The position numbers and the translations under genes are program-made. From a virus (lineage: Duplodnaviria; Caudoviricetes), in the IMG/VR virus record IMGVR_UViG_3300031998_000006, positions 151,311 through 215,310 of that record: a stretch of DNA of 64,000 nucleotides; one strand, given 5' to 3'. Positions within the stretch are counted from its first letter, which is position 1; every line of letters begins with the position of its first letter. Positions 1 through 64,000 of the stretch are shown here, in pieces. The notes beneath the pieces are model-generated. The model was not told the origin of the DNA, ran no database searches, and saw only the letters and a list, made by a program, of their open reading frames with translations.

Positions 1-295
1 GTTTATCATATATCATAATAGAGTTGGAAGCATAATATCCCATATTCTCTATCACATCCAGTTTAACGGTCACAATTCCATATTTGTTGTAATCGTTTAC
101 TATTTTAAACCTATTCCCATAGTTTTCTTCTAACCCCTACAATCCATACATTTCTTACCTAGTCACATCGAAACAACCTTACATATCATAATCAACCATA
201 CACCATAGGTTATCAAAATACCCATCTTGAACTTGTACGGAAGGTTTGGTACTTTTAAGTCCTTGTGGCGGTTGCTGTCTATCGTTACATTTGAA

Positions 296-1534
296 CTATC
301 CATGCACTAAAGATGCATGGGACTCCCCTAACTTACACGGACTGTTGTCCGTGATGGCTTCGGGCATTCTCGTTTCATTGCTTCCACGAGCATTTTTAAT
401 GACATCGGTAGGTTCCCTTCCTATTGTCCGTTTAACTCCTAGATACAGAATGTTCTGTGCGGCGTTCACATCCCTATCGTGCTGTGCATTGCATACGGGG
501 CAAACCCACTGCTTTATTCCTAACACAACTTGAGGGTTGATGTTACCGCAATGATGGCACGTCTTGGATGTGTTGTTTGCAGGTACTTTCATAAGGTTCG
601 TCTTGTAGGCTATGTATTGACGAAGCAATCCAAACCCCTGGTCGCCGATGGTCTTCCCGTGTTCTAACTCGGATGCCATTTTGTTCAAATTGACATCTTC
701 CACGAACACATACTGATACTTGTTGGCTAACTCACGGCTTACCTTGTGGAGCCAATCCTTGCGTTGGTTGACTACCTTTTCGTGTAGCCGTGCAACTTTT
801 AGTTTAGCTTTCTGGTAGCGGTGGGATTGGGTTTCCTTGCCTTTGACGAACCGGTTTGACTGAATCTGCTGATACTTTTCCAACTGCAATTCCTTGCGCT
901 TCAAAAATCTAGGACACTTGATTTTCGTGCCATTGCTCAAAGTAAGGAATGAATCGGAGTTGCAGTTCCAGTCTATGCCTACGGCTTTTCCATTCTGTAT
1001 CTTGTTCTGTTCTTCTTTAATATCTACACAAATCGCTACATACCATTTTCCGCTTGCGGACCGTTTAAAGGTAATAGTTTTCCACTTGCCCTTGCAGAAC
1101 TGTGAAGATGCACAGATGGGTATGTAGCCAAGCCTACGAGAAACAAATAATCCGTGAGAATTGATGTGGGCTACATTTCCTTGAATAGTGTACCTAAAGG
1201 AAGCCTTGTTGTTCTTCTTTCTCTTGAAGGTAGGGGGTTGCATAGGCTTTCCCTTGCGAATACCCTTGAGGGATGCAAAGAAATTCGTGTATGCTCCACG
1301 AACATCGCACCATACCTGTCCTAGGGGTATTGAATCCACATCCTTAATCCATTCAAGTGCTTCGGGCTTGAATTTTGCAAATGTGGGCTTGTAGCCCTCT
1401 ATGGGCATTTTGTGGTCTTTGTTCTTGTTCTCAACTACAAGGTTGTAATACAGACGGCAAAGACCAAGTGTTTTGTTGAAGATAGACACTTGTTCCTTGG
1501 TTGGATAGATTCTGTATTCGTATGCCTTGTTCAT
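296..1534 (-). CDS. tnpB: IS200/IS605-family RNA-guided endonuclease TnpB
   Basis: N-terminal HTH (KAYEYRIYPTKEQ), RuvC-I (AVGIDWN), RuvC-II (VFVEDVN), Zn ribbon (TSKTCHHCG...CPVC), RuvC-III (DRDVNAAQNI). Confidence 0.95.
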   Translation of the reverse strand: MNKAYEYRIYPTKEQVSIFNKTLGLCRLYYNLVVENKNKDHKMPIEGYKPTFAKFKPEALEWIKDVDSIPLGQVWCDVRGAYTNFFASLKGIRKGKPMQPPTFKRKKNNKASFRYTIQGNVAHINSHGLFVSRRLGYIPICASSQFCKGKWKTITFKRSASGKWYVAICVDIKEEQNKIQNGKAVGIDWNCNSDSFLTLSNGTKIKCPRFLKRKELQLEKYQQIQSNRFVKGKETQSHRYQKAKLKVARLHEKVVNQRKDWLHKVSRELANKYQYVFVEDVNLNKMASELEHGKTIGDQGFGLLRQYIAYKTNLMKVPANNTSKTCHHCGNINPQVVLGIKQWVCPVCNAQHDRDVNAAQNILYLGVKRTIGREPTDVIKNARGSNETRMPEAITDNSPCKLGESHASLVHG

Positions 1535-1562
1535 TTCTTATGTAAGACTTAAACCTACACTA

Positions 1563-1591
1563 AATATACATAATATTTTATTGATTTGCAA
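1563..1591 (-). promoter_or_regulatory. Sigma70-like promoter for tnpB
   Basis: TTGCAA-17 nt-TATATT. Confidence 0.55.
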
Positions 1592-1649
1592 TAGGTGTTT
1601 AAATAATCTTGGTGCTTTCTCATAGCACTAAAAGTCGTGAGTATTCTCG

Positions 1650-1826
1650 TTACACTTCTATAACTTCTTCATATTCCAAGATAAAGTTTTGATGCCACCA
1701 CGAATTGATAGTTAGGGCATTGTTGCACTTCCCGTTGTTCCAGATGAAGAACGGACCCTTGTCCGCATTCTCTAGCCCGTGGGTGGCGGTAAATCCTATT
1801 CTATTTCTTCTGTGAGCATTATCCAT
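1650..1826 (-). CDS. TRD-like micro-ORF 9 (58 aa)
   Basis: Manual translation: MDNAHRRNRIGFTATHGLENADKGPFFIWNNGKCNNALTINSWWHQNFILEYEEVIEV. Confidence 0.65.
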   Translation of the reverse strand: MDNAHRRNRIGFTATHGLENADKGPFFIWNNGKCNNALTINSWWHQNFILEYEEVIEV

Positions 1827-1978
1827 TGTATTCCGTTCGTCCTCAAGGCATCCGTCTTGAAATTGAAAGGCATAGGTACATAGATAGTTCCATACTCCCC
1901 GGCTATAGGTTCTCCGGGTGTGTTAGCCACGAACACTCTCAAGCCCCTAGACACCTTGTTCAATCCCAACTTACGCAT
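1796..1978 (-). CDS. TRD-like micro-ORF 8 (60 aa)
   Basis: In the ORF track; ends KTDALRTNGIQWIMLTEEIE; TAATG overlap with the preceding ORF. Confidence 0.7.
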   Translation of the reverse strand: MRKLGLNKVSRGLRVFVANTPGEPIAGEYGTIYVPMPFNFKTDALRTNGIQWIMLTEEIE

Positions 1979-2148
1979 TACACTTCCTCAAAAATCAAGA
2001 TGCACGGCTGACCGCATCCGTCGTTCCTCGCACGGTTCAACAGAGTGATGCACTTGCCATTATTTTCCGTGCCACGCAAACTAAATTGAACCATACCATC
2101 CCAGCCAGTGATAGTACCTATCTGGTATTTTGTGTTAGCCGTGTTCAT
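1978..2148 (-). CDS. TRD-like micro-ORF 7 (56 aa)
   Basis: Manual translation: MNTANTKYQIGTITGWDGMVQFSLRGTENNGKCITLLNRARNDGCGQPCILIFEEV; ATGA overlap. Confidence 0.7.
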   Translation of the reverse strand: MNTANTKYQIGTITGWDGMVQFSLRGTENNGKCITLLNRARNDGCGQPCILIFEEV

Positions 2149-2321
2149 TCGTTGCATTGCTCAAGTTCCATCACAAAAGGTCTAGTTCCATTACCATCCC
2201 TACCACCCGTGTAGCTTGCCGTGAAGCATCCCAGCTTACTTTCAGCCGTAGGGGGCAGAATCTTCGTCTTGCCATAAAAACAAGGATAGCAAATTCTCTT
2301 CTCTACTCCACCTCTTCGCAT
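2145..2321 (-). CDS. TRD-like micro-ORF 6 (58 aa)
   Basis: Manual translation: MRRGGVEKRICYPCFYGKTKILPPTAESKLGCFTASYTGGRDGNGTRPFVMELEQCNE. Confidence 0.65.
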   Translation of the reverse strand: MRRGGVEKRICYPCFYGKTKILPPTAESKLGCFTASYTGGRDGNGTRPFVMELEQCNE

Positions 2322-2479
2322 ATCATCACTCTAGTATCAAACTCGAACGAAGTCACTATTCCGCTTGCGGCATATCGTGTAGTAAGGCTATACGATTTCT
2401 CCTGCTCCTTCTGGACTATCAGCCCGTGCAACCTAGTTGTCACGATAGCCACGTTATGCAGTTTGCCCGATTTCTTCAT
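2303..2479 (-). CDS. TRD-like micro-ORF 5 (58 aa)
   Basis: Manual translation: MKKSGKLHNVAIVTTRLHGLIVQKEQEKSYSLTTRYAASGIVTSFEFDTRVMICEEVE. Confidence 0.7.
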   Translation of the reverse strand: MKKSGKLHNVAIVTTRLHGLIVQKEQEKSYSLTTRYAASGIVTSFEFDTRVMICEEVE

Positions 2480-2636
2480 ATTCCAAGATTACCGCTTCGA
2501 TTGACTTTGTATGTGTATAAATGCGATGCCCCGCTAGGAGCGTATAGGACTTGCTCTGCTTGAGTGCAACCCCGTAGAACTTCTCCTTGTGGGGATGGAT
2601 GCAAGCAGCCACGATTACTCTCTTACACTTCCTCAT
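2454..2636 (-). CDS. TRD-like micro-ORF 4 (60 aa)
   Basis: Internal ATG of track ORF 2454..2702: MRKCKRVIV...KSYTLLAGHRIYTHTKSIEAVILEYEEIGQTA. Confidence 0.7.
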   Translation of the reverse strand: MRKCKRVIVAACIHPHKEKFYGVALKQSKSYTLLAGHRIYTHTKSIEAVILEYEEIGQTA

Positions 2637-2796
2637 ATTCCATAATAAAGGGGGTCTGTGTGTGCTGAACGATGCCACAGAGATAACGGCTGATGACCGC
2701 ATAGGTCCTCACGGATTCAGCCGGTCCGTACTCGTTCAAGTGCATCGGACCGTCCTTATATTCCCTTGTTGGGTAGATTAGGTAAGATTTCTTCAT
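2623..2796 (-). CDS. TRD-like micro-ORF 3 (57 aa)
   Basis: Manual translation: MKKSYLIYPTREYKDGPMHLNEYGPAESVRTYAVISRYLCGIVQHTQTPFIMEYEEV. Confidence 0.65.
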   Translation of the reverse strand: MKKSYLIYPTREYKDGPMHLNEYGPAESVRTYAVISRYLCGIVQHTQTPFIMEYEEV

Positions 2797-2932
2797 AGTC
2801 AAGTATGTATGCCCTAGTTCCGAACCCGTCGAAGTTGTGGCTATAGGTTGCCGTCAGGCAATTAACCTTCGTCAATGCGGTCACGGCATTCTTCTCATAA
2901 ACCGACGGATAGATTACAGCCCTTCGCTTCAT
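2756..2932 (-). CDS. TRD-like micro-ORF 2 (58 aa)
   Basis: Manual translation: MKRRAVIYPSVYEKNAVTALTKVNCLTATYSHNFDGFGTRAYILDYEEILPNLPNKGI; ATGA overlap. Confidence 0.75.
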   Translation of the reverse strand: MKRRAVIYPSVYEKNAVTALTKVNCLTATYSHNFDGFGTRAYILDYEEILPNLPNKGI

Positions 2933-3087
2933 TTAACTTCCTCATATTCAAGGATGTAGGCGCGATTGCGGTCATTGCCATAACCCTTGTGGTAGGTCTT
3001 GAGCAACGGGAAGCATTTCCGCTGGAACTCGTCCGGCACCGTAATCTGCCAATCTCTAATGGACGGGAAGCACACCGCCCTTTTCAT
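2929..3087 (-). CDS. TRD-like micro-ORF 1 (52 aa)
   Basis: Manual translation: MKRAVCFPSIRDWQITVPDEFQRKCFPLLKTYHKGYGNDRNRAYILEYEEVK; TAATG overlap with the MTase stop codon. Confidence 0.75.
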   Translation of the reverse strand: MKRAVCFPSIRDWQITVPDEFQRKCFPLLKTYHKGYGNDRNRAYILEYEEVK

Positions 3088-4823
3088 TATGCACCCTTGA
3101 TTCCGTTGGCAAGGAGCTTGTCAACCACCTCGTCCTTGAGGTAGTATTTCTTGTCCACCTCATCTTCGAGGATGTCCTGCAAGAAGATGCCCTTGTCAGC
3201 CGGTTGCGGAATATCGGGAACTACGATACGGAGAAGACCCTGGGTCTTCGTGCGGATGTTAGTCCAGTAGATTCGTCTGCGGTTCTGTGCGGACACGAGA
3301 GCGGAGTTCACGTGGACTCCCGGAATACCGATGGCTTTTGTAAGGACATCCTCCCACTTTTCGCCCATTTCCACATTTTCCAGGAAGAAGAATACATTCG
3401 GGTTCGTTTCACGGACTTCGTGAAGGATTCGCATATACTCCCAGAATAGGAAGGATTCGCCATCAAACTGGAAGCCTTGTTCCTTGAGTTCAAGGTAGCG
3501 TTCAAGGGTGTAAATCTCTTCGTTAGTGGTGGTGTTCATACCATTGCGGCGACCGGCAAAACTGAAATTCGTGCAATTTTTTACGACCACATTTTCAACC
3601 GTATAGGAGTGGTCTTCGTCCACCGTGATATTGTAAACGAGTTGTTCGCCAATGTGGGTGTATTTCTTGACCCCAAACCAAATCTTGTCCTCATCATACT
3701 GCACCTTGCCCTTGACACCCTTGGCATAGTGTATGACATACTGCGGATGCTGATTGACGGTTCTTCCGTCGATTTCCCAAGTAGCACCCCTATCATACAG
3801 ATAGATGTTGGAGTGAACCTTTTCCACATCAAGGATAAGGCGTTGCAGACCGAGGGCGAGATTGTGGCTGACCGTGCAAATCTGCACCTTGTTTCCCTTG
3901 ATAGAACCATCGCCAGAAAGATAACCTTCAAGGAAGGACTTCTTGATTTCATCGGAAGAGTTGAAGATTTCTTCGGAGATGAACTTGTCCATTGCATTGC
4001 AACCGCAATTCTTCTCCGCAAGTTCCACAAGTTTCTTGTTGGAGAACACGATTCGGTAGGTGGACGTGCTATGCGGATAGCAAGAATACTGCAAGGCGGC
4101 AAGGTGGGCTTTCACGTCGTCCAACTTCTTGCTTCCAATGGACAAGATAAGCTGCCAAGCACGAGAACCCTTATGCTTGCCATCAAAACGCAAGTCTTTT
4201 CGGGTATGACCATCAGCTAGATACCTACCAAGAACCCAGGCTTCTTCCAAGGTAATGTCCAAGCCATCGCCATCCACCTTCGGGCGGTTGCTACAGATGT
4301 AGTAATCGTTCTTCAACTTTTCAGCTTCAACCCAGTCAGCCTTACCGAGTTCCAATCTACGAGTACGGGCATCGTTCCTCCATGCAAAGGACTTCTTTTT
4401 AGCCCAGAACTTGTGGTCAGCGGTACACACGATGGGTGCGGAACACTGGGTCTGTACCTCAAAGGTTTCAGCCAGCTTGCATCCGTAATCCACCACGGGA
4501 CGCCAACGGTTCTTGTGGGTAAGCACCAGTTCGCCAAGACGGATGTCTTCAATGTTCTTGTAGCCTTGCTTGGTAAGGACTTTAGTACCGGCTGCGAAGC
4601 ACGGAGAACCGCCAATCAAAAGGTCGATGTGTCCGAGCTTTCGGGCATCAACTTCCGTGACGGACCCTAATTGAATAGTGTCAGGGAAATTCTTCTGTGT
4701 CTGTGCAATGGCGTGCTTGTCAATTTCCGATGCATAGTATTTGTCAATCTTGGCTCCGAGTTCCGTGAGAGCGATTCTCCCGCACGACATACCGTCGAAC
4801 AAACTCAATACTGTAATACCCAT
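3087..4823 (-). CDS. DNA (cytosine-5) methyltransferase, N-terminal catalytic part, intein-containing
   Basis: Motif I LSLFDGMSCG, II EID, IV GGSP|C, VI LENV, VIII QNRRRIYW. Ends without a TRD or motifs IX-X. 236 aa after splicing. Confidence 0.92.
   Translation of the reverse strand: MGITVLSLFDGMSCGRIALTELGAKIDKYYASEIDKHAIAQTQKNFPDTIQLGSVTEVDARKLGHIDLLIGGSPCFAAGTKVLTKQGYKNIEDIRLGELVLTHKNRWRPVVDYGCKLAETFEVQTQCSAPIVCTADHKFWAKKKSFAWRNDARTRRLELGKADWVEAEKLKNDYYICSNRPKVDGDGLDITLEEAWVLGRYLADGHTRKDLRFDGKHKGSRAWQLILSIGSKKLDDVKAHLAALQYSCYPHSTSTYRIVFSNKKLVELAEKNCGCNAMDKFISEEIFNSSDEIKKSFLEGYLSGDGSIKGNKVQICTVSHNLALGLQRLILDVEKVHSNIYLYDRGATWEIDGRTVNQHPQYVIHYAKGVKGKVQYDEDKIWFGVKKYTHIGEQLVYNITVDEDHSYTVENVVVKNCTNFSFAGRRNGMNTTTNEEIYTLERYLELKEQGFQFDGESFLFWEYMRILHEVRETNPNVFFFLENVEMGEKWEDVLTKAIGIPGVHVNSALVSAQNRRRIYWTNIRTKTQGLLRIVVPDIPQPADKGIFLQDILEDEVDKKYYLKDEVVDKLLANGIKGA
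3576..4601 (-). mobile_element. Intein with LAGLIDADG endonuclease (342 aa)
   Basis: Starts CFAAGTKV; block B TADHKF; LAGLIDADG motifs LGRYLADG and FLEGYLSGDG; ends VYNITV...VVKN|C. Confidence 0.93.
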
Positions 4824-4871
4824 TGTATGTTTTTCCTCTTAATGATTGGTTTATTGTTATATAGTTCCACC

Positions 4872-5036
4872 CTAGTCCATCTCCACGTAGTCCATGACCC
4901 ACTGCCGTTCGTGGGAGTGGCTACCGAAATACTTGTCATAGCCCTTTATGAAGTATTTAGCCTTGTTTTCTGTGGGGGGTGGTACGAACACCCCGTTCTG
5001 CCAAGTAGGTTCTACCACGATGGACTTCTTCCGCAT
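4872..5036 (-). CDS. TRD-like micro-ORF upstream of the MTase (54 aa)
   Basis: Manual translation: MRKKSIVVEPTWQNGVFVPPPTENKAKYFIKGYDKYFGSHSHERQWVMDYVEMD. Confidence 0.6.
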   Translation of the reverse strand: MRKKSIVVEPTWQNGVFVPPPTENKAKYFIKGYDKYFGSHSHERQWVMDYVEMD

Positions 5037-5042
5037 CCGGTG

Positions 5043-6524
5043 CTATCTCCTGCTTCCGTATCTTCCACGGCTACCCGTCCGTCTGCCGGTCTGTCGCTTG
5101 GGCATATCTTCATCCCCATCGCCATCCCATTGTTCCTCCTGACTCATATCCACACGGGAAAGGAGTTCGCATTCGAGGTAGGGTCTGCCGATGGCAAGGC
5201 AACTCGTGCATACCACGGAGTCCTGCACGGGAGCGCCATCACGGGTGGTGTTGCAAGCTAGACGAGTGATGCCCCTCTTCCTTTCGGTGGGGGTGTGGTT
5301 AATGGTAATCATCTTCGTGACGTGGGCTACCTTTCGGATGTCTTCGGAAATTTGATTTTCGGCGGCATCTTGTTCGCCACCCACAGTGGCACGACCCGTC
5401 TGCGAAACGGTAGCAAGCATACACTTGCGGGATTGAGCCAAGCCACGGAGGGCTTTCCAGCACTTGTTGATTTTCTCGCGTTCATCGTTGCCGGGACCCA
5501 AGTCCATAATATCCGCATAGTCCACACAGATGACTTCGGGTACAAAGCCCTCATAGACTTCCATATCCTTGAGTTCGGCTTCAAGACCACGGACCGTGAG
5601 AGTGCCGGTAGGGAATGTACGGAGTTCCAAGTGACCCCTACGGCTAATCTTTCGGAATGCCTTTTGAGCCTTCTCGATGCTCTCAACACTTGCATCCACC
5701 CTCTCCGTGGGTTGTCTATCGTCCACGATTCGGGCTGTGCCACCATTGTCATACTCAAATGTGGGCCACGCCACCTCTTCGCCATATCTGGACTTGCCCG
5801 TAAGCATCTGCCAGAATCTACGGACAACTTGCTTTTCGGACATTTCAAGGGAAACATAGAGAACACACTTGCCCTGCAAGGCGGCTTGAGTGGCGATGGT
5901 CATAAGCCACCAAGTCTTACCGCTCTTCGGAGGACCAATGACCGCAATGAAATCTTCACGGATGAACGGACCGATGACACTACCGAGAACACCCGGCATA
6001 GTGAAAATCTCTTCCTCATCGTTGTCGAAAGCACTTGAGATTGTACCGGCATCCCTAAAAAGGTCAACCACCTGTGCCTGACGGATGTCCGGTTTCGTGA
6101 AGTCCGAAACCGCGTGCAAACCTCCCGAAACATCGTTGTTCTGCACGGCACGGTTAATCTTTTCGGCTAGGAGGACCAAGGCTCTCTTTTGAAAATACTT
6201 GATGGCATTTTCCGTGGCAACCGCTTCATTGGAAGGAGTCCATTCTTCGGAGCAGGTGTCCAAGAATGCCTTGACCATCTCCGCATCGGCTTCCTTGAGG
6301 TCGGAAGCCTTGTGCATATAAATATCGCTGATTGTCTTCTGCGGGGCATCCCCATACTTGTCATAGAAGGTAAGAACCCAGTCGGCAACAATCTTGCCCA
6401 TCGTGCTTTCAAACAGGATGGCATCGCAACTCTTCCTACACTTGGAGATGAGTGCGGTGGACATAATCATATTGGACAAGATGATTCGCTCTTCCGAAAA
6501 TTCAATCTTCTCTCGTCTTAACAT
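5043..6524 (-). CDS. DnaB-like (SF4) replicative helicase
   Basis: Walker A GPPKSGKT, SLEM, Walker B ICVDYADIM, VSQTGR. Confidence 0.9.
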   Translation of the reverse strand: MLRREKIEFSEERIILSNMIMSTALISKCRKSCDAILFESTMGKIVADWVLTFYDKYGDAPQKTISDIYMHKASDLKEADAEMVKAFLDTCSEEWTPSNEAVATENAIKYFQKRALVLLAEKINRAVQNNDVSGGLHAVSDFTKPDIRQAQVVDLFRDAGTISSAFDNDEEEIFTMPGVLGSVIGPFIREDFIAVIGPPKSGKTWWLMTIATQAALQGKCVLYVSLEMSEKQVVRRFWQMLTGKSRYGEEVAWPTFEYDNGGTARIVDDRQPTERVDASVESIEKAQKAFRKISRRGHLELRTFPTGTLTVRGLEAELKDMEVYEGFVPEVICVDYADIMDLGPGNDEREKINKCWKALRGLAQSRKCMLATVSQTGRATVGGEQDAAENQISEDIRKVAHVTKMITINHTPTERKRGITRLACNTTRDGAPVQDSVVCTSCLAIGRPYLECELLSRVDMSQEEQWDGDGDEDMPKRQTGRRTGSRGRYGSRR

Positions 6525-6597
6525 TACAAAATACCTCTAGTAGCATTACAAATATAGGACGACCCTAGTATATCTGTACATAGATGGGGGCATCTCA

Positions 6598-6786
6598 TCA
6601 CAGTTCCTCATAGAGCAGAACCTTAATGCGGTTGCCAGAACCCTCGCTTGCCTTTAGAGCGTAGCACTTGCCACGGGGGTCAACCACATTCTGCTCGAAA
6701 TGCCATCCGTACATAGTCATCCCCTTCAAGGGAGTAAGTATCTGGCTTACCCCGCTGAACGGCATATCCTTGTCACGTTCCGTCAT
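6598..6786 (-). CDS. TRD-like micro-ORF (62 aa)
   Basis: EQNVVDPRGKCYALKASEGSGNRIKVLLYEEL resembles the C5-MTase TRD consensus. Confidence 0.65.
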   Translation of the reverse strand: MTERDKDMPFSGVSQILTPLKGMTMYGWHFEQNVVDPRGKCYALKASEGSGNRIKVLLYEEL

Positions 6787-8938
6787 TTATCCGCAATCCC
6801 CTACGCTCTAGGAGTTCTGTAAGTAAGTCGGAAGTTGCGGTTTCCTTGCCATCAAGAACCCCATCAAGCATCTTGGCACGGCTATCCAACACTTCAATCG
6901 CATCCATATCCACAGTTCCAGGGGCTACGAGATAGTAAGAGGTTACTGAATTATGTTGTCCTGAACGGTGCAAACGGTCCTCCGCCTGGCGATGATAATT
7001 TGGAGTGTGCGAAAATTCAGCAAATGCCACGTCGGAACACACATCTTGAAAGCCGTCGATACCTACACCACCAGCTTGAATGTTAGCCACAATTACCCTA
7101 CACTTCGGGTCTTCAATGAATTTTAGTCGGGCATCCTCACGCTCATTTGTGGACATACCCCCATAAATAATTGCGGGATGCCATTGCTTGAGAGTATCGT
7201 ATAAAACCTCAACTACGGAACGGTGCCAAGCGAACAGAAGCAACTTCTTACCGGATTCAAGGAAGTCCTCAATCCACAGAAGCATAGACTTTTCCTTGAG
7301 GGCATAGGCTGAACGGAGAAGACCGGCAACTTTAGCCCTAGCGTTCTCCTTTCCACTCTTGCTAGTGTTTTCGGAGAATACTTCCCGTTCCTCTTCGTAG
7401 TAATCGTTCATTGCGGATTCGTCAACTTCCAAAGGTACAACTTCCATAATCTTTGGGGGTAGGTCCTTCATCACTTCCGATTTGGTTCTGCGGAGCATAC
7501 ATCCAACTAGCAGTTCGTGGAGTTCTTCAACATTAGATGCCCCATTGTACTTTGTTCCATACTCGTCCGTCTGCGGGTCGCAATAGCGGTTGCAGAAGAA
7601 GAAATAATTCTTGAACTTGGACGGTTCCACGATATTGAGCAGAGTCCAGAACTGGAGTGGTTTGGACATAGCCGGTGTACCGCTCATCCCGATGCAATGG
7701 GGGATGACCTTGGACAAGGCAACGAATGCCTTGGACCGCTGCGACTTGTAGTTGCCGATGGCTTGTACTTCATCGCCAACCAACAGACGGAATCCTACTT
7801 GTGCAAGTTCATCCTGCCAGTCGGCTAGGATGTCCCAGTTGATAATGTAACTCTTGTCGTGTGCAAGCCTATAAGTCTTTCTGCCCCCGATGACTTCCAC
7901 ATCGGGATAGTGCTTCTTGGTTGCACCTACCCACTTGCGATAAGCACCTTGCCATTGCAATTTCGTTGGGGCATTGACCACATAGAGTGCTGGATAGGCA
8001 TTGGCATAAACCATCCACGAGAGCGCTTCAACGGTTTTACCGCAATTATGCACGATAATGTGGTTGGCTACAAAATTCCCGTGATTGAGAACCTTGACAT
8101 CGTAGGTCATTCTCATCCCTGCGGAATGAATGGATGTAACTTTCGACATAAGCATACCTTTAGTGCCGTCAAGCTGCACATAGGCATTCAAAGTGTCCTT
8201 GACCTCCACCCATCCGTTGTCCGTAAGAACCTTATGGTCAGGGGTTGCGATGAGGTACATCCCGTCCTCGAAAGTCACGTGGACACACCGCTTCAAACCA
8301 CTATGCAAGACATCAACAACCTCACCAAATCCCATAGAGTGACCATCGTTGACAAGGCATTGAATGCTCCAGTCACACTTGTCCTTGGTCTTGGCAAATT
8401 CACGATAAAGGGTTTCAAGGCTAATCTTCCGTTCCTTGCCATCCTTGCGGACAACAACGGTCATATCGCCACAGACGCATCCCATCTCGTCGCCGAGGGC
8501 AAGTCTTCCGTGACGGAGCTGTGCGAACTTGAGGAAGTCAATCTGGTACGGACGAAGACCCGGAATCAAAGTTCCTTCGGGGTCTAGCTTCGTGGCGTCG
8601 ATTAGAGCCTTTTGCTTGATTCGTGGGTCTTCTCGCTTTACGGTGGGGTCTTTCTTCGTAGGCTGGGGCCATCCCGAAGCAAGCATCCACTTCTGCGTAC
8701 CGGCATTCCACGGAATCTCCCACTTTTTAGTTGCGGCATTGTAGGAGCGTTCCGGGAGCTTGCGGATGGCTTCTAGGATTGTCTTCCATCCATCCTTGTT
8801 TCGTGTGAGCCAAGTGAGGGCAACGGTGGTTTCCTCAACGTCCGTGAACTCCGCTACATACTTTACCCCGGCGATAGGCTCAAGGGGTTTGGGCATACGG
8901 ACCAACGAATTTTCCAATTCAAAAAAATCAAAAGCCAT
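6773..8938 (-). CDS. SNF2/SMARCAL1-like helicase with mini-intein
   Basis: LRPYQ, DEMG|CGKT, DEVQ, SGTP, LRRTK, QAEDRLHRSGQ. Confidence 0.92.
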   Translation of the reverse strand: MAFDFFELENSLVRMPKPLEPIAGVKYVAEFTDVEETTVALTWLTRNKDGWKTILEAIRKLPERSYNAATKKWEIPWNAGTQKWMLASGWPQPTKKDPTVKREDPRIKQKALIDATKLDPEGTLIPGLRPYQIDFLKFAQLRHGRLALGDEMGCVCGDMTVVVRKDGKERKISLETLYREFAKTKDKCDWSIQCLVNDGHSMGFGEVVDVLHSGLKRCVHVTFEDGMYLIATPDHKVLTDNGWVEVKDTLNAYVQLDGTKGMLMSKVTSIHSAGMRMTYDVKVLNHGNFVANHIIVHNCGKTVEALSWMVYANAYPALYVVNAPTKLQWQGAYRKWVGATKKHYPDVEVIGGRKTYRLAHDKSYIINWDILADWQDELAQVGFRLLVGDEVQAIGNYKSQRSKAFVALSKVIPHCIGMSGTPAMSKPLQFWTLLNIVEPSKFKNYFFFCNRYCDPQTDEYGTKYNGASNVEELHELLVGCMLRRTKSEVMKDLPPKIMEVVPLEVDESAMNDYYEEEREVFSENTSKSGKENARAKVAGLLRSAYALKEKSMLLWIEDFLESGKKLLLFAWHRSVVEVLYDTLKQWHPAIIYGGMSTNEREDARLKFIEDPKCRVIVANIQAGGVGIDGFQDVCSDVAFAEFSHTPNYHRQAEDRLHRSGQHNSVTSYYLVAPGTVDMDAIEVLDSRAKMLDGVLDGKETATSDLLTELLERRGLRINDGT
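8045..8479 (-). mobile_element. Mini-intein (145 aa) in helicase Walker A
   Basis: Starts CVCGD, has TPDHKV, ends TYDV...IIVHN|C; no endonuclease domain. Confidence 0.92.
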
Positions 8939-9996
8939 TATCCTACGTTCCTATAATCGGGGATAACCACATTGCGGTTAGTCTTGCACCACTGGCAGAA
9001 CCTAAACCACTTTTCGCATCCGGGGTAGATGAATGTGAGGGGCAAAGCCCTTCCGCTTGCGGATGCATTCCATTCCTTTACCAGAGTGACCGCCATCCCG
9101 ATGTCAGCCATACGGACGCGGTTCTCCACAACGGTCATCAGCTTGTCACGATTGGAATAGTACCAATCTACATATTTCTTCACACCCATCCAGTAAGTAC
9201 CCATAGAACTTGCAGGCATACTGTTGAGGTAGGGCGATTCCTTAATCAAGTTTTCAGCCACGGACACGGCAAGTTTGGGAAGCGCGGTCTTCACGGCTTC
9301 GTCTTTATTCATCTCCCACATAACTTCACAGAACGGACTCCATTCAGTACCGGACTTCGTGGCGGTACAGAGGAAAGACGCCAATGACTTGCGAGGAATC
9401 TTGCCATTCTCAAGGGTGGGCCACCAATAGCCCCTCTTCTCGTGGGCATCTGCTACATAGTCAAGGCACTCCTTGATGGAGTCGATGACCTTGGCGATGG
9501 AATCAAACTTACCACGGACAATCTGCGGACCGCTACCCTTCTGTTCCGTCTTGGAAAGCCAAGCCTTGTCCCAGCGGTGGGAATCCGCAAACAAATCGGC
9601 AGATAGCCATACAACCTCACGGCAAGTGGCATCCCATACCTTGCTATCCAGCTTGGTAGCGGATAGGAACGGATAGTTCCGTGTCAGTTCGTGGAGTTCG
9701 GAAAGTTCCGTATTGGACATCCCGTCCGCATGGGTAGGAATCTTGAAGTTGAAGCCTTTATGAACTGGTTCTTCATTGGGTTTAGGAGCTTTCGGAGCGG
9801 GGGTAGGACGGACGGTTGCGTGAGTCTTTACCACGGGTCTTTTCTTCTTGACCTCAAACATCTCGGACATCAAGTCCTGCGATTCCATACGGACTTCCAA
9901 GGTGTCCTTTCCCTTAATGACAACACGAGCCGAAACATTCTGTTGTTTCAGCCATTCGTTGAGCTTCGGGAGCAATGTAGAAGCGGATTCTGCCAT
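8938..9996 (-). CDS. Hypothetical protein in the replication cluster
   Basis: 352 aa ORF coupled to the helicase gene. Confidence 0.7.
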   Translation of the reverse strand: MAESASTLLPKLNEWLKQQNVSARVVIKGKDTLEVRMESQDLMSEMFEVKKKRPVVKTHATVRPTPAPKAPKPNEEPVHKGFNFKIPTHADGMSNTELSELHELTRNYPFLSATKLDSKVWDATCREVVWLSADLFADSHRWDKAWLSKTEQKGSGPQIVRGKFDSIAKVIDSIKECLDYVADAHEKRGYWWPTLENGKIPRKSLASFLCTATKSGTEWSPFCEVMWEMNKDEAVKTALPKLAVSVAENLIKESPYLNSMPASSMGTYWMGVKKYVDWYYSNRDKLMTVVENRVRMADIGMAVTLVKEWNASASGRALPLTFIYPGCEKWFRFCQWCKTNRNVVIPDYRNVG

Positions 9997-9998
9997 CG

Positions 9999-10379
9999 CT
10001 ATTTACCCTTGTTTGATTTCCATTTCGCAAGCATCCGTTCGAACTTGTCCTGCGGGATGGGGCAAGTCTTGCAGAAGATTTCGTTCCACTTCTTTCGGGA
10101 GAGGTCGGCGTCCACAAGCTCCGAAGCTAGGGGTAGAATCCTACCCCTATAAAGAGGGTCAAACCAATGGGAGGACGGCTTCCATCCACGGCTCTGCATC
10201 TCACGGAGGATGCGGTTATGATACCAAATCAAAGCCCCCCAAGGAAGGGCATAGAACCAGGTTCGTGTATTTACGGGGCTTCTCCACTCGGACGAGCGGA
10301 TTCTGCATACATCACGATGGAGGGCTGTCAGGAGTCTGTTGGGCAAATCGGGTAAAAGGTTCGGATGCCAAAGTTGCAT
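9999..10379 (-). CDS. Pyrimidine dimer DNA glycosylase-like protein (DenV/TIGR02328-like)
   Basis: MQLWHPNLLPDLP..LL..HRD and YH.RIL.EM..RG motifs. Confidence 0.7.
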   Translation of the reverse strand: MQLWHPNLLPDLPNRLLTALHRDVCRIRSSEWRSPVNTRTWFYALPWGALIWYHNRILREMQSRGWKPSSHWFDPLYRGRILPLASELVDADLSRKKWNEIFCKTCPIPQDKFERMLAKWKSNKGK

Positions 10380-10424
10380 TCTATCTATCCTTTTGAAATT
10401 CTACACATAGTATATAGCACGGAA

Positions 10425-10850
10425 CTATTTGCTCATCTTTAGCCAGTAAGTGGCATACCTTTTTCCGGTCCGTGGGTCAACGCTGTTGTCCACGTCTATA
10501 TCCATACCTTCCTTCTTGAGATTGAAGATGTATGCACCCAGACGGAAGCACCCAAAGTGTTCGAGGGCGTCTAGCGGAGTGATAGGCTTGCCGGTCAAAA
10601 GCCATTCCTTGATAGCCTGCTTCTGTGTCTTCTTCACGGAGCGGTCAAACTGGTATTTCGGATGGATGCCATCGGGGTTCTCCTTGGATTCCGCTTGAAG
10701 ATAGATTGTGACCGTCTTACCATCCGGACTCAATTCCTTGTGGTTGACAATCAGTTCACGGCTGCCCAGCTTGAGATGGACTTCCGTAACATTTTCGCCA
10801 AGACATCCGCTCTTTCCTTCAAGCAGCTTGAGCATCGTATAAAGTTCCAT
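10425..10850 (-). CDS. Helix-turn-helix DNA-binding protein
   Basis: TQKQAIKEWLLTGKPITPLDALEHFGCFRLGAYIFNLKKEG. Confidence 0.75.
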   Translation of the reverse strand: MELYTMLKLLEGKSGCLGENVTEVHLKLGSRELIVNHKELSPDGKTVTIYLQAESKENPDGIHPKYQFDRSVKKTQKQAIKEWLLTGKPITPLDALEHFGCFRLGAYIFNLKKEGMDIDVDNSVDPRTGKRYATYWLKMSK

Positions 10851-10884
10851 TGTGTTATCCTCGGTTGATGGTTGAAAAACTTTT

Positions 10885-11979
10885 CTATCGGAGGGGCATC
10901 AGCAATGTTGTAGCCTTGCCATCAATCCACATAGTAGGGCGTTCAAGGATGCCCACGGACTGGAAGATTACATCGGAGTTGTCGCTGAACCTCTCAAGGG
11001 TTTCAAGAAGACGGTTAGCATCCAGCTTAACACCACCCTCATTGAACTTGTAGTCTTCTGGAACTCTAGTTACACCAAGCCCGTCCTCCCCGTAGGTTAG
11101 CATCACGGGGCAAAGACCCTTGCTCGTGAGCGGAATGACATTCACGAGAGTCTGGGTGGCTGAACGGAGTGATGCCACGTCCACCTTGTATTCGTGTTCT
11201 GCCGATAGCAGCGGAAGGGCATTGTAGGTTGGGGGATAGGCACCGGCAATCAAGTTGCCATATACAGACACGGATTTGTTCTCGAAGATGTATCGGGATT
11301 TCTGTATGCCCATAGTAGCATCAGCCCCAAGCGATGCAAGTACCTTGAACGCCTTGAGCGGAATACTACAAGTGACCTTTGGATGCTTGACGAACTGGGT
11401 ACAGACCATCAAGGTACGATTGGTTGTAGCGAATCCGCTCTGGTCGCCCCCGAACGAAAGAAGCACACCACTCAACGTAGGGTACTGCTTGTCATCGGAA
11501 CTGAACTGGACTAAATACTTGTCCACGAACTTGATGTCGAAATCGGTAAGGTATTTCTCAAACAGCTTCGTATCTCTAGGAATAATCATAGAAGGGCAAT
11601 CCCTTCCGGGTACACCCTCAACCTTTCCGCAATCCGTGCAGTTGACCTTGAAGGACACGCTATTGCCGGTCCTCTCAATCCGCATCATTCCGTTGGGGGC
11701 TTTGCTTGCGATATTGTTGAATACCGTGTAGTCGATGGCAAGGTCGATTGTACCCTTGCCATTCGCGTCGGACACATTGAGTTCCGCAAAGCAATCGGAG
11801 TCAGTTGCGGTCAAATAGCCCTTTCCGTCCACAACATTGATTCGTACAAACTTCAAAATTGGGATGGTGGTCTTCTTGGGGATTATGGTATTGACGGCAG
11901 AAAGGTAGCTTGCAAGCACCGTGGTAGAGATGGACACAGACGCTTCGGCATTAGACTTGATAGCAAAATTGAATGGCAT
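10885..11979 (-). CDS. dnaN: DNA polymerase III beta sliding clamp
   Basis: KKTTIPIL, LTATD, LSGV, G.YP motifs; 364 aa. Confidence 0.8.
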   Translation of the reverse strand: MPFNFAIKSNAEASVSISTTVLASYLSAVNTIIPKKTTIPILKFVRINVVDGKGYLTATDSDCFAELNVSDANGKGTIDLAIDYTVFNNIASKAPNGMMRIERTGNSVSFKVNCTDCGKVEGVPGRDCPSMIIPRDTKLFEKYLTDFDIKFVDKYLVQFSSDDKQYPTLSGVLLSFGGDQSGFATTNRTLMVCTQFVKHPKVTCSIPLKAFKVLASLGADATMGIQKSRYIFENKSVSVYGNLIAGAYPPTYNALPLLSAEHEYKVDVASLRSATQTLVNVIPLTSKGLCPVMLTYGEDGLGVTRVPEDYKFNEGGVKLDANRLLETLERFSDNSDVIFQSVGILERPTMWIDGKATTLLMPLR

Positions 11980-11993
11980 AGGTATCGTTCCTT

Positions 11994-12932
11994 CTAGGCT
12001 TTGATGCCTAGTTCCTTCATAATGTCTTGGGCTTCGGCTGGGGTAAGGTCGCCGGGGTCACGGGGGTTTCCCTTGGCATCAAGCCCGAACTCTGCGGCAC
12101 ACACCTCCACGGAGCATCCGCAAGCGGCAATGTCACGGGCATAATCCCTAGCGTGCTGTTGGGCTTCGGGTTCGGGGTCGAATAAAAAGATTACTTCGGG
12201 CCATTGAGTAAGTAGGCTGACCTGCTCACGGGTAAGGCTCGTTCCGAATGTAGCAACAGAACCAGGACCCATTCTCCACTGGTCGAACACACCCTCCACC
12301 ACAACGATGCGGTCGCGATTCTGTGCGAGTTCAGCACCGTAGAGAAGGTGCTTGTGATGCACCACCGCCTTTTCAACGGGGCAACACTTGTATCGGAGTT
12401 CCTGTTTACCGGTATAATCTCTTCCTTGGAAAGTACAAAGATTTCCAAAGCAATCGTACACGGGGATAATGATTCTGTAGCGAAAGTCTATTCCCTGCCA
12501 ATCGCCTACCATATCCGTTCCAAGGATTCCGTGGTAGAACTCAAGTTCTTCTGGGTCAAACCCACGTCCACGAAGGTACTTGCGATGCGGTTCTCCGATG
12601 GGGCTTCCGGGAAGGGTAATGCTCGTAACGCCCAATGTGGATTTGCGTTGAGTGGGGGTATAAGTGTGGGAACTGACACCATGCGAGTATTTACGGATGA
12701 GTTCTCTAGCAGAGTCCATAGGGATTCTAGCGGCTAGAGCAACCGCCTTAACTGGATGACCTGCGGAGCATCGCCAACATTGGCAAGTTCCTTTTTCTAT
12801 GGAGAATCCTAGATGATTTGAATGGTCATCACAAAACGGACACTGAATGTTAATATTTCCGGGAGCAACATTCTTACCGCTTTCCCAATTAGGGACATTC
12901 AAATCATCAAAAAGCCGTTTCCAATCTGTCAT
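11994..12932 (-). CDS. DNA primase (Zn finger plus TOPRIM)
   Basis: CPFC...C.RC, RIIIP, FQGR, VVVEGVFD, FDPE. Confidence 0.88.
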   Translation of the reverse strand: MTDWKRLFDDLNVPNWESGKNVAPGNINIQCPFCDDHSNHLGFSIEKGTCQCWRCSAGHPVKAVALAARIPMDSARELIRKYSHGVSSHTYTPTQRKSTLGVTSITLPGSPIGEPHRKYLRGRGFDPEELEFYHGILGTDMVGDWQGIDFRYRIIIPVYDCFGNLCTFQGRDYTGKQELRYKCCPVEKAVVHHKHLLYGAELAQNRDRIVVVEGVFDQWRMGPGSVATFGTSLTREQVSLLTQWPEVIFLFDPEPEAQQHARDYARDIAACGCSVEVCAAEFGLDAKGNPRDPGDLTPAEAQDIMKELGIKA

Positions 12933-13567
12933 TTAGACTTCCTTTGTTTGGCAAGCCAAGACCTAAAAGGCTTCCAACTTAATTCGCCACCATTACTTTT
13001 ATATTTCTTATATTCTTCTAAATCTCGCTTAATTATTGTTGCAAATTTAGTTTGAATAGTTTTTCGAAATTCAGCATTGGTAGCCCATATTCGTTTAGTA
13101 ACTTCCGATTGCCGTGACCTCTTTTCTGGAGTCCAAATTCGTTCTTGAGCATTATGTAGCTTATCCCTAAATTCTTTTGTAGCCCGAATCGGTGCGCAGG
13201 CTTCTACAACGTGTAATGTATGCTCTGGAGTTTGTTTCACTCCTTTCTTTGCTTCACTTATATGCCTACGATGTTCTTCTGTAAATTCGGGGATATGACC
13301 ATCTTTAAACTGACCATTTACTAACCTATCCGTAGGAATTAGGGTAGTATGCATTTTATTATGTTCTCGTCCATTCATAAAGACTAATTCACAAGCTGGA
13401 CGATTATAATACATCCCTAATTCTTTTAAATCCGCTTGGGATAGCCCCATTTCCTCAAATCTATGATGGATATGATATTTTTCGGAAGATTCCGATGCTT
13501 CTTTAAACCCTTTAATATTTTCAATAGGGTCACAACAATACATTCGTGCCATTGCACTATTAAACAT
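12929..13567 (-). CDS. Free-standing HNH homing endonuclease with NUMOD3-like motifs
   Basis: YHIHH...ELVFM..REHNKMH and EEHRRHISEAKKG; lower GC than flanking genes. Confidence 0.8.
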   Translation of the reverse strand: MFNSAMARMYCCDPIENIKGFKEASESSEKYHIHHRFEEMGLSQADLKELGMYYNRPACELVFMNGREHNKMHTTLIPTDRLVNGQFKDGHIPEFTEEHRRHISEAKKGVKQTPEHTLHVVEACAPIRATKEFRDKLHNAQERIWTPEKRSRQSEVTKRIWATNAEFRKTIQTKFATIIKRDLEEYKKYKSNGGELSWKPFRSWLAKQRKSK

Positions 13568-13570
13568 AAG

Positions 13571-13664
13571 AGCCACCTCCGGCTTGTTGGGGTTTTTAAG
13601 CCCCGACGACGCGTCAAGTCGGAGGGGCTATAGCTAATATAGCAACCTACCAGTATATAGTCAA
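13571..13664 (-). promoter_or_regulatory. Promoter plus RBS-sequestering hairpin of the HNH gene
   Basis: TTGACT-17-TATATT (13664-13636); stem CCTCCGACTTG/CAAGCCGGAGG contains the GGAGG RBS. Confidence 0.6.
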
Positions 13665-13672
13665 TAACATCA

Positions 13673-13990
13673 TCAGCCATCCAACTTAATTGAGTCGAGC
13701 CATTGCTTGATGATTGCGTGGACTCGCTGACGGGTCACACCTTCGGCTTTGGCGATGTCACGATAGGACATACCCTTCTCGTGCATTTCGTGGAACTTCT
13801 TGCCACGCAAATCACGGTCCTTCGCCAACTGCAACTTCACGGGCTGAAAACCGCAATGCAGATGCACACGGCAGAAGTACGAACATTGTGCGTAGGTCTT
13901 CCCTTCGGGAATCTGGTTCTTTTTCAACTGCTTTATCTGTTCCACAGTCCAGTCTTTATATGGGGATTGTGTTACCATATTACACCTCAC
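13673..13990 (-). CDS. Sigma70 region-4-like HTH protein
   Basis: GMSYRDIAKAEGVTRQRVHAI. Confidence 0.7.
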   Translation of the reverse strand: MRCNMVTQSPYKDWTVEQIKQLKKNQIPEGKTYAQCSYFCRVHLHCGFQPVKLQLAKDRDLRGKKFHEMHEKGMSYRDIAKAEGVTRQRVHAIIKQWLDSIKLDG

Positions 13991-14144
13991 TTTTTTAGAA
14001 ATTCTATCATAACCATCGCAAATATTCCGAACACCGTCAATGCGGTCATCGTTATAAATATGCAGATAACCGAAAATAATATAGTGCCGATTGCTCGTAA
14101 ACTTGCTCTAAACATCTGTAATTACCATATAGTCATTGTCTAGT

Positions 14145-14495
14145 CTATAAATTCCTTCCACACATAGGGCAATAGCGGATTTGTGAACTTTCACCGAATA
14201 CGGACTGCGGAAAGCCATAGAGGTCATCCCCGTTGGAAATGTCCGCTTCAATAGTCCATCCGTTCTCGCCCGAATTGTGGACTAGCTTGAAGGAATGAGC
14301 AAGGCATCCACCGAAGTCCTTGCCACTTTGCCCAACCTTCAAGAGTCCACATTCACAATACGGGCATTTGTTTGGAATCATTGCTTTAGCCTTGTCCGTA
14401 AGTTCAAGGGGCATAGACTCGTGATTCCGTTCCCACAATGCTTCCTTTTCCGGGTCACGCTTTACAACTTCCAGTTCATTAGGAAATGTCATCAA
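14145..14495 (-). CDS. Hypothetical Zn-finger protein
   Basis: CPYC...IRYCPMCGRNL. Confidence 0.65.
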   Translation of the reverse strand: MMTFPNELEVVKRDPEKEALWERNHESMPLELTDKAKAMIPNKCPYCECGLLKVGQSGKDFGGCLAHSFKLVHNSGENGWTIEADISNGDDLYGFPQSVFGESSQIRYCPMCGRNL

Positions 14496-14860
14496 GCACC
14501 CCCGAATTTAGGGAACTTTCGTAGGGTAACATTAAAAGACCTTCGGACCGTGTTCTTGGCATAGAACTCATCGAGTTCTTTCTGCTTGTGGATTCTTCGG
14601 AGTTCTCTCCTACGGGCATTCATCCGGTTGATACGGTCATCGGGCTTGATAACTACCATACCTTTGCAGACATCCCTAGATACGGAAACACGACTCAACC
14701 CGAACTCATTAGATAACCGGACTTCCATATCCTTGTTAGGCATCTGCATTTGCTGTAGCATCTTTATGAACTTCGATAACTTCATCTGCATTTTCCTTTG
14801 GAGAGTCCGGCAAGATTGCAATGCTTGATATTTCCGTGAACTGGTAGGTATTCTCGTCAT
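14492..14860 (-). CDS. Hypothetical protein (start probably near 14785)
   Basis: ORF within the operon. Confidence 0.55.
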   Translation of the reverse strand: MTRIPTSSRKYQALQSCRTLQRKMQMKLSKFIKMLQQMQMPNKDMEVRLSNEFGLSRVSVSRDVCKGMVVIKPDDRINRMNARRRELRRIHKQKELDEFYAKNTVRRSFNVTLRKFPKFGGA

Positions 14861-15437
14861 CAGGCAAACATTCTCCTACACCCCCATAGGCGAAACCGAG
14901 CCTAATACCACCTTGAATCAAATCAAGCAGACGCTTGCTATCCGGGAGCTTCGGGTCAAGGGTCAAGGTAGCAATCGCTTCATCGCCATTGTCAACGATG
15001 GTGTCGATTGTGCCAACCCCAGCCTTGTGCAAGAGTTCTTCGGGGGAGTCCGGGATAAGCGGGTCAACTGGCTTCGGGAAGCCGAGTGTGACTACTCGCT
15101 CCGAAGCCGGTCTGCTCAAGAAGTCAGCGAGTACATTTTCGGGGCAGAAATGGCGGCAATTATGGACGTGTTCAAAAGCCAACACTTGATTAGGGTCCGG
15201 CTTGTTGACAATCAGCTTGTCGCAAATCTTGTCATTGTCGCTCTTTTCCAGGAACTTGCGGACTTCCTCAAAATCCGAATGGGAGTTCATAAGGTAGTTC
15301 ATACACACGTTGAAATCATTGGCAGCCCGTACCCAGTCCTCATTCTCAAGGACTTCTCCTTTTGCGTACTTGTCTGCATTCGCACGGATGGCATCTGCCA
15401 CCGCATAGAGCCTATTTCTTACTTCTTCTCTGGTCAT
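14736..15437 (-). CDS. Hypothetical protein with degenerate prohead-protease-like C-terminus
   Basis: LLDLIQGGIRLGFAYGGVG resembles the T4 gp21 motif G..LGxSSRGxG. Confidence 0.5.
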   Translation of the reverse strand: MTREEVRNRLYAVADAIRANADKYAKGEVLENEDWVRAANDFNVCMNYLMNSHSDFEEVRKFLEKSDNDKICDKLIVNKPDPNQVLAFEHVHNCRHFCPENVLADFLSRPASERVVTLGFPKPVDPLIPDSPEELLHKAGVGTIDTIVDNGDEAIATLTLDPKLPDSKRLLDLIQGGIRLGFAYGGVGECLPDDENTYQFTEISSIAILPDSPKENADEVIEVHKDATANADA

Positions 15438-15439
15438 TT

Positions 15440-15634
15440 TTAGCCCCACACATAGTCGATGTAGCCGTTGAGAGCATAGGCACCGAGGAACACCAAAGCC
15501 CCAGCGATACCCTGCAACCAATACTTGACCCTTTCCACTTTTTCCTTGTGGCGGTAGTAGGCATTCCAAGAGCTGAATCCCTGCGGTACGAGTTCGGGAA
15601 TGAAAGAATTTTCGGTTTTGACGAGATTAGGCAT
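15440..15634 (-). CDS. Small membrane protein
   Basis: Hydrophobic C-terminal helix; follows a promoter and RBS. Confidence 0.6.
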   Translation of the reverse strand: MPNLVKTENSFIPELVPQGFSSWNAYYRHKEKVERVKYWLQGIAGALVFLGAYALNGYIDYVWG

Positions 15635-15673
15635 TGTGGTTGTCCTCGGTGGTTGAATTTTTTGTACACCTTA

Positions 15674-15702
15674 AATATAACACTTTATCCAATAAGTGTC
15701 AA
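15674..15702 (-). promoter_or_regulatory. Strong sigma70-like (early-type) promoter
   Basis: TTGACA-17-TATATT; nearly identical to 29578-29606. Confidence 0.75.
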
Positions 15703-15734
15703 TAGTGTTTCGTAATGTAAGTGTTAAATAATGT

Positions 15735-16451
15735 TTACACTATTTCAAAATTACGGGGTTCGTTCCGTATCGGGAAATTGTGTTCACGGATGAGGTCTAT
15801 GTAGGTCTGCAACGATTCCCTATAGTCCTCGTGTTGGTCGGCATCGCCACCAACGGCACCGTTAAGAAGGACTTCACAAGTAATAGCTACCTTGTAGTGG
15901 AGGTAGTCGCAGACAAGACCTAGGTACTGGTCTTCGCTACCCCATCGGGTAAATCGTGGCTCAAACAGAGAGCCATTGTTGAATGCCATAACCTCAAGGA
16001 TGGCTGAAACCCGCATAACGAATCCACAGGAATAGAAGGGGTTGCAGAGAGTTCCGGTGTCCACGATGGTAGCACCACTCAACGGAACATAAACCTTTTG
16101 ATGACGTGCATCGTGTTCGCAAGAGTATAGGACGCACTGGATGCCACGGGAGTCTATCAATGACTCTATGGCATCCGGGTTGTAGGTTGTTGGGTAGCGG
16201 TCGCCATCAAAGAACTCTATGATGTCGTCGAAACGAGGGTCAAATGTAGAGAGTATCTTCTGTACCCCCGCATTGCGATTAGCCCCACGATTACCGGCAT
16301 AGGGCATCAGCACATAGTTGCATCCGTGAGCGATGCATTCCGTGATGTCCTTCTCCGTAGGGGAGTCGAATACGAACACGGTGGATGGGCCACCCGGAAA
16401 CTTTCGGATGGATTCCGTCTGGTTGTGTGAGATGACTACGCGGTACAGCAT
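15735..16451 (-). CDS. Glycosyltransferase family 2-like protein
   Basis: NRN.G, FFDGD (DxD), FEPRFTRWGSED. Confidence 0.7.
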   Translation of the reverse strand: MLYRVVISHNQTESIRKFPGGPSTVFVFDSPTEKDITECIAHGCNYVLMPYAGNRGANRNAGVQKILSTFDPRFDDIIEFFDGDRYPTTYNPDAIESLIDSRGIQCVLYSCEHDARHQKVYVPLSGATIVDTGTLCNPFYSCGFVMRVSAILEVMAFNNGSLFEPRFTRWGSEDQYLGLVCDYLHYKVAITCEVLLNGAVGGDADQHEDYRESLQTYIDLIREHNFPIRNEPRNFEIV

Positions 16452-18187
16452 TAGTAGCTCATCACGAATACTTTACCGTTCAAATAAGTAAACAGCACTC
16501 GTGCAGTTGCCATATCCCTCAACTGGGTATAGTTGTTGCTCTGTGTTCCGGGCGCTCCATAGTTCGGAGAAGGTGCGGCATAGAATGCCGGGTAGATGAC
16601 ATTATCCGAACCACACTCGCTACCCCAATACTTTACATAAGTTGGCACACTGTTATAGCCCACAAACCGAATCGCTGGCTTTCCAAAGCTATTGTAATCC
16701 AAAGTGCCACCACCGGAAACCTTGTTGGTAACGGGACTTGCTTGGTCACGATAAGTCACAGCGGGGTTGCCGATAGTTGTGGGGTCTGCCATCGGAAGCC
16801 AGACCGAGTGAAGGTTCACTTCGTAAACCACACCTTCTTTAAGTTCGTCGATGGCGATGTACAAAGTCAATCTTGGATTCTTTATCCAAATATTAGTGGT
16901 GCTAGTTGCTCCAGGTGTAAAATCATTGTAGTCGAGAATAGCATACCAGAAGTACCAATCAAGTTTGGTAATCGCACCGTGCTGGAACGAGAACCCCGGA
17001 TAGCCCGAATACCAATTAGGGGATGCGGGTTCGCCACTACTATGACGAGTACCCATATCCTGCTTCGGAGTCAAGAACCGATTCTCATTAGGAAGGACTA
17101 CCAACAACTGGGCTTCATTGAATGAAGAAGCTGACCCAAATCCGTTATCAACAATATACGGATGAATTAAACCCGGATTAAAAGAGTCGTCCGCAATGGC
17201 GTGAACCAAAAAGTCAGAAATTATGGCGCTACTGCCACCTCCACCGCTGACCGCAGAAGCATAGCCCCACTTAACGGTGCCATCCTTATAAATGGTAACA
17301 GTATTACCTTCCGATGCATTGACAAAACGGAACTCAAAGCTATCCCATCCGCTCAACTGGTAACGAGATGTGCTATAGTTATGGGTCACTACAAGAATAG
17401 GTTCTGTGTCCCAGTCAGCAACGGATGCCTGCATCTGGGCGTACAGACCATTTTTGATTGTAGTTGGATTAACAGTGTCTTTTCCGTGGATGCTATATTG
17501 AGTGGAAAGTCCGCTTCCAGTCATCCAGTTGCCATACACGATGGAGGGGCGTAGACCTCCAAAATACTCATCGGGGCTTGCATCGCTACCCGTGTAGGTA
17601 AACATCAGCCCAAGACCCAAACCTTCTATTACCAACTGGAAATTATCCGGACGGCAAATATTCGTAGTGTGAGTCAGCTTGTAAGAACCAATCTTGGCGA
17701 TACCCGCGTTAGTATTGTAGCCAGCGGTTTCAACATAAGCCGTAGGCGAGGACCAGAAATTAAACCCACCGGCAAGGTTCTGCACGATGTACGGATGCGA
17801 CGAATAAATGTTCATCATATCCTTCGTGACAAAGGCATCCCAGCTACCGCCAACCTTAAAGTCGGAGCAATCTATGATATTAAGAAGTTCATAGGTAAAC
17901 TCAAGGGGCATTCTTCCCGTATCGGCGTCAATGTAGATGTTGACGGGGGCTTTAGCAAGAACCGTACCGGATTCATAGCCATCCGTGCCATCGGGCTTGC
18001 TACAAATCAACAGACCCACGTCGATATAAGTAAAGGACGGATGCTTTTCAACATAGGCATCAAACATCTTCTGGGTAATCACGAAATCGTAGTGAATAGA
18101 CCTAGCCAACTGGTTAGCGGCTTCGGGCTTGAACACGTCGTCGATTTGGTAATCGGTATGAATCTGTTGGTTCGGGTTTGTCTGCAT
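16451..18187 (-). CDS. Putative virion structural protein
   Basis: Long G/S/T/Y-rich ORF; start chosen after a GAGG RBS. Confidence 0.55.
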   Translation of the reverse strand: MQTNPNQQIHTDYQIDDVFKPEAANQLARSIHYDFVITQKMFDAYVEKHPSFTYIDVGLLICSKPDGTDGYESGTVLAKAPVNIYIDADTGRMPLEFTYELLNIIDCSDFKVGGSWDAFVTKDMMNIYSSHPYIVQNLAGGFNFWSSPTAYVETAGYNTNAGIAKIGSYKLTHTTNICRPDNFQLVIEGLGLGLMFTYTGSDASPDEYFGGLRPSIVYGNWMTGSGLSTQYSIHGKDTVNPTTIKNGLYAQMQASVADWDTEPILVVTHNYSTSRYQLSGWDSFEFRFVNASEGNTVTIYKDGTVKWGYASAVSGGGGSSAIISDFLVHAIADDSFNPGLIHPYIVDNGFGSASSFNEAQLLVVLPNENRFLTPKQDMGTRHSSGEPASPNWYSGYPGFSFQHGAITKLDWYFWYAILDYNDFTPGATSTTNIWIKNPRLTLYIAIDELKEGVVYEVNLHSVWLPMADPTTIGNPAVTYRDQASPVTNKVSGGGTLDYNSFGKPAIRFVGYNSVPTYVKYWGSECGSDNVIYPAFYAAPSPNYGAPGTQSNNYTQLRDMATARVLFTYLNGKVFVMSY

Positions 18188-18218
18188 AATGGACCTCTTT
18201 CCATCAAATCTATAAATT

Positions 18219-21143
18219 TTACAAGGCTTCCGTTGTGGCAATAATCTGCTCACGGAAGACATACACGGAGTTCACAAGTTCCTCAAGTTCCTTGGCGTAA
18301 TCGTCGAAGATGCCGAAGCGGAACTCCACAAACTTGCCATTGTCCGCAGGCAACTGACCCACGAACTTCGGAGTGGATATATTAAATTCGGACAAGTCGT
18401 CTTGCAACTGCTTCAACCTCTTTCCGTTATCTCCGCAAAGACCGGCAAGGTTTTCGGCAAGAAGGTACATTTCGTGGATAATGTCCATCACGGACCACTT
18501 TTCCGGGTCAACATACTTGGCACACTTCGGGATTGGATTCCGCATCGTGATGTAGTGGTACTTCGTTCCGCTGGGACTAATGGCATCTACAGAGAGAATC
18601 TTACCGATAGAGTTTTCCGGTACAACGGACACGGACACACTTTCGCAAGGGAATATGTAGAAATCGTAGCCATCCCTAGACCCGTAGGACTTGGACTCCT
18701 TATCCAGATATTCGTGATACACCGCCATGCTGATTTGGCGAGATTGCGACATATAGGACGAATGGTAATAGATTACCTCTGCCGGGTTGGAGTTCTTGTA
18801 GTACAGACTAGAACCGGACTTGATTCTAGTGTATGCCGACTTGAACTGGTCGAGGGGCATTTCAAGGTAGTGCCAAGACTGCATCGAGAGCAGATTGCCA
18901 TAGACCCCGAAGCAAGGGAACTTCGTTTCTCTACCCTTGTTGATGGAATAACCCACTACTTCCGCAAGCTCTTCCGTGGCGTCGGAGGTAGTTGCCACAA
19001 ACGAATGGTAAAGGGTCACGAAAGTATGAGATTCGCCAAGAGCCTTTGCGGTAGCGGGGAGTTCGCCATCCGGAAAGAAGTAGTTGCCTATTTCTTCGGT
19101 TGTTTCCCACGCTATCCCATCTGTTGTAGGCTGGGGCATACCACATGAATGATGCATAGACAAGGCATCTGGCAGATTGCCTACGATGATGGGGTCATTA
19201 GAAAGCATACCGGCATCGTACTGATAGCCAATCACATAACCCGAAAGCTGACCGTCCTTGAGTACACTTTCATCAATCTCCAAGCCACTAGGCAAGCCCC
19301 CAAATGTGGACTTGAGTACTTTAGTACGATTGCTAACATTCAGCATCCTACTCACGTTGTCTTCAAGCGAATGGATGGTCCGCTTATCGGACGGAAACAT
19401 TATGAAAGTAGGGGCATCCACGGATATGCCAACAACGCCGTTATCCCCTTCGGCTGTCACACCCGTAATATCTTGACTGCCATCAGCCTTGTAGATATGC
19501 TTCAACTTGATGTTATCATAACTGACCGTGTAGGTGGAATAGGGTACACCAAAAGTCTGCCGTTTAGCATCGTCCAGACCACCCCACAAGACCACATCGG
19601 GCAAGTAGGACGGAGCGGATGCATAGGTCTGCTGTGCATCAATCAAGCCGGTCACACGGGCGGTGTCCACGAACACCTTCATAGCACGATTATAGAAATC
19701 CTGCCACGCTTCGGATGCATCCAATTCGGGGTGGGCAACGATGTAATAGTTTTCCATCGCCTGCCACACACCAGCCATATCCTTTACGGACTGGTGGACA
19801 TCCATATTAGTAATCCAATCGTGATAGGACACGAAGTTAGCCGGGGGGTCACCAACCACGGCATTCTGCATATCAATGAAATCCTTCAAGGTGGTGGGCT
19901 GCTTGCCGAACAAGGCACACTGGGCTATAAAGTAGTCAGCCATTGCCGCACGGATGGTATCGTAGGCGGTCTGCCAAATATCCATCAAGTTCACGATTTC
20001 GGGCGTGAACACATCGTCGAGAGCTGACTTCGCTTCCGCAAGAGCTGCGGAATCCGCATCGGGCTTAATGTCAGTTCCGTTCAAGGACATCTTGTCCGTG
20101 TCCAACTGGGCAAAAGTCTTGCCGGTCTGCAACGGCTTCGGCAATTCCTTCTCAACTTGCCCCGGAATGGCATTGCCCTTGTCATCCCTCGCCTGCTCCC
20201 CATACTTCCTTCGGGGGTACATATTGTTGACGAGCGGAAGCCATGCATCCGTGTAGGAACTACCCCAATACTCAAGTGCCTGTTGGAGCATCCGCATCGT
20301 ATTCGGCAGATAATACGGAGAACCGTTCAAGTACCAAGTATCAGGATTCTGCCGGTCCAACTTGCCCACGTAGGATGGGTCACGGGTAAACATAATCGGG
20401 TCCGGCACGGGGAGCGGAATGGGGGAGAACCCTATTCCGGGAGGAAGGTTGCCCAAGCTAATCTTTTGGTCCGTGCCATAGCTTTCGGAAGCGATGGGCT
20501 TCTTGTACCAATAGGCGCAAGTGACATTAGGTACGATACTATCAAGCAGAGGGATGGGGATTCCCTTGAGGTACAAAGCACCCCAATATTGCTGAATCAT
20601 CCCAAGATAGGACTCAAGGCAAATAAGCCCGTCCGTCATAGAAATCATCGCAAGGAGGGCAGCCTTGATGGCAGCCTTTGCACCCGCTGCCACATCTCCA
20701 GCCATACTTCCCGTCTGGGTGGCAAGCAAGCCCACCATATCGTGCAGATACCAATAGTTCGCTTCGCCCATATACCTACGGAGAATCGGGGTGTCCTGGA
20801 TGATTTCCCACGCTTCCTTGGCAAAGTCAAGGGTCATCGTACTTTCAAAGTTTGCGGACAAGTCCTGAATCTTGTTAAGGAGTTCTTGATAGTTCTCCTT
20901 AATCTTTTTAAGGCGGTCCTCCCAATCGTTCAGCCACTTCTTAATCTGCTTGAGCGATGACTTCTTGCCCAAAATCATAGGATTCATCAGCCAGTGCATC
21001 GTATCATAGGCATTACGAGCGGTAAGGACCACGGACGAGATATACGGGTTGTTGTCATCTTCGGATATGGCGATGTTGTCGTCCATGATTGAATCGGACG
21101 GCTTTTCCTTGAGCAAAGAACCGATGCCAGAAAACAGATTCAT
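18219..21143 (-). CDS. Large hypothetical protein (974 aa), possibly structural
   Basis: Long ORF; no motif recognised. Confidence 0.7.
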   Translation of the reverse strand: MNLFSGIGSLLKEKPSDSIMDDNIAISEDDNNPYISSVVLTARNAYDTMHWLMNPMILGKKSSLKQIKKWLNDWEDRLKKIKENYQELLNKIQDLSANFESTMTLDFAKEAWEIIQDTPILRRYMGEANYWYLHDMVGLLATQTGSMAGDVAAGAKAAIKAALLAMISMTDGLICLESYLGMIQQYWGALYLKGIPIPLLDSIVPNVTCAYWYKKPIASESYGTDQKISLGNLPPGIGFSPIPLPVPDPIMFTRDPSYVGKLDRQNPDTWYLNGSPYYLPNTMRMLQQALEYWGSSYTDAWLPLVNNMYPRRKYGEQARDDKGNAIPGQVEKELPKPLQTGKTFAQLDTDKMSLNGTDIKPDADSAALAEAKSALDDVFTPEIVNLMDIWQTAYDTIRAAMADYFIAQCALFGKQPTTLKDFIDMQNAVVGDPPANFVSYHDWITNMDVHQSVKDMAGVWQAMENYYIVAHPELDASEAWQDFYNRAMKVFVDTARVTGLIDAQQTYASAPSYLPDVVLWGGLDDAKRQTFGVPYSTYTVSYDNIKLKHIYKADGSQDITGVTAEGDNGVVGISVDAPTFIMFPSDKRTIHSLEDNVSRMLNVSNRTKVLKSTFGGLPSGLEIDESVLKDGQLSGYVIGYQYDAGMLSNDPIIVGNLPDALSMHHSCGMPQPTTDGIAWETTEEIGNYFFPDGELPATAKALGESHTFVTLYHSFVATTSDATEELAEVVGYSINKGRETKFPCFGVYGNLLSMQSWHYLEMPLDQFKSAYTRIKSGSSLYYKNSNPAEVIYYHSSYMSQSRQISMAVYHEYLDKESKSYGSRDGYDFYIFPCESVSVSVVPENSIGKILSVDAISPSGTKYHYITMRNPIPKCAKYVDPEKWSVMDIIHEMYLLAENLAGLCGDNGKRLKQLQDDLSEFNISTPKFVGQLPADNGKFVEFRFGIFDDYAKELEELVNSVYVFREQIIATTEAL

Positions 21144-21149
21144 AATAGA

Positions 21150-21584
21150 TTACTTCTTGCGGTCGTTGAGGGGAGGGGCGTTCATATTTATCTTGTTCAG
21201 CACACCCTTGCCCATCAAGTAGTTGATGTAGGCATAGAGATGCTTACAAGGTGCGGCAACCTGTTTCGGGTTGTTAATTTTCTTGTTGACGTGTCCGGTT
21301 CCGGGGTAAGTAGAACCAATTTTAGCCAAGGGGTCTTGCACATAATACTGGAATGCGGGGCAGGAGCAATAGATGTAGGACACGGGGCTAGAATAGTTGA
21401 CCTTGCCAACCTCGTCCTTCTGCAACTCGATTTCCATTGTGTACATACCCGTAGAGCCAGTAGCCGTACCCTTGAGCAAGACATAGTGTCCGTTGTGCTT
21501 TGCGGAACTGTGGCGAACCTTCGGAGTTACCTTGGCGCTGAACACCTTGTAAAAGTTATCCGCTAGATTTTTGAGAGTTACCAA
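21150..21584 (-). CDS. SWIM zinc-finger-like protein
   Basis: YCSCPAF...PCKHL. Confidence 0.7.
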   Translation of the reverse strand: MVTLKNLADNFYKVFSAKVTPKVRHSSAKHNGHYVLLKGTATGSTGMYTMEIELQKDEVGKVNYSSPVSYIYCSCPAFQYYVQDPLAKIGSTYPGTGHVNKKINNPKQVAAPCKHLYAYINYLMGKGVLNKINMNAPPLNDRKK

Positions 21585-21602
21585 AATACAACCTCTTTAA
21601 TG

Positions 21603-22898
21603 TTATGCGAAAACGTAACGTTTCCATTTCCGCTGTTTATAGAAGTCACTAAAGACTGCATTACAAACATAGTCTGTTAGCAGGAAGCGATATTTGAGTT
21701 TCGCTTCTTTGACTTTTTGGAATAAGTTCTTCCAGGTCTTCACTCCATCAAGCGTTTGCTTCCATCGCTCGTCTTGAGTTTCAACGTTAAACTTGGGATA
21801 GAACCACCCCTTTTCAAATTTCTTATATGCCCTTCTAGCAATCTCGATGCTTGCAGAAACCATATCGGGAGTATTTGGATTTCCGTATGCAAAGTTGCCC
21901 ACAATAGATGAATAAGCAGGATTAACCTCAACGAACTCATACTTGTGGATGTTGGCAAGCATATTCAACTTGTTCACAAATAGTTGGCGTTCCCATCTGT
22001 TGTTGCAAAGCCTGTTAAAAGTCTTGCCCTTCTGTTTATCTGTAGGCTTGATAGACAGGTCTTCAATAGCCAGTTTACTGCACTTCCAATAATCAACCAA
22101 TTTGTTAATTTTGTGGGCAATCGCTACTGTTTCGTGCTTTAACTTATTCGTAGAATACTTGGATTTTGCATCCGATAAAGATTTACCACTAGGTTTTGTT
22201 AAGGCTGTAAGGTCATACACCTCTTTGTGAAGAACTCTTAATTCATCATTTTTATCAAACTCAATAACAGATACCCCTATGTAGTTGGGGTTCATATCTA
22301 TGCCTAACACTCTGTTATGCTTCAAACTCTTATAGGCTTCGTTGTAAATCAATGATTCATCATAGGTAAGATACAGGTGCTTGTCCGTAAACTTGACTGT
22401 AACAGGCATTTTCTTCTGTTCGGCTAACTCTTGAACTTTGGCTAACTCTTGTGCCAACTTTTTCTTTACAGAACAAAACTTTATTTCTTTGCGAATGTCA
22501 CGGTTCGGTTTATACCTTACAGTGTTATTCGCAAAATCAAACGAAAACAAGCGATTCCCGTGATAGTTAGACTCACCTATACTGCATAAGGGCATTTGCC
22601 GTTCCTGCTTAAACTGCTCTTTGGTAATCAAGCCTTTAAGGTATTGTTTTAGATTCCACTTACCACCGAACAGGACTTTTTTACAATTATTAGCATTTAA
22701 CAATCCGTGGGCTTCCTTTACAGCGGATGAAGCAAGCCAACAGTTTACACCGAAAATTTCTTTAAGTTTGTGCCATGTGGTATTCTCGGAGCAGCCCTCT
22801 TGAAGACGGTTATATGCCATACGGAACATACTGCTATACACACGGATAGCATCCGACAAGTTAGGTTTATTCGTTATGGCTAGTTTCAACGTCTTCAC
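21603..22898 (-). CDS. TnpB-related RuvC nuclease, paralog 1 (431 aa)
   Basis: VLGIDMNP, LAIEDL, VNPAYSSIVG, PDMVSASIEIARR; no Zn ribbon. Confidence 0.85.
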   Translation of the reverse strand: MKTLKLAITNKPNLSDAIRVYSSMFRMAYNRLQEGCSENTTWHKLKEIFGVNCWLASSAVKEAHGLLNANNCKKVLFGGKWNLKQYLKGLITKEQFKQERQMPLCSIGESNYHGNRLFSFDFANNTVRYKPNRDIRKEIKFCSVKKKLAQELAKVQELAEQKKMPVTVKFTDKHLYLTYDESLIYNEAYKSLKHNRVLGIDMNPNYIGVSVIEFDKNDELRVLHKEVYDLTALTKPSGKSLSDAKSKYSTNKLKHETVAIAHKINKLVDYWKCSKLAIEDLSIKPTDKQKGKTFNRLCNNRWERQLFVNKLNMLANIHKYEFVEVNPAYSSIVGNFAYGNPNTPDMVSASIEIARRAYKKFEKGWFYPKFNVETQDERWKQTLDGVKTWKNLFQKVKEAKLKYRFLLTDYVCNAVFSDFYKQRKWKRYVFA

Positions 22899-22954
22899 TC
22901 CACAAATATACATTATGGTAGCATTATTGCCAATGTTACCATACATAATTTAAG

Positions 22955-23770
22955 CTATCCTTCCACCCATCCGTTATCGGTATAGTAGAAATTTCCGTTC
23001 TTGACGCTATAACTCATAACAGCATCGGCAGAAGCCATCCCCACGATAACGGAATTATTGTTGGGTCTGCTATAGAAAAGGCTATCGGCGGCAACATTGA
23101 CGGTGCCACCTTCGGGTTCTGGATTCGGAGAAACGGGGGTGTCCTCCATAATGTCGTTGAGAAGCCGTGACACATCGTAGCGGAACTGGTCAAGACCGGC
23201 TTCCGCTCCCTCGTGGTTGCACCACATAGCGGGGCATAACTTGCCGGTAATTTGGTTATGCATAATTATGTGGTCAACCTTAATTCCGAACTCGTCACAG
23301 AGCCAAGCTGTCAGCATAACCGCGTTTGTATAAGCCCCATCGCTAAAGTACCAGTCCGTGTCATTGGGGTTGCATCTACGGAGACCGGCTTTGCAAGAAC
23401 AAATTTCAATGTTGATGGTGTTGCGATGACCAGCTACCCCGGCGTGGCTCATTGCGAGCTTGCCCCCGAACCATCCGGGGAGTTCGCACTTGTTCTTCTT
23501 GCCAACATCCGAACCGCAACTGAATGTGCAATAGTAGGTCTTCGGGTTGACCATCTCCCAGATTTCTTCCCTACCAACAAGGTAATGGGCATTCGAACCG
23601 CGTTCGGCATAGGACTTGTAGGCGGCTGTCATACCACCATGGCTATCGCTATTCTTGGAGAATCCCGATGTAAAGTGTATCACAATATAGGCAGGGGAGT
23701 TCCTACCCCACCGTTTGATATTTGCCCACAACTTGTGAGCAGACGATATAGACGGCTTTGAAACGCTCAA
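22955..23770 (-). CDS. N-acetylmuramoyl-L-alanine amidase (endolysin)
   Basis: YIVIHFT, NAHYLV, INIEIC, IIMH....GKLCP; SH3-like C-terminus. Confidence 0.85.
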   Translation of the reverse strand: MSVSKPSISSAHKLWANIKRWGRNSPAYIVIHFTSGFSKNSDSHGGMTAAYKSYAERGSNAHYLVGREEIWEMVNPKTYYCTFSCGSDVGKKNKCELPGWFGGKLAMSHAGVAGHRNTINIEICSCKAGLRRCNPNDTDWYFSDGAYTNAVMLTAWLCDEFGIKVDHIIMHNQITGKLCPAMWCNHEGAEAGLDQFRYDVSRLLNDIMEDTPVSPNPEPEGGTVNVAADSLFYSRPNNNSVIVGMASADAVMSYSVKNGNFYYTDNGWVEG

Positions 23771-23782
23771 AGTATAACTCCT

Positions 23783-25078
23783 TTAATTAAAAAGTAGTAA
23801 TTTCCACTTTCGTTGATTATAGAAGCCACTAAAGACTGCATTTCCAACATAGTTGGATAGCAGGAAACGATATTTGAGTTTCGCTTCTTTGACTTTTAGG
23901 AATAAATTCTTCCAAGTTTTAACTCCGGCTAGTGTTTGCTTCCATCGCTCATCTAGCGTTTCTACGTTGAACTTGGGATAGAACCATCCCTTTTCAAATT
24001 TCTTATATGCCCTGCGTGCTATCTCAATAGAAGACGCTACCATATCGGGAGTAGTTGGACCACCGTATGCGAAATTCCCTACGATTGAAGAATATGCAGG
24101 GTTTACTTCAACCAACTCGTATCTGTGAATGCCTGCAAGCATTTTCAACTTGTTCACGAACAGCGAACGGTCCCACTTATTGTTGCAAAGCCTGTTGAAA
24201 GTCTTGCCCATCTGTTTATCGGAAGACTTGATAGACAAGTCTTCAACAGCAAGTTTATTACACTTCCAACAATCCACCAACTTGTTAATCTTATGGGCTA
24301 TGGCTAGGGTTTCGTGCTTCAACTTATTCGTAAAATACTTGGATTTCTTGTCGGTGCTTGCTTCTCCGCTAGGCTTTGTGAGAGCCGTTAAATCAAACAC
24401 CTCTTTGTGCAGGACCTTAAATTCGTCAGCCTTATCAAACTCAATGACGGACACCCCTATGTAGTTGGGGTTCATATCTATGCCCAAAACACGATTATGC
24501 TTCAAGCCCTTGTATGCTTCGTTGTAAATCAAGGACTCGTCGTAAGTTAGATACAGGTATTTGTCCGTGAACTTAACAGTCACGGGCATTTTCTTTTGGT
24601 CCGCTAGTTCTTGGACCATAGCGAGTTCACGGGCGAGTTTCTTCTTGACAGGACAGAACTGAATTTCTTTACGGACACCACGAAAAGGCTTATAGACTAC
24701 ACGATTATTTAATAAACTAAAATCTACAAGACGGTTACCCTTAAACTGATATTCGCCTATACTACACAGGGGCATCAAGCGGTTCTGTTTGAACTGTTCC
24801 TTGGTAATCAAGCCTTTAAGATATTGCTTTAAATTCCACTTGCCCCCGAACACAATATGTCTTTGTTCTTGGGAATCAAACAAGGCGTGGGCATCCGTAA
24901 TAGCGGAACGTATTAACCAACAATTAACACTAAAGCGTCCTTTTATATACGCTGTAATTTGTTTCTCGGATAGCCCGTCTTGAAATCGGTTGAACGCAAC
25001 ACGCACCATACTGCTGAACACACGCATATCGTCCAACACATCGGGTTTGGTTAATGTTTGCAATTTAACCGTCTTCAT
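23783..25078 (-). CDS. TnpB-related RuvC nuclease, paralog 2 (431 aa)
   Basis: Same motifs as paralog 1. Confidence 0.85.
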   Translation of the reverse strand: MKTVKLQTLTKPDVLDDMRVFSSMVRVAFNRFQDGLSEKQITAYIKGRFSVNCWLIRSAITDAHALFDSQEQRHIVFGGKWNLKQYLKGLITKEQFKQNRLMPLCSIGEYQFKGNRLVDFSLLNNRVVYKPFRGVRKEIQFCPVKKKLARELAMVQELADQKKMPVTVKFTDKYLYLTYDESLIYNEAYKGLKHNRVLGIDMNPNYIGVSVIEFDKADEFKVLHKEVFDLTALTKPSGEASTDKKSKYFTNKLKHETLAIAHKINKLVDCWKCNKLAVEDLSIKSSDKQMGKTFNRLCNNKWDRSLFVNKLKMLAGIHRYELVEVNPAYSSIVGNFAYGGPTTPDMVASSIEIARRAYKKFEKGWFYPKFNVETLDERWKQTLAGVKTWKNLFLKVKEAKLKYRFLLSNYVGNAVFSGFYNQRKWKLLLFN

Positions 25079-25109
25079 ATCCGAAATATACATAATTCCT
25101 AGGAGATTG

Positions 25110-25511
25110 CTACAAGTCCTTGGACAAGGCTTCGTCGATTACATCCTTCTGCACATTATCCCAAAGGGTCATACACAAAGGAGCAGCAAGTTCCATATAG
25201 AGGGTTGTCTTGATGTCGAGAAGGGCATCGTCCGGGGTCTTTCCCTGGAGATAGTTGCTTGCAAAGAGAGCCAAGCAGACGTGAGCCATATTGGTAGCCA
25301 TAATGTCGGACAAAATCAGCGGAACACGGTTCCCGTCCTCCATCCTCGTCTTTGTGCATTCCTTGAAGGTGTCCGCAAGCATCTGCGTGTGCTTGGAAAT
25401 CTTGCTCAACAGAACGGACTCGTCGAAATTCTGCGACTTCAACGATGCAAGGAAAGAACCCTTGTAGGCATCGTACATCGTCATCCAATCATTCAATTCT
25501 TCTTGGGTCAT
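25110..25511 (-). CDS. Hypothetical protein
   Basis: ORF within the operon. Confidence 0.65.
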   Translation of the reverse strand: MTQEELNDWMTMYDAYKGSFLASLKSQNFDESVLLSKISKHTQMLADTFKECTKTRMEDGNRVPLILSDIMATNMAHVCLALFASNYLQGKTPDDALLDIKTTLYMELAAPLCMTLWDNVQKDVIDEALSKDL

Positions 25512-25522
25512 ACCTAAAATCC

Positions 25523-26293
25523 TTACGGCTTGTCCTTCCAGAACTTCTCGAGGATGCCAGCCTTGGCATACCGCTTGATTGCACCTTCCGCTGATGCGAG
25601 GTTACTATAGTGGGTAGGCACGTTGTAGAGAAGCTGGCTCAAAGTGTATTCGGGATGCTTCTGTGCTTCCATCTTGAGGGCATCTATGGTTCTTGCGAAG
25701 GTGGTGGAGCGCTTGCCTAGCTTGCTCCCTGCGGGGGCTTGATTCTCCCCTATCCTAGCAAAGCAATCCTTCCAGTATTCCATATCTGCCGGGAACTTGT
25801 AAATTCCGTTATTAGCTGGAGCGCAAATGTCATCTTGCCCGAACGGACTGTAACATCTTCCGAATCGGGCATCGTGTTCGTCCACGACAATCAATCCCAG
25901 CCCAAGCTCTTCAAGAATTACCTTCTTCGGGCTATAGAACCAGTCCTTCATCGTGTGGACTGGGATGGCTACATAGGAAGCGGTAGCCACGGTCCTCCAT
26001 CGGCAAGCCTGTGCAAACACCTTGTAGTTGAGTTCCGTCTTGGCTTCTACGGTGTACACCTCCCTGCCGTTTTCATAGACCATATCGCAAGACACCCCGG
26101 AGATGCCAACTTCTTCGTGAAGGGTAAAGCCCGGAAAGAGATTGGACTTCTTGAGGATGTCACAGAGTTCGACTTCGGAAAATGTCTTTTTCAATTTGCA
26201 ACTCCTATCGGAATGCTTGAATCCGTTGAATGCTTGACGGAACTCGTCGATGGTCAGGTCCGTGGATTTGTCCATTTTTAATGCCCCGTCCAA
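25523..26293 (-). CDS. PD-(D/E)XK nuclease-like protein (MmcB-like)
   Basis: EV...CDMV...VEAK...QA...SYVA...GLIVV. Confidence 0.6.
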   Translation of the reverse strand: MDGALKMDKSTDLTIDEFRQAFNGFKHSDRSCKLKKTFSEVELCDILKKSNLFPGFTLHEEVGISGVSCDMVYENGREVYTVEAKTELNYKVFAQACRWRTVATASYVAIPVHTMKDWFYSPKKVILEELGLGLIVVDEHDARFGRCYSPFGQDDICAPANNGIYKFPADMEYWKDCFARIGENQAPAGSKLGKRSTTFARTIDALKMEAQKHPEYTLSQLLYNVPTHYSNLASAEGAIKRYAKAGILEKFWKDKP

Positions 26294-26649
26294 TATCGGT
26301 TGATTTCCCGATTAAGTTTAGTCCAGTAGGCATCCTGACGATACCAGACGTACCTTGCATATAGAAGACGGATAGGATGGGTTGCCAAGGAAAATGACCG
26401 CATCAAGAGATAGCGAACTAGGTTGCAGACTTCACGGACAAACGGTTTAAATCCATATCCGAAATAAGAACTCCAATGAAAGCAGAACATACCCATTTCG
26501 CTATCCGTAGGGTCTGGCATTCCACAATAAGGACAATAGAACGGGCCATCGTCCGTTCCCTCCACGAAATGACTATTGCCCGTCCACAGACAATGCTTAC
26601 AATGGACGGGATAGTAATTTTCCCAATCGTGCTTCTGTAGCAATTTCAT
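26278..26649 (-). CDS. Hypothetical Zn-ribbon protein
   Basis: CKHC...CPYCG. Confidence 0.55.
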   Translation of the reverse strand: MKLLQKHDWENYYPVHCKHCLWTGNSHFVEGTDDGPFYCPYCGMPDPTDSEMGMFCFHWSSYFGYGFKPFVREVCNLVRYLLMRSFSLATHPIRLLYARYVWYRQDAYWTKLNREINRYWTGH

Positions 26650-26651
26650 TA

Positions 26652-27791
26652 CTAGCCCTCTGTAGCCTTGGATTCACAAGAAACGATGCCATCCGGTGCT
26701 TTTTCAGCCGGTAGCATAATATTCTCGATTGTGTCCAAGGATGGCAATGTGCCATCTCCAAATGTAGCAACAATCGTACAACCCTTGCGGTAATTGTCAG
26801 CCCTCTCAAACGAGTGGCAGGACATACATTCATCGCACGGAGATACCATCACGATAAGCCCGTGGTTGTTGCCGATAATGGTGCATTCCGGTCCTTCACA
26901 AGTGACCATCGGAATCTTGTCATACAGCCCGATTTCCTTCAAAGCATCCGTAATGATGAACTTGCAATACTTCCGCAAGGGGTACTTGATAGGAATGGTA
27001 AGGTAGTTGTCGAACGGCATCACAAACTTTCGGGCAGCCTTGTACAAGTCCTCAAACTCTTCAAGGAACGAGTTGCATTCGTCCTTGCAGATGAACCCAA
27101 CCTGGATTTCCTTAATAGTTGGACGGAGGTCATCGAGAATGAATGCAAGCGAGTAGGCGAGGGCCGGCTGAATCTTGTAACCGCTGACATTGCACCCATA
27201 GTCGATGTGGGAGATGGGAGTGATGGCACGGCAGATTTTGTTCTTGTACTTCCTACGGAGTAGCAAGAGGGCATATTCTGCAAGCACCCACATTCCATCC
27301 ATATATTCGTTCACGCCCAGACGGATGGGTAGAATCGTTTCGCCCCTTTCGGCAGCCTTTGCCATCAACAAGATGGAATCGTAGCCACCGCTATAGCAGA
27401 TGCCCACGCACGAATCCGGGGCGGTTGGAGTAGGGGCATAGAGGGATGAGTCCGTTTCGTGAATGTCCGAAAGCAATCTCTTGACCCTTCGCTCATCGTC
27501 AACCGAAAGGGTACGATACTTCTTATCGTCATCGGGATTTTCGCCATTCAATGCATTCACTAGGATGTACGGATTCCTTCTGCATTTCAGGTCCAAATAG
27601 CCGAATGCATCAGAGGTAAATTGCTGTTCATACAGAATAGGCTTTGGTTTCGCCACAGCCTGCTCCAAGGGCTTCATAGGAATCGGTACTTTGCATTCTG
27701 TTGCGGGGATGAGGGCTTCCTTGCGAAGATTCATCCTCCGTTCCTTCATAGTTTCAAAGGCTCTCTTTCTTGCCGGTGATTTCATAGACAT
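26652..27791 (-). CDS. QueC-like PP-loop ATPase
   Basis: YSGGYDS PP-loop; C-terminal TC...PCDECMSC zinc motif. Confidence 0.7.
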   Translation of the reverse strand: MSMKSPARKRAFETMKERRMNLRKEALIPATECKVPIPMKPLEQAVAKPKPILYEQQFTSDAFGYLDLKCRRNPYILVNALNGENPDDDKKYRTLSVDDERRVKRLLSDIHETDSSLYAPTPTAPDSCVGICYSGGYDSILLMAKAAERGETILPIRLGVNEYMDGMWVLAEYALLLLRRKYKNKICRAITPISHIDYGCNVSGYKIQPALAYSLAFILDDLRPTIKEIQVGFICKDECNSFLEEFEDLYKAARKFVMPFDNYLTIPIKYPLRKYCKFIITDALKEIGLYDKIPMVTCEGPECTIIGNNHGLIVMVSPCDECMSCHSFERADNYRKGCTIVATFGDGTLPSLDTIENIMLPAEKAPDGIVSCESKATEG

Positions 27792-28327
27792 TAGGCTGAT
27801 TCCTTCTGCTTGGCATATTCCTGGAGGGCAAGGAGTGCCGCACCCTCACCATTATCCCTATCGTACAGACGGGGGCTAAAAGATTCCGCATTTTCCGGCA
27901 ACTTGACCTTAATGACTCGCCCCTTCACATAGTCGGCATAGTCATAGCCATCAAGCTGTTCGTGGGCTTCTTTGAGAGTGAGGTTTTCTGGGGTAAAGTG
28001 CAAGATTCCGAGTCCGAGGGGCTTGGACTTGTTGTACAATGCACAGAGGACTTCGTAGCGGTCAAGACCCATAGCCTTGAAATTGATTTCTTCCATAATC
28101 TGTTCCTTCATAGATTGGATTCGGGTGTTTACATTATTGACGATTTCTCGTACAGTCTTTTCAAAGCGGTGTTTCCAGCGGTAATTCTTGAAGAACCACA
28201 TCTTACGCATTTCCTTGTGGATTTCCGCAAGTTTGATGGCTTCGTAAGAATACCAAGCACCATCCTCCTTGCGTTCATCGTACCAATCCAGAAACCGCTT
28301 GTAGGAAATATATGTGTACTTCATCAT
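27791..28327 (-). CDS. Hypothetical phage protein
   Basis: Motifs ALYN.S.P.G.G and DY..GR...YDRDNG.G. Confidence 0.6.
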   Translation of the reverse strand: MMKYTYISYKRFLDWYDERKEDGAWYSYEAIKLAEIHKEMRKMWFFKNYRWKHRFEKTVREIVNNVNTRIQSMKEQIMEEINFKAMGLDRYEVLCALYNKSKPLGLGILHFTPENLTLKEAHEQLDGYDYADYVKGRVIKVKLPENAESFSPRLYDRDNGEGAALLALQEYAKQKESA

Positions 28328-28995
28328 TCCTTGCCCCCTTCAATGGAGGGTGTGACACTTGTAGAATCTTCGTTCATAAGGCACTTGACCCCGTAATCGC
28401 CAAGACGGAGTTCGGCATAGGCATTGATTTCGGCTTTAGCCTTGACCACTATCTTTTCCATATCCTCACGGAAACGGTCGTGGGCATACTGAATATCGGA
28501 CGGGGCATTCTCACGGAAGCACTTCATAGAATTAAGAAGTTCCTTCATCTGTGACTTGCCCATCGTCTTGCCCGAATTGAGGACCTGTTCAATCGTGTCC
28601 TCAAACCGCTTGATGCCGGTCTTGAAGTTCTCGAACTTCGCCTTGATATGTTCGCCATACTCTTCGGAGAGATTGCGGATTTCAACCCTGGACATACTCT
28701 TGCCGTTCAATCGGGTAATCGTGCAAGGCACACCATCATCCACGTGACCTGCGGTAAGAAATTCAGCCCATTGAATAGGAGTCATTTCAACTTCGATAAT
28801 AGCGGGGTGCTTTCCGTGGATGTGCTGGTCGGTAGGAGTTCCACCCATATCGGACACAACGGCATTGCAGATTCGAATATAGACGGGCGAATCCGTCTTG
28901 ATTTCCGAACCGAACATAGGCTGGGGAGCGCCACATTGCAGACGACCCCAAGTAATCACACCCATATAGTCTTTTTCGTATTCAGCATCGTGCAT
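28324..28995 (-). CDS. Hypothetical phage protein
   Basis: IIEVEMTPIQWAEF...GVPCTI motif. Confidence 0.7.
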   Translation of the reverse strand: MHDAEYEKDYMGVITWGRLQCGAPQPMFGSEIKTDSPVYIRICNAVVSDMGGTPTDQHIHGKHPAIIEVEMTPIQWAEFLTAGHVDDGVPCTITRLNGKSMSRVEIRNLSEEYGEHIKAKFENFKTGIKRFEDTIEQVLNSGKTMGKSQMKELLNSMKCFRENAPSDIQYAHDRFREDMEKIVVKAKAEINAYAELRLGDYGVKCLMNEDSTSVTPSIEGGKE

Positions 28996-29015
28996 AAGTA
29001 CCTCGATTGTTTTAA

Positions 29016-29537
29016 TTATTTCGTTACTCCGTTCATCACGGCATAGGCAATCTTCTGTGCATACTCAAGCGGAGAGTTGTAGCTGCTGATTTCGCTGATA
29101 GGCGTGAGTTTCCAACCCACCTTGATATTGCTCAAATCGGTGGGCTTCTTGGAGTAATAGGTGCGTGCAGAGTAGTTCCACTTACGGCTATCAAAGTCGA
29201 AGGTGGCTTCCACATAGAAACACGAAGAGTTACGACCCTTCCACATCACTCGCCAGACCTTGCGTTCCGGGTCATTGGACCCGATGCTCTCCAGTTCTTC
29301 CTTGGAGAGCATTTCGCCCTTCAAGGCTTCCGAGAAGAACATCTTTCCGGTCAGCACATCAAATTCAACGGGGTTATAGTGAACCTTGAGCAAATCTTCT
29401 ATGCGGTTAACGGCACGGAACAGGACATCCTGTTCCTGCACGGTCAAGGACTTGTTCCCGTTCCTTTCGTCAAGGAGTTCTTGAGCCTTGGCGAGAAGTA
29501 AGTCGGCGACATTCTTGGAAATCTTTTCTGTAGGCAT
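29016..29537 (-). CDS. Hypothetical early protein
   Basis: Follows a promoter and the CAACCAC..CCGAGGA leader. Confidence 0.7.
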   Translation of the reverse strand: MPTEKISKNVADLLLAKAQELLDERNGNKSLTVQEQDVLFRAVNRIEDLLKVHYNPVEFDVLTGKMFFSEALKGEMLSKEELESIGSNDPERKVWRVMWKGRNSSCFYVEATFDFDSRKWNYSARTYYSKKPTDLSNIKVGWKLTPISEISSYNSPLEYAQKIAYAVMNGVTK

Positions 29538-29577
29538 TTTGCTATCCTCGGTAAAATGTGGTTGTCTTTGTACCCTA

Positions 29578-29606
29578 AATATAACACTTTATCTATTAAG
29601 TGTCAA
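29578..29606 (-). promoter_or_regulatory. Strong sigma70-like promoter
   Basis: TTGACA-17-TATATT. Confidence 0.75.
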
Positions 29607-29635
29607 TAGCAAATCGTAAAAATTTCCAACTTTTT

Positions 29636-30727
29636 TTACTTGAGGGCTTCAAATTCTTCGGGATAGGCTTTGCGGATGGCGTCTTCGCTGATGGTATAGG
29701 GCATAATTCCATCCTCCGCATAGAACTTCGTGAGCTTTGCGGATGCGTCGGGGTATCGTGCCATAATCGTACCGATGTCCGAATCGGGCTTCTCGCCATA
29801 AGATGTGGCAAGTTTCCTTGTTGCACACTTGATTCGTAAGTCATAGAGTTCGCCACGGGTCTTGGGCTTCGGTTTCTGCTCCGCAATGACCTTCGAAAAA
29901 CCGGATTCCACCGCTTCCTTCTGTGCGGATTCAGCCTGTGCCTTGGCTTCCTCGTAGGACGGTTCCACGATTTCGGCATCCTTGAGGGTGGCTTCCTTGT
30001 CCATATAGTTCCGGGGTACACCTACGAAGTCGGTTTCCACAACTGGGGGTTCTTCGGAAGTGGTGGGTTCTTCCACGGGCTTTACTTCATCAGCGGTAGT
30101 CTTGATGTCATCCACAACCGGCTGAATGTTTATCTGCATATCAACAAAATGGACGGGGGGCATTACCCGTACATCAATCCTATTATCGTTGGGCTTGATG
30201 TCCACGTCTATCTGTGTACCTTCGGGGTACATACCCTTGAGAGTTTCCTTGATAATATCCCCAGGCTTTTCGGATGTAACAACCTCATCGGACTTTTCCG
30301 CAAGCACCGGCTTAAAGTCCTTGGGAGGATAGTCTTTATACAAGGGGGCGAGTGCTTCCAAGCATTCAGCTTCATTCTTGATTAAGCCACTCGGAGGGGG
30401 CGTCAATATTCCAAGACTCGCGTCGGATGTGTCTTCCGAAACCTCTGCCACCTTCTCGCATTCAGCATCCTCATCGGTCCCGAGAATCTGGTGGAGTCTT
30501 TCAATGAGTTCATCGTAAGTGCCATCAAAGGGCTTATAGAGAACCTTGATATTGGTCAGCTCCACCATACCCTTGTCAGCCTTGGATTCATCATAGGAAA
30601 GCCCGTACACGGGAAAGAAACGGGTCTTGACCTTACCGCTCTCGGATTCCGTACCCTTGACTTCGGACTTGTAGTTGGCACGGGCGAGGTAGCGGAGTTG
30701 CTTGGATTGCTTTTTCGTGATAATCAA
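29636..30727 (-). CDS. Hypothetical acidic protein
   Basis: 363 aa ORF. Confidence 0.7.
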   Translation of the reverse strand: MIITKKQSKQLRYLARANYKSEVKGTESESGKVKTRFFPVYGLSYDESKADKGMVELTNIKVLYKPFDGTYDELIERLHQILGTDEDAECEKVAEVSEDTSDASLGILTPPPSGLIKNEAECLEALAPLYKDYPPKDFKPVLAEKSDEVVTSEKPGDIIKETLKGMYPEGTQIDVDIKPNDNRIDVRVMPPVHFVDMQINIQPVVDDIKTTADEVKPVEEPTTSEEPPVVETDFVGVPRNYMDKEATLKDAEIVEPSYEEAKAQAESAQKEAVESGFSKVIAEQKPKPKTRGELYDLRIKCATRKLATSYGEKPDSDIGTIMARYPDASAKLTKFYAEDGIMPYTISEDAIRKAYPEEFEALK

Positions 30728-30972
30728 AATGTACCTCTCATACTCAAATATAGCGATTGACTAGCCGTTCGGGAGAACCGGAACTTCCAGCCACCATTTA
30801 ACGGGTGCCTGGATGTACTTGCCTATCTGTGGGCAGAACACATTGAACCTATGTGATTCCCTATCGAACTGACCGAGAACGGGTTCCGTGCATCCCTCTA
30901 GGATAAGCAAATAACCCAGCGGATTCGGGTAGCTAGGGCGAACTTCCTTGAACAGCTTCCATTTCATACAGG

Positions 30973-31404
30973 CTACTCCTTCTCCACGATGACCTTGGGT
31001 GTGAACATCGCAACATCCTTGGGGTTTCGACCGTAGAATTGCTGTAGGGTCAATCGCTTGTGGTACTGGTGCAATCGGTGTGCCACTCGCTTCCAGATGT
31101 GTTCCCAATCTACGGGCGCTCTACAGTTCGGACAAGACATTACATCTATAACTACCTTGCCATGGACATCGTAGCCAGTGTGTGCCGTAGTAATGTCAGC
31201 AGCCAAAACACGATAGTAACGGGCTTCGGCATTAGCCCAATTTTCACGAGCCTTGATACGGATGAGCTTGTTGTTCAGTTCAGCGGTTGCCTTTTCGGAC
31301 TCGATGGTATTTACCATCTCACGGATGGCATAAGCCTGCTCAAGAAATGTGCCGGACATTTCAAGGAACTTTTCCATCTTTTCGAAAAGCGTCTTGTTTT
31401 CCAT
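30973..31404 (-). CDS. Hypothetical protein
   Basis: GAGGA RBS; CxxC motif. Confidence 0.65.
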   Translation of the reverse strand: MENKTLFEKMEKFLEMSGTFLEQAYAIREMVNTIESEKATAELNNKLIRIKARENWANAEARYYRVLAADITTAHTGYDVHGKVVIDVMSCPNCRAPVDWEHIWKRVAHRLHQYHKRLTLQQFYGRNPKDVAMFTPKVIVEKE

Positions 31405-31405
31405 A

Positions 31406-31630
31406 TTATCCTCGCTTTTGTTTCAAGAGTAGGTTCAAGCATTCCAGTAGGCTAGACTGCTCAAACGTAATATGCTCATCAATGAACTTATCGACCTCTC
31501 TCCAGTCAATATTGTAATAGGAACGAATCCACGAATAAGCGGAGGGTTCGTCCTCACAGAAATGAACGAGGATGTTGTCATTATCCTCGGAAGCCTTTTC
31601 GTGGTAATAGACTGCTATCAACTTGAACAT
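31406..31630 (-). CDS. Hypothetical protein
   Basis: ORF within the operon. Confidence 0.55.
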   Translation of the reverse strand: MFKLIAVYYHEKASEDNDNILVHFCEDEPSAYSWIRSYYNIDWREVDKFIDEHITFEQSSLLECLNLLLKQKRG

Positions 31631-31644
31631 AGTGCTAAATTCCT

Positions 31645-31881
31645 TTAATCAGGCATCGTGTCCGTATAGAGATTGGTAACATCTTTCTTAATGATAGTTA
31701 AGATATGGTCATCCGGGAGCAATTTCAGCCATTGTTCTAGAACAAACTCGGCTTCCTTATATGAAGAAAACCATTCGAGGAGTTCCGAACAACATACACC
31801 CCTTTTATGAAGAACCCTACCCATAGTTCTATCATAAGCGGCATATTCGGAATATTGCTGTTTGGGAATGTTGGCTTTCAT
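31645..31881 (-). CDS. Hypothetical protein
   Basis: ORF within the operon. Confidence 0.55.
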   Translation of the reverse strand: MKANIPKQQYSEYAAYDRTMGRVLHKRGVCCSELLEWFSSYKEAEFVLEQWLKLLPDDHILTIIKKDVTNLYTDTMPD

Positions 31882-32171
31882 ACAAACACCCTAGTCGAAG
31901 TACCCAAGTTCTGCCACAGCATCCATTACCAACTTCACTTGGTAGGCATAGCAATATCCCTCAAGACAAACCATAGTGCTACGGTCGCCATACTTGACAT
32001 GGATGTAGAGATGCGGATTCTTCTTGAACTGGAAGTTATCGGGATTCCACTTCATTTCACGGATGAGGTCGGCAACGAACACCGTGATGGTGGGTGGTGT
32101 GTAGATACCACCTACAACTTTAGTATGGATGTCTGCAAGTTCTTGTGTCATTTTCATAAGATGTTCCTCGG

Positions 32172-32645
32172 TTAGATGTTTGTGTCCTTGACAAGACGGA
32201 CGGAGAAGCCATGGTTGCCCCAAGCGGTAGCCATAGTGGTGCAATCATCGTTATGGAAGACATAATTGGTGCGGATTTCGTCCGCAAGACCGGTACTCCA
32301 AGTGTAGGAAGCATCGCCCACGAACCAATACCTACCTTCCATGAAATAGCCACACTTGCGGATGTCCATTGCCGGAATAAAGGTAGGATTGTCATTCAAG
32401 AAACGAACAAGTTCCTTGCTTTCCTCAACGGTGGGGAGTCGCCATCCATTCAGCTTCTTTGCAATTCGCTGTGCGGCATCAACGGTGTAGTAGTATTCGT
32501 CCGTCTTGGGATTGTAAGTGATACCTTCTCCGGCATCATTCTCACGGAGATTGTGAGCCATCCATTCGGTATTGCCCACTTTGCAAGTAGAAAAATCATT
32601 AGACATAATCGGCACTCCTTTATTGAACCTTGGCTTCATAGGCAT
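32172..32645 (-). CDS. FISUMP (Fib_succ_major) domain protein
   Basis: KVGNTEWMAHNL, YYY, GWRLPT, GFSVRLVKD. Confidence 0.8.
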   Translation of the reverse strand: MPMKPRFNKGVPIMSNDFSTCKVGNTEWMAHNLRENDAGEGITYNPKTDEYYYTVDAAQRIAKKLNGWRLPTVEESKELVRFLNDNPTFIPAMDIRKCGYFMEGRYWFVGDASYTWSTGLADEIRTNYVFHNDDCTTMATAWGNHGFSVRLVKDTNI

Positions 32646-32901
32646 TTGTCTTGATTTCAGTCAGCACATCAATGAGCCAACCCTTGCCGGAATACAGACG
32701 CTTGGCTTCTTCGTAATGGCGGTCCACGGATGGCATATTTACCTTGCTGACGGTCTTCTCGGTAACAAGAGCCATACGAAGACATTCGAGGGCGTGGAAG
32801 AACGAAGTGTCCTTCAACTTCTCGTCCGTGGTCTTGATTTCTTCTTGAATTTGCTTCAAAGCGGAGATAATCTGTTGCTTGGAGATTTGGGCTATTGCCA
32901 T
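32620..32901 (-). CDS. Hypothetical early protein
   Basis: Follows a promoter and the shared leader. Confidence 0.65.
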   Translation of the reverse strand: MAIAQISKQQIISALKQIQEEIKTTDEKLKDTSFFHALECLRMALVTEKTVSKVNMPSVDRHYEEAKRLYSGKGWLIDVLTEIKTNAYEAKVQ

Positions 32902-32941
32902 TGAACTATCCTCGGCTGTGGTTGGTTGTCTTTGTACTCCA

Positions 32942-32969
32942 AATATAACAAAATATCTGTTGCCGTCAA
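32942..32969 (-). promoter_or_regulatory. Sigma70-like promoter
   Basis: TTGACG-16-TATATT. Confidence 0.6.
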
Positions 32970-33002
32970 CAGATATTCGTAAAATAGTATGTTACATTTT
33001 TC

Positions 33003-34286
33003 TTACAAAAGGCAAGTGTCCTTGGAGAGCGGTCTGCCACAGACGGGGCAGGCAACACCCTCGATAGATGCATAGGCATCGTCAAGGTAGTCCTTGCAGT
33101 CCGCAATAGTTGTGGTCACGGAGTTGTATTCACGGACCGAACGGACGAGGGCTGACATATCCTTGCTAGTCCATCGGCACGGCTTCGGCTCTTCCAGCTT
33201 TGACAGCTTACGGAGTGCCAAATCCACGGACACTTCGGAATTGAGGATTTCCTTGTAGTTCTTGATGGAGCGTTGCATCGGGATGAGCTTGCCCTCCCAC
33301 TTGCACGGTTTCGGTTCTTCAAGACCGGCAAGTTCCTTGAGGTACTTCGTACATTCGGCAGTGGATGTGGATGTAGAACGATACTCACGAACCGAGCGGA
33401 CAATGGCTGACATATCCTTTTCCGTATGCTTCGGGGGTTCGGGCAGTTTAAGGGCTTCCACCTTGCGAATTGCCGGGTAAACCCTAGCGAGAACCTTGCA
33501 AGTATTGATGTAGGAATCCAATGCACGGATAGCCGATTCCTTGTTGTAGATGATAACGGAGCGGTCCCCGCTGACAAGCCATTCGGGAATATCAGGATAG
33601 TTGCGGATAGCCTTGTAGTCCATAATCAGCTTGGACAGGGCTTCAATGCGGTGGGTAAGGCTGTTAATGGTAGGCTCTTCGTCCGTAGCTTTCTTGAGAA
33701 GGTCTTCCGCTGACTCCACCCATTCGTAGGAACTGACCTCTTTCGTGAGGGCATCCACGGAATCCTTCGTTTCTTCAAGGGTTGCGGAGGTATCTGCAAC
33801 ATTCCTCTTGGCGATGGAGAGGATTTCGTCCACGCACTCAAGACCTGCGAGGGAGTTGAGGTACTGGGATGCTTCGCCGGGGGTGGCTGCGAGAAGGAAA
33901 GGAGCATCCATCTGCCGTTGAACGGATGCATCGGCAAGATTGAAAATCTTCGTGACATCATCGGGAACAGCGGTGCGGAGAGCTTCGTACACCTTGCCGT
34001 CCACGATGTAACCATTGAAATCGTTAGAACGCTTTCGCTCAATGATGTGTCCGTCAACTTCCACGATGACGGAGGTGTATTCGTCAGCCTTGAACTTCGT
34101 CTTGTTCTTTGCCCAGTAGGACACATAAGCATCCCCGGACGGAGTGTTGAACAGAACCCAGTACAAGGCACGGAGAACAGCGGTCTTACCACTGTTGGAG
34201 TTGCCCGAAAGCACCGTGGAACGACCAAGGTCAAGGTCTAGGTGCTTATGGCATTGAAAGTTGTGAATGGTAATTCTTGAAATCAA
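33003..34286 (-). CDS. SbcC/Rad50/gp46-like ATPase, N-terminal half
   Basis: I.NFQCH, Walker A GNSNSGKT, Q-loop, coiled coil; ends at the Zn hook CPVCG. Confidence 0.88.
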   Translation of the reverse strand: MISRITIHNFQCHKHLDLDLGRSTVLSGNSNSGKTAVLRALYWVLFNTPSGDAYVSYWAKNKTKFKADEYTSVIVEVDGHIIERKRSNDFNGYIVDGKVYEALRTAVPDDVTKIFNLADASVQRQMDAPFLLAATPGEASQYLNSLAGLECVDEILSIAKRNVADTSATLEETKDSVDALTKEVSSYEWVESAEDLLKKATDEEPTINSLTHRIEALSKLIMDYKAIRNYPDIPEWLVSGDRSVIIYNKESAIRALDSYINTCKVLARVYPAIRKVEALKLPEPPKHTEKDMSAIVRSVREYRSTSTSTAECTKYLKELAGLEEPKPCKWEGKLIPMQRSIKNYKEILNSEVSVDLALRKLSKLEEPKPCRWTSKDMSALVRSVREYNSVTTTIADCKDYLDDAYASIEGVACPVCGRPLSKDTCLL

Positions 34287-34322
34287 AATCTGTGTTTCCT
34301 TTTAGTAGGATATACTTGGGAA

Positions 34323-34934
34323 CTAATCTCTGGCGTCACGGACCAAGCGGACACAATACCTACAAGTGTCCGGAACGATATTGGTAACGAACGGGTAGTC
34401 CTTCGTTCCGTTCACGATGTCCACATACTGGCAATCGTTAGGGCGGTCATTGTCGAACAGAAAGGCATTGATATGCTTAAACTTATTCCGGTTGGAATGC
34501 TTGAACAAATTGCTGACATCGTAGAAAGTAGGAACTCGCCATCCGAGCGGAATGGTTGCCACAATTCGCTTTGCCGATTCGAGGGTGTACAGATAGCCAT
34601 ACTCCCCACTCGTAGCGGTAACATCGTCCTTGCCATCGGTAAGGCAAAGGTTGGTGCTTGCCCATTCAAGGTTGCCGATGCGGACGCTCTGCAAAACCAT
34701 GAGAGAAGCCATTTCCCTCACAGTGATTCGTGTAGGCTCAACGTGCTTGGTAGCTTCACGTATCTGTTCGGCTGCTTTCTTGAAGGCTTTCAACGAAAAA
34801 CCGTCATCCTTCCAACGGTTATGGGCTGTTAGCTTGTCTATAGTCTTCTTGCTTTCCTTGGGTATCATAGTTAATCTCCCTTGTCCGCAATGCATAGGTA
34901 GAGCATACCCACCGCACCTAGGACAAACGCACAT
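34323..34934 (-). CDS. FISUMP domain protein
   Basis: VRIGNLEWASTNL, YGYLYT, GWRVPT, VRLVRD; start probably near 34868. Confidence 0.7.
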   Translation of the reverse strand: MCVCPRCGGYALPMHCGQGRLTMIPKESKKTIDKLTAHNRWKDDGFSLKAFKKAAEQIREATKHVEPTRITVREMASLMVLQSVRIGNLEWASTNLCLTDGKDDVTATSGEYGYLYTLESAKRIVATIPLGWRVPTFYDVSNLFKHSNRNKFKHINAFLFDNDRPNDCQYVDIVNGTKDYPFVTNIVPDTCRYCVRLVRDARD

Positions 34935-34973
34935 AAATAAAGTAATGCCTTTTTCAACAACTTGACCATAGTG

Positions 34974-35646
34974 TTACTTTATCGGGGCTATGGCTTCGTA
35001 GGAATAGGCAAAAGTCTTGTGGTCATCCGTATGGCAACCGGCACAGCCATTGAGCCACCCGGCATCCCTAGCCAAGTCTGCCATTATCTTCTCGTTCACG
35101 ACCTTGCGGAGTTCTTCTTCCGTAAGCTCCGCACTACTGGCATTTACCTTGATAGCAAACTCGATGGACATTATGAAATCAATCTTCGATGGCATCCTCA
35201 ATGCACCTCACTAGATTCGGTATCAATAAGCCATTCCTGTTCGGGGAGAACAGTGATAGTCTTCGTAATCTGTTCTAGAGAAACATCCTTGATATGAGCA
35301 TTTCTCTTTGCACCCGTAGCAAAAACACGGGCAGACTTGTAATCGCCAAACTTCTTTTCTCCGCGTTCGTTATAGAACTCGTTGAAATAGGAAACAACAT
35401 ATTCGTTGACGGTATCAGGCATAATGGCTAACCCCTTGGACCTATGCTCTTGTCGAACCAGTCCGATGTAGGAATGATATTGAAACTCTTGCGAACCTCA
35501 TACAAAGAGATGTTCTTGTTTCCAGCCGTTGCAAGACGGTTGGCATTATCCTTTGCGGTCTTGAGGGTATGAAATTCCTCAAACAAATTTTCGTGAGGAA
35601 CATTCACGGATGTCCACTCAAGACGATAGCAGATTTCTTCTCGCAT
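34974..35646 (-). CDS. Three small hypothetical ORFs (34974-35201, 35198-35422, 35428-35646)
   Basis: Closely packed 72-75 aa ORFs. Confidence 0.55.
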
Positions 35647-36224
35647 TAGAAGCTGTACTCCTTGTCAGCATCGATTTCAGTACCAGCAACATCTCCAACC
35701 ATCAGCACTTGCACACCCATCTTTTCTACGAGTGTGGAAAGCACCCTTCCGAGTTCCTTTCGTGGCTTGATGTACTCGCCATCACGGAGATGCTTGAAGG
35801 GTTCGTCCAAGAGAAGCAACGGGCGCTTGCCAGCCAACCTCATACAGCCCACACGGAGGGCGAAGCTGACCGTATCGACAACGCCACCGCCAGAAGAGTC
35901 CAACGGGTTGAGTTCAGCCTTGTCCTTGCAGATACGGAACTCCGCATCCACCTTGCCCCTCTTCGGAACGAAATTCACGTGGAAGGCGTAGCCCGGAAAG
36001 AGCAAGTCGATGCAGTTCTGCACGATGTTCTCCACGGCATCCTTGAGCTGGTCTTGCGTCTTGGATGCAACATCCTGCAAGAGTGCAAGAGCCTTTTTCT
36101 GCTTGTCCAGAGTAATCGTGGAAGCATCCAAGGACTTCCGCTTCGTCGCAAGCGAATCCGTGGCGATGTCCAGTCTTGCACGACCGTTAGACACCTTTTT
36201 CTGTAAATCTTGAATTGAGAGCAT
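35646..36224 (-). CDS. SbcC/Rad50-like ATPase, C-terminal half
   Basis: Coiled coil, signature SSGGG, Walker B LLLLDEPF. Confidence 0.82.
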   Translation of the reverse strand: MLSIQDLQKKVSNGRARLDIATDSLATKRKSLDASTITLDKQKKALALLQDVASKTQDQLKDAVENIVQNCIDLLFPGYAFHVNFVPKRGKVDAEFRICKDKAELNPLDSSGGGVVDTVSFALRVGCMRLAGKRPLLLLDEPFKHLRDGEYIKPRKELGRVLSTLVEKMGVQVLMVGDVAGTEIDADKEYSF

Positions 36225-36467
36225 TTAGACTCCGGCTTCGGTAAGCAACTTGTCCGCTGCGGTAAGGTAGGCTTCCTGTGCGGTCTTGTGTTCTTCAAGT
36301 TCCTTCTGCATCTGTTCCATCAAGTCTTCGGCTTCTTCAAGGGAGGACACATTGAACTCACGCTTCCAGTTTTCCTCGATTGCCTGCTTCTGCCCTTCGG
36401 CTCTGGACTTTTCGCTCTTGAGCTTGTCAATACGGGCCTTGATGTTTTCCAAATCAATAGTTGCCAT
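36225..36467 (-). CDS. Small coiled-coil protein
   Basis: MATIDLENIKARIDKLK...; lies between the sbcD-like and sbcC-like genes. Confidence 0.7.
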   Translation of the reverse strand: MATIDLENIKARIDKLKSEKSRAEGQKQAIEENWKREFNVSSLEEAEDLMEQMQKELEEHKTAQEAYLTAADKLLTEAGV

Positions 36468-36507
36468 AATAGTTTTTCCTTTTGGTTTGTAATTATATAA
36501 ACGGATT

Positions 36508-37443
36508 CTAGGTCTTGTCCGGGTTGTAGGCGTCAAGAACCTTCTGTGTTTCTGCACGAACATCCTTGTCCTTTTCCTTGGACATAGCTTCTTCCACATT
36601 TGCGATGAAGTCGAGATGCGGAACTTCAAATGCTTGCAGACCCTCCATATAAGTTTCAAGGGATTGACGGGATTCCCTCTTCGGGTCCGGATGAACCTTG
36701 CCGAACTTCTTGAGTGGAACTTCCTTGATGGAGAAGTCGGAAGTGTCTAGGATATAGACACGGGGCTTGTAGTCTGCCATATCCGATGCTTGAATGTTAA
36801 GGCATCCGCAAGTGACCACCTTCGCATTCTTGAACTCACGGATGTAACCGTGATGATAGTCGCCGGTCAAAATTAACGAAGCATTAGAACGCTTCAAGAG
36901 GTCTTCTGCAATGATACCAATGTCCGTCAGCGGAGTTCCGTTGCTAGAGTGAGGACGGGCGTCATTATCCGGGAATACGAGTTCGTGAACACACCAGATG
37001 TCGCAATCTGGAATCTTTTCCGGTACAGCCCCGAACGGATAGGCTTCAAGAAGGGTCTGTACATTCTCGTGGTTGACCAAATCAAACCACGAACTCGAAC
37101 GGAGTTCAGTCACGTTGTCCAACGAGAAGATTGTTCCGATTGTGGACTTGGACACATTTTCGTATTGATGCTGGAGTTCATCATGGTTTCCTACAAGCAC
37201 ACGGACCGGAGTCTTTCCGAAGCCCCTCAAGAGGTTCAATGCCTGCACGGTTGCTTCCGTAGATGTCCTTGCACGATGGAAGAGGTCGCCAAGAATCCAC
37301 ACTTCATCGCAATGCTCTTCTTCCACGATTGGATAAAGCTGTTCCACAGATTGCTTCTGTTCTTCAAGCCAATTATCGGGGTCAACTCGACAAATAGGTG
37401 CATCTCCACGAAGATGCCAGTCTGCTGTTAGTAAACAACGCAT
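36508..37443 (-). CDS. SbcD/Mre11/gp47-like metallophosphoesterase nuclease
   Basis: ADWH, GDLFH, GNHD, GDYH. Confidence 0.9.
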   Translation of the reverse strand: MRCLLTADWHLRGDAPICRVDPDNWLEEQKQSVEQLYPIVEEEHCDEVWILGDLFHRARTSTEATVQALNLLRGFGKTPVRVLVGNHDELQHQYENVSKSTIGTIFSLDNVTELRSSSWFDLVNHENVQTLLEAYPFGAVPEKIPDCDIWCVHELVFPDNDARPHSSNGTPLTDIGIIAEDLLKRSNASLILTGDYHHGYIREFKNAKVVTCGCLNIQASDMADYKPRVYILDTSDFSIKEVPLKKFGKVHPDPKRESRQSLETYMEGLQAFEVPHLDFIANVEEAMSKEKDKDVRAETQKVLDAYNPDKT

Positions 37444-37958
37444 TAACGTAGTTCCTTCTTGTAAAAGTCCTTTTCGGATTCCATCACTTCGATAGAAACG
37501 ATGCCACACGAACCACGCCTAACGGGGGTACTATCGGAGATGCCAAGTTCCTTCTTCTTCAAGCCCAGGAACTTAATGGCAAGTTCTTCATCCGTGAAAT
37601 ACCAAGATTTTTCACCGAACGGAGTAGCTGTGGGGCTATTATTGATAAATACCTTATATTCTGTCTTCATAATTTATCCTGCATTGAAACTTGCGTGAAC
37701 CACAACCGCCTGCTTATCCGTAGGCAATGTGTAAATTCCGATTTCTGTAATCTCTTCTACCTTGTGCGAAAGAAAGAAGTCCTTCCTATAACTTACGATG
37801 TCACCGCTATCACGGAGTTTTGAACCATCAGCGGTGAACTTATCGAAAACTCCATCGTTAATCAAGTCAACTAGCTTGGCACGGGATTCACAAGCGATTA
37901 CCGCTGAATCGTATGTGTCATATTCAAACTGGTTAGTTTCAACCAAAAACAGCTTCAT
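37443..37958 (-). CDS. Two small hypothetical ORFs (37443-37670, 37674-37958)
   Basis: ORF track. Confidence 0.6.
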
Positions 37959-37970
37959 AAAAAGTCCTAG

Positions 37971-38034
37971 AAAAGAAAAAGTGGCATCCCCTTATCTTTA
38001 AGACAACCACATCCGAGGAACAAGGGGATGCCAC
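37971..38034 (-). terminator. Intrinsic terminator or sRNA hairpin with 28-nt loop
   Basis: Perfect 13-bp stem GTGGCATCCCCTT/AAGGGGATGCCAC followed by a U-tract on the minus strand. Confidence 0.75.
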
Positions 38035-38138
38035 GAGAAAGTTCTAAAATTAAAGCAATAAAACTTATCTATCTGGCAAAATATTACATACTAATATAGT
38101 AATTTTGTCGTTCCAAAGATAGCAAATATATAATCCCA

Positions 38139-39434
38139 TTAAACAAAAACGTGATATATCCACTTTTGCTTATGATAGATTTTACTCAAGACTGCGTTTC
38201 CAACATAGTCGGATAGCAGGAAACGATATTTGAGTTTCGCTTCTTTAACTTTCTGGAATAGTTTCTTCCAAGTTTTCACTCCATCAAGTGTTTGCTTCCA
38301 TCGCTCATCTTGAGTTTCAACGCTGAACTTGGGGTAGAACCACCCCTTTTCAAATTTCTTGTATGCCCTGCGAGCTATTTCAATGCTTGCCGCAACCATA
38401 TCGGGAGTATTCTCATTGCCGTATGCAAAGTTACCCACAATAGAGGAATACGCCGGATTGACCTCAACCAACTCGTACTTGTGTATGTTGGCAAGCATTT
38501 TGATTTTATTTACGAATAATTTTCGCTTCCATTTATTATTACATAATATATTTATATTCTTACCTTTATGTTTATTTGCGGGTGCTATACTTAACTCCTC
38601 AATAGCGAGTTTAGAACATTTCCAGTAATCCAGCAACTTGTTAATCTTATGAGCTATCGCTATTGTTTCGTGTTTCAACTTATTCAAGTAATACTTAGAT
38701 TTTGAATCCGAAGAATATTTCCCATTAGGCTTTGTAAGGGCTGTAAGGTCATACACCTCTTTATGCAAGACCTGAAATTCATCATTCTTACCAAACTCGA
38801 TAACTGATACCCCGATGTAGTTGGGGTTCATATCTATGCCGAGAACACGATTAATTTTTAAGCCCTTGTAGGTTTCGTTATGAATTAAAGTTTCATCATA
38901 CGTTAAAAATATATGGGTATCAGTAATTTTTACAGTTATAGGTATTTTATTTTGATTTGCTAATTCCTGTACAATAGAAAGTTCGTGAGCCAGTTTCTTT
39001 TTTAAGGGGCAGAATTTAATCTCCTTATGCACACCACGAGAAGGCTTATATATAATAACTTGATTGCCTAAATCAAACTCAAATAACCTATTACCCGCAT
39101 ACTGACTTTCGCCGACGCTACATAACGGATGCATTCTATGTTGCTTAAACTGTTCTTTAGTAATATAGCCCTTTAAATATCGCTTTAAATTATATTTACC
39201 ACCGAACAATATAGGCTTTCCGCTACTAGACAAAAATAACCCTTGAGCTTCCTTTGTTGCCGAGGAAGCTAACCAACAATTTACACCAAAAATTTCCTTA
39301 ATCTTATGCCAGGTATCATTCCCAGAACATCCTTCTTGCAACCGTTTATAAGCCATACGAAACATACTACTATACACACGAATATCATCGTGTATATCAG
39401 GGCTATTTACTATGGCTAATTTTAAAGTCTTCAT
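38139..39434 (-). CDS. TnpB-related RuvC nuclease, paralog 3 (431 aa)
   Basis: Same motifs as paralogs 1 and 2. Confidence 0.85.
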   Translation of the reverse strand: MKTLKLAIVNSPDIHDDIRVYSSMFRMAYKRLQEGCSGNDTWHKIKEIFGVNCWLASSATKEAQGLFLSSSGKPILFGGKYNLKRYLKGYITKEQFKQHRMHPLCSVGESQYAGNRLFEFDLGNQVIIYKPSRGVHKEIKFCPLKKKLAHELSIVQELANQNKIPITVKITDTHIFLTYDETLIHNETYKGLKINRVLGIDMNPNYIGVSVIEFGKNDEFQVLHKEVYDLTALTKPNGKYSSDSKSKYYLNKLKHETIAIAHKINKLLDYWKCSKLAIEELSIAPANKHKGKNINILCNNKWKRKLFVNKIKMLANIHKYELVEVNPAYSSIVGNFAYGNENTPDMVAASIEIARRAYKKFEKGWFYPKFSVETQDERWKQTLDGVKTWKKLFQKVKEAKLKYRFLLSDYVGNAVLSKIYHKQKWIYHVFV

Positions 39435-39440
39435 ATTGCA

Positions 39441-39546
39441 AATATACATTATGGTAGCATAATTGTCAAGACCATCTAACAATTTTTTTTTTAATAGCGT
39501 AAAATTAACAATGTCTGTTGACAATTTCTAGGTAATCAGTTATATT
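39441..39546. promoter_or_regulatory. Divergent promoter pair at the strand switch
   Basis: TTGACA-17-TATATT on minus (39469-39441) and on plus (39518-39546). Confidence 0.7.
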
Positions 39547-39762
39547 ATGGTTATGACAAAGCAGCCACATACCGACGACATCACGGGCATCATCGCCATG
39601 CTTCCCGAAGACAAGCGGAAGCTCTTCCTAAACACTCTCTACTCTATAGCCCGAACAGCTATTGATGCCCGATGCGGAGAACTGCAAATTATGGATATTG
39701 AAATCCTGCAATCCCTAGAAGCCGAAAGTAACGCTATATTTGAAGAGTGGATTTTTAAATAG
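39547..39762 (+). CDS. Hypothetical protein
   Basis: ORF directly after the promoter. Confidence 0.6.
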   Translation: MVMTKQPHTDDITGIIAMLPEDKRKLFLNTLYSIARTAIDARCGELQIMDIEILQSLEAESNAIFEEWIFK

Positions 39763-39808
39763 AACGAAAATTAGTTAAATTAAGTAGTATAAGACCAAAG
39801 AGGATATT

Positions 39809-40075
39809 ATGCCGAAATTAAAAATTAAAATTCACGAAAAATCCACGGATTTACTTGAAACCACCAAACAATTCCAGGACGCATTGGAATATGCCTACCA
39901 TAACTTTAATGGTAAAGTGTTCCTTGATGAAATGCGGAGTATCGCAAATAAGGAAAGAACTTATAGCGACACCGCTTCATGGGAACAAAAAAGTGTTACA
40001 CCCGTAATTGACCGCCTTAAAGAAGCAATGTCTGCCTTTGCTACTACCTTGCATCATAGTATAGATGCCCTATAA
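39809..40075 (+). CDS. Putative internal head protein
   Basis: N-terminus MPKLKIKIHE. Confidence 0.6.
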   Translation: MPKLKIKIHEKSTDLLETTKQFQDALEYAYHNFNGKVFLDEMRSIANKERTYSDTASWEQKSVTPVIDRLKEAMSAFATTLHHSIDAL

Positions 40076-40089
40076 GGAGAAATTAAGAT

Positions 40090-40386
40090 ATGTCAAGACT
40101 CAAAATCAAGGTACACGAAGCCTTTGGTGGTCCTAGCACACCAAAAGAACTTAAAGACGAATTGGAAAAAGTTGTTTCCGATTTCAGCAAATTTATCGGA
40201 GAACACAAGGGATATGACCGCTATGAGGGCAAGATTGCTTACTATATAGCAGACTTGGGGTTCGGTAGTACCGAAGAGGACAAGAATGAAGCACTTGATG
40301 TAATTGACTTGCTTCGTAATGAACTGTTACAGCTCCGTGGGATGATTGAGGACACCCCTATTCCCGAAAGCACCACGGAAGACTAA
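40090..40386 (+). CDS. Putative internal head protein
   Basis: N-terminus MSRLKIKVHE. Confidence 0.6.
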   Translation: MSRLKIKVHEAFGGPSTPKELKDELEKVVSDFSKFIGEHKGYDRYEGKIAYYIADLGFGSTEEDKNEALDVIDLLRNELLQLRGMIEDTPIPESTTED

Positions 40387-40401
40387 AGGACACTTTCACC
40401 C

Positions 40402-41001
40402 GTGCAGACGCTCTATATCCCCAAATACGATATTCACTATAGAGTAAACCCAAAAAACTCCTGTGAATTGCAGTGGTCAAAAAAACCATTCGGCCCTCTT
40501 ACCGCTTGGCAACACGCCTATACATTCAATAATCCAATTAGAGCTTTAGACACGGACGATAAGACCGGTCAAGGCGTAGTTGTATTGAATGACAGCACCA
40601 CCTATGTAGGCTCTGGTGTTCGTGTATGGGGCAGAAAGTTCTATACGGCTGGTTCTCGCATTTATAGCCTATATGCTATTGGAGAATCAAAGGATAACAA
40701 TATGTCAAAACTTACTATCCATACACAAAAGAATGAACGATTGTCCGATTTCTCGATGGAAGACATCGTGGACGAAGTAGTTAAAGACACAAAAGCTTAC
40801 TTCGACCGCCACGAATCCGATAGCACGGAGGACACGGTGGATGTAGGCTACGCCCTTGGAAAAATCCTTGAAAAGTGGATGCCCAATATGCTGACGAACA
40901 TTGCGGAAGACGCTATGAATAAGCTGGGCTACTTCAAGGACGATTACGACAAGTTCGCAGACTCCATTGAAACAGCCGTGGGCTACAGCCACAAGGACTA
41001 G
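40402..41001 (+). CDS. Hypothetical protein with possible internal start at 40702 (MSKLTIHTQKNE)
   Basis: AGGA RBS before 40702. Confidence 0.6.
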   Translation: MQTLYIPKYDIHYRVNPKNSCELQWSKKPFGPLTAWQHAYTFNNPIRALDTDDKTGQGVVVLNDSTTYVGSGVRVWGRKFYTAGSRIYSLYAIGESKDNNMSKLTIHTQKNERLSDFSMEDIVDEVVKDTKAYFDRHESDSTEDTVDVGYALGKILEKWMPNMLTNIAEDAMNKLGYFKDDYDKFADSIETAVGYSHKD

Positions 41002-41274
41002 CACCACGGCTTCCGTTGAACCCTTAACCCGAAGAGCCATAACCCTTGAATATCGACGATTACCCGAAGCCCATTGTCATCGACGGACTAGCCCCGTTGC
41101 ACAAGAAAAGACACACGGCAGGAACGAAGGAGCGATGCGTCTTCTGTGGAACAAAGACCTACCGCTACATCGGAGGAAAGCCCGTGTGTAGCTACTGCTC
41201 CGGAACGAAACAGGCACACAAACTAGGACCCAACTGGAAAGGCAAAATCGTAAGAACCGAAAAGGAGCAAATGT

Positions 41275-41580
41275 ATGCTGAAAATTAAAGTACACGAACG
41301 AGTTGATGAAACGAACTTGAGCGGATTCAAGCAGATGTTCCAGAAGTTCATGGGAGGTGCGGACAACTGCTCTTACACAAACGGAAACTGGAAAATTGCC
41401 ACGGGTGCCTATGACTTGTGGTTTGAAATCTACTTGAACGGAACTCCGATTATCGGTTGTGTTGACGGAAAGTGCAAGTGGTACAAGAACCCAATGGAAG
41501 TGGGCTTGTCCAAGGAAGACGGCCCGAAGATTGAAGCCATCATCACGAGCGAATACCCCGAAATCTCCTTTACGGAGTAA
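41275..41580 (+). CDS. Putative internal head protein
   Basis: N-terminus MLKIKVHE. Confidence 0.6.
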   Translation: MLKIKVHERVDETNLSGFKQMFQKFMGGADNCSYTNGNWKIATGAYDLWFEIYLNGTPIIGCVDGKCKWYKNPMEVGLSKEDGPKIEAIITSEYPEISFTE

Positions 41581-41583
41581 GAT

Positions 41584-42168
41584 ATGCCCAAGAATCTCGA
41601 CGACATAGAATTTCTCAAGGACCGGCACTCCCTCAATGTGATTACTCGCATTGCGGACACCCATACCTATGTTGCATTGAAGCACAGCATCTCCATCATC
41701 GGGTACAACACAGAAGTCTATCTGCCGGTCATCTCCGAAGGTACTAAAGACTTTCCCATCCACGATAGGGGGGATTTCTCCATCTATAGCGGTATGCCGA
41801 TGGAGGGTGCATACAACGAAGAAGACCGCACTGGTTCTGTTTACAACGACAAGGACCACGAATATCGCTACAACGAAACACCGGACTTTATGGCTAGAAT
41901 CGCATTCCTCGACCCGCAGAATCAGCCGGTCATCCGTGGCAAGGAAATGTTCCTCAACGAAGAGAACACCGCCTACACCTTGAAGAACACTGGGGGTCAT
42001 CGTGACTATTGCCCCGGAGATATAGTGTTGCATTCCAAGCTGCTGATTCACTACGGAGATGAAGACTTGAGTTACTTCGTGCGAAATATCCAAGTCTTGC
42101 GAAATCCGAATGCCAAGAAGGAAAGCGAAGAAGCCCTCATTTACCTCGACCTTGTATTGCACTTGTAG
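41584..42168 (+). CDS. Hypothetical protein, possibly head completion
   Basis: 194 aa ORF. Confidence 0.6.
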   Translation: MPKNLDDIEFLKDRHSLNVITRIADTHTYVALKHSISIIGYNTEVYLPVISEGTKDFPIHDRGDFSIYSGMPMEGAYNEEDRTGSVYNDKDHEYRYNETPDFMARIAFLDPQNQPVIRGKEMFLNEENTAYTLKNTGGHRDYCPGDIVLHSKLLIHYGDEDLSYFVRNIQVLRNPNAKKESEEALIYLDLVLHL

Positions 42169-42212
42169 AGGGGATTTGTTATTTTTCAAGACGAATAATT
42201 AAGGAGTTTTTT

Positions 42213-43526
42213 ATGAAAAACAATGAAGGTCTTACCAAACTCAATCGACCCGATAAAGAATACACCAAGCAAAAGCCGGGTTATCCAAAACCGGTTGACT
42301 ACGGCTACGAAAATGACATTACTCGCCAAATTTGGCAGTATGTCCGCAATCATAAAGAACTCGGAATTGATAGTGGCTGGGACACCGGTTCGGGTCTTGT
42401 GATAATGAATGCAGATACGGATGACCACACTAAATATGCCCGTATCGAGTACAACCACGATACAGACAGCATTGATGTTACTACACTAACAGACAGAACT
42501 ACAAAATCGTTCCCGTTCGAAGATGCCACCATAGAAGAAATCCTTCTTACCGTTATCGACTCCATCGAAAACAAAACTACAAAGAAGGAATCTTACTACT
42601 CCCAGGGAAACCACGACGGACGATGGTTCCGTCCGGCAAAGGCACAGGAATCCTTCCCTAGCCAAGCCGCCTACCTTTCCTACAAGAAGGGCTACAACGA
42701 TGGAAGCCTTGGCATCTACGAAGCCACGAACGACCCAAAGTTTGACGCGGAAATCAAGGATTTGAAGTCCAAGAAGGATATGCCCGAACTCGTGAGTTCG
42801 CTGAACAACCTTACCACGGAACAGCTTGTCCTTCTTGAAAAGGGCTTTGGCGATGGCGAACTCGCTACGGATATGGACACGGAAGAAATGGACATCAAGG
42901 CGAAGGACTTGCATCCCACCCAGAACGAAATCGACGTGGGAAAATCCCTCTCCTACCAAATCAGCGGAAAGAACCCAGACCAGATTAAGCAGATTCTTGA
43001 TGGCGGTCCGGTCACTGTGAACCTTCCGCTCGTTGTATATGACTACAGGGGTACTTACTACATCGTGGACGGACACCACAGATGGTCGCAAGTTTTTATG
43101 CTGAACCCGAACTGCACTATCAAGAGCATCGTGTTCAAGAACTCCGCTGGCGATACGGAACAAGACCCAGCAGATATGCTACGTGATTTTCAGGGTGCGA
43201 TTGCCGTTGCCAACGATGGTGATGTTCCGTCTAGTAAGGTGCAGGGCGGTATGAACATATTCGACTGGTCTTCCGACCAACTCCGCAAGTACCTTGACGA
43301 TGAAAGCACCGGCATTCAGGACGGTATGATTAGTGCATATCGTGATTTCTATAACTCCGAAATCGACAAGAGCGATATTGAGAATGCCATCATCGGCAAT
43401 GCCGGTCTTATGCTCAAGTCCAACAAGCCCATCAAGAATGCCCCTAGCCGTAGCGTGATGCCCCAAACCGACACTGGCAACAATGCCGGTTTGAAGACCG
43501 CAATGGCTGGTATGACGGACATTTAA
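42213..43526 (+). CDS. Multidomain protein with ParB/Sulfiredoxin-like domain
   Basis: LHPTQNEI, YIVDGHHRW. Confidence 0.75.
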   Translation: MKNNEGLTKLNRPDKEYTKQKPGYPKPVDYGYENDITRQIWQYVRNHKELGIDSGWDTGSGLVIMNADTDDHTKYARIEYNHDTDSIDVTTLTDRTTKSFPFEDATIEEILLTVIDSIENKTTKKESYYSQGNHDGRWFRPAKAQESFPSQAAYLSYKKGYNDGSLGIYEATNDPKFDAEIKDLKSKKDMPELVSSLNNLTTEQLVLLEKGFGDGELATDMDTEEMDIKAKDLHPTQNEIDVGKSLSYQISGKNPDQIKQILDGGPVTVNLPLVVYDYRGTYYIVDGHHRWSQVFMLNPNCTIKSIVFKNSAGDTEQDPADMLRDFQGAIAVANDGDVPSSKVQGGMNIFDWSSDQLRKYLDDESTGIQDGMISAYRDFYNSEIDKSDIENAIIGNAGLMLKSNKPIKNAPSRSVMPQTDTGNNAGLKTAMAGMTDI

Positions 43527-43930
43527 TGGAGAGTAAAACTCTTCGCCTTTGGTAGTAGGCTTACAACTACCCTACCGATAGATAGTCGGGAAGTTAAGTC
43601 TGTACAAGTATTTGTCGCACAAATACTTGTGGCGAACTAGGATGATGAGTCCTTATCGTCTGACACACGAGGTTACAGAATAAGCAATTATTCAGTGCGT
43701 GTGGTTGATGCAGAAAGCGATAACTATTAGTTTCATAGAAACTGGTAGAAATCGTGTATCGGAAGAGTATTTCAAGAACCAGTATTAGTAGGGTTTTGTC
43801 AACGCGGTGCAATACCATACTAATACTGGTTCTTGGAAAACAACCTAATAAACACGGGTAACTTGAGCAACCTTGAGTTCGCCCGATTGATGATTTACCT
43901 GTACTACAACCGCTGCGACCAGACCTAACG
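43527..43930 (+). ncRNA. Candidate large structured non-coding RNA
   Basis: About 400 nt intergenic region with roughly nine hairpins, including perfect 12-bp and 18-bp stems. Confidence 0.55.
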
Positions 43931-43935
43931 GAGAA

Positions 43936-46089
43936 ATGGATATGCCACACAAAGCCTTTCTACACAAGAAGTCTTTGCTCGACCAGTTTAGGGATGACCA
44001 CAAGCATACTGGGGTCATCCAGTCTATGCGTGCTGAACACACTTGGAACAATCCGCTGACCCGAAGGAAGAGAACCAAGAAGCTCAACGGATGGATTAAG
44101 TCCTTTGCCGGTAAAGACCATATCCGCAAGCTCTCCCGATTCAATGCGGTGCAAGCCCACAGACACGAGAGCGTTGGTGCTGACGGGGTTAAAGTCAAGC
44201 AGTATGTTGACATCTTCGAGTTGCCGGATGGCAAAATCATCAAGGCATTGAACAAGTGCATCCGCTGCCCCCGAAAGTTTGCGGCAACGCAATACATCAC
44301 GGGATGGGTGGAGAACTACCCCGAAGAGAACCTTCCGGGAAAGTACACGGTGGTCTATAAAAACGCCAAGGGCATTGAAGACAATTTCTTTACGGATGAC
44401 ATCCAGGACTTGCCGAACTACCAGATTAGCGGTCCGGTTCCGTCCGAAAAATCAGTTGTAGGAGAATCCACTATGAAGACAAGCGAGAAGGAATACAAGC
44501 ACGTTTCCCCGTATATGATTGACACGGCTTTGCCTATTCTCAAGAACGAATACGGATGGAAGCTGGCTACGGAAGACGACGTGGCAGAGTTCATCGAGGA
44601 CTACTGGGATGCATTCGTCAAGGCTTACAACCGCTCCGAAAAGGGTGGCGACGGTCCTATCCGTGATGGCATTGAAGCGGCATTCAGCGCCGAAGATGCG
44701 AAGGTCACTAGGGCTGAATACGGAAGCGAATTTGAATCCAAGAAGAACGAAGTTCATGTATTGCCGAACCCCACAATAATTTATAAAGGCCCAATCGAAG
44801 ACGCTAAAAAGGCTTGCCACTATGTTAGCAAGATTCTTGCTGATAAAGGGCTAGGATGGGGCAGAGTATCTTGGCAAGCACCCAAGGATGGGGAGTTCCA
44901 CTATGGACACCCGGAAAAGGATGTGTACACCGTTACTCTCCGTGGCTCTAATGACTTAATCAAAGATTCCTTTGCAGTTTATAAAGATGTTTTTGGAAAC
45001 GACTTCTGGAATAATTGCGATGCATCCCCAGATGGATGGGTAAATCCCCAAGATATAGCAATTCGTGATGTTGCTACGGAATCCAAGAATGCAGATGAAA
45101 AACTTGGCTACGAAAAGGGTCACAAGAACTCCAAGGGCGAGGATGCCCCGTGGGTCATACGTTCCCACGAGGACAACCGCATCCTTGCATCGTTCGCAAC
45201 CGAAGACGAAGCCAAGAAGCACTTGCAGAGGATGAAACAGTATTCCAAGGGCGAATCCAAGAAGTCCGAAGGATTGAGCAACGAAAAGGTCAAGGATGCC
45301 GTCAAGTTCGCGGCAACAGAAGCCGGTCTTGAAGACTACCTAAAGGTTGATTCCGATGGTGCTATGTCCGTGACCGTTTCCCTCCCCATCAACTCGGAAA
45401 AGTTGATGTGGAGGGAAACGGTCCGCTGGGTCATAGACAGCAACGAAGGTACGATTGAAGAATACCTCGACACGGAAAAGAACCTAGTAAGGGATTTCAC
45501 GGACGACCAATCGCTCGTGTCCATGCTGACCCTCCTTTTCCAGACCGCCCGTATGTCCTTGCGCCAATGGCTTCCGAAGAAATCCGAAGCACTCTTCAAC
45601 AAGGAAGAACTTGAAGAACCCGTAAACAGCTACATCTCCGATGTGTTCGCAGACCTCGTGGTTTCCTTCCACTGGGGCGAGGACGGTGCCAAGAAGTTCC
45701 TCGACAAGTACAACGATGTCATCCTCGCCAACTACGCCGAAGGGGAGATGTCCGCATACGAAACCGCAAGATACATCGACCGCAAGGAAAACCCCTATCC
45801 TCTTGAATCCAAGAAGAAACAGGAGTCCAAGAAGAACGAAGGTCATCTCGACTTCGTGGACACCATCGTTGTTCCGAAGTGGCTCTGGGATGCTTTCTAC
45901 TTTGCGGACGAATATGGCGAAACCTTGAACGATGAAGAGGAAGAAATCCTTGCTGATTTCAAGGCGAAGTATGCCGATGCCAAGTACCACCTCGAAACCC
46001 CAGAAGAGGAAGCCGATTTCCGTAGCCATAACGATTTCGACAACTATGGCGGTCCGTGCTACGAAATCAATGTGTACGAATGGAAATAA
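43936..46089 (+). CDS. Multidomain putative internal head polyprotein
   Basis: Repeated ESKKxE linkers between unrelated domains. Confidence 0.65.
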   Translation: MDMPHKAFLHKKSLLDQFRDDHKHTGVIQSMRAEHTWNNPLTRRKRTKKLNGWIKSFAGKDHIRKLSRFNAVQAHRHESVGADGVKVKQYVDIFELPDGKIIKALNKCIRCPRKFAATQYITGWVENYPEENLPGKYTVVYKNAKGIEDNFFTDDIQDLPNYQISGPVPSEKSVVGESTMKTSEKEYKHVSPYMIDTALPILKNEYGWKLATEDDVAEFIEDYWDAFVKAYNRSEKGGDGPIRDGIEAAFSAEDAKVTRAEYGSEFESKKNEVHVLPNPTIIYKGPIEDAKKACHYVSKILADKGLGWGRVSWQAPKDGEFHYGHPEKDVYTVTLRGSNDLIKDSFAVYKDVFGNDFWNNCDASPDGWVNPQDIAIRDVATESKNADEKLGYEKGHKNSKGEDAPWVIRSHEDNRILASFATEDEAKKHLQRMKQYSKGESKKSEGLSNEKVKDAVKFAATEAGLEDYLKVDSDGAMSVTVSLPINSEKLMWRETVRWVIDSNEGTIEEYLDTEKNLVRDFTDDQSLVSMLTLLFQTARMSLRQWLPKKSEALFNKEELEEPVNSYISDVFADLVVSFHWGEDGAKKFLDKYNDVILANYAEGEMSAYETARYIDRKENPYPLESKKKQESKKNEGHLDFVDTIVVPKWLWDAFYFADEYGETLNDEEEEILADFKAKYADAKYHLETPEEEADFRSHNDFDNYGGPCYEINVYEWK

Positions 46090-46111
46090 CCTAGCAACTC
46101 CATTGCATAGT

Positions 46112-46146
46112 AGGCTCCCGTCCGAATGGGCGGGGGCTTTCTTTGT
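46112..46146 (+). terminator. Intrinsic terminator
   Basis: GGCTCCCGTCC-GAAT-GGGCGGGGGC followed by TTTCTTT. Confidence 0.7.
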
Positions 46147-46334
46147 TATCTATAACCTATTGACTATCTAGCGATAATTTGTTAGATTAGGGATGTGCAG
46201 GGTATGAAACCAAATAATGCATCCAGAAAGTTTAAGCCACTTGAAACCACTCTAATGTCCGTTATGGGAGCATTTGAAGTAGTCAAGCTGAAATACAAGG
46301 AAGCATTTGAATTTTTGAAGGACCGTTAAAGCCT

Positions 46335-46736
46335 ATGGCAGACAATCCGATAGCAATGCAACAGAAGGAACTGAATGAACTTCGTGCAAATATGAATTTG
46401 CAAGTTCTCAACATATCCCGAAATTCCCTAGTGTCCATGGGAAACCTTCTACATCGTATGGATGCCATCGACAACGCCATTGCTATGAAGCTGGACCTCG
46501 ACAATGCATCGTTGAAGGAACTCCTGGATGTGTCAAGACAGACCAACGAATCCACAAGGCTGCGTCTGGACATCCTCCGTTCTGTAAATGGCTACAACAC
46601 GGACACCTCCAAGGTTGAGGTTGAAGAAACCGAAAGCACCCTCGACACCACGTTCAGCGAAGAGGATGCGGAAAGGCTCAAGGCTGAACTTGAGAAGAGG
46701 AACGGCAAAATCCAGGATGCCGAAATCGTTCCGTAG
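46335..46736 (+). CDS. Possible terminase small subunit
   Basis: Helical 133 aa protein upstream of terL (positional inference only). Confidence 0.4.
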   Translation: MADNPIAMQQKELNELRANMNLQVLNISRNSLVSMGNLLHRMDAIDNAIAMKLDLDNASLKELLDVSRQTNESTRLRLDILRSVNGYNTDTSKVEVEETESTLDTTFSEEDAERLKAELEKRNGKIQDAEIVP

Positions 46737-46999
46737 AAAAGTCCGTGCAGGAATCTTGTGTATAACAAGAATTTCCAACCTTTACGGCATCCACAACATC
46801 TTGTGTAACAATTCGTACATAACACCAACATACAGGCAACTCAAAAATAGCCCTACCTAGACCTCCACGGTAGGTTTGAACGGATGCGGGGCGGTTACTA
46901 TATTTCAAGCACATACGTATCGTGGGGGCTGCCAACGGGTTCCGGTCCTAGAGTCGTTGGCAGACCCCCACACCTTTGAATTTTGTAGGACCCCGCACG

Positions 47000-47860
47000 A
47001 TGACCGAGCAAACAGACGGCAAGACATTAAGAAAAGTTTACAATGCCGAACACGAATGGCTGACACTCGTTGAATCAATGGAAGTTTTCCTTGAATCAGC
47101 GGTAGAGCCACACAAGCGATTTGAATATAACGAAGACGGCATTACCGCTATCCCATACACAAACAAGCAGTGGGTTCAACTAACCGGCAAGGAAACCTCC
47201 CCGCACTCGGGATTGCTATGGCTAAAGCCTGGGAAGGTATTCAAGGATAGGAAGGGATATGTCCACCAGAGCCTTATTAGGTGCTGTAGCATCCTTTCTG
47301 GACGAATTGTATGGGCAATGGTACGGAACACTCTCCTTTGTAGCAAGATGTCCAACATCCCTATCCATTTGAGAGCAGTCAACAACACGATACACTATTA
47401 CATCCAGAACTACACGGATTGCCCACTCAACCTAATCAATCGTGTAACGGACACACTATCGCTCGTAGCAAAAGTACACATAGACTTATTTTCCGACTGC
47501 ACACCGGACGATATTAAGACCATCAACAAGAAAGACCGCATGGGTCAAGGTGCAACCGACTACATAACCCGTGAAAACCTACGACAAATGCTCATTAAGC
47601 GAGGAATCGGGCGACTCCATACACGGGAGCAGCAAGAGCAACTAATCGACGCCGTATTGAGCCTTGATACATTCGCCCATCTCAAGAAGGAAACCAAGAA
47701 GAGCATCCTCCAATGGCTCTGGACAAGAAACCTCTTGCAATCAAGCCATCCGTCAAAAACAGACCGAGTGTCCGCAATTAAATGGAAGCAGGCTAACAAG
47801 GTAGCCCTAACCTCCGCAGAACGAAAGTTCAAGTGCAAATATAAAGAGTTATTTGAATAA
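47000..47860 (+). CDS. Hypothetical protein, possible replication initiator
   Basis: Basic ORF directly before a palindrome-rich non-coding region. Confidence 0.45.
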   Translation: MTEQTDGKTLRKVYNAEHEWLTLVESMEVFLESAVEPHKRFEYNEDGITAIPYTNKQWVQLTGKETSPHSGLLWLKPGKVFKDRKGYVHQSLIRCCSILSGRIVWAMVRNTLLCSKMSNIPIHLRAVNNTIHYYIQNYTDCPLNLINRVTDTLSLVAKVHIDLFSDCTPDDIKTINKKDRMGQGATDYITRENLRQMLIKRGIGRLHTREQQEQLIDAVLSLDTFAHLKKETKKSILQWLWTRNLLQSSHPSKTDRVSAIKWKQANKVALTSAERKFKCKYKELFE

Positions 47861-47863
47861 CTA

Positions 47864-47890
47864 AAAGCCCCGGAAATCGGGGTTTTTTTA
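47864..47890 (+). terminator. Intrinsic terminator
   Basis: AAAGCCCCG-GAAAT-CGGGGTTTTTTT. Confidence 0.75.
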
Positions 47891-47897
47891 ATACCCC

Positions 47898-48390
47898 AAA
47901 ACGTTACCTTTTTCTTTTCGTATATATAGGAACTATGCTATGCGTTCTGAAAAAGGTAACGTTTTTATCCTAGGTATAAAGCTACTCCTGATGCTCACTT
48001 CGTTCGCATCTCGGGGCATACTCGTTCGCTTCGCTCACAAGTATGCCTGCAACTCCCTTGCGGGAGTTGCGTACAAGAAGGATTAGGATATACCACTCCT
48101 TAAAGAAGCCCGATAGGGCTTGCAAGGCGAACTAGGGAAAGCGAAGGTGCGAAGCACCGAGCGAATCCCGTATGTGAGTCCTTGCAACAAAGAAGGAGCG
48201 AGTATAGCGCATTTCGTTCCTAAAAGTCCAAGGTTCGTGAAGCGTGAGCGGCGATGCGAGGGGCGAAGCCCCGAACAGAGCGCGAATGCTTCGGAATAGG
48301 GAAGAGTAGGGGGTTTGGGTGGAGAGAAGCGGTAGTCAGTGTGACTTTTTTGTTTCGATATAACCGGACCGAAAAAGACAAAGGTAACGG
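47898..48390. other. Palindrome-rich non-coding region, candidate origin or packaging site
   Basis: 17-bp inverted repeat and many short hairpins, several with GCGAAGC. Confidence 0.45.
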
Positions 48391-48490
48391 CATCTTATAT
48401 CCATCTAACAGATTATTTGTTATATTTCTAGTATAGGACAGCCACGGAACTCTCCCCTATGGACGAAGTAGGGGTAGCGGAGATTGCTAG

Positions 48491-51478
48491 ATGGCTGATG
48501 ACAATACCCTTTCGGGGATGAGTACCAAGGACTTGCTCAAGGCTGCCGCCATTGCGGAGGGGTATGAGTCCGTTCCAGTTGACATAGAAACTTTCATTGA
48601 AGACCCCAAGTACATCGGGTCCATCTATGGGGAGGGCAGAGTCTATCCCTATTGGAGAAATAGGCTCAAGCAGATTTATCCGAATCCGCTATATTCTCCG
48701 TACCTAGAGGTGTGCCTTTCGGGAGATACCGAAGTTGACCTTCTCGACGGCACTACGAAGACGATGGGTCAAATCTGCAAGGAGTATCCGGGTGGAGATT
48801 TCTGGGTGCTTGGATTCAATGTGAACACGAAGGAGTGGGAGCCGTGCAAGGCTCATTCCCCGGCTATTACGGGTTTCCGTAAGGTGTATAAGGTCACGCT
48901 TGACAACGGCAAGTGGTTCAAGGCTACCGCTGAACATCCGGTTCTCGGCAAGGACAACCGATGGTATAGGGTGGATAGCCTAAAGGTGGGGCAGTCCTTG
49001 ATGCCCTACAACTTGACCTATGATGAGAAGGGCTATGCCTATGTCTGGGACAACAAGTCGCTACAGAAGGTAAAGCGCCGTAGGCTAGTTCAAAATTTCA
49101 AGAATCCCATCCCCAGCGGATGGCACGTCCACCACAAGAACCAGAACAAGGCTGACGATAGGCCTTGCAACTTGATAGCTTTGTCCCAGAATACTCATCT
49201 CAAGAAGCACCACGACTTGTGGCAGGAAGGTTTGAAAGACCCTAACAAGCGTCCGGGTCAAATTCAGCGGCTTGTAGATGGGTCGCAGGCATACAAGGCA
49301 CAGAATCCCGAAGCCTATAGGGATAGCCGGTCTAGGGGCGGTGTGGCTTCCTGGAAGTCCAAATCTCCCGAAACTATTGCCCGAATGCGTGCTGGTCAAA
49401 GGGCTTGGGTCAATTCCGAAGCTGGCAAGTTGCAGTCTGCCGAAAAGTTCCGGAAGTATAATGCCACCCACAAGGAAGAGTTGCAAGCTCGCGCCCACAA
49501 TGCCGTGAGGGTTAGATGGACGGACGAGAATCAGCGGTTGGGTGCATCTGTGAAGATGGCTTCTAGAAATCACGACCCGGAGTTTCAGCGGAAGACTCAA
49601 TTCGCAAAGATATTGAAGTATTTGAATGTAGCCCTATTGTCCAATCCGAATTTTAAGAGTACGGAATTGACCTACAAGCGGAGGGCTACGGTTGCTCGTT
49701 ATTTTGATTGCGTCGTGAACGGACGGATAGACTATGCATTGCTGGAGAGCAAGTGGGATTCTATTGTTGAAAGGGCAATAAATTACAATCACCGCATCGT
49801 TTCTATTGAAGAGTTGCCCCCTGAACCTGTTTACAATTTTACTGTGGACAAGTTACACAACTATGTTTTGTCGTGCGGAGTTGTTACATCAAATTGCATT
49901 ACTGGTTGCATTGGTGCCGGGAAAAGTACCGTATCAATTATCGGGTTGCTCTATGACCTCTATAGGGTCACTCTGCTCAAGGACCCCCACAAGAAATACA
50001 AGCTCATCCCCACAACCCCAATCGTGATTACCCTCATTACCGCCACGATGGACTTGGCTGGTGCGGTGCTTGCCGACCAGTTGATTGATGTCATCGGGGC
50101 ATCTCCATATTTCCGCTCCAAGTTGTTGCCCGGAAAGGGCGACAAGATTGACGAAGAGATGTTCCCGCACCACGTTGGAATCTCCTACGGTTCCCGAATG
50201 CGTCACTCCTTGGGCAAGGCTGTGATTGGAGCAATCATCGACGAAGCTAACTTCCAGAACGCCGTGGCTGACCAAGCCGTGCAGAACTACAACTCCATCC
50301 GTCGAAGAATGTTCTCCCGTTTTATGACGAGGGGTGGTGAAGTACCTTGTCGAATGTGGGTGGTGTCATCCCGAAACGAAAGCACCTCTTTCCTTGAAAG
50401 TCACATCGACGCGGAGCGAAACAATCCGCAAGTTGCCATCTTCGAACCGGCAATCTGGGAGGTGCAGGCCCACAAGGGCATCTATAGCGGAAAGACTTTC
50501 CCCGTGTTTATTGGTTCGGATGTGGAGCAGCCGAAGGTGCTTACATCGGATAGCGAACTAGATGAGTATGCCGGTAGGATTATCCACGTTCCGGTGGAGT
50601 ATAGGAAGGACTTTGAGAACAATCTGCCGGGTGCTTTGCAGGACTTGGCTGGTGTGGCTACCCGAAATGGGGTCAACCTCATCTACAATGTTGAAGCACT
50701 GGACAAGTCTATGTGCCTTGACAACTGTATGACGAAGGACGAACTCCAGCTATCAATGACGGACCACGACCAGATTAGTGATTTTTATAAGGGAAACTTG
50801 CCAAAGGGAAAGTATTACATACACTTGGACGGTGGCTTGAGGAACGACCGCTTCGGGTTCGCAATGAGTAGGGTAACGGAGAACATCAGCGTGTCTACCG
50901 TTTCCGCTATCGACGGAGGGCAGGTCAGTAAGATTAGCCCGGCGGTTGAAACTCCGCTCGTGTTTGGTATCAAGGCTCGTCCGGGTAGTGAAGTGCCATT
51001 CTGGAAGGTGCGAGTGTTTCTGGCTTACTTGCGTAGTAGCGGGGTCAACATCGCACAGATTACTTGTGACGGCTACCAGAGTGCCGATATGATGCAGTTG
51101 CTCACGAAGATGGGATTCAACGTCAAGTATGCTTCCGTGGATAAGACGAAGGACCCGTATCTCAAGTTGAGCAGCAACATCATCCTTGGGCTGATTAAGA
51201 TGCCGAAGTCCAAGATTTTGAGGATAGAATTGATGAACTTGCAGAACCTACCGAAAAAAATAGACCATCCAGCAACTGTTGTTGTGGATGGCGAACAAGT
51301 GGCGGGTGGTAAGGATATTGCGGATGCGGTGGCGGCAAGTTCCTATGAAGCTATAAGTAATTCTATTACATTGGGAGCGGCATCACTACTTAACTTGCAG
51401 AAATCAGTGCCTACACAGATGAGTATGCTTCAACGACAGGAATATGTGATGCAGAATTTCTTTAAAATTAAAAGATAG
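48491..51478 (+). CDS. terL: Terminase large subunit with intein
   Basis: Walker A TGCIGAGKST, Walker B AIIDEAN, nuclease motifs IHLD, DGYQS and KDIADAV. Confidence 0.9.
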   Translation: MADDNTLSGMSTKDLLKAAAIAEGYESVPVDIETFIEDPKYIGSIYGEGRVYPYWRNRLKQIYPNPLYSPYLEVCLSGDTEVDLLDGTTKTMGQICKEYPGGDFWVLGFNVNTKEWEPCKAHSPAITGFRKVYKVTLDNGKWFKATAEHPVLGKDNRWYRVDSLKVGQSLMPYNLTYDEKGYAYVWDNKSLQKVKRRRLVQNFKNPIPSGWHVHHKNQNKADDRPCNLIALSQNTHLKKHHDLWQEGLKDPNKRPGQIQRLVDGSQAYKAQNPEAYRDSRSRGGVASWKSKSPETIARMRAGQRAWVNSEAGKLQSAEKFRKYNATHKEELQARAHNAVRVRWTDENQRLGASVKMASRNHDPEFQRKTQFAKILKYLNVALLSNPNFKSTELTYKRRATVARYFDCVVNGRIDYALLESKWDSIVERAINYNHRIVSIEELPPEPVYNFTVDKLHNYVLSCGVVTSNCITGCIGAGKSTVSIIGLLYDLYRVTLLKDPHKKYKLIPTTPIVITLITATMDLAGAVLADQLIDVIGASPYFRSKLLPGKGDKIDEEMFPHHVGISYGSRMRHSLGKAVIGAIIDEANFQNAVADQAVQNYNSIRRRMFSRFMTRGGEVPCRMWVVSSRNESTSFLESHIDAERNNPQVAIFEPAIWEVQAHKGIYSGKTFPVFIGSDVEQPKVLTSDSELDEYAGRIIHVPVEYRKDFENNLPGALQDLAGVATRNGVNLIYNVEALDKSMCLDNCMTKDELQLSMTDHDQISDFYKGNLPKGKYYIHLDGGLRNDRFGFAMSRVTENISVSTVSAIDGGQVSKISPAVETPLVFGIKARPGSEVPFWKVRVFLAYLRSSGVNIAQITCDGYQSADMMQLLTKMGFNVKYASVDKTKDPYLKLSSNIILGLIKMPKSKILRIELMNLQNLPKKIDHPATVVVDGEQVAGGKDIADAVAASSYEAISNSITLGAASLLNLQKSVPTQMSMLQRQEYVMQNFFKIKR
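48713..49894 (+). mobile_element. Intein with HNH endonuclease (394 aa)
   Basis: Starts CLSGDT, has TAEHP and HVHHKNQNKADDRPCNL, ends VYNFTV..HNY...VVTSN|C. Confidence 0.9.
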
Positions 51479-51481
51479 TTC

Positions 51482-51625
51482 TTGCCTACTGTTTAGAGAT
51501 TATTTATATTTGTAGTATAAAGTTTAATGAATTAGTCGCATTCTTCATTAAACTACAGAAATCATTTTATGACGGCTCGTTTGGAATTGAATGCGACAGT
51601 AAGTTCCGAACGAGCCATTTTTGTT
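51482..51625 (+). promoter_or_regulatory. Promoter plus two-hairpin kissing-loop leader
   Basis: TTGCCT-17-TATATT; complementary loops GTCGCATTC and GAATGCGAC. Confidence 0.6.
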
Positions 51626-51632
51626 TATATCT

Positions 51633-53399
51633 ATGAGTAAACACTGTTGGACATTGAAGGATAGATATGAGTCACAGTTCGCTGTGTCCTTCTATCCGCT
51701 TATGTTGTCCAACACGAAGAAAGCCGAAATCCTACATAGGGCAGAAGAGATACGGACGATTAGAAACGAAATATCGGAAATCTTCTTTTCGGATATGCTT
51801 GGATTCCAGGATATGTCCAAGTTTGAAGCCTTTAATTATTTCAATCCGTTATTTAGTAAAAGACTGCGTAGCCACTACTTGAAAAAAGCCATCGAGGATG
51901 TGTGGAAATCTTATCAACTTAGATTTGATGCTATTCGTAATAAGATAGAGTTCGTTAAAGTAGAAGAACTTGTTCCATCATTCTACAAGATAAATTCGCA
52001 TGGACATAAAAATGGAGAGTTGAGGTCAATAGAACGGCATACAAAGAAGACTGAACTCACAAAGGTTCTTACTTGGCTTGCTAGATATGGTAAGGATGAT
52101 TCCGTGCAATGGCTTGAATCTGTAATGCCTAGTGTAGTTGAAACAAAGAAAAAATTTTATAAAACTATATTAGTAAAGATTCAAAAATTTGGGTTTGCTA
52201 GATTGATGCAATTAGCATTATCTCGTAGAGAGTCTGTTTATAAATTGTATCAAAAACGTGGTAGGATTAATTTTGAATCGCTAACTTTTAGTGGTAGGAG
52301 TAGATTGACCTCTCCAATAGTATGTGCTAGACGAAATGAAAATGGAAAGTTTGATTACTTTATAGAGATTTCTTGGGATTGGTTTAATAAAGGGTATCGT
52401 GGGGGGAGTGACCATTCTTTATGTATTCCATTTAAGTATAATAAGGCATATCATAGGTCTTTAAAAAGATATTGTAATGGGGATTGTACACCTTACACTG
52501 TTGTGATTCGTGGAAATGATATACATATAGTTCTTACTCGTGTGGGTTATAGATATAAGAATATAACTACGATACTCCCGGATAATACTATCGGTATTGA
52601 TATAAATTCAAAGCATAATATGTTGGCATTGAGTAGTGGAGCGTTTATATCTAATGACGATGATTTGATTGAAGATTTAAAAACCGAGTTACTAAAAATA
52701 GATAAGAAACACAAGAGTTATAATGATAAATTTAATAAAAATGAAGAACATAGTGCATTTAAGTGGTCTAGGAAAGATAAGGCTCGTATATTTGCTATTT
52801 CTTTAAAACTTAATGAATCTAATAAGAGAACTATTGCGAATGTATGTAAGAATTATGGTTTAGGCGGTGTAGAAAATCTAGTTCTAGAGAACTTAACTGG
52901 ATTTAAAGGAAGCAAACTCTATGCTGATGATTCAAAAGGCTTTAATTTAGGGCGGTTACATTTAAGGACTAGACTCTCGTCATTAAAGGATGAGTTTATC
53001 CATATAGCCCCCAAGTACGGGTTATCTGTGTCATTGGTTCAGCCTGAATATACATCCAAGATGTGTGGGCATTGCGGATGCATAGATGACCGTAATCGCC
53101 AAACCCAAGAAGTTTTTAAATGCGTTGAATGTGGGCATACTGAAAATGCGGACATTCATAGTGCAAAGAATATAAAATTCCGTCTTACCTCGACCGTGTT
53201 AAGAGGGTACTTGCTTGAAAAGGCAAGGGATAACGGATATAGGAACTTTCAGCCAAAGAGCTTGTCTAGGTGGCAAGTAAGGGAGTTCCTAGAAAAATGT
53301 CATCATAGTGGATTGTTTGAGCAGTCTATAGAAAATTACACAAAGCCTGCGATTAGTAGAATTTGTGTGATTTTAGGTGGTGCCGGTCTATTTTCTTAA
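51633..53399 (+). CDS. Long TnpB/Cas12f-like RuvC nuclease (588 aa)
   Basis: IGIDIN, VLENL, PEYTSKMCGHCG...CVECG...NADIHSAKNI; low GC. Confidence 0.85.
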   Translation: MSKHCWTLKDRYESQFAVSFYPLMLSNTKKAEILHRAEEIRTIRNEISEIFFSDMLGFQDMSKFEAFNYFNPLFSKRLRSHYLKKAIEDVWKSYQLRFDAIRNKIEFVKVEELVPSFYKINSHGHKNGELRSIERHTKKTELTKVLTWLARYGKDDSVQWLESVMPSVVETKKKFYKTILVKIQKFGFARLMQLALSRRESVYKLYQKRGRINFESLTFSGRSRLTSPIVCARRNENGKFDYFIEISWDWFNKGYRGGSDHSLCIPFKYNKAYHRSLKRYCNGDCTPYTVVIRGNDIHIVLTRVGYRYKNITTILPDNTIGIDINSKHNMLALSSGAFISNDDDLIEDLKTELLKIDKKHKSYNDKFNKNEEHSAFKWSRKDKARIFAISLKLNESNKRTIANVCKNYGLGGVENLVLENLTGFKGSKLYADDSKGFNLGRLHLRTRLSSLKDEFIHIAPKYGLSVSLVQPEYTSKMCGHCGCIDDRNRQTQEVFKCVECGHTENADIHSAKNIKFRLTSTVLRGYLLEKARDNGYRNFQPKSLSRWQVREFLEKCHHSGLFEQSIENYTKPAISRICVILGGAGLFS

Positions 53400-53419
53400 A
53401 TTGTAATTATTTTTTATAG

Positions 53420-54376
53420 ATGAGGTATTGTATGATTTGTGACCTTGATTTGGAACTATGGAAGTTCCGTGACATTTACTTTGATGAAGGACCGCACCTC
53501 TACACGGATTCCCTCGGAACGAAATATACCTCTGTGACCACTTTCGTCAAGCAGTGCGGAGAAGTCCTCGAACTTGAGAAGTATGCCGGTCAGTTCTACG
53601 AGCAGAGCGGTATGTCCAAGGATGATATTTTTGCCATCCTTGACGGCACTCTCAAGGAAGTTTCGGAATCCGTAATTTACGGAATGATTGACTGCAAGCC
53701 CGAAGAGGTTTCCAAGGAGTTGATTAAGGCTCTTGTGGACCGTGACAAGTACAAGTTCTGTGAAGTCCTCAAGTGGAGAGAGATTGCCCAGAGGTATGCC
53801 GATAAGAACGGTAGGACTCTGGAAGATGTGCAGGCTGAATGGGATGCCAACAAGAACACGGCAGCTTCTATGGGTACTCAAGTCCATAGCTATATGGAAA
53901 ACCTTTGGAAGCGGAAGCATTACCAGCCCGAAGTTCCGGTTGGCGACTATGAGCAAGTCCGCTTGAACGGATTGGAAGCCTATAAGACCCTCTGCCGAAG
54001 GTTCGTGCCTATCCGCAACGAGTTCATCGTGTACAAGCCCGAATGGGCCTTGTGTGGTACAATCGACTTTCTGTGCTACGATAGGGGCAAGGAGTGCATC
54101 GCCATTCTCGACTGGAAGACCAACAAGGAAATCAAGAAGGAGAATCCGTTCCAGCGATGCATCGGTCCGCTGAACGGATTGCCTGATTGCAACTATGTGC
54201 ATTACTCTGCACAGTTGAGTACCTACAAGTTGCTTATCGAGCGTATGACGAACTTGAGGGTGGGCGAACTCGCCCTTGTTCACTTGAAGCGAAACGGGTG
54301 GGAGTATTTGCCCTGTATGGATTTGAGTGTTGAACTGGGGGCTTATCTAGGCAACCGTAAAATAGGAGATGATTAG
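53420..54376 (+). CDS. PD-(D/E)XK exonuclease
   Basis: SVTT, GTQVH, E...GTIDFL...LDWKT, QLSTY. Confidence 0.85.
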   Translation: MRYCMICDLDLELWKFRDIYFDEGPHLYTDSLGTKYTSVTTFVKQCGEVLELEKYAGQFYEQSGMSKDDIFAILDGTLKEVSESVIYGMIDCKPEEVSKELIKALVDRDKYKFCEVLKWREIAQRYADKNGRTLEDVQAEWDANKNTAASMGTQVHSYMENLWKRKHYQPEVPVGDYEQVRLNGLEAYKTLCRRFVPIRNEFIVYKPEWALCGTIDFLCYDRGKECIAILDWKTNKEIKKENPFQRCIGPLNGLPDCNYVHYSAQLSTYKLLIERMTNLRVGELALVHLKRNGWEYLPCMDLSVELGAYLGNRKIGDD

Positions 54377-54378
54377 TT

Positions 54379-54762
54379 ATGGCTAGGGTCAGCGATGAAA
54401 AGATGAAAGAAATTATGCAGACCGCAGCGGAGATGGCTGGGGTTGACGATGTTGGGGAGCTTTCCGATGGCTTCCACACCTTCAATAGCCTTTACCGCCA
54501 GAGATGCATTCTGTTTGCCACTTTGGTAAACCTTTTCCCGAATTTGTCCTGGAAATCCAGAAGACACGAAGACGGAGAGCTTTGTTTCGGGGGTGGTTGG
54601 TTCGTAGTCTGCATAGACACTCCGTCCGGTCCGTATTCCTACCATTACGAGGACAAGGACTGGGATTTGTTCCATTGCGAGGAATTGCCTAGGGCGAAGA
54701 CCTTCGACGGGCATACGGATGCCGATGTGGAGCGCCTGTTGTCCTTGAGCGAACCGCTCTAG
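54379..54762 (+). CDS. Conserved phage protein (SDGxHTF...DGH)
   Basis: SDGFHTFNSLY, SWKS, SYHY, FDGHT. Confidence 0.7.
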   Translation: MARVSDEKMKEIMQTAAEMAGVDDVGELSDGFHTFNSLYRQRCILFATLVNLFPNLSWKSRRHEDGELCFGGGWFVVCIDTPSGPYSYHYEDKDWDLFHCEELPRAKTFDGHTDADVERLLSLSEPL

Positions 54763-54810
54763 GCGCATGACATTGCCATAGATTAAAAAATAAGGTATAT
54801 TGTTGCCGAT

Positions 54811-56388
54811 ATGAATATCTTTGGTCAGTTTGCACAGCGGTTCTTGAATGGATTTGCGGATTATACGATGCTTCGTACCGTGGGGCGTCGTATTACATCC
54901 GTGGAAGAGATTATCACATCCAACGAGCGTGACAAGCAGATTCTCCACGAAATCGCATCCAACCCGGCAACCGAAAACAACTTGCTCACTCAACTTTATG
55001 AGCAGTTCCTTTCGTGCCGTGACGACATCAACAAGTACGAACCGCTAAAGTCTAACTACCTCGTAATGGCGATGATTTACACTTTGTCCTATGACATCCT
55101 CGCCATCGACCCCCGAACGAACAAGACTTTTGACATTACCATCGATAGCCGTTACCCTTCATCCAACAAGGCTAACCGAATCGTGGAGGATTTCCGTCAG
55201 TCCATTCAGCTCGACAAGTACGTGTCCAAGCTGTTGTATGACGCCATCTTCTATGGGCAGTATTTCGTAGAGTATGTCCGTGACGATAAGGGTCACATCA
55301 TCGGATTGAAGGACACTCATCAGCCGGGTTCAATCTTTACGATTGCTCTTGAGGGTATGGGTTCAGCCCCGATGTACTACAAGCTGGCTAGTGACAGGGT
55401 AAACCACATTGAACTCCTTGACAACAAGGAGATAGTTTGCCTTGAGATGCAGTCCGACCGTTACCGCTTGTCCTTGAACCCGATGACGGTTTCAATGCAA
55501 GCCCGTGATGCGGTCATCGCACAGAATGGAAGCATCGGCAGACCATTCTGTTTTGAAATCTATGACAAGCTGACCGCCCTTGAGATGCTTGAGCAGCTTG
55601 ACCTCGCATCTATCAATGCATCGCTCCAGCGAAACTCGCTAGTTTCCGTTACAGCCCCGGATGGGCTTGACCTAGAACAGCTCAAGGAGTTTACCGCTTG
55701 GTACGAAAAGGCTATTAACAACACCGGAAGCGATACGGTCACTACCTACAACCTCGACACCATCCGAATGTATGCCGCCGAAGCCACGAAGCTCCGCGTG
55801 ATTCCGCAGCAGAGTCAGCGTGGTGCAATCGCATCTTCCCTCGGTGCTACCGAGAATGCTTCCGTGGAAGGTTTGCCGGACCGTATCGACAAGCTCCGCA
55901 ATCTCATACTTGACATCAAGGCGATACCGGCAGAGTTCATCTTCACGGGTCGTGACGAATCCAAGGTGGGTGGCGCTCTCCGTAGGTTCGCCCGATATGC
56001 CCGTGTGGTCAAGGCTGGGCAGGCTGCCCTCAATGCGTTCCTTACCCGTATAACAAAGGATGTCCTTATGTCCTACGGATATGACGCAACGGGCAATATC
56101 AATGTTTCGCAGTATTGTGCAATCAACACTTCCGAACTTGACCGCCTTGAATATGCAGATGCTTCCGCAACCGTCATCAGCAACGTGTTCAATGTTCTCA
56201 ACGACATTATCTCCAACGAACGAATCGCTCCGTATGTGGACAACGAAGCCTTTGCCGCCTATGCGGAATCCTTGCTTGATGGTCTTGCCGGTGCATCCCA
56301 GATTATCAATGTGCCGAAGAATACCGCTGATGCCAAGGGTAAGACGGACGGCAAGGTGTTCATCCCAACCAACAAGAAGACGGACTAG
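54811..56388 (+). CDS. Portal protein (T4 gp20-like)
   Basis: 525 aa; YGQYFVE, IPAEFI, RFAR..; near terL; own promoter TTGCCA-17-TATATT. Confidence 0.7.
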   Translation: MNIFGQFAQRFLNGFADYTMLRTVGRRITSVEEIITSNERDKQILHEIASNPATENNLLTQLYEQFLSCRDDINKYEPLKSNYLVMAMIYTLSYDILAIDPRTNKTFDITIDSRYPSSNKANRIVEDFRQSIQLDKYVSKLLYDAIFYGQYFVEYVRDDKGHIIGLKDTHQPGSIFTIALEGMGSAPMYYKLASDRVNHIELLDNKEIVCLEMQSDRYRLSLNPMTVSMQARDAVIAQNGSIGRPFCFEIYDKLTALEMLEQLDLASINASLQRNSLVSVTAPDGLDLEQLKEFTAWYEKAINNTGSDTVTTYNLDTIRMYAAEATKLRVIPQQSQRGAIASSLGATENASVEGLPDRIDKLRNLILDIKAIPAEFIFTGRDESKVGGALRRFARYARVVKAGQAALNAFLTRITKDVLMSYGYDATGNINVSQYCAINTSELDRLEYADASATVISNVFNVLNDIISNERIAPYVDNEAFAAYAESLLDGLAGASQIINVPKNTADAKGKTDGKVFIPTNKKTD

Positions 56389-56392
56389 CTAG

Positions 56393-56962
56393 TTGCCTAA
56401 AAAGGACTACATCTACATTCACGGAAAGCCGATGCATTCCAAGAAGTTTGCGGAAGCCTATGCCTTTAACAAGGGGGCTTCGCAATACATCAAGGCACGG
56501 AGGGATGCCCGTGAACGGACCAAGCAAATCAAGGAGAAGAACGGACCCGCTTCTATGGAGTGGGTTCAGTCCGCTTTGTTCCTCTATGCCTGCAAGAAGC
56601 ACGGACTGGACAAGGACTTGAAGAGGGCTATATGGGCTTACACATCCGCTATGGTGTGCAAGCTGGAAGAGTTTGTCACGAATGCCGAAAAGATTGCGGA
56701 GAGGGAGAACATTGCCGATTCGTTCCATTGGGCTGCCCTCCAGCTTCGTGCCACTATTCGAAACCACATGAAACTTCTTGAGATGTTCAAGGACGAGGAA
56801 ATCAGCATACCGCCTATGACCCAAGAGGGCAAGGTAATCCGTGGTATGACCCATCATCCAACGCAGAAGGATAATTACGAAGCGATGAACTATGTCCTAG
56901 GCGAGTTTAAGCAGAAAAACCCCGATGCGGAAGCGGTTTTGCCGAAAAAAGATGCGAATTAG
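56393..56962 (+). CDS. Hypothetical protein
   Basis: ORF. Confidence 0.6.
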   Translation: MPKKDYIYIHGKPMHSKKFAEAYAFNKGASQYIKARRDARERTKQIKEKNGPASMEWVQSALFLYACKKHGLDKDLKRAIWAYTSAMVCKLEEFVTNAEKIAERENIADSFHWAALQLRATIRNHMKLLEMFKDEEISIPPMTQEGKVIRGMTHHPTQKDNYEAMNYVLGEFKQKNPDAEAVLPKKDAN

Positions 56963-56964
56963 TG

Positions 56965-57099
56965 TTGACACATTATCTAAGATTATGTATATTCTAGGTA
57001 GGCAACTGGTACTTGTCGGGACAATTTGAGAGTTTTAATGCACCGCAAGGTGTATAATGTCCTGCTAGGGGTACCAGACCTAGCAGGATTTCTTTATTT
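56965..57099 (+). promoter_or_regulatory. Promoter plus structured kissing-loop leader or attenuator
   Basis: TTGACA-17-TATATT; loops CTGGTAC and GTACCAG; GCAA tetraloop hairpin; U-tract. Confidence 0.55.
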
Positions 57100-57116
57100 A
57101 GTAAGGAGTACGGAGT

Positions 57117-57599
57117 ATGGCTTTGACGATTAAACTACACGAAATGGGATTGAAGACTGAATCCGCTATGTATGAGATGGTTACGGTGGCTCGTAGTCCT
57201 AGTATGCATATCTTGATACAGGTCAATCCGGACGAACATCATATTGGCAATCCGTATTTCAAGGTGTATAATAGCGAGTCTTTCGAAAAGGCTACCAGTA
57301 TGAACAGGATTTCTTTCAATGAACCCGCATACATCTATCATACTACTTATGGAAAGGACCGGTGGTTCTTGAACTCCAAGGAAAAACGGAATCTTGTATC
57401 ACTGTTAAAGGCATCTTCCGACCATATTGATAGAAGGGATATAACTAGGGAATATTCTAACTGGGAATGGGCCATTATTCAGTACAACAACGAAATTTGT
57501 GCTGTTGGCGAAAAGGACACTGTTGCCGGTAGGTTGAAGGGCAATGCATTACCAATAGATTTGGCAATGCCGAATTATCTGGATTTGCCTCGTCACTAA
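57117..57599 (+). CDS. Hypothetical protein with LTIKLHE tag, DUF4160-like
   Basis: N-terminus MALTIKLHE; DEHH..P.F.V motif. Confidence 0.55.
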   Translation: MALTIKLHEMGLKTESAMYEMVTVARSPSMHILIQVNPDEHHIGNPYFKVYNSESFEKATSMNRISFNEPAYIYHTTYGKDRWFLNSKEKRNLVSLLKASSDHIDRRDITREYSNWEWAIIQYNNEICAVGEKDTVAGRLKGNALPIDLAMPNYLDLPRH

Positions 57600-57721
57600 T
57601 AATTTTTAGAATGCAATAGATAACCTATTGCATCCGTAATGATATTTTATTATATTGTTCCACAGACAGCCACATAGGACTGTACCTCATATACAAGGTG
57701 GGGACAAAGGAAAAAGTGGCT

Positions 57722-58105
57722 ATGTCGAGAAACGTACCTAAAAGGCGTTGGAAAGCGGAAGAAATTGCCGCCGTGATGGAAGGGGATGTACCCGAAGGAC
57801 GAACTTACTTGCAGGCGGCATCGTATGCCCACAAGCACAACATCCCCTGGAAGGAACTCCGTAAGAACAAGTGCAAGTGGTGGTGGAGACCGGAAGAGGA
57901 CATCATCCTCCGTAGGGGTGACATCGTGCCTAACCGTTCATGGGAATCCATCCGTCAGCACAAGGAAATCTTGGGCATACCCCGTGAAGCTAAACCACGA
58001 TACTCCGATTACCTTGACTATGTTGACAAGGTAAAGAACGCCCACAAGCCCACAATCATCCCTCGAAAGAAAGTTGATGTCACAATCGCAGACGAATCCG
58101 TTTGA
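57722..58105 (+). CDS. Hypothetical Myb/SANT-like repeat protein
   Basis: Two W..EE...P.R[ST] repeats. Confidence 0.55.
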   Translation: MSRNVPKRRWKAEEIAAVMEGDVPEGRTYLQAASYAHKHNIPWKELRKNKCKWWWRPEEDIILRRGDIVPNRSWESIRQHKEILGIPREAKPRYSDYLDYVDKVKNAHKPTIIPRKKVDVTIADESV

Positions 58106-58448
58106 TTCTCTCTTTGAGCTTATAGACGAGAAAGCCACTTTCGACGAGAATGTGGCTACTCTGCATAAGCTATTGCAGGACGGAAAGATAGACTTGCACC
58201 TCGTAGCGACGATTATGATGGAAGCATCCACGATTCCTCATCTTGCAGCGGACAATTACAACTTGTTCACGAAGGTAAAGGAACAGGACCGGTTGATTGC
58301 TATGTACGAGAAGGACTTGAGGGAGTTTTCCGAAGAGCGGAATGAGCAGGCTATCGCTTGTCAGGACGGAATGTGTCTTGATGAAGAGAAGGAGTACGGA
58401 AACAAGATAATAAAGGTTCCGTTTCCGAAGGGTACTATCGTAAACTGA
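58074..58448 (+). CDS. Hypothetical protein
   Basis: ORF. Confidence 0.55.
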   Translation: MMSQSQTNPFDSLFELIDEKATFDENVATLHKLLQDGKIDLHLVATIMMEASTIPHLAADNYNLFTKVKEQDRLIAMYEKDLREFSEERNEQAIACQDGMCLDEEKEYGNKIIKVPFPKGTIVN

Positions 58449-58485
58449 TAGTATTCTGTTATATACAGCATAAGAGGAATTTAGT

Positions 58486-59115
58486 ATGCCAAGAAAAATC
58501 GTAATCGACATTGAAACCACCCCAAGACCCGGAATTATGGACACCTTCTATCCCATCTGGGCTGCCACGAAGTACCCCGGAAAGGAAGGTCAGGAACTTG
58601 AGGATATGGCGGCACTCCACGCCGAGTTCGGTATGGTCTGTGCCGTGGCATTCGCAAATGCACAGACGGACGAAGAACCTACCGTGTACACGGCTGGGGA
58701 TGTGGACGAGGAAGTAGAATTGCTCAAGTCCATCGAGGGTATGCTTGACAATACGGCTGTGACTCTCGTCGGTCACAACATCAAGGGCTTCGACATTCCG
58801 TTCCTAGCAAAGAGGTTTATAGCCCGTAGGAAGTTTGTACCCCGTATGCTCAATATGGGTGGCAAGAAGCCGTGGGAAGTTCCGCACATCGACACTATGG
58901 ACGTTATGCGGTTTGGCGGTGGTGCTTCTATGTCGCTTCGCTCCGCTTGCTTGATGCTCGGAATCGCAGACCCGAAGGGTTCTAATTGCGGTTCGGAAGT
59001 GCCGGAGATGTTCCGTCAGGGCAGGGTACTTGAAATCGGGCAGTATTGCGGTGGAGATGTTGTTGCGGAACGCGAACTTTACAAGCGTCTTGTGGATGCG
59101 GAGGTGTTTGGTTAA
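58486..59115 (+). CDS. PolB-type 3'-5' exonuclease (DEDDy)
   Basis: IDIET, GHNIKGFDIPFL, HIDTM, YC..DV. Confidence 0.88.
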   Translation: MPRKIVIDIETTPRPGIMDTFYPIWAATKYPGKEGQELEDMAALHAEFGMVCAVAFANAQTDEEPTVYTAGDVDEEVELLKSIEGMLDNTAVTLVGHNIKGFDIPFLAKRFIARRKFVPRMLNMGGKKPWEVPHIDTMDVMRFGGGASMSLRSACLMLGIADPKGSNCGSEVPEMFRQGRVLEIGQYCGGDVVAERELYKRLVDAEVFG

Positions 59116-59116
59116 T

Positions 59117-59629
59117 ATGCCCCATAAACTCTATATAGGTATCGACAATGGTACGTCCGGGTCTATCGGATGGCTCGGAGATGGCATTGACACGGGTTTT
59201 GTAGAAACTCCGAAGTTTGAAGAGCAGTCTTATACGAAGACCGCAAAAGATATTTCTCGCATTGACCGCAAGGGCTTGCGAGAATTGGTATTGAAGATTT
59301 TGGGCGAGAACAAGCCGTATGAAGCTATTGCTATCTTGGAACGCCCCCGTGTGAACCCGAAGCAATTTGTGACCACCCTTTCGGCTATGAGGGCGTTGGA
59401 AGCAACCCTATGTGTGTTGGAAGATATGGGTGTTCCGTTGACCTATACTGATTCTCGTCCGTGGCAGAAGAAGATGTTGCCACAGGGTACGAAGGGTTCT
59501 GCCGAACTCAAGAAAGCATCCAAGGAAATCGGTTGCAGACTTTATCCGCAGTTTGCTGATGCAATCCGTAAGCATAAGGATGCGGATGGCTTGTTGATTG
59601 CAGAATGGGCTAGTAGGGAGCGCTTATGA
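59117..59629 (+). CDS. RuvC-like Holliday junction resolvase
   Basis: IGIDNG..G, ILE, PWQK, DADGLLIA. Confidence 0.8.
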   Translation: MPHKLYIGIDNGTSGSIGWLGDGIDTGFVETPKFEEQSYTKTAKDISRIDRKGLRELVLKILGENKPYEAIAILERPRVNPKQFVTTLSAMRALEATLCVLEDMGVPLTYTDSRPWQKKMLPQGTKGSAELKKASKEIGCRLYPQFADAIRKHKDADGLLIAEWASRERL

Positions 59630-59826
59630 TTAACCACAAACCGAAGGACTTGGCTGGCATCACCGTGCAGAAGCCGATGCCACAAAGACCTGGACTCACT
59701 TATCGTGAAGAGAAGCTGGAGCCGTTCGTGTTCTTTGAAAAGAAGGACATCCGTTTGCTCCTAGTGTTCGTAGGATTCTTCGTGATGTTCGTACTCGGAG
59801 TGTTCTACGGGATGCTCGGTGTCTAA
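59626..59826 (+). CDS. Small membrane protein
   Basis: C-terminal transmembrane helix. Confidence 0.55.
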   Translation: MINHKPKDLAGITVQKPMPQRPGLTYREEKLEPFVFFEKKDIRLLLVFVGFFVMFVLGVFYGMLGV

Positions 59827-59864
59827 CAAGAATTTACACAAACTCAACAAAAGGATAAATTAAA

Positions 59865-60416
59865 ATGGCAAAGAAAACCGCTACAAAGACCGCTGAAAAG
59901 AAGGAAATCAAGGCTACTCCGAAGAAGGAAGTCAAGACCTCCCCCAAGAAGGATGTAAAGGCTCCCGCTCCGAAGACAATCAAGCTGGAAAATAAGGTAG
60001 TCAAGGCTCGTGAAAATAAGGAAGACACGAGGGAATATGTAGTCCTCGAACACGACCTTCTCACGCAGAACTACACGAAGATTCTCCATGAAAAGGATTA
60101 TAAGTTCAATGCCCCGCATCTCTTCAAGGTTGTTGCCGTTGAAGCCGACAAGGATGGCGAACACAAGGGTATGCACCGCATCGTTGGTGTTGTCCATTTC
60201 CAAGAAGGTCCTATCAAGGAAAATGGTGTCAATGGTGTAGCGAACGAAGACCTCATCGGTATGGTTCTCCGTCGTCTTGAAGGTTCCCAGAACTCCGAAT
60301 ACAAGTGCCGTGAAAATGCCTGTGCCATCACGAAGCTGGAAGAAGCCCTTATGTGGCTTCGCAAGCGCACGAACTCTCGCATCAAGCGAAATGTCGAAGG
60401 AACATCCAAGGTCTAA
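59865..60416 (+). CDS. tad1: Tad1/Acb2-family anti-defence signal-sponge protein
   Basis: FQEGP..E.GVNG..EDL...RL...RENACAITKLEEALMW...R..RNVEGT matches the Tad1 pattern; Lys-rich N-terminal extension. Confidence 0.8.
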   Translation: MAKKTATKTAEKKEIKATPKKEVKTSPKKDVKAPAPKTIKLENKVVKARENKEDTREYVVLEHDLLTQNYTKILHEKDYKFNAPHLFKVVAVEADKDGEHKGMHRIVGVVHFQEGPIKENGVNGVANEDLIGMVLRRLEGSQNSEYKCRENACAITKLEEALMWLRKRTNSRIKRNVEGTSKV

Positions 60417-60420
60417 TTGT

Positions 60421-61125
60421 ATGGCAGATTCTACACCAGATACACTTGCACACCGCCAGATGGTGGTTGGCTACGCCACGGATTTTTGCAGTAGGCTGAT
60501 GGATATGGCAGAGAAGAGTGGCGATGCCATCGCAGACTATGCGGCAGATTTCTGTGCTGACATTATGGAACGGGCAGATAGGCACGACGAGTCCAAGCTC
60601 CACGCTCCCGAAAAGGAACGTTTCGACTATGTTGGTACTCACAACCCTCTCGGAAAGTGCAAGTATGGCTCGGACGAATACAAGAAATCGCTTGAGTACC
60701 TTGGACCGGCTCTAAAACACCATTATGAGGTAAACGACCACCACCCCGAACACTTTGAGGACGGGGTGGACGGTATGAACCTTATGCAGATTGTGGAGCT
60801 TTTCTGTGATTGGGATGCCGCAAGCCACAGAAACAAGGATGGCAACATCTACCAGTCCTTGGAGAAGAACAAGGAGCGTTTCACGCTCTCCGATGACTTG
60901 TACTCCATCTTCAAGACCACAGCGGACATTTTAGAGGGCAAGACCAACGAGGTGTCCGAAACGGATATGGACTTGACGGGTCTTGTGTTTGAATGGCTTG
61001 ATTGCCGTTCAAGACGCACGGGCGATGGTCTGTATGACACCCTTGAAGAAAGTACGGAAAGCCACGGCTTCTCCAATCAAGTGTACCACATCTTGCTCAA
61101 TACGGCAAAGACAGTAAAGGAATAG
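60421..61125 (+). CDS. DUF5662-like HD-fold protein
   Basis: HDESKL, HHY..NDHHPEHF, ELFCDW. Confidence 0.75.
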   Translation: MADSTPDTLAHRQMVVGYATDFCSRLMDMAEKSGDAIADYAADFCADIMERADRHDESKLHAPEKERFDYVGTHNPLGKCKYGSDEYKKSLEYLGPALKHHYEVNDHHPEHFEDGVDGMNLMQIVELFCDWDAASHRNKDGNIYQSLEKNKERFTLSDDLYSIFKTTADILEGKTNEVSETDMDLTGLVFEWLDCRSRRTGDGLYDTLEESTESHGFSNQVYHILLNTAKTVKE

Positions 61126-61256
61126 AACATCATGGCAAGAGAATCCATTTGCAACAAGTGCAACTCCAAGACTTATTGTGCCAACCGTGTCAACGGGGTC
61201 ACGGATTGCATTAACTACAACAAGTTCCCGAAACCCACGGCAGACGAGCAGAAACG

Positions 61257-61517
61257 ATGAATGCCTATGCTCACAAGCTACTCTCAAGGGCAGAGGGAAT
61301 CTGGAGCAATCTGGGTCTGTTGCTCGAAGGACAGAAAACCTCCGAGCAGGACGGATGCACCTCTATCGTCCTCAAGTTCCACGAGATTACACCTCCGCAG
61401 GCTGAAATGCTCGTTTCGCAGATGGGCAAGGCTTTCCGTAGGGCTAATCCGTTCTGGCGAAAGGATGAAAAGGGCGAAATCGTTGTTCGCATTGAGATTC
61501 CTCCTATGAACGGCTGA
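61257..61517 (+). CDS. Hypothetical protein
   Basis: ORF. Confidence 0.5.
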   Translation: MNAYAHKLLSRAEGIWSNLGLLLEGQKTSEQDGCTSIVLKFHEITPPQAEMLVSQMGKAFRRANPFWRKDEKGEIVVRIEIPPMNG

Positions 61518-61567
61518 AAGGAACGGCACATCCGAATCGCTATGAAGCATTTATAAGTATATTTGTG

Positions 61568-61700
61568 AATGGCGGTGCGGTTCGAGTCATTCCGTATCGT
61601 TATCTCCCGTTGAGGGTTGGAACATTCCTAATCCTATGGCAATGCTCATTGTTGGGGTTATGTTCCGGGGCGGTGCGGTCATCCCGCATCGTCCTTTTTT
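61568..61700 (+). ncRNA. Candidate small three-hairpin ncRNA
   Basis: Two related GGCGGTGCGG/CCG.ATCGT hairpins flank a central stem; ends in a U-tract. Confidence 0.4.
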
Positions 61701-61720
61701 CAACTAGAGGTAAGACATTT

Positions 61721-62083
61721 ATGGCAGACGAAATCGACTGGGCGAAGCTCCGTGCAAGGCTTCGTGAAACTCCCATCGTGGTAAAGCCCAAGCACGTAAA
61801 GCATCCCAACCGCTCCCCCGAATCTCTTGAGAAGCGGAGGGAAGGTGCCAGGGCTAGGTGCAAGAAGCACTACTGGGCTAATAGGGAAGAGTGCTTGCGG
61901 TTGCAGAAGGAGTGGGAGAAAGCCAACCCCGAAAAGGTCAAGGCGAAGAAGCACCGCTACTACGAGAAGCACAAGGACGACCCCGTATTTAGGGCGAAGC
62001 GTGCCGCTTGGCAAAAGGCTTACAAGGCACGGAAGAAAGCCGAAAGATTCGCATTAAAGGCACAGACATCCAATGTTACATAG
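61721..62083 (+). CDS. Basic hypothetical protein
   Basis: GAGG RBS; K/R-rich helical repeats. Confidence 0.6.
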   Translation: MADEIDWAKLRARLRETPIVVKPKHVKHPNRSPESLEKRREGARARCKKHYWANREECLRLQKEWEKANPEKVKAKKHRYYEKHKDDPVFRAKRAAWQKAYKARKKAERFALKAQTSNVT

Positions 62084-62162
62084 ATAATTTATTATATTTA
62101 GATAAAGTTTATAGAATCCGTAGTATTTATAGTGAATGGTATTAGCATATCAGTAGTATTTT

Positions 62163-62966
62163 ATGTATTTTTATGGTATGCCAATCAAGCGTGATAGGGT
62201 TAATCGTGTAACAGGTCTAGTCTATCTACCGATAGACGGTTCTAGGCTATACAGGGGTCAGCACATAGAATTGTCCGAAGTTGCGGAAAATCCTATAAAT
62301 TGCCTTATTCGTGATACACATATTATGGACGAGCCTAAAAATGGGAATGCCATAGGTGATGCCGTGTTTGATGCACAGACGGTTGGTGACGAATGGGATT
62401 ACACTGACCCTGAACATCCAGTCTTTTTTGGTAATGCTTGTGACGCTGGGGCTATGGATATGGAGCAGATACTCATAGCCGAGGACAAGGAGAATGATGA
62501 AACTCGGATTAGGCTTATAAGTGCTAATGGAAAGCGTATCGTGATTAAGGGTCTTGATGAAAGTAAGCCACATATTACATTGAGGGATTGGATTGAAATT
62601 CACAATTATGGTAGGACTACGGGTAATGGTATGTCTAGCAATACTGCACATAATAGTGGTAGAAATACTTATAATGGGAACATCGACGAGATTGTGGCTG
62701 CTGTTCTTGAAGAATTGTTTAAGTATGGCACCGTCCGTATTGCCGACTTGAAGCAAGTCCCGGAGGATGCTACGATGCACACACCTAATATGGGCAATCA
62801 AGAGAAGTTGGCTGTGGATGACAAGGGCGGGGAAACTCGTAATGTCAGTATGGGTGCTATGCGTAACGAAATGGAACAGCCAGTGCTTCGTATGCAGGGT
62901 AAGCCCACGGCAAATACTCTTCAATTTAAGCGAAATCGTAATCTTAATACTCCGGATAGAGATTGA
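62163..62966 (+). CDS. Hypothetical, probably structural protein
   Basis: 267 aa ORF upstream of the tail fibre gene. Confidence 0.6.
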   Translation: MYFYGMPIKRDRVNRVTGLVYLPIDGSRLYRGQHIELSEVAENPINCLIRDTHIMDEPKNGNAIGDAVFDAQTVGDEWDYTDPEHPVFFGNACDAGAMDMEQILIAEDKENDETRIRLISANGKRIVIKGLDESKPHITLRDWIEIHNYGRTTGNGMSSNTAHNSGRNTYNGNIDEIVAAVLEELFKYGTVRIADLKQVPEDATMHTPNMGNQEKLAVDDKGGETRNVSMGAMRNEMEQPVLRMQGKPTANTLQFKRNRNLNTPDRD

Positions 62967-63007
62967 ATTTGAGTATATTTTTAGATTAGAAATGTAGGAG
63001 ATATTTT

Positions 63008-64000
63008 ATGCCCGAAGAAACTAATGAACAGACTAGACAGGCGGTAGATTATATTCTTTCGCTTATTGCGGACGATTCGGGTAATCGTTGGCTTATTTAT
63101 TCAAAGGGGTTAGAGTCACAGATTACTTTAGCATTGGCTGGTGATGTTACTGGTTCAATAGTTACAGATATGTCTCACGGAGAAGGTGGGCATAGCGGAA
63201 CTAACACCATCCAGGCTACGATTGCGGATGCCGCTGTGACTTCTAGTAAGATTGCAACTGGTGCTGTTATCACTGAAAAAATTAGTGATGGCAATGTTAC
63301 TTTTGTTAAGATTGCTTCTAGTGCATACGATGGGTCTATTGCCGAAGGCACCGCTGATAAGCTCGCTACAAAGGTGCAAGTTAAAAATTATGTTGAGGGT
63401 GTTCTTAAAGGTAAGGGCGAGTATCTTGGAAGACAGACGGTTGCCACTATTAATTCTTGGCAGTTGGCTAACTTGAATAATGGCGACCACGTTATATGCG
63501 ATGATGCTGGAACGGTTGTAATAGATAGCCATTCCCTTGCGGTTCGTGCGGGTGAAGATATTATTCTTTGGAAATATACCGACGGCGGGGTTGAACACGC
63601 ATATTGGCAGTCGAGTGATGGCGAGTTCAAGTTGATTCAGTCAGCTATTGGCGACCCTACCGCTAGTGGTAATGCTATTGAGTTCATTGCGACATTTTCG
63701 CAGAACGAAAATGGCGAAGTGACGGTAACGAAGAAGATTATTTATACAGCCACGAATACACAGGCGGGTATAGTAACTTTGTCCGATGCGTATGACGGAA
63801 CTGAAACCGCTGCTACGGGTGGTAAGGCTGTTACACCAAAGGCTTTGAGTGACGGATTGGCTACTAAAGCACCTACAAGTCATGCAAGCACGGCTACCAC
63901 TTACGGTGTGGGCGATGGCACTCACTATGGTCATATAAAGTTGTATGACAATGTGGACGGGGAGAATACAGATGGTGCTCCGGACCAAAACTCTGTACAC
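63008..64000 (+). CDS. Tail fibre-like protein (partial, runs off the window)
   Basis: Manual translation MPEETNEQ...; AVT..KI repeats, ATNTQAGIVTLSD...AVTPKAL, YGHIKL; AGGAG RBS. Confidence 0.75.
   Translation, partial: MPEETNEQTRQAVDYILSLIADDSGNRWLIYSKGLESQITLALAGDVTGSIVTDMSHGEGGHSGTNTIQATIADAAVTSSKIATGAVITEKISDGNVTFVKIASSAYDGSIAEGTADKLATKVQVKNYVEGVLKGKGEYLGRQTVATINSWQLANLNNGDHVICDDAGTVVIDSHSLAVRAGEDIILWKYTDGGVEHAYWQSSDGEFKLIQSAIGDPTASGNAIEFIATFSQNENGEVTVTKKIIYTATNTQAGIVTLSDAYDGTETAATGGKAVTPKALSDGLATKAPTSHASTATTYGVGDGTHYGHIKLYDNVDGENTDGAPDQNSVH

Follow-up and report, generated by a model that had tools for sequence, protein, structure and literature searches.

How does a C5 cytosine methyltransferase (C5-MTase) choose its targets when its genes comprise separate front and back halves plus 18 micro-genes, as they do in this 215-kb cattle-gut phage? 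The locus begins in the window (the whole 64,000-nucleotide stretch that was analysed) and runs on past position 1 into locus L002 (G000:C1:148414-151647, same strand), which holds units U10 to U16 and an open reading frame (ORF) for motifs IX and X. The order on the minus strand is core, nine units, an insertion element (IS), seven units, and the motif IX-X ORF (Table 1). Sixteen units, U1 to U9 and U10 to U16, lie between the core and the motif IX-X ORF; two more, S1 and S2, are detached upstream, for a total of 18 with lengths of 52 to 64 aa (52 to 60 aa for U1 to U9). An initial annotation had placed a methyltransferase and 11 micro-ORFs in the window; its coordinates were all borne out, with every element found there on the minus strand. 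It overlooked the array's continuation beyond the window start and the TnpB element that divides it. Its proposal of one core serving about 11 specificity subunits stands, as far as sequence can tell, for the split scaffold and the separate target-recognition domain (TRD) ORFs, but the count is 18.

Table 1. Features of the split methylase locus; positions are those of the window unless marked L002.
Feature	Size	Position	Strand	Evidence or remark
IS200/IS605-type TnpB-only element	1,694 bp	1..1658 in window (-35..1658; genome 151275-152968)	-	Empty site in run X3
Copy of U10 5′ end	59 nt	232..290	-	80% identical; blastn, genome 151542-151600 vs 151217-151275
tnpB	412 aa	296..1534	-	OrfB_IS605, Cas12f1-like_TNB and HTH_OrfB_IS605 matches
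TRD unit U9	58 aa	1650..1826	-	Orthologues 82% (L005) and 78% (L007) identical
TRD unit U8	60 aa	1796..1978	-	L004 orthologue 54% identical; weakest HMM score of 18 (E 0.066)
TRD unit U7	59 aa	1978..2157	-	L004 orthologue 61% identical
TRD unit U6	58 aa	2145..2321	-	ORF, junction and locus comparison
TRD unit U5	58 aa	2303..2479	-	ORF, junction and locus comparison
TRD unit U4	60 aa	2454..2636	-	ATG inside EYEE of U3; no relative in 80 loci
TRD unit U3	57 aa	2623..2796	-	ATG inside DYEE of U2; no relative in 80 loci
TRD unit U2	58 aa	2756..2932	-	51% identical relative in L007; used for complex model
TRD unit U1	52 aa	2929..3087	-	Family HMM E 1.3e-17
C5-MTase core subunit	578 aa incl. intein	3087..4823	-	PF00145 E 5.8e-20; motifs I-VIII, without TRD or IX-X
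Intein with LAGLIDADG homing-endonuclease domain	Core residues 75-416	3576..4601	-	Hint_2, LAGLIDADG_3, Intein_splicing and Hom_end_hint matches
Detached TRD unit S1	54 aa	4872..5036	-	Between DnaB-like helicase gene and core; HMM E 4e-15
Detached TRD unit S2	62 aa	6598..6786	-	Between SNF2 helicase and DnaB-like helicase genes; HMM E 5.4e-9
TRD unit U10		L002 2708-2875	-	ORF outside window
TRD unit U11		L002 2572-2736	-	ORF outside window; no relative in 80 loci
TRD unit U12		L002 2421-2600	-	ORF outside window; 63% identical to part of P0037
TRD unit U13		L002 2233-2427	-	ORF outside window; 49% identical to part of 392-aa PF00145 protein
TRD unit U14		L002 2079-2246	-	ORF outside window
TRD unit U15		L002 1919-2101	-	ORF outside window
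TRD unit U16		L002 1771-1956	-	ORF outside window
Motif IX-X subunit	106 aa	L002 1414-1734	-	Outside window; PF00145 profile positions 252-318, E 1.8e-9, above cut-off

The core ends after motif VIII, before any TRD, as originally described, and its PF00145 match spans residues 4 to 75. Motif I is present as LFDGMSCG (residues 8 to 15), with residues invariant in 18 cores. Alignment with 17 relatives shows F9 to G11 (motif I) and P74 and C417 (PC) to be invariant, and motifs VI and VIII are present (E482-N483-V484; Q513, R515, and R517 invariant). Motif IV is parted by the intein: GGSP74 and C417 are contiguous in the 17 intein-less relatives, and the alignment gap from P74 to C417 puts the insertion site between GGSP and the catalytic Cys. 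In Pfam, the core ORF has further matches to Hint, LAGLIDADG, and intein-splicing families; C75 and C417 bound the insert, which is absent from the 17 relatives, and this pattern identifies an intein. Its penultimate residue is Lys; inteins usually have His there. In the sister phage L004, the core is intein-free and 236 aa long. Motifs IX and X, which the initial annotation suggested seeking beyond position 1, were found about 1.16 kb past the window start in an ORF carrying RRLTPTECARLQ and GNGW. No polypeptide of this locus combines all motifs with a TRD as single-chain PF00145 enzymes do, and at least three polypeptides are needed. The break between motifs VIII and IX that marks M.AquI-type enzymes is present, with more than two pieces here.

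The core stop codon overlaps the U1 start (TAATG), and the nine micro-ORFs reported from that point were all recovered, each starting with ATG. At the junction of the core with U1, and at all 15 junctions between consecutive units, an ATG overlaps the upstream ORF by 1 to 41 nt. Both kinds of frame offset occur, each 8 times, the next frame begins inside TAT-GAR at 7 of the 15 junctions, and a 36-nt gap with two stops precedes the motif IX-X ORF. RNA run X20 covers only part of the intein region, and this signal could be DNA carry-over. The units are mutually divergent (14 to 40% identity to U1). As first noted, they share K-x-x-x-L and an acidic C terminus: across 57 sequences the Lys shows at least 90% conservation, and ILEYEE is the consensus C terminus, with deviant ends in U13 (LVLVCADADD) and U6 (MELEQCNE). 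S1 and S2 also belong to the family, as had been suspected. Because the family HMM was built from sequences that include the 18 units, its scan of the entire genome in six frames (4,661 pieces) is circular for membership and informative only on the family's absence elsewhere; E is ≤ 8e-4 for 17 units, 0.066 for U8, and 1.2 for the piece ranked next. When an HMM was built from this genome's units alone, its matches in related loci were confined to the coding strand, on the upstream side of the motif IX-X gene.

Direct TRD homology covers 4 of the 18 units. U12 matches residues 342 to 384 of P0037, a 449-aa PF00145 protein, with 63% identity, and U13 matches residues 281 to 335, directly before motif IX, of a 392-aa PF00145 protein with 49% identity. 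In L061, U7 matches residues 228 to 265 of an open frame of 367 residues that continues into motifs IX and X, the L061 core being in a separate frame; U14 likewise matches long open frames in the part that precedes motif IX. The profile searches proposed in the initial annotation gave nothing relevant for the 18 units in Pfam (0 relevant families) or against PDB sequences (one chance match, E 0.95); these four units align before motif IX in PF00145 chains. U3, U4, and U11 have no relative among 80 related loci. P0029 resembles U4 in alignment. With TRD homology for these four units, the locus has several TRDs between motifs VIII and IX on one catalytic framework, as in SPR-type enzymes; the TRDs are not contiguous in a single chain, every unit being its own ORF in a changing frame.

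Among the 80 related loci, 42 encode single-chain enzymes, and 32 have a break between core and motifs IX-X, as does the cultured Bacteroides phage F2, with a core and a 194-aa chain of 3 TRDs plus motifs IX-X. The annotation of phage F2 covers just the last 66 codons of that 194-codon ORF. P0006 carries 5 tandem TRDs and motifs IX-X in one chain, P0022 is a multi-TRD chain, and in L007 the U9 orthologue forms an in-frame fusion with a second TRD and motifs IX-X. The exploded layout is kept in three divergent phages: L004 (215.7 kb; 5+1 units in a different array order), L005 (17 units, starting with 16 ATG and 1 TTG), and L007 (an array that gives 4 HMM matches). The L005 array opens with the S1 orthologue (49% identical) and has the S2 orthologue (76% identical) inside it. 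Single-chain relatives, which the initial annotation had feared as a mark of decay, do exist; they carry a smaller number of TRDs and occur alongside split arrays that are conserved, and therefore give no indication of decay.

Comparing array content across related phages, as had been proposed, showed a layout that is conserved and under purifying selection. In 17 of 17 orthologous pairs compared, most differences fall at third codon positions (for U9 versus L005, 8/1/25 by position; for S2, 10/6/32). dN ranges from 0.09 to 0.63, dS is saturated in 14 of the 17 pairs, and dN/dS is 0.07 to 0.14 in the 3 pairs where it is computable. These codon patterns show that the unit ORFs are under purifying selection. 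The array was also recovered at about 99% identity in metagenome run X3, from another sample and another study, with no indels among the differences listed; the 12 differences listed in units include 7 synonymous changes and 0 stops. This independent agreement settles the earlier worry about assembly frameshifts: the array is no artefact.

The IS sits exactly at the U9/U10 junction, with TTATA on either flank. In run X3, both flanks are joined on a contig of 11,023 nt that omits 1,694 nt with 5 shared letters, and an IS-free allele of the array thus exists in an independent metagenome. Pfam domains, the lack of a long target duplication, and this empty site identify an IS200/IS605-family TnpB element. 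No tnpA was seen within the element, and an Rfam search of L002, where just the right-hand part of the element lies, returned no match. A second tnpB copy, 83% identical, is located at genome positions 132932 to 134169. The copy of the U10 5′ end lies within the IS directly after the tnpB stop, in an ORF at 163 to 303. Since the IS is upstream of seven units and the essential motif IX-X gene, it might exert a polar effect.

Complex modelling, also suggested initially, was run with the N-extein, the C-extein, the tail subunit, and a single unit, U2. The prediction places U2 in the TRD position with a median ipSAE of 0.80 (best control, 0.36), obtained with custom alignments in a job type unlike the tool's calibration; among solved complexes 58 of 80 reach this mark, and among mismatched pairs 2 of 110. 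Runs share at least 69% of contacts, and partner pLDDT is 61 to 78. In the model, U2 residues 40 to 49 contact tail residues 29 to 37, residues 20 to 31 contact core residues 512 to 516 (motif VIII), and residues 2 to 7 contact the core tail at 570 to 577. The pass may reflect likeness to solved single-chain C5-MTases.

We consider it likely that the locus encodes a multispecific C5 methylase whose TRDs are supplied in trans as micro-proteins. The core, with motifs I to VIII, would become active once the intein splices out of the PC motif; the 106-aa tail subunit would contribute motifs IX and X, and any one of the 18 micro-proteins (52 to 64 aa) would provide one TRD. Units would be made successively by coupled initiation, each ATG overlapping the end of the previous ORF, often inside the TAT-GAR of the EYEE tail. 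Each would dock at the canonical TRD position, with its hydrophobic C-terminal strand and acidic tail pairing with the tail-subunit strand that precedes motif IX, its K-x-x-x-L segment packing against core motif VIII, and its N terminus contacting the core C-terminal tail. The resulting mixed population of holoenzymes would methylate many motifs and so protect against many restriction systems; this many-module design probably lets one enzyme shield phage DNA from many host restriction enzymes. Somewhat less securely, though we lean towards it, a library of free ~55-aa micro-proteins would dock reversibly by strand addition on the split scaffold, giving 18 specificities from one enzyme that are gained, lost, moved, and fused as independent genes, and the TnpB element at a unit junction, with its copy of a unit 5′ end, may home into junctions and help the shuffling.

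The units could instead form a silent library of TRD cassettes, with only fused forms working, recombination yielding an expressed chain of TRD plus motifs IX-X, and few or no free micro-proteins in catalysis. Array content that is very different between otherwise similar phages (L004, with 5 units in another order), units that shift between array and detached sites (S1 and S2 versus L005), and the occurrence of fused forms would all suit such a library. In this genome, however, neither the core nor the motif IX-X piece carries a fused TRD, and the enzyme would therefore be without any TRD, yet core and tail are intact and conserved; silent cassettes would also need neither an ATG at each junction nor conserved docking termini, and we judge this reading unlikely. 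Programmed ribosomal frameshifting at the junctions, which would produce one or a few long multi-TRD polypeptides and hence a single-chain enzyme in disguise, would account for the stereotyped junctions, where the next frame often begins inside TAT-GAR, and tandem TRDs in one chain are a known solution, according to PMC12707154. Against it, both kinds of shift would be required (8 and 8), several would fall 1 to 4 nt from a stop codon (TAATG, ATGA), no slippery heptamer was seen at the junctions read, and every unit retains its own ATG (TTG once in L005), which shifting does not need. Core, last unit, and tail subunit would remain separate even with frameshifting, because of the two stops in the gap before the motif IX-X ORF, and we give this explanation little credence.

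The lowest probability goes to a decaying multispecific methyltransferase pseudogene, marked by frameshifts, IS, and intein, or an assembly artefact, in either case without present function. It draws on the IS that breaks the array and on the single-chain enzymes at 42 of the 80 related loci, but every break coincides exactly with a module border and brings a start codon with it, and divergent phages have the same layout. Third-position bias, low dN/dS, the independent assembly without listed indels, and the IS-free allele also speak against it, as does the passing complex model, and this reading is already disfavoured.

Supply of TRDs in trans, as preferred here, has partial counterparts in known systems. 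M.AquI, a natural two-chain enzyme, shows that a C5-MTase can work as non-covalent pieces, its large subunit having motifs I to VIII along with a portion of the variable region and its small subunit the rest and motifs IX-X (PMC3404938). Unlike M.AquI-type enzymes, which have two pieces, one specificity, and a TRD covalently attached to a conserved piece, this locus has a free TRD in 18 versions. Multispecific C5-MTases of temperate Bacillus phages (M.SPRI, M.phi3TI, and M.rho11sI, from the Trautner laboratory) carry up to about 4 to 5 TRDs. The locus resembles them in placing several TRD modules between motifs VIII and IX of one catalytic framework and in its presumed role against many restriction systems; its relatives whose TRDs are fused in tandem (P0006, phage F2) belong to the Bacillus multispecific kind. 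It differs in that each TRD is its own 52- to 64-aa ORF with a start codon, 18 in number, and in that the catalytic framework is itself cut in two. HsdS of type I restriction-modification offers a possible parallel, with a separate polypeptide that docks on the methylase to give specificity and module exchange that alters the target; its fold and chemistry are unrelated (N6-adenine, ~400 aa, two TRDs, coiled coils), and the likeness is one of analogy only. The literature searched gave no description of such an exploded TRD micro-gene layout, and no experimental precedent was found for a three-part C5-MTase with a free TRD of ~55 aa.

If the units act in trans, they would be the smallest known free-standing DNA-specificity subunits of a methyltransferase and the largest specificity set on one C5 catalytic framework. 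They belong to a class of micro-genes that annotation can overlook, as in Bacteroides phage F2, and would give engineers of site-specific cytosine methylation a plug-in scaffold of natural origin. Specificity would then evolve through gene-sized modules rather than through domains in one chain. Such an enzyme would also account for the way in which large gut and rumen phages withstand restriction-rich hosts.

The virus record is 215,310 bp long and rated complete by CheckV; the window is its last 64 kb, and the sequencing runs containing the virus are bovine gut metagenomes. All relevant genes of the methylase locus lie on the minus strand. The core, the C5-methyltransferase subunit with motifs I to VIII, ends shortly past motif VIII, and the coordinates and motifs that the initial annotation gave for it and for the nine micro-ORFs behind it are correct. 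The initial annotation had advised looking for a motif IX-X fragment beyond position 1 or elsewhere in the genome; when the entire record was searched with PF00145, it turned up about 1.16 kb past the window start, in a separate ORF containing RRLTPTECARLQ (motif IX) and GNGW (motif X). The stretch from this IX-X subunit to the window start holds seven further members of the micro-ORF family. The nine array units and two upstream units first reported are all present, and the total rises from about 11 to 18: nine in the window array (U1 to U9), seven beyond it (U10 to U16), and two detached (S1 and S2). When the genome was cut into 4,661 six-frame pieces, a family HMM matched only these 18 (17 at E ≤ 8e-4 and U8 at 0.066, with the next piece at 1.2); built including the same 18 sequences, it is informative only for the family's absence elsewhere in the genome.

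Features of the methylase locus (window coordinates unless marked as genome)
Feature	Length	Coordinates	Strand	Remarks
Core ORF	578 aa	3087-4823	-	PF00145, E 5.8e-20
Nine ATG-started ORFs (U1-U9)	52-60 aa each	core stop (TAATG) down to 1650	-	each overlaps its predecessor
Detached unit S1		4872-5036	-	upstream of array
Detached unit S2		6598-6786	-	upstream of array
tnpB element	1,694 nt	-35..1658	-	empty allele in X3 contig
IX-X subunit	106 aa	genome 149914-150147 (PF00145 match)	-	profile positions 252-318, E 1.8e-9

Besides PF00145, the core ORF has matches to Hint, LAGLIDADG, and intein-splicing families. Alignment with 17 intein-less cores from related phages (60 to 88% identity) places the insert at residues 75 to 416, where it splits the catalytic PC motif between GGSP74 and Cys417; no variation is seen across the alignment in the residues of motif I, ENV, or Q-x-R-x-R. 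A joint in sequencing run X5 skips 1,309 nt at the intein, but it is weak (side 38, depth 2.9, intervening letters unknown) and was rejected as evidence for an intein-free allele. The SNF2-family helicase gene (6773-8938, minus strand) also has an intein (Intein_splicing match at residues 260 to 298), making it the second intein-bearing gene of this operon; its product is 721 aa long, versus 588 aa for the homologue in the related phage locus L005. Directly downstream of the IX-X gene and the methylase operon is a 356-aa ORF (positions 337-1407, minus strand, of L002, the part of this genome at 148414-151647), conserved in L005 and in a second related locus, L004.

At all 15 unit-to-unit junctions, and between the core and U1, an ATG overlaps the upstream ORF by 1 to 41 nt, with both kinds of frame offset used (8 and 8). 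At 7 junctions this ATG is contained in TAT-GAR codons belonging to the Y-E-E tail of the unit upstream, and YEE reads MK/R-K/R in the next frame. The tail and start features are also present where there is no such overlap (starts: U1 after TAATG and U2 after ATGA; tails: U9 and S2) and therefore look like protein features, not merely by-products of overlap. One L005 unit has a TTG start inside the TTT-GAA of an F-E-E tail. The IX-X ORF is set apart from the last unit by a 36-nt gap. Among the differences listed for the compared sequencing runs, there are no indels across the array; the changing frames are therefore not assembly errors. U13 (L002 2233-2427) ends in LVLVCADADD versus LVLVYVEE in its close relative P0020, and may be altered at both ends; an ATG within the EYEE of U12 opens another 59-aa frame lacking TRD features. 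A scan of locus L087 found 10 terminator-like sites versus 8.5 expected, which is chance level, and its sigma-70-like promoter sites are not meaningful, the phage being a probable Bacteroidota phage.

Judged by sequence, the units are TRDs. U12 is 63% identical to residues 342 to 384 of P0037, a 449-aa protein matching PF00145 end to end, and U13 is 49% identical to residues 281 to 335, directly before motif IX, of a 392-aa PF00145 protein; U7 and U14 match the same pre-motif-IX region in other long frames. Single-chain counterparts were demonstrated for only 4 of the 18 units, leaving 14 without one, and U3, U4, and U11 have no relative among the best 80 of 422 loci. A unit profile search of 1.84 billion representatives (cutoff, E ≤ 1e-3) returned 36 matches, 31 of them at most 100 aa long. 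Two of the matches are multi-TRD chains: P0022 and the 323-aa P0006, in which five tandem TRD modules lead into motifs IX-X. Three others (P0016, P0025, and P0035) are long repetitive proteins judged unrelated by eye. In the related locus L007, a U9 orthologue is fused in frame with a second TRD and motifs IX-X. The cultured Bacteroides phage F2 (MT806186) has a core of 269 aa, and an ORF of 194 aa (L085 2617-3201) holds three tandem TRDs plus IX-X; of this ORF, GenBank annotates the last 66 codons only, as methyltransferase, with the preceding 485-bp stretch unannotated. F2 is a cultured candidate for a two-chain multispecific methylase. A Pfam scan of all 18 units gave nothing relevant (one GidB match, E 0.18), and the unit profile gave a single chance match to PDB sequences (E 0.95), which is unsurprising because the region is hypervariable.

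The complex proposed in the initial annotation was modeled with four chains, the N-extein (1-74), the C-extein (417-578), the IX-X subunit, and U2, with one alignment each. U2, the one unit modeled, docked with a median ipSAE of 0.80 versus 0.36 for the best of three controls; among solved complexes, 58 of 80 attain the ipSAE mark, as do 2 of 110 mismatched pairs, a calibration that is rough here (own alignments, four chains). Runs share at least 69% of contacts, with partner pLDDT of 61 to 78. In the least-error contacts, the hydrophobic strand of U2 that precedes the acidic tail (41-46) meets IX-X subunit 29-37 (VRVLGIRRL, immediately ahead of motif IX), the K-x-x-x-L segment of U2 (20-31) meets motif VIII of the core (512-516), and U2 2-7 meets the core's C-terminal tail. 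This predicted placement is the canonical TRD position and counts as support, not proof, as pieces of a split gene can pass through likeness to solved single-chain structures.

The array could also be decaying, a silent cassette library, or read by frameshift fusion, and we rank all three lower. Continuous ORFs in relatives had been named beforehand as a sign of decay or assembly frameshifts. A search with the IX-X piece gave 422 relatives, of which the best 80 loci comprise 42 single-chain enzymes, 32 with core and IX-X in different frames, and 6 cut off; single chains coexist with exploded arrays like this one, which occur in L004 (5 array units and 1 detached, in a phage of 215.7 kb), L005 (17 units), and L007 (4 HMM matches, not a unit count). 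Array content and order vary between phages, and orthologues of S1 and S2 sit inside the L005 array. All three alternatives fit less well with the start codon at every junction, with the selection signal, and with the absence from this genome of any TRD fused to the core or to the IX-X piece. Third codon positions are the most divergent in 17 of 17 orthologous unit pairs (e.g., 8/1/25 and 10/6/32), counts given because dS was saturated and not computable in 14 of them; dN is 0.09 to 0.63, and dN/dS is 0.07 to 0.14 in the remaining three. Among the differences listed between near-identical strains, 7 of 12 in units are synonymous, compared with 17 of 19 for the core, DnaB-like, and SNF2 genes together, and no unit difference creates a stop. 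RNA run X20 gave two contigs only, both inside the intein region (0.06 of sampled words), and is uninformative on array expression either way.

The tnpB gene (OrfB_IS605, Cas12f1-like TNB, and HTH domains) interrupts the array between U9 and U10. The span of its element follows from run X3 (a different sample and study), in which a contig of 11,023 nt joins both flanks at about 99% identity on either side; 1,694 nt are missing from this contig, and 5 letters (TTATA) are shared. In this empty allele, U10 again starts inside the EYEE codons of U9; in the genome under study, the element's right end provides a new in-frame ATG for U10. Contigs of run X11, which end at the element border with none crossing it, were set aside. 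Directly after the tnpB stop lies a 59-nt copy (window 232-290; genome 151542-151600), 80% identical to the U10 5′ end in the right flank (L002 2804-2862; genome 151217-151275). A TnpB guide RNA, if starting at this copy, would direct the element to TRD-unit starts; alternatively, the copy may be an old flank carried from an earlier insertion in a U10-like unit. Rfam returned no omega-RNA or other RNA on L002 at E ≤ 1. Outside the window, at genome 132932-134169, lies a second tnpB copy whose 83% identity is confined to the ORF, the flanks being unrelated.

C5-methyltransferases tolerate such breaks, as natural two-chain enzymes and fragment complementation attest (PMC3404938). The known phage solution is the multi-TRD single chain (PMC12707154), whereas here the TRDs are encoded as separate ORFs. 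Full-text literature searches, with many subscription journals and REBASE outside their coverage, turned up no account of TRD arrays encoded in this separate form. New at this locus are the PC-motif intein, the insertion of a TnpB element at a unit junction for which an empty allele exists in nature, and the two detached units. We infer that coupled translation would yield the core, the tail subunit, and 18 TRD micro-proteins that would serve as alternatives to one another. Once the intein is spliced out, core and tail subunit would assemble into a catalytic framework whose small domain is completed by one micro-protein at a time, and the resulting enzyme mixture, with its presumed range of specificities, would methylate many motifs and so may protect the phage DNA from restriction.

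Follow-up and report, generated by a model that had tools for sequence, protein, structure and literature searches.

A conserved terminator-like hairpin of uncultivated jumbo phages carries a loop complementary to a shared leader and is a candidate anti-leader riboregulator

Proteins are known to carry out the temporal shut-off of early genes in bacteriophages: translational repressors, factors that modify the polymerase, and nucleases, of which RegB is an example. In RNA-based control, the seeds of known 3' UTR-derived sRNAs lie upstream of the terminator, and the C4 antisense RNA of phage P1 uses two short complementary stretches. The T4 endoribonuclease RegB is described in PMC1702504 as a protein nuclease that cuts GGAG and globally inactivates early phage mRNAs at the Shine-Dalgarno sequence. 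Bacterial sRNAs that derive from 3' UTRs or are embedded in terminators, as far as they are treated in PMC7821165, share the terminator hairpin and U-tail of an mRNA and contain a short conserved region complementary to ribosome-binding sites on further mRNAs. For icaR of Staphylococcus aureus, PMC3868564 describes a pyrimidine-rich anti-Shine-Dalgarno motif in the 3' UTR that pairs with the Shine-Dalgarno sequence of the leader and blocks translation, acting within one mRNA. The C4 antisense RNA of phage P1 is encoded by the phage within the operon of its own target, binds a site on the mRNA and blocks the downstream genes; in the account of PMC8198154 it is part of an immunity switch and acts on a single operon, icd-ant.

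The hairpin analysed here lies in the terminal 64 kb of one 215,310-bp jumbo-phage virus contig of 46% G+C; this whole stretch of 64,000 nucleotides is termed the window, and coordinates refer to it unless the genome is named. The likeness to the 3' UTR-derived sRNAs lies in the terminator hairpin with its U-tail and in the short conserved region complementary to ribosome-binding sites. However, this region is placed in the apical loop of the terminator and not upstream of it, the hairpin is phage-encoded, and its predicted targets are copies of a uniform leader cassette (about 15–21) and not diverse mRNAs. The anti-Shine-Dalgarno motif in a 3' UTR recalls icaR, and the phage origin recalls P1 C4, except that the hairpin would address many operons through a common leader. 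The proposed outcome, inactivation of early phage mRNAs at the Shine-Dalgarno sequence, is that of RegB, here reached by RNA pairing with the Shine-Dalgarno block and a second leader block. A GC-rich stem, a U-tract and a place directly after a stop codon are shared with canonical rho-independent terminators, whereas the large, invariant loop is not.

The hairpin (37981–38034, minus strand) has a perfect GC-rich stem of 13 bp, in which the plus-strand arm GTGGCATCCCCTT at 37981–37993 pairs with its exact complement at 38022–38034, and a 28-nt loop (37994–38021); the loop reads as the original prediction gave it. Immediately 3' of the stem on the minus strand is the U-rich tract TTTTTCTTTTCT (37969–37980, read from 37980 down to 37969). 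The loop core at 38001–38019 (minus strand) consists of the anti-Shine-Dalgarno block UCCUCGG, 2 nt and then GUGGUUGUCU. In RNAfold predictions the stem lengthens to 16 pairs, and the 201-nt region around the hairpin folds with z = -3.46, a stability reached by 0 of 200 shuffles. The loop core has a mean unpaired probability of 0.47–0.60. The loop sequence is invariant and its length is 20–28 nt in relatives.

All 10 members of the hairpin family combine a GC-rich stem with a direct U-tract 3' of a gene, as rho-independent terminators do, while the loop exceeds the about 3–8 nt customary for that class. The hairpin is atypical as a terminator, its loop being unusually large. A consensus terminator scan did not include it among the sites listed, and a stringent scan of the genome gave 10 terminator-like hairpins, seven of them with loops of 4–11 nt; the large loops in this set belong to the present hairpin (28 nt) and to two hairpins adjoining canonical TnpB copies (23 and 25 nt). 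The two large-loop, T-tailed hairpins beside TnpB copies, at genome positions 100907 and 115177, are similar to one another and may be IS ends. Rfam covariance models searched against 37600–38500 gave two chance-level matches (E > 1), both off the stem and loop. A covariance model of the hairpin itself matched once per record in 46 sources and detected no second copy; its sole extra match was the antisense of the leader before 29537, with E = 0.66. Neither megablast of 37000–40000 nor tblastn of the neighbouring Mre11-like protein found a relative among 50,697 phage records, and a search of openly accessible articles found no description of the element or of the phage group.

The two blocks of the loop are mirrored in a promoter-leader cassette that recurs through the genome. 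The cassette consists of TTGACA, 17 nt, an extended -10 element GTGTTATATTT, about 8–12 nt, the 5'-proximal leader block AGACAACCAC, a variable spacer of 0–12 nt and the Shine-Dalgarno block (A)CCGAGGA(TA), with the ATG 5–9 nt beyond. UCCUCGG of the loop is the complement of CCGAGGA and GUGGUUGUCU is the complement of AGACAACCAC; loop and two-block leader are thus reverse complements, in agreement with the proposal that it is antisense to a common leader including its GAGGA ribosome-binding site. A genome-wide scan with AACCA-N0-14-C[CG]GAGG[AT] found 15 distinct sites ahead of an ATG in the 215-kb genome, of which 13 directly follow the conserved -10 element GTTATATT of a sigma-70-type promoter. 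The remaining matches were one chance match in a coding region and the hairpin, the only copy that runs against the direction of the genes around it. In a 213-kb relative, 21 leaders were found in addition to the hairpin (a -10 element nearby in 19, a start codon in all 21), and a 215.7-kb relative has 21 matches to the leader pattern. In two near-complete relatives, 23 and 21 matches compare with 0 for a reversed control pattern in both, and every record with the hairpin carries the leader motif repeatedly. From the promoter geometry, the 5' block probably falls within the first ~15 nt of the mRNA. The sigma-70-type promoters suggest that the leader operons are transcribed by the host polymerase, and hence that they are early genes.

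The complementarity between loop and leaders is far beyond chance. When the 28-nt loop was scanned as RNA against both strands of the genome (43,052 windows), the eight best non-self windows were all leaders, with duplex energies of -28.0 to -37.1 kcal/mol against a background mean of -13.8 kcal/mol (sd 3.3); between -27.6 and -26 kcal/mol further leaders are intermixed with chance sites. Predicted targets in the window, all on the minus strand, include 29538–29585 (consensus -10 and two-block leader before ATG 29537; duplex -32.2 kcal/mol), 32902–32949 (consensus -10 and leader before ATG 32901; -28.4 kcal/mol) and 15635–15681 (consensus -10 and leader before ATG 15634, from the leader-motif scans). 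A leader-like ribosome-binding region at 10851–10875, before ATG 10850, has no consensus promoter directly upstream. These four and a site near 32171 are the five minus-strand matches that the original prediction quoted, and all are present; the genome-wide motif and interaction scans that it had proposed as checks both return the leaders. A conserved single-stranded region complementary to the ribosome-binding sites of its targets is thus found here, as in base-pairing sRNAs.

At genome 129600–130400 (minus strand), about 200 nt of strongly folding RNA lie between a promoter at 130226 and the leader at 130025 (-71.7 kcal/mol, z = -2.8). This sequence contains the tRNA T-arm-like GGTTCGAATCC, has no Rfam match and no ARAGORN call; the leader downstream of it is the best of the loop's predicted targets. 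At genome 139345 (minus strand), outside the window, a consensus promoter is directly followed by a sequence that looks by eye like a tRNA gene, and some copies of the promoter cassette may drive RNA genes without a leader. A divergent TTGACA-17-TATATT promoter at 39518–39553 (plus strand) has its -10 element abutting ATG 39547, with a second ATG at 39553, and may mark a leaderless start; the 40 nt past it look like a decayed common leader with GACGA in place of GAGGA.

The genes neighbouring the hairpin are all on the minus strand. Downstream, gene D (37674–37958, minus strand; 94 aa, phrog_5444) starts 10 nt after the U-tract and is the syntenic anchor in relatives. Upstream, an AT-rich non-coding spacer (38035–38138, minus strand) extends from the stop codon of a TnpB/Cas12f-like gene to the hairpin and forms the 3' UTR of that gene. 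In the relatives no TnpB-like gene stands beside the hairpin, which lies 5–12 nt past the stop codon of the third and last gene of an operon (127, 86 and 187–196 aa). This operon itself begins with a consensus promoter followed by a leader of the class described above. This genome has no homologues of the three genes, and the TnpB-like gene occupies their place. The operon proteins A, B and C, like D and E, have no informative Pfam or PHROG match. Two contigs from other samples, one of DNA (X7) and one from an RNA library (X24), are nearly identical to the present sequence from inside gene D through the hairpin, with 2–4 differing letters over the aligned parts; each diverges at 38051, which is 17 nt upstream of the stem. 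Close strains are therefore polymorphic in the segment that precedes the hairpin, where the TnpB-like gene has replaced the operon.

The family was assembled by synteny and by pattern. A search with protein D alone in five related viral records found a homologue in three, and in two of these (L036 and L037) a hairpin lies at the same syntenic place; their D proteins are about 50% identical, the stem sequence is entirely different and the loop is nearly the same. A wider search with D added two further members, L169 and L170. Pattern scans of viral and metagenome contigs contributed L041, L042, L043, L147 and L152; at least 117 stretches in the metagenome scan were filtered for a flanking inverted repeat of at least 8 bp, which left at least 10 distinct sequences, viral-contig matches included. 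Three candidates (L046, L048 and L058) were dropped by eye because they have neither a GC-rich stem abutting the core nor a T-tract. The hairpin family comprises at least 10 distinct sequences, that is, this phage and at least nine others, and the D proteins across it are only 40–54% identical. Seven of the 10 members came from a pattern in which 17 of the 19 core positions are prescribed (protein D led to two of the seven, L040 and L044, as well), so that core invariance rests mainly on the members found by synteny. Both loop blocks are kept in the four members found by synteny alone. The only substitution in their anti-Shine-Dalgarno block is a single C to U change in L169, which on the gene strand retains a G-U pair with the leader. 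In L170, whose D protein is 40% identical, the blocks are separated by 4 nt rather than 2, and here too the stem sequence is unrelated.

The unrelated stems retain their pairing. In the alignment A6, 93.9% of the cells are paired, whereas shuffles give 76.1%. Compensatory changes on both sides occur in 11 of the 17 pairs, and none of 500 shuffles reached either value; these figures are indications and not probabilities, since the members are related to one another and the alignment had been fitted to the structure of the model. Sliding the partner by 1–3 columns drops the pairing to 39–57%. The loop is predicted to contain two small helices, which are constant in all members and hence uninformative for covariation, and the blocks of loop and leader are both invariant in every record that has them, which leaves no co-variation between loop and leader to score. 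Three loci (L001, L038 and L171) have no hairpin, and in them the D domain is fused to or overlapped by an upstream frame. The hairpin model matched none of five more distant jumbo-phage records, an empty answer that alone shows nothing; the same records have 0–1 leader-pattern matches each, about the level of the reversed control, and one of them has the D gene. The co-occurrence of hairpin and leader fits a functional link and may only reflect shared descent. The conserved loop on covarying stems argues for a function at the RNA level, apparently aimed at the leader regulon.

The gene upstream of the hairpin in this phage encodes a RuvC protein of 431 aa (38139–39434, minus strand) and lies outside the conserved element. 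The open frame spans 461 codons (38139–39524), and ATG 39434 is probably the real start. A TTGACA-17-TATATT promoter at 39441–39469 (minus strand) places its -10 element 6 nt before this ATG, and the mRNA is probably leaderless. The protein matched nothing in local Pfam, PHROGs and PDB sequences, the OrfB_IS605 and Cas12f1-like TNB zinc-finger domains included, and no CxxC pair is visible in the translation. A large database contains 1,438 homologues tagged PF27229, a family missing from the local Pfam library, and D201, E279 and D345 are invariant in 20 sequences. The AlphaFold model (pLDDT 79) has Cas12f, Cas12k, Fanzor2 and TnpB as its top Foldseek folds in the PDB, with E = 1e-9 to 1e-4. 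A RuvC fold with a D-E-D triad within an overall Cas12f/TnpB-like fold agrees with membership in the TnpB/Cas12f superfamily, and these folds and the invariant triad bear out the label 'TnpB-related' under which it had been listed.

It is one of five TnpB/Cas12f-like paralogs, 69–76% identical, each standing alone between phage genes and all missed by the local Pfam library. The other two in the window are at 21603–22946 and 23783–25093 (minus strand), and two more are at genome 11684–12994 and 33909–35225 (plus strand). A promoter of the TTGACA-17-TATATT type, with the ATG about 6 nt past the -10 element in a manner suggesting leaderless mRNAs, precedes three of the five (38139–39434 and the two plus-strand copies); the two tightly packed minus-strand paralogs have no such promoter. 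At the conserved right end of the paralogs, a Shine-Dalgarno sequence and TTG provide the start codon of the next phage gene, an arrangement seen after 21603 and 23783 and in four related loci (L002, L003, L004 and L007). The paralogs look like a homing-type mobile gene that plugs in ahead of a host gene. In viral contigs, 34 loci related to them were found. Separately, tblastn detected about ten canonical or distant TnpB (OrfB_IS605) copies in the 215-kb genome, for example at 296–1534 (minus strand) and 51621–53399 (plus strand) of the window.

Several features point to the minus strand as the source of the relevant RNA. On the gene strand, the stem is followed by a T-rich tail in 10 of 10 members. 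Folding of this strand is also favoured, by 2.9 kcal/mol on average, and several stem pairs are G-U there; in addition, the plus strand has neither a predicted promoter nor a conserved ATG at the hairpin, as detailed below. The assignment to the minus strand that had been made from the U-tract is upheld by these features. A separate sRNA gene with its own promoter, as originally envisaged, is not predicted here. The TATATT cited for it is present on the minus strand (38089–38084, about 50 nt upstream of the stem) but has no usable -35 element, a promoter scan of the minus strand from 38035 to 38138 gave no promoter-like site, and in relatives the stop codon upstream leaves no room for a separate promoter. 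Because the hairpin begins 5–12 nt after that stop codon in relatives, the upstream mRNA most likely carries it as its own 3' end, from which a stable fragment may be trimmed. In this phage, transcripts running into the hairpin probably start at the promoter at 39441–39469.

Transcript evidence was taken from assembled contigs of two DNA and two RNA-library runs, in which uncovered parts do not count as evidence. One RNA-library contig covers 37918–38051 and bridges the hairpin into gene D; it gives neither strand nor ends and may be DNA carry-over, but as RNA it would point to read-through and not to termination. For the downstream genes, namely D, E and those of the SbcCD-like proteins, no consensus promoter occurs before 32949, so that transcription has to pass the hairpin at some point. 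Among them are the genes of a Rad50/SbcC-like ATPase and an Mre11/SbcD-like phosphoesterase (33003–34286 and 36508–37509, minus strand), and the expression of this SbcC/SbcD-like pair may depend on such read-through.

Four other explanations of the hairpin were weighed. The plus strand could be the functional one, as a genuine or remnant leader of a small open reading frame of 23 codons (38028–38099) or as an RNA decoy. Read in this direction the loop contains both leader blocks, and an ATG 8 nt after the GAGGA, within the 3' arm, opens the frame. However, the ATG is present at that place in only two of six stem versions (by eye), so that the conserved start codon and frame expected of a small ORF or type I toxin-like gene are lacking, no consensus -10 lies ahead and no plus-strand promoter-like site is predicted in 37700–37980, five relatives have no antisense promoter near the hairpin, and the T-tract and G-U pairs described above favour the other strand. 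We regard a plus-strand function as very improbable. Two remnants were also rejected: a remnant promoter, suggested by AAAGTG 18 nt before the leader block, a distance also seen in real promoters, since the corresponding letters of relatives are no more than the U-tract and stem in complement, and a remnant leader left by insertion of the TnpB-like gene, since relatives without that gene retain the hairpin. Guide RNAs of TnpB lie at the 3' side of the gene, and the hairpin is 104 nt downstream of a gene whose product has a Cas12f/TnpB/Cas12k/Fanzor-like fold and an invariant triad. As TnpB is guided by RNA in the system described in PMC8612924, the hairpin could be a guide or omega-RNA-like partner that directs the adjacent nuclease to leader DNA. 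An omega-RNA or reRNA would be expected always to accompany its nuclease gene, at or overlapping the 3' end; here relatives keep the hairpin without the gene, no such hairpin lies downstream of the other four paralogs of the genome or of the 12 related loci inspected, and the DNA similarity among the three paralogs of the window stops at the reading frame. A guide function is extremely unlikely on these grounds, and the link to the adjacent RuvC protein, which had been offered as a less likely option, is not borne out. Because relatives keep the hairpin without the TnpB-like gene, it is independent of that gene, neither its by-product nor its guide RNA.

The hairpin could also be an ordinary terminator or 3'-end stabiliser, in which the loop is conserved for another reason, for example as the site of a phage antiterminator or RNA-binding factor, and the complementarity to leaders has no role in pairing. 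The GC-rich stem and U-tract directly after a stop codon are those of a terminator; the promoterless genes downstream need read-through or regulated termination, and the RNA-library contig bridges the hairpin. Against this, a protein-binding site would have to match by chance the exact complement of both blocks, 17–19 nt, in every member, and no candidate binding protein was found, proteins A to E being without informative matches; this explanation is considered unlikely. Pairing in cis would be of the icaR type, the loop binding the leader of its own operon mRNA and controlling the translation or stability of that operon only. Anti-Shine-Dalgarno pairing between 5' and 3' UTRs is documented in the systems covered by PMC3868564 and PMC5737220, the hairpin of the relatives ends an operon that begins with a leader of the same class, and in the 213-kb relative the duplex with this leader has an energy of -25.3 kcal/mol. 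Yet the own leader, which has no full 5' block, ranks 17th of 21 by duplex energy (range -22.4 to -31.6 kcal/mol), and some 16 other leaders would pair as well or better. In the present genome the upstream mRNA has no such leader while the loop is intact, a weak argument, as the replacement may be very recent (see the break at 38051). The loop thus shows no tuning to the mRNA that carries it, a point in favour of action on all the leaders, and restriction to the own operon is judged improbable.

We therefore prefer, with moderate confidence, the reading of the hairpin as an anti-leader, anti-Shine-Dalgarno riboregulator that would act in trans on the leader regulon. The transcription unit that precedes the 94-aa gene, namely the TnpB-like gene here and the three-gene operon in relatives, would end in the hairpin in the manner of an intrinsic terminator. 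The RNA ending at the hairpin, or a stable fragment processed from it, would present UCCUCGG and GUGGUUGUCU in a mostly unpaired apical loop of 20–28 nt. This loop would pair in trans with CCGAGGA and AGACAACCAC of the leader common to about 15 operons (about 21 in a relative) and mask nearly all of the 5' UTR together with its ribosome-binding site. The 30S subunit would be kept from binding, and decay might be triggered. With accumulation of the stable 3' end, the sigma-70-type and probably early operons would be damped together, in the manner of a feedback or a timer. Production and accumulation of the RNA, its pairing and the repression are each predicted from the features of the DNA. Structure and stoichiometry weigh on this model. 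A helix of 17–19 bp within a closed loop of 28 nt is topologically strained, and most leaders have 3–8 extra nt between the blocks that would bulge in the duplex; the strain may ease where the target lies near the free 5' end of an mRNA. As to stoichiometry, one anti-leader RNA facing about 15–20 leader mRNAs would need far greater stability than its targets.

More tentatively than for the hairpin itself, we propose that in this clade of uncultivated cattle-gut jumbo phages one terminator-loop RNA may shut down together the translation of about 15–21 operons that depend on the host polymerase. The predicted regulon of 15–21 near-identical targets per genome makes reporter testing unusually easy, for which the host is not needed, and the element gives a handle on regulation in large phages that have no cultured member among the phage collection searched. 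If the proposal is true, terminator loops can bear regulatory seeds. One conserved RNA complementary to every copy of a common early leader would be a different and very economical means of shut-off, an RNA counterpart of the early shut-off by RegB and RegA of T4 and a built-in timer of the switch from early to later genes.

What the first reader, a model, noticed from the sequence alone, without database searches (positions are those of the whole stretch)
43527..43930. About 400 nt densely structured intergenic RNA candidate
Seen: back-to-back stems, including ACAAGTATTTGT/ACAAATACTTGT (43604-43630), CAAGAACCAGTATTAGTA/TACTAATACTGGTTCTTG (43773-43835), GGATGATGAG/CTTATCGTCT, CTATTAGTTTC/GAAACTGGTAG and CGGGTAACTTGAG/TTGAGTTCGCCCG. 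Several use G-U pairs, favouring a plus-strand RNA. The 5' GTAGTA can pair with the 3' TACTAC, and the 3' ACCGC and TGCGAC complement GCGGT and GTCGCA at hairpin tips (possible pseudoknots). I do not recognise tRNA, tmRNA, RNase P or group I/II intron hallmarks.
Basis: seen in the sequence. Interest (0 to 1): 0.7.

Follow-up and report, generated by a model that had tools for sequence, protein, structure and literature searches.

The report
Orphan TnpB guide-RNA scaffold in phage
Most of this folded stretch is the scaffold of a transposon guide RNA (the omega RNA that TnpB nucleases use) that has lost its nuclease gene and sits alone in a rumen jumbo phage, so it is a real structured RNA of a known kind in an unusual, detached state.

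Summary
The dense structure is real: fold z = -7.5 on the plus strand. It is not one 400-nt RNA but three parts.

(1) 43528-43762 is a conserved structured RNA. It has two other distinct protein-less relatives. Among these three copies, 16 of 77 pairs change on both sides and 97.8% of cells are paired.

A covariance model built from them hits the 3' end of bona fide tnpB genes in 9 of 12 loci of one TnpB clade. All 12 aligned copies stop being alike at the same base, right after CGG, which is the transposon right end. So part 1 is a TnpB omega-RNA scaffold. In the window it has no tnpB gene, no left end and no promoter of its own.

(2) 43763-43851 is flank. It sits where a guide would lie and holds a 21-bp hairpin.

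(3) 43852-43928 is the relic 3' end of a 126-aa phage gene that the insert displaced.

Rfam 15 holds no matching family.

Verdict: a genuine RNA element and a new member of a known kind. Whether this copy still loads a TnpB in trans is open.

The parts
43528..43762 (+). Orphan TnpB omega-RNA (right-end RNA) scaffold. The helices are 43528-43534/43538-43544, 43551-43558/43564-43571, 43575-43579/43585-43589, 43604-43615/43619-43630, 43631-43635/43656-43660, 43639-43643/43649-43653, 43664-43669/43698-43703, 43674-43683/43688-43697, 43705-43711/43756-43762 and 43717-43734/43738-43755.
   Evidence: It is 79-83% identical to L037 and L038. 16 of 77 pairs have changes on both sides. Model R1 hits tnpB 3' ends. 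All 12 aligned copies end at CGG. Copies in other contexts stop aligning at 43762 (X21 record 2 and X7 record 13).
43763..43782 (+). The position where the guide of an omega RNA would lie, meaning the first ~20 nt of flank after the right end. From 43770 it is part of the 5' arm of the next hairpin.
   Evidence: This is inferred from the family's architecture. Similarity among all 12 copies ends at 43762. No second match to the first 16 nt with 2 or fewer mismatches exists in G000 or in any locus held (which searched from 43764).
43770..43838 (+). A 21-bp hairpin with arms 43770-43790 and 43818-43838. It is lineage-specific flank, not part of the conserved scaffold, and no U-run follows it.
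   Evidence: It is absent from L037 and L038. It is present with changes in X9 record 15 and X21 record 3. The terminator scan did not list it.
43852..43928 (+). Relic 3' end (last ~25 codons and the stop TAA at 43926-43928) of a 124-126-aa phage gene (the L007 2617-2991 / P0126 family). It holds the hairpin 43855-43867/43872-43885.
   Evidence: tblastn gives 72% identity over 25 aa to the L007 ORF. The last 21 residues are identical to P0126. A close relative (X3 record 5) has 312 other letters in place of 43533-43851 and then matches from 43852 onwards.
42213..43526 (+). Upstream ParB-like gene. Its end is conserved in relatives. The RNA starts 2 nt after its stop codon, so the RNA can be transcribed only by read-through.
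   Evidence: phrog_1033, E 1.9e-5. Relatives' proteins align up to 43523. No promoter-like site was found in 43400-43600.
43942..46089 (+). Downstream conserved phage gene of unknown function. The listed ORF starts at 43936, but the conserved start is the ATG at 43942, with GGAG at 43930-43933.
   Evidence: 261 homologs, many on contigs of about 200 kb. M3 and P4 are invariant.

Best explanation
The region is composite. Its core, 43528-43762, is the scaffold of a TnpB omega RNA. That RNA is normally encoded across the 3' end of a tnpB gene and the right end of an IS200/IS605-family element. It binds TnpB and presents the first ~16-20 nt of flanking sequence as a DNA-targeting guide.

Here the scaffold derives from a protein-less deletion derivative of such an element (left end plus right end, PATE-like, as still seen whole in L038). 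That derivative has further lost its left end, 5' leader and promoter. It landed between a ParB-like gene and a conserved 717-aa gene, replacing the first ~100 codons of a small phage gene.

Shown: the conserved structure with covariation; homology to tnpB-attached RNAs; a shared right-end boundary; absence of tnpB, left end and promoter in the window; and the relic of the displaced gene.

Inferred: the RNA is made by read-through from the ParB-like gene. In this phage it is most likely (about 55%) a partnerless remnant, still intact in all helices. There is about a 20-25% chance that it still loads a TnpB supplied in trans and guides it to DNA matching 43763-43782. The confidence given (0.85) is for the identity as an orphan omega-RNA scaffold, not for either functional state.
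For: Structure:
- z -7.54.
- Three distinct orphan copies (window, L037 = L039 = L040, L038) are 79-83% identical.
- 97.8% of 228 cells are paired and 16 of 77 pairs changed on both sides. 0 of 500 shuffles reach this, and slid controls give 0-2 such pairs.
- With two tnpB-attached copies added, 44 of 84 pairs changed on both sides and 93.1% are paired. That alignment is fitted to the model.

Identity:
- Model R1 hits L042 1501-1725 (35.1 bits, E 2e-10) and L043 1501-1763 (24.3 bits, E 4e-7).
- Both hits overlap the last ~65-78 codons of ORFs carrying HTH_OrfB_IS605, OrfB_IS605 and Cas12f1-like_TNB.
- 7 of 10 further loci of that TnpB clade also hit, at the same place.
- All 12 aligned copies end in CGG and diverge right after it.
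- Helix 43664-43669/43698-43703 covaries between orphans and attached copies.

Orphan state:
- No plus-strand ORF of 40 aa or more in the region.
- No TnpB similarity near it.
- L038 keeps a left end homologous to that of the G003 elements: 62.7% over 134 nt, E 1e-10.
- L037 has a TTGACA-17-TATATT promoter (11 of 12) and a terminator.
- The window has neither promoter nor terminator.

Setting:
- The phage holds 13 TnpB-family ORFs and one Y1 TnpA.
- The displaced gene is documented.
- In passages I read, Meers et al. (preprint 10.1101/2023.03.14.532601) state that PATE elements often encode omega RNAs that must be acted on in trans by TnpB.
Against: - The tnpB-attached homologs score only 23-35 bits, against 286-292 for the orphans the model was built from.
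- E-values from the shortened calibration are rough.
- 2 of the 10 further loci (L059, L060) and the truncated L067 gave no hit at E <= 1.
- The 5' third of the model aligns poorly to the attached copies (low posterior). In L038 that part seems to come from the element's left end and 5' leader.
- No TnpB closer than 33% identity to the G003 clade exists in G000.
- The RNA at the 3' end of the closest G000 TnpB gives only an 8-bit hit that lacks the central helices. A cognate protein for this copy is therefore not identified.
- The would-be guide is partly buried in a 21-bp hairpin.
- Transcription was not shown. The only RNA-library evidence is assembled contigs of related copies, and these may be DNA carry-over.
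- The window copy has no broken pair, which fits a remnant only if it is young.
Confidence: 0.85

Rival explanations
1. An active, exapted guide-only gene. The orphan scaffold is kept because it programmes one of the many TnpB nucleases (of this phage, a co-infecting phage or the host) against DNA matching its 3' flank. The outcome would be homing of the cassette into alleles that lack it, or attack on competitors.
For: The orphans form a lineage of their own. There are three fetched copies plus at least four further variants in runs (X3 records 7 and 8, X7 record 13, X21 record 2). They diverged 17-21% while keeping the pairs by compensation. L037 has a near-consensus promoter and a terminator, and L038 has a hairpin terminator right after the flank. 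The window copy has no broken helix. G000 has 13 TnpB ORFs. The locus is polymorphic among phages whose flanks are 99% identical.
Against: No cognate TnpB was found in G000, nor within the 4-13 kb held around L037, L038 and L039. The window copy lacks a promoter. The guide position is base-paired in a hairpin in the window, and partly so in L037 and L038. No target was found among the held sequences. The L038 promoter did not pass the scan.
Confidence: 0.22
2. A cis-acting mRNA element. The folded block and the 21-bp hairpin serve as a processing or stability site (for example an RNase III site) or as a translational regulator between the ParB-like gene and the 717-aa gene.
For: The block lies inside an apparent operon with no promoter or terminator of its own. 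A 21-bp perfect stem is long enough for RNase III, which is established knowledge and was not tested here. Both the window and L037 have a same-strand gene downstream.
Against: The same scaffold sits at unrelated loci. In L039, a relative of G000, it follows a uvsX-like gene. In L038 it faces a convergent gene. Ten of 11 IMG/VR relatives have their 717-aa gene directly preceded by an ORF with a gap of about 10-20 nt, and the eleventh, L010, has a 79-aa ORF there. The gene therefore does not need such a leader.
Confidence: 0.07
3. A DNA-level element read by proteins, such as a parS-like centromere next to the ParB-like gene, a replication origin, or cruciforms.
For: It lies next to a ParB-like gene. 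G+C dips to 0.40. There are several perfect palindromes, and both strands fold equally well by z-score.
Against: The palindromes differ in sequence, so there is no repeated binding motif. The stems change sequence while keeping pairing, and G-U pairs are conserved on one strand only. The block is homologous to transcribed omega RNAs. Relatives with the same ParB-like gene lack it.
Confidence: 0.02
4. A decayed protein gene, meaning the whole region is a pseudogene of the 126-aa gene found at this place in relatives.
For: The length is similar: 402 nt from the ParB stop to the TAA at 43928, against 375-381 nt for the gene. An RBS-like GGAGA at the 5' end and the last 25 codons at the 3' end are kept.
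Against: No similarity to the gene exists upstream of 43851 at protein or DNA level. 43537-43762 is instead 79-83% identical to non-coding RNA genes elsewhere. All three frames are closed.
Confidence: 0.02

Closest known systems
TnpB omega RNA (also called reRNA) of IS200/IS605-family elements (OMEGA systems). The founding work by Karvelis et al. 2021 and Altae-Tran et al. 2021 is recalled, not read. Abstracts of Nety et al. 2023 (PMC10278001) and of PMC10097598 were seen in listings.
   Same: Homologs of the window RNA overlap the 3' end of tnpB and run ~27 nt past its stop to the element's right end. The scaffold is conserved with covariation. Sequence becomes unrelated exactly at the end of the scaffold, where the guide begins.
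   Different: In the window there is no tnpB upstream, no left end, and stops in all frames. The orphan subgroup has larger peripheral helices (43604-43630 and 43631-43660) than the attached copies. This clade is not in Rfam 15.
PATE-like protein-less IS200/IS605 derivatives that encode omega RNAs (Meers et al., preprint 10.1101/2023.03.14.532601; passages read).
   Same: These are protein-less elements with the omega RNA kept, which would need TnpB (and TnpA) supplied in trans. L038 has both a left end and the right-end scaffold.
   Different: The window copy and L037 lack the left end, so they are not complete PATEs. They lie in phage genomes. L037 has a strong promoter that does not derive from the left end.
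Guide RNAs of TldR, the nuclease-dead TnpB-derived repressors (preprint 10.1101/2023.11.30.569447, abstract in listing; preprint 10.64898/2026.09.22.753285, passages read).
   Same: They are TnpB-family scaffolds used outside transposition, including in prophages.
   Different: TldR guides are encoded next to their protein gene. No such gene is next to the window RNA, and no target was found.
Large ornate phage-associated RNAs ROOL and GOLLD (abstract of 10.1101/2024.12.08.627333 in listing).
   Same: They are rumen or phage-borne structured RNAs with GNRA loops and their own promoter and terminator in some copies.
   Different: No Rfam match to ROOL or GOLLD. The window RNA is much smaller and is homologous to tnpB 3' ends.

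Membership tests
TnpB omega RNA (IS200/IS605 right-end RNA) | Sequence and structure homology to RNAs encoded at tnpB 3' ends | tested here: met
   R1 hits 9 of 12 loci of one TnpB clade at the tnpB 3' end, at 23-35 bits. The shared core motifs and helices are visible in the 12-row alignment.
TnpB omega RNA (IS200/IS605 right-end RNA) | Lies across the 3' end of a tnpB ORF | tested here: not met
   The window has no tnpB upstream, because the ParB-like gene ends 2 nt before the RNA. The feature is met only in the homologs L042, L043, L057, L058, L061-L063, L066 and L068. Hence 'orphan'.
TnpB omega RNA (IS200/IS605 right-end RNA) | The scaffold ends at the transposon right end, and the sequence after it (the guide) is unrelated between copies | tested here: met
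   All 12 copies end in CGG and diverge after it. Run contigs of other copies stop aligning at 43762.
TnpB omega RNA (IS200/IS605 right-end RNA) | Conserved secondary structure supported by compensatory changes | tested here: met
   16 of 77 pairs (3 sequences) and 44 of 84 pairs (5 sequences, model-fitted). Slid controls give 0-2 and 7-12 pairs.
TnpB omega RNA (IS200/IS605 right-end RNA) | Binds TnpB and guides TAM-dependent DNA cleavage | not testable with these tools
   No cognate TnpB was identified in G000. The closest is 33% identical to the G003 clade, and its own 3' RNA gives only 8 bits.
PATE-like protein-less IS200/IS605 element | Left end and right end both present with no protein gene between them | tested here: not met
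   The window and L037 lack the left-end motif. L038 meets the feature: its left end is 62.7% identical over 134 nt to that of L042.
Any Rfam 15 family | Score at or above the family's gathering threshold | tested here: not met
   There were 0 matches at gathering over the whole window. Only sub-threshold chance-level hits appeared at E <= 10 or E <= 1 in the window region, L037, L038 and six tnpB loci. Nothing matched the RNA there; the only matches in the six tnpB loci lay elsewhere: three tRNA genes that pass the threshold and three sub-threshold ones (a fourth tRNA-like, PyrR, SurA).

The most novel reading that the evidence does not exclude
Phages of this rumen jumbo-phage group keep stand-alone omega-RNA genes, some promoter-driven and detached from any nuclease gene, as trans-acting guides. 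These guides would re-aim their many TnpB nucleases at rival alleles or competing phages. That would be a guide-only locus, a natural step between transposon-bound TnpB and CRISPR-like separation of guide and effector.
Probability: 0.12. Interest if true: 0.8.

Novelty: new member of a known kind. Interest (0 to 1): 0.42.

Why it matters
It shows that a strongly folded 'intergenic RNA' with no Rfam match can be traced, through a model built from only three copies, to the guide RNA of a transposon nuclease. It also adds an omega-RNA clade that Rfam 15 lacks.

The detached copies kept every helix through 17-21% divergence. Some have their own promoter and terminator. They sit at different places in related phages, one of which carries 13 tnpB genes.

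If any of these copies works in trans, they would be natural examples of guide and nuclease encoded apart, which bears on how CRISPR-type systems arose from TnpB. If not, the locus is an ordinary transposon remnant that displaced a small phage gene.

Tried and rejected
Searches that gave no match:
- Rfam at gathering and at loose E-values: nothing relevant.
- ARAGORN: no tRNA or tmRNA.
- INPHARED phages, blastn: no match.
- Own-genome DNA search: only self and palindrome matches.
- An 18-mer from the long hairpin in IMG/VR: 5 hits, none extending beyond 19-22 nt, so chance.
- Close relatives by the 717-aa protein in IMG/VR: none.
- By the ParB-like protein: 4 loci, all with ORFs in the slot.
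- Pattern scans of GTDB genomes with two conserved motifs: 0 hits each.
- R1 over 10 related virus records: hits in 1 only, G003.
- R1 with filters off on the 3' regions of 12 G000 TnpB genes: only an 8-bit hit lacking the central helices.
- The search of earlier findings was not open.

Readings dropped:
- Stop-codon recoding. The frame that continues the ParB-like ORF holds three TAG and one TAA, by my own reading, so no single reassignment opens it.
- An intron in the small gene. No 5' exon is present.
- A MITE with copies in this genome. There is a single copy.
- A K-turn around helix 43664-43703. This fits the orphans and G003a/b but not L061-L063.
- A long 5'/3' closing helix (43592-43601 with 43920-43929) from the MFE. 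Its 3' strand is in the relic gene end and is absent from relatives.

Run evidence:
- An RNA-library run (X21) holds contigs of related copies at depth 13.9, against 5.3 for the neighbouring gene contig. Contig depth and possible DNA carry-over make this no evidence of transcription.
- Parts of the region without cover in X7, X9 or X21 are not interpreted.

Full report
**Setting.** The window is bases 151311-215310 of a 215,310-bp IMG/VR virus record, G000. Runs that hold it are bovine gut metagenomes. The finding lies between a ParB-like gene (42213-43526; phrog_1033, E 1.9e-5) and a conserved 717-aa gene of unknown function. That gene has 261 homologs, many on contigs of about 200 kb, and its conserved start is the ATG at 43942.

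**Observation.**
- The plus strand of 43527-43935 has no ORF of 40 aa or more.
- It folds to -144.9 kcal/mol, z -7.54. The minus strand gives -127.1 kcal/mol, z -7.63.
- Among 24 ORF-free gaps of G000 folded the same way, only two reach a similar z.
- Rfam 15 gives nothing at gathering over the whole window, and only chance-level hits at E <= 10.
- ARAGORN finds no tRNA or tmRNA.

**The slot in relatives.**
- Eleven IMG/VR loci hold a full-length homolog of the 717-aa gene. In all of them a protein gene of 79-358 aa abuts it, and none has a 400-nt gap.
- The last 25 codons of one such gene (L007 2617-2991) match the window at 43851-43925 with 72% identity, in frame with the TAA at 43926-43928.
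- A 126-aa member of that family, P0126, has its last 21 residues identical to the window's translation.
- Contigs of public runs were laid on the window. One phage has flanks differing at 3 of 333 and 5 of 347 bases and carries 312 other letters in place of 43533-43851. This length fits the intact 126-aa gene. That is an inference, because I did not see the letters.
- Another contig carries 220 other letters in place of 43533-43760 and then matches from 43761 on.
- So 43852-43928 is a gene relic, and 43533-43851 is an insert that displaced the gene's first ~100 codons.

**The conserved RNA.**
- Short contigs in three runs match 43544/43546/43651 to 43721/43762 in other sequence contexts. Their paired changes keep the 12-bp hairpin and the 43678-43693 hairpin.
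- Pattern scans with conserved stretches fetched L037 (the same phage as L039 and L040, 99.6% identical) and L038. They are 79% and 83% identical to 43537/43544-43762 and unrelated beyond it.
- On the three sequences, the RNAalifold structure minus its outermost 5' closing helix (7 pairs) has 77 pairs. Of 228 cells, 97.8% are paired, and 16 pairs changed on both sides. 0 of 500 shuffles reach this. Partners slid by 1-3 columns give 35-41% paired and 0-2 such pairs.
- Several G-U pairs are invariant and G-C/G-U exchanges occur, so the plus strand is the RNA strand.
- The tip of helix 43674-43697 is a GNRA loop in all three (GCAA, GAAA, GCGA).
- L037 has TTGACA-17-TATATT (11 of 12, with TG) 7 nt upstream of the region and an intrinsic terminator about 190 nt after the conserved block.
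- L038 has a TATATT box, with a poor -35 that the scan did not list, and an 18-bp hairpin terminator just after the block.
- The window copy has neither promoter nor terminator.
- L039 belongs to a relative of G000: its DNA polymerase is 83% identical and it is syntenic with G000 131-148 kb. There the RNA follows a uvsX-like gene instead.
- G000 has one copy only.

**What it is.**
- A covariance model of the three (R1) was run over ten related virus records. It hit one record, G003, twice.
- Both hits (35.1 and 24.3 bits) overlap the last 65-78 codons of ORFs of 477 and 497 aa and run about 27 nt past their stops. These ORFs carry HTH_OrfB_IS605, OrfB_IS605 and Cas12f1-like_TNB and are 76% identical to each other.
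- A scan for that TnpB clade gave 12 loci. Two of them are the G003 loci already hit (L064 = L042, L065 = L043). Of the 10 others, 7 have an R1 hit at the same place. L059, L060 and the cut L067 do not.
- In the 12-row alignment, all copies share the core around helix 43664-43703, which covaries. Its 5'/3' strands read CACACG/CGUGUG in the orphans and GAUAUG/CAUAUC, GACUUG/CAGGUC or GACCGG/CCGGUU in attached copies.
- All 12 copies end in CGG, after which they are unrelated. The two G003 elements also stop being alike there.
- This is the architecture of a TnpB omega RNA: a scaffold across the tnpB 3' end up to the right end, followed by a guide taken from the flank. That description is established knowledge of IS200/IS605 OMEGA systems; the founding papers are recalled, not read.
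- Rfam has no family for the attached copies either.

**Orphan state.**
- The window, L037 and L038 have no tnpB. All frames are closed in the window, and tblastn with the G003 TnpBs finds nothing near them.
- L038 keeps, upstream of the scaffold, a left end homologous to that of the G003 elements (62.7% over 134 nt, E 1e-10). It is therefore a protein-less left-end-plus-right-end element.
- Meers et al. describe such PATE-like elements as often encoding omega RNAs that need TnpB in trans (passages read).
- L037 lacks that left end. The window copy also lacks the short 5' leader hairpin shared by L037 and L038.
- The first helix in the window (43528-43534/43538-43544) is built partly from the RBS-like flank that relatives share up to 43532.

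**Does this copy work?**
- G000 holds 13 TnpB-family ORFs and one Y1 TnpA.
- The closest TnpB to the G003 clade is only 33% identical. The RNA at its 3' end gives an 8-bit hit that lacks the central helices.
- The would-be guide (43763-43782) runs into the 5' arm of a 21-bp hairpin and has no second match in anything held.
- On the other side, the window copy has every helix intact. The orphan lineage kept its pairs through 17-21% divergence, which argues that orphans as a class are under selection for the RNA fold, most simply for binding a TnpB supplied in trans.
- I put the identity (orphan omega-RNA scaffold) at about 0.85. Within it, I put a partnerless remnant at ~55% and an RNA still usable in trans at ~20-25%.

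GTAGTA/TACTAC, ACCGC/GCGGT and TGCGAC/GTCGCA all use the relic gene end, or hairpin tips that differ in L037 and L038. They are not supported.

**Limits.**
- Only three orphan sequences could be fetched. The other variants are known only from tables of differences.
- E-values of R1 are rough.
- The 5' third of the model aligns weakly to the attached copies.
- Transcription was not shown.
- My literature searches were listings, plus passages of two preprints. In them I saw no description of promoter-bearing orphan omega-RNA genes in phages. The searches were not exhaustive, and supplements were closed.

Noticed in passing
G000 whole record; in the window 296-1534 (-) and 51621-53399 (+): The 215-kb phage carries 13 ORFs with the Cas12f1-like TNB domain (TnpB family, open frames of 395-598 aa) and one Y1 TnpA at G000 32426-32785. 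That is an unusually high load of IS200/IS605-type genes for a phage.
   Followed up: partly
window 47861-48253 (to 48490): This is a second ORF-free, strongly folded stretch (z about -9 for 393 nt, z -6.2 for 630 nt) just upstream of the terminase-like gene. It begins with an intrinsic terminator and a 17-bp hairpin. No Rfam match.
   Followed up: partly
window 48491-51478 (+): A 995-aa ORF with weak terminase large-subunit similarity. It is interrupted by an intein with an HNH endonuclease.
   Followed up: no
G000 92566-92773 (outside the window): A 208-nt ORF-free gap with fold z about -18, the most extreme of the 24 gaps folded in G000.
   Followed up: no
window 43936-46089 and homologs P0001-P0120: The 717-aa protein family has three invariant blocks (residues 3-78, 388-440 and 635-713) separated by highly variable, length-variable segments. 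It has no Pfam or PHROG match.
   Followed up: no
L038 2166-2852: An ORF near the L038 copy of the RNA carries a Fib_succ_major domain (E 2.2e-12), a hint that the hosts may be Fibrobacter or Bacteroidota. G000 has weak matches to it at 183.7-186.0 kb.
   Followed up: no
L039 2596-4491: A clamp-loader-like ORF of 631 aa in which residues ~104-425 match other families (ribonucleotide reductase and PhoH-like profiles). This suggests an inserted element such as an intein.
   Followed up: no
L043 2884-3117: Two or three tRNA genes lie about 1.1 kb downstream of the second G003 TnpB element.
   Followed up: no
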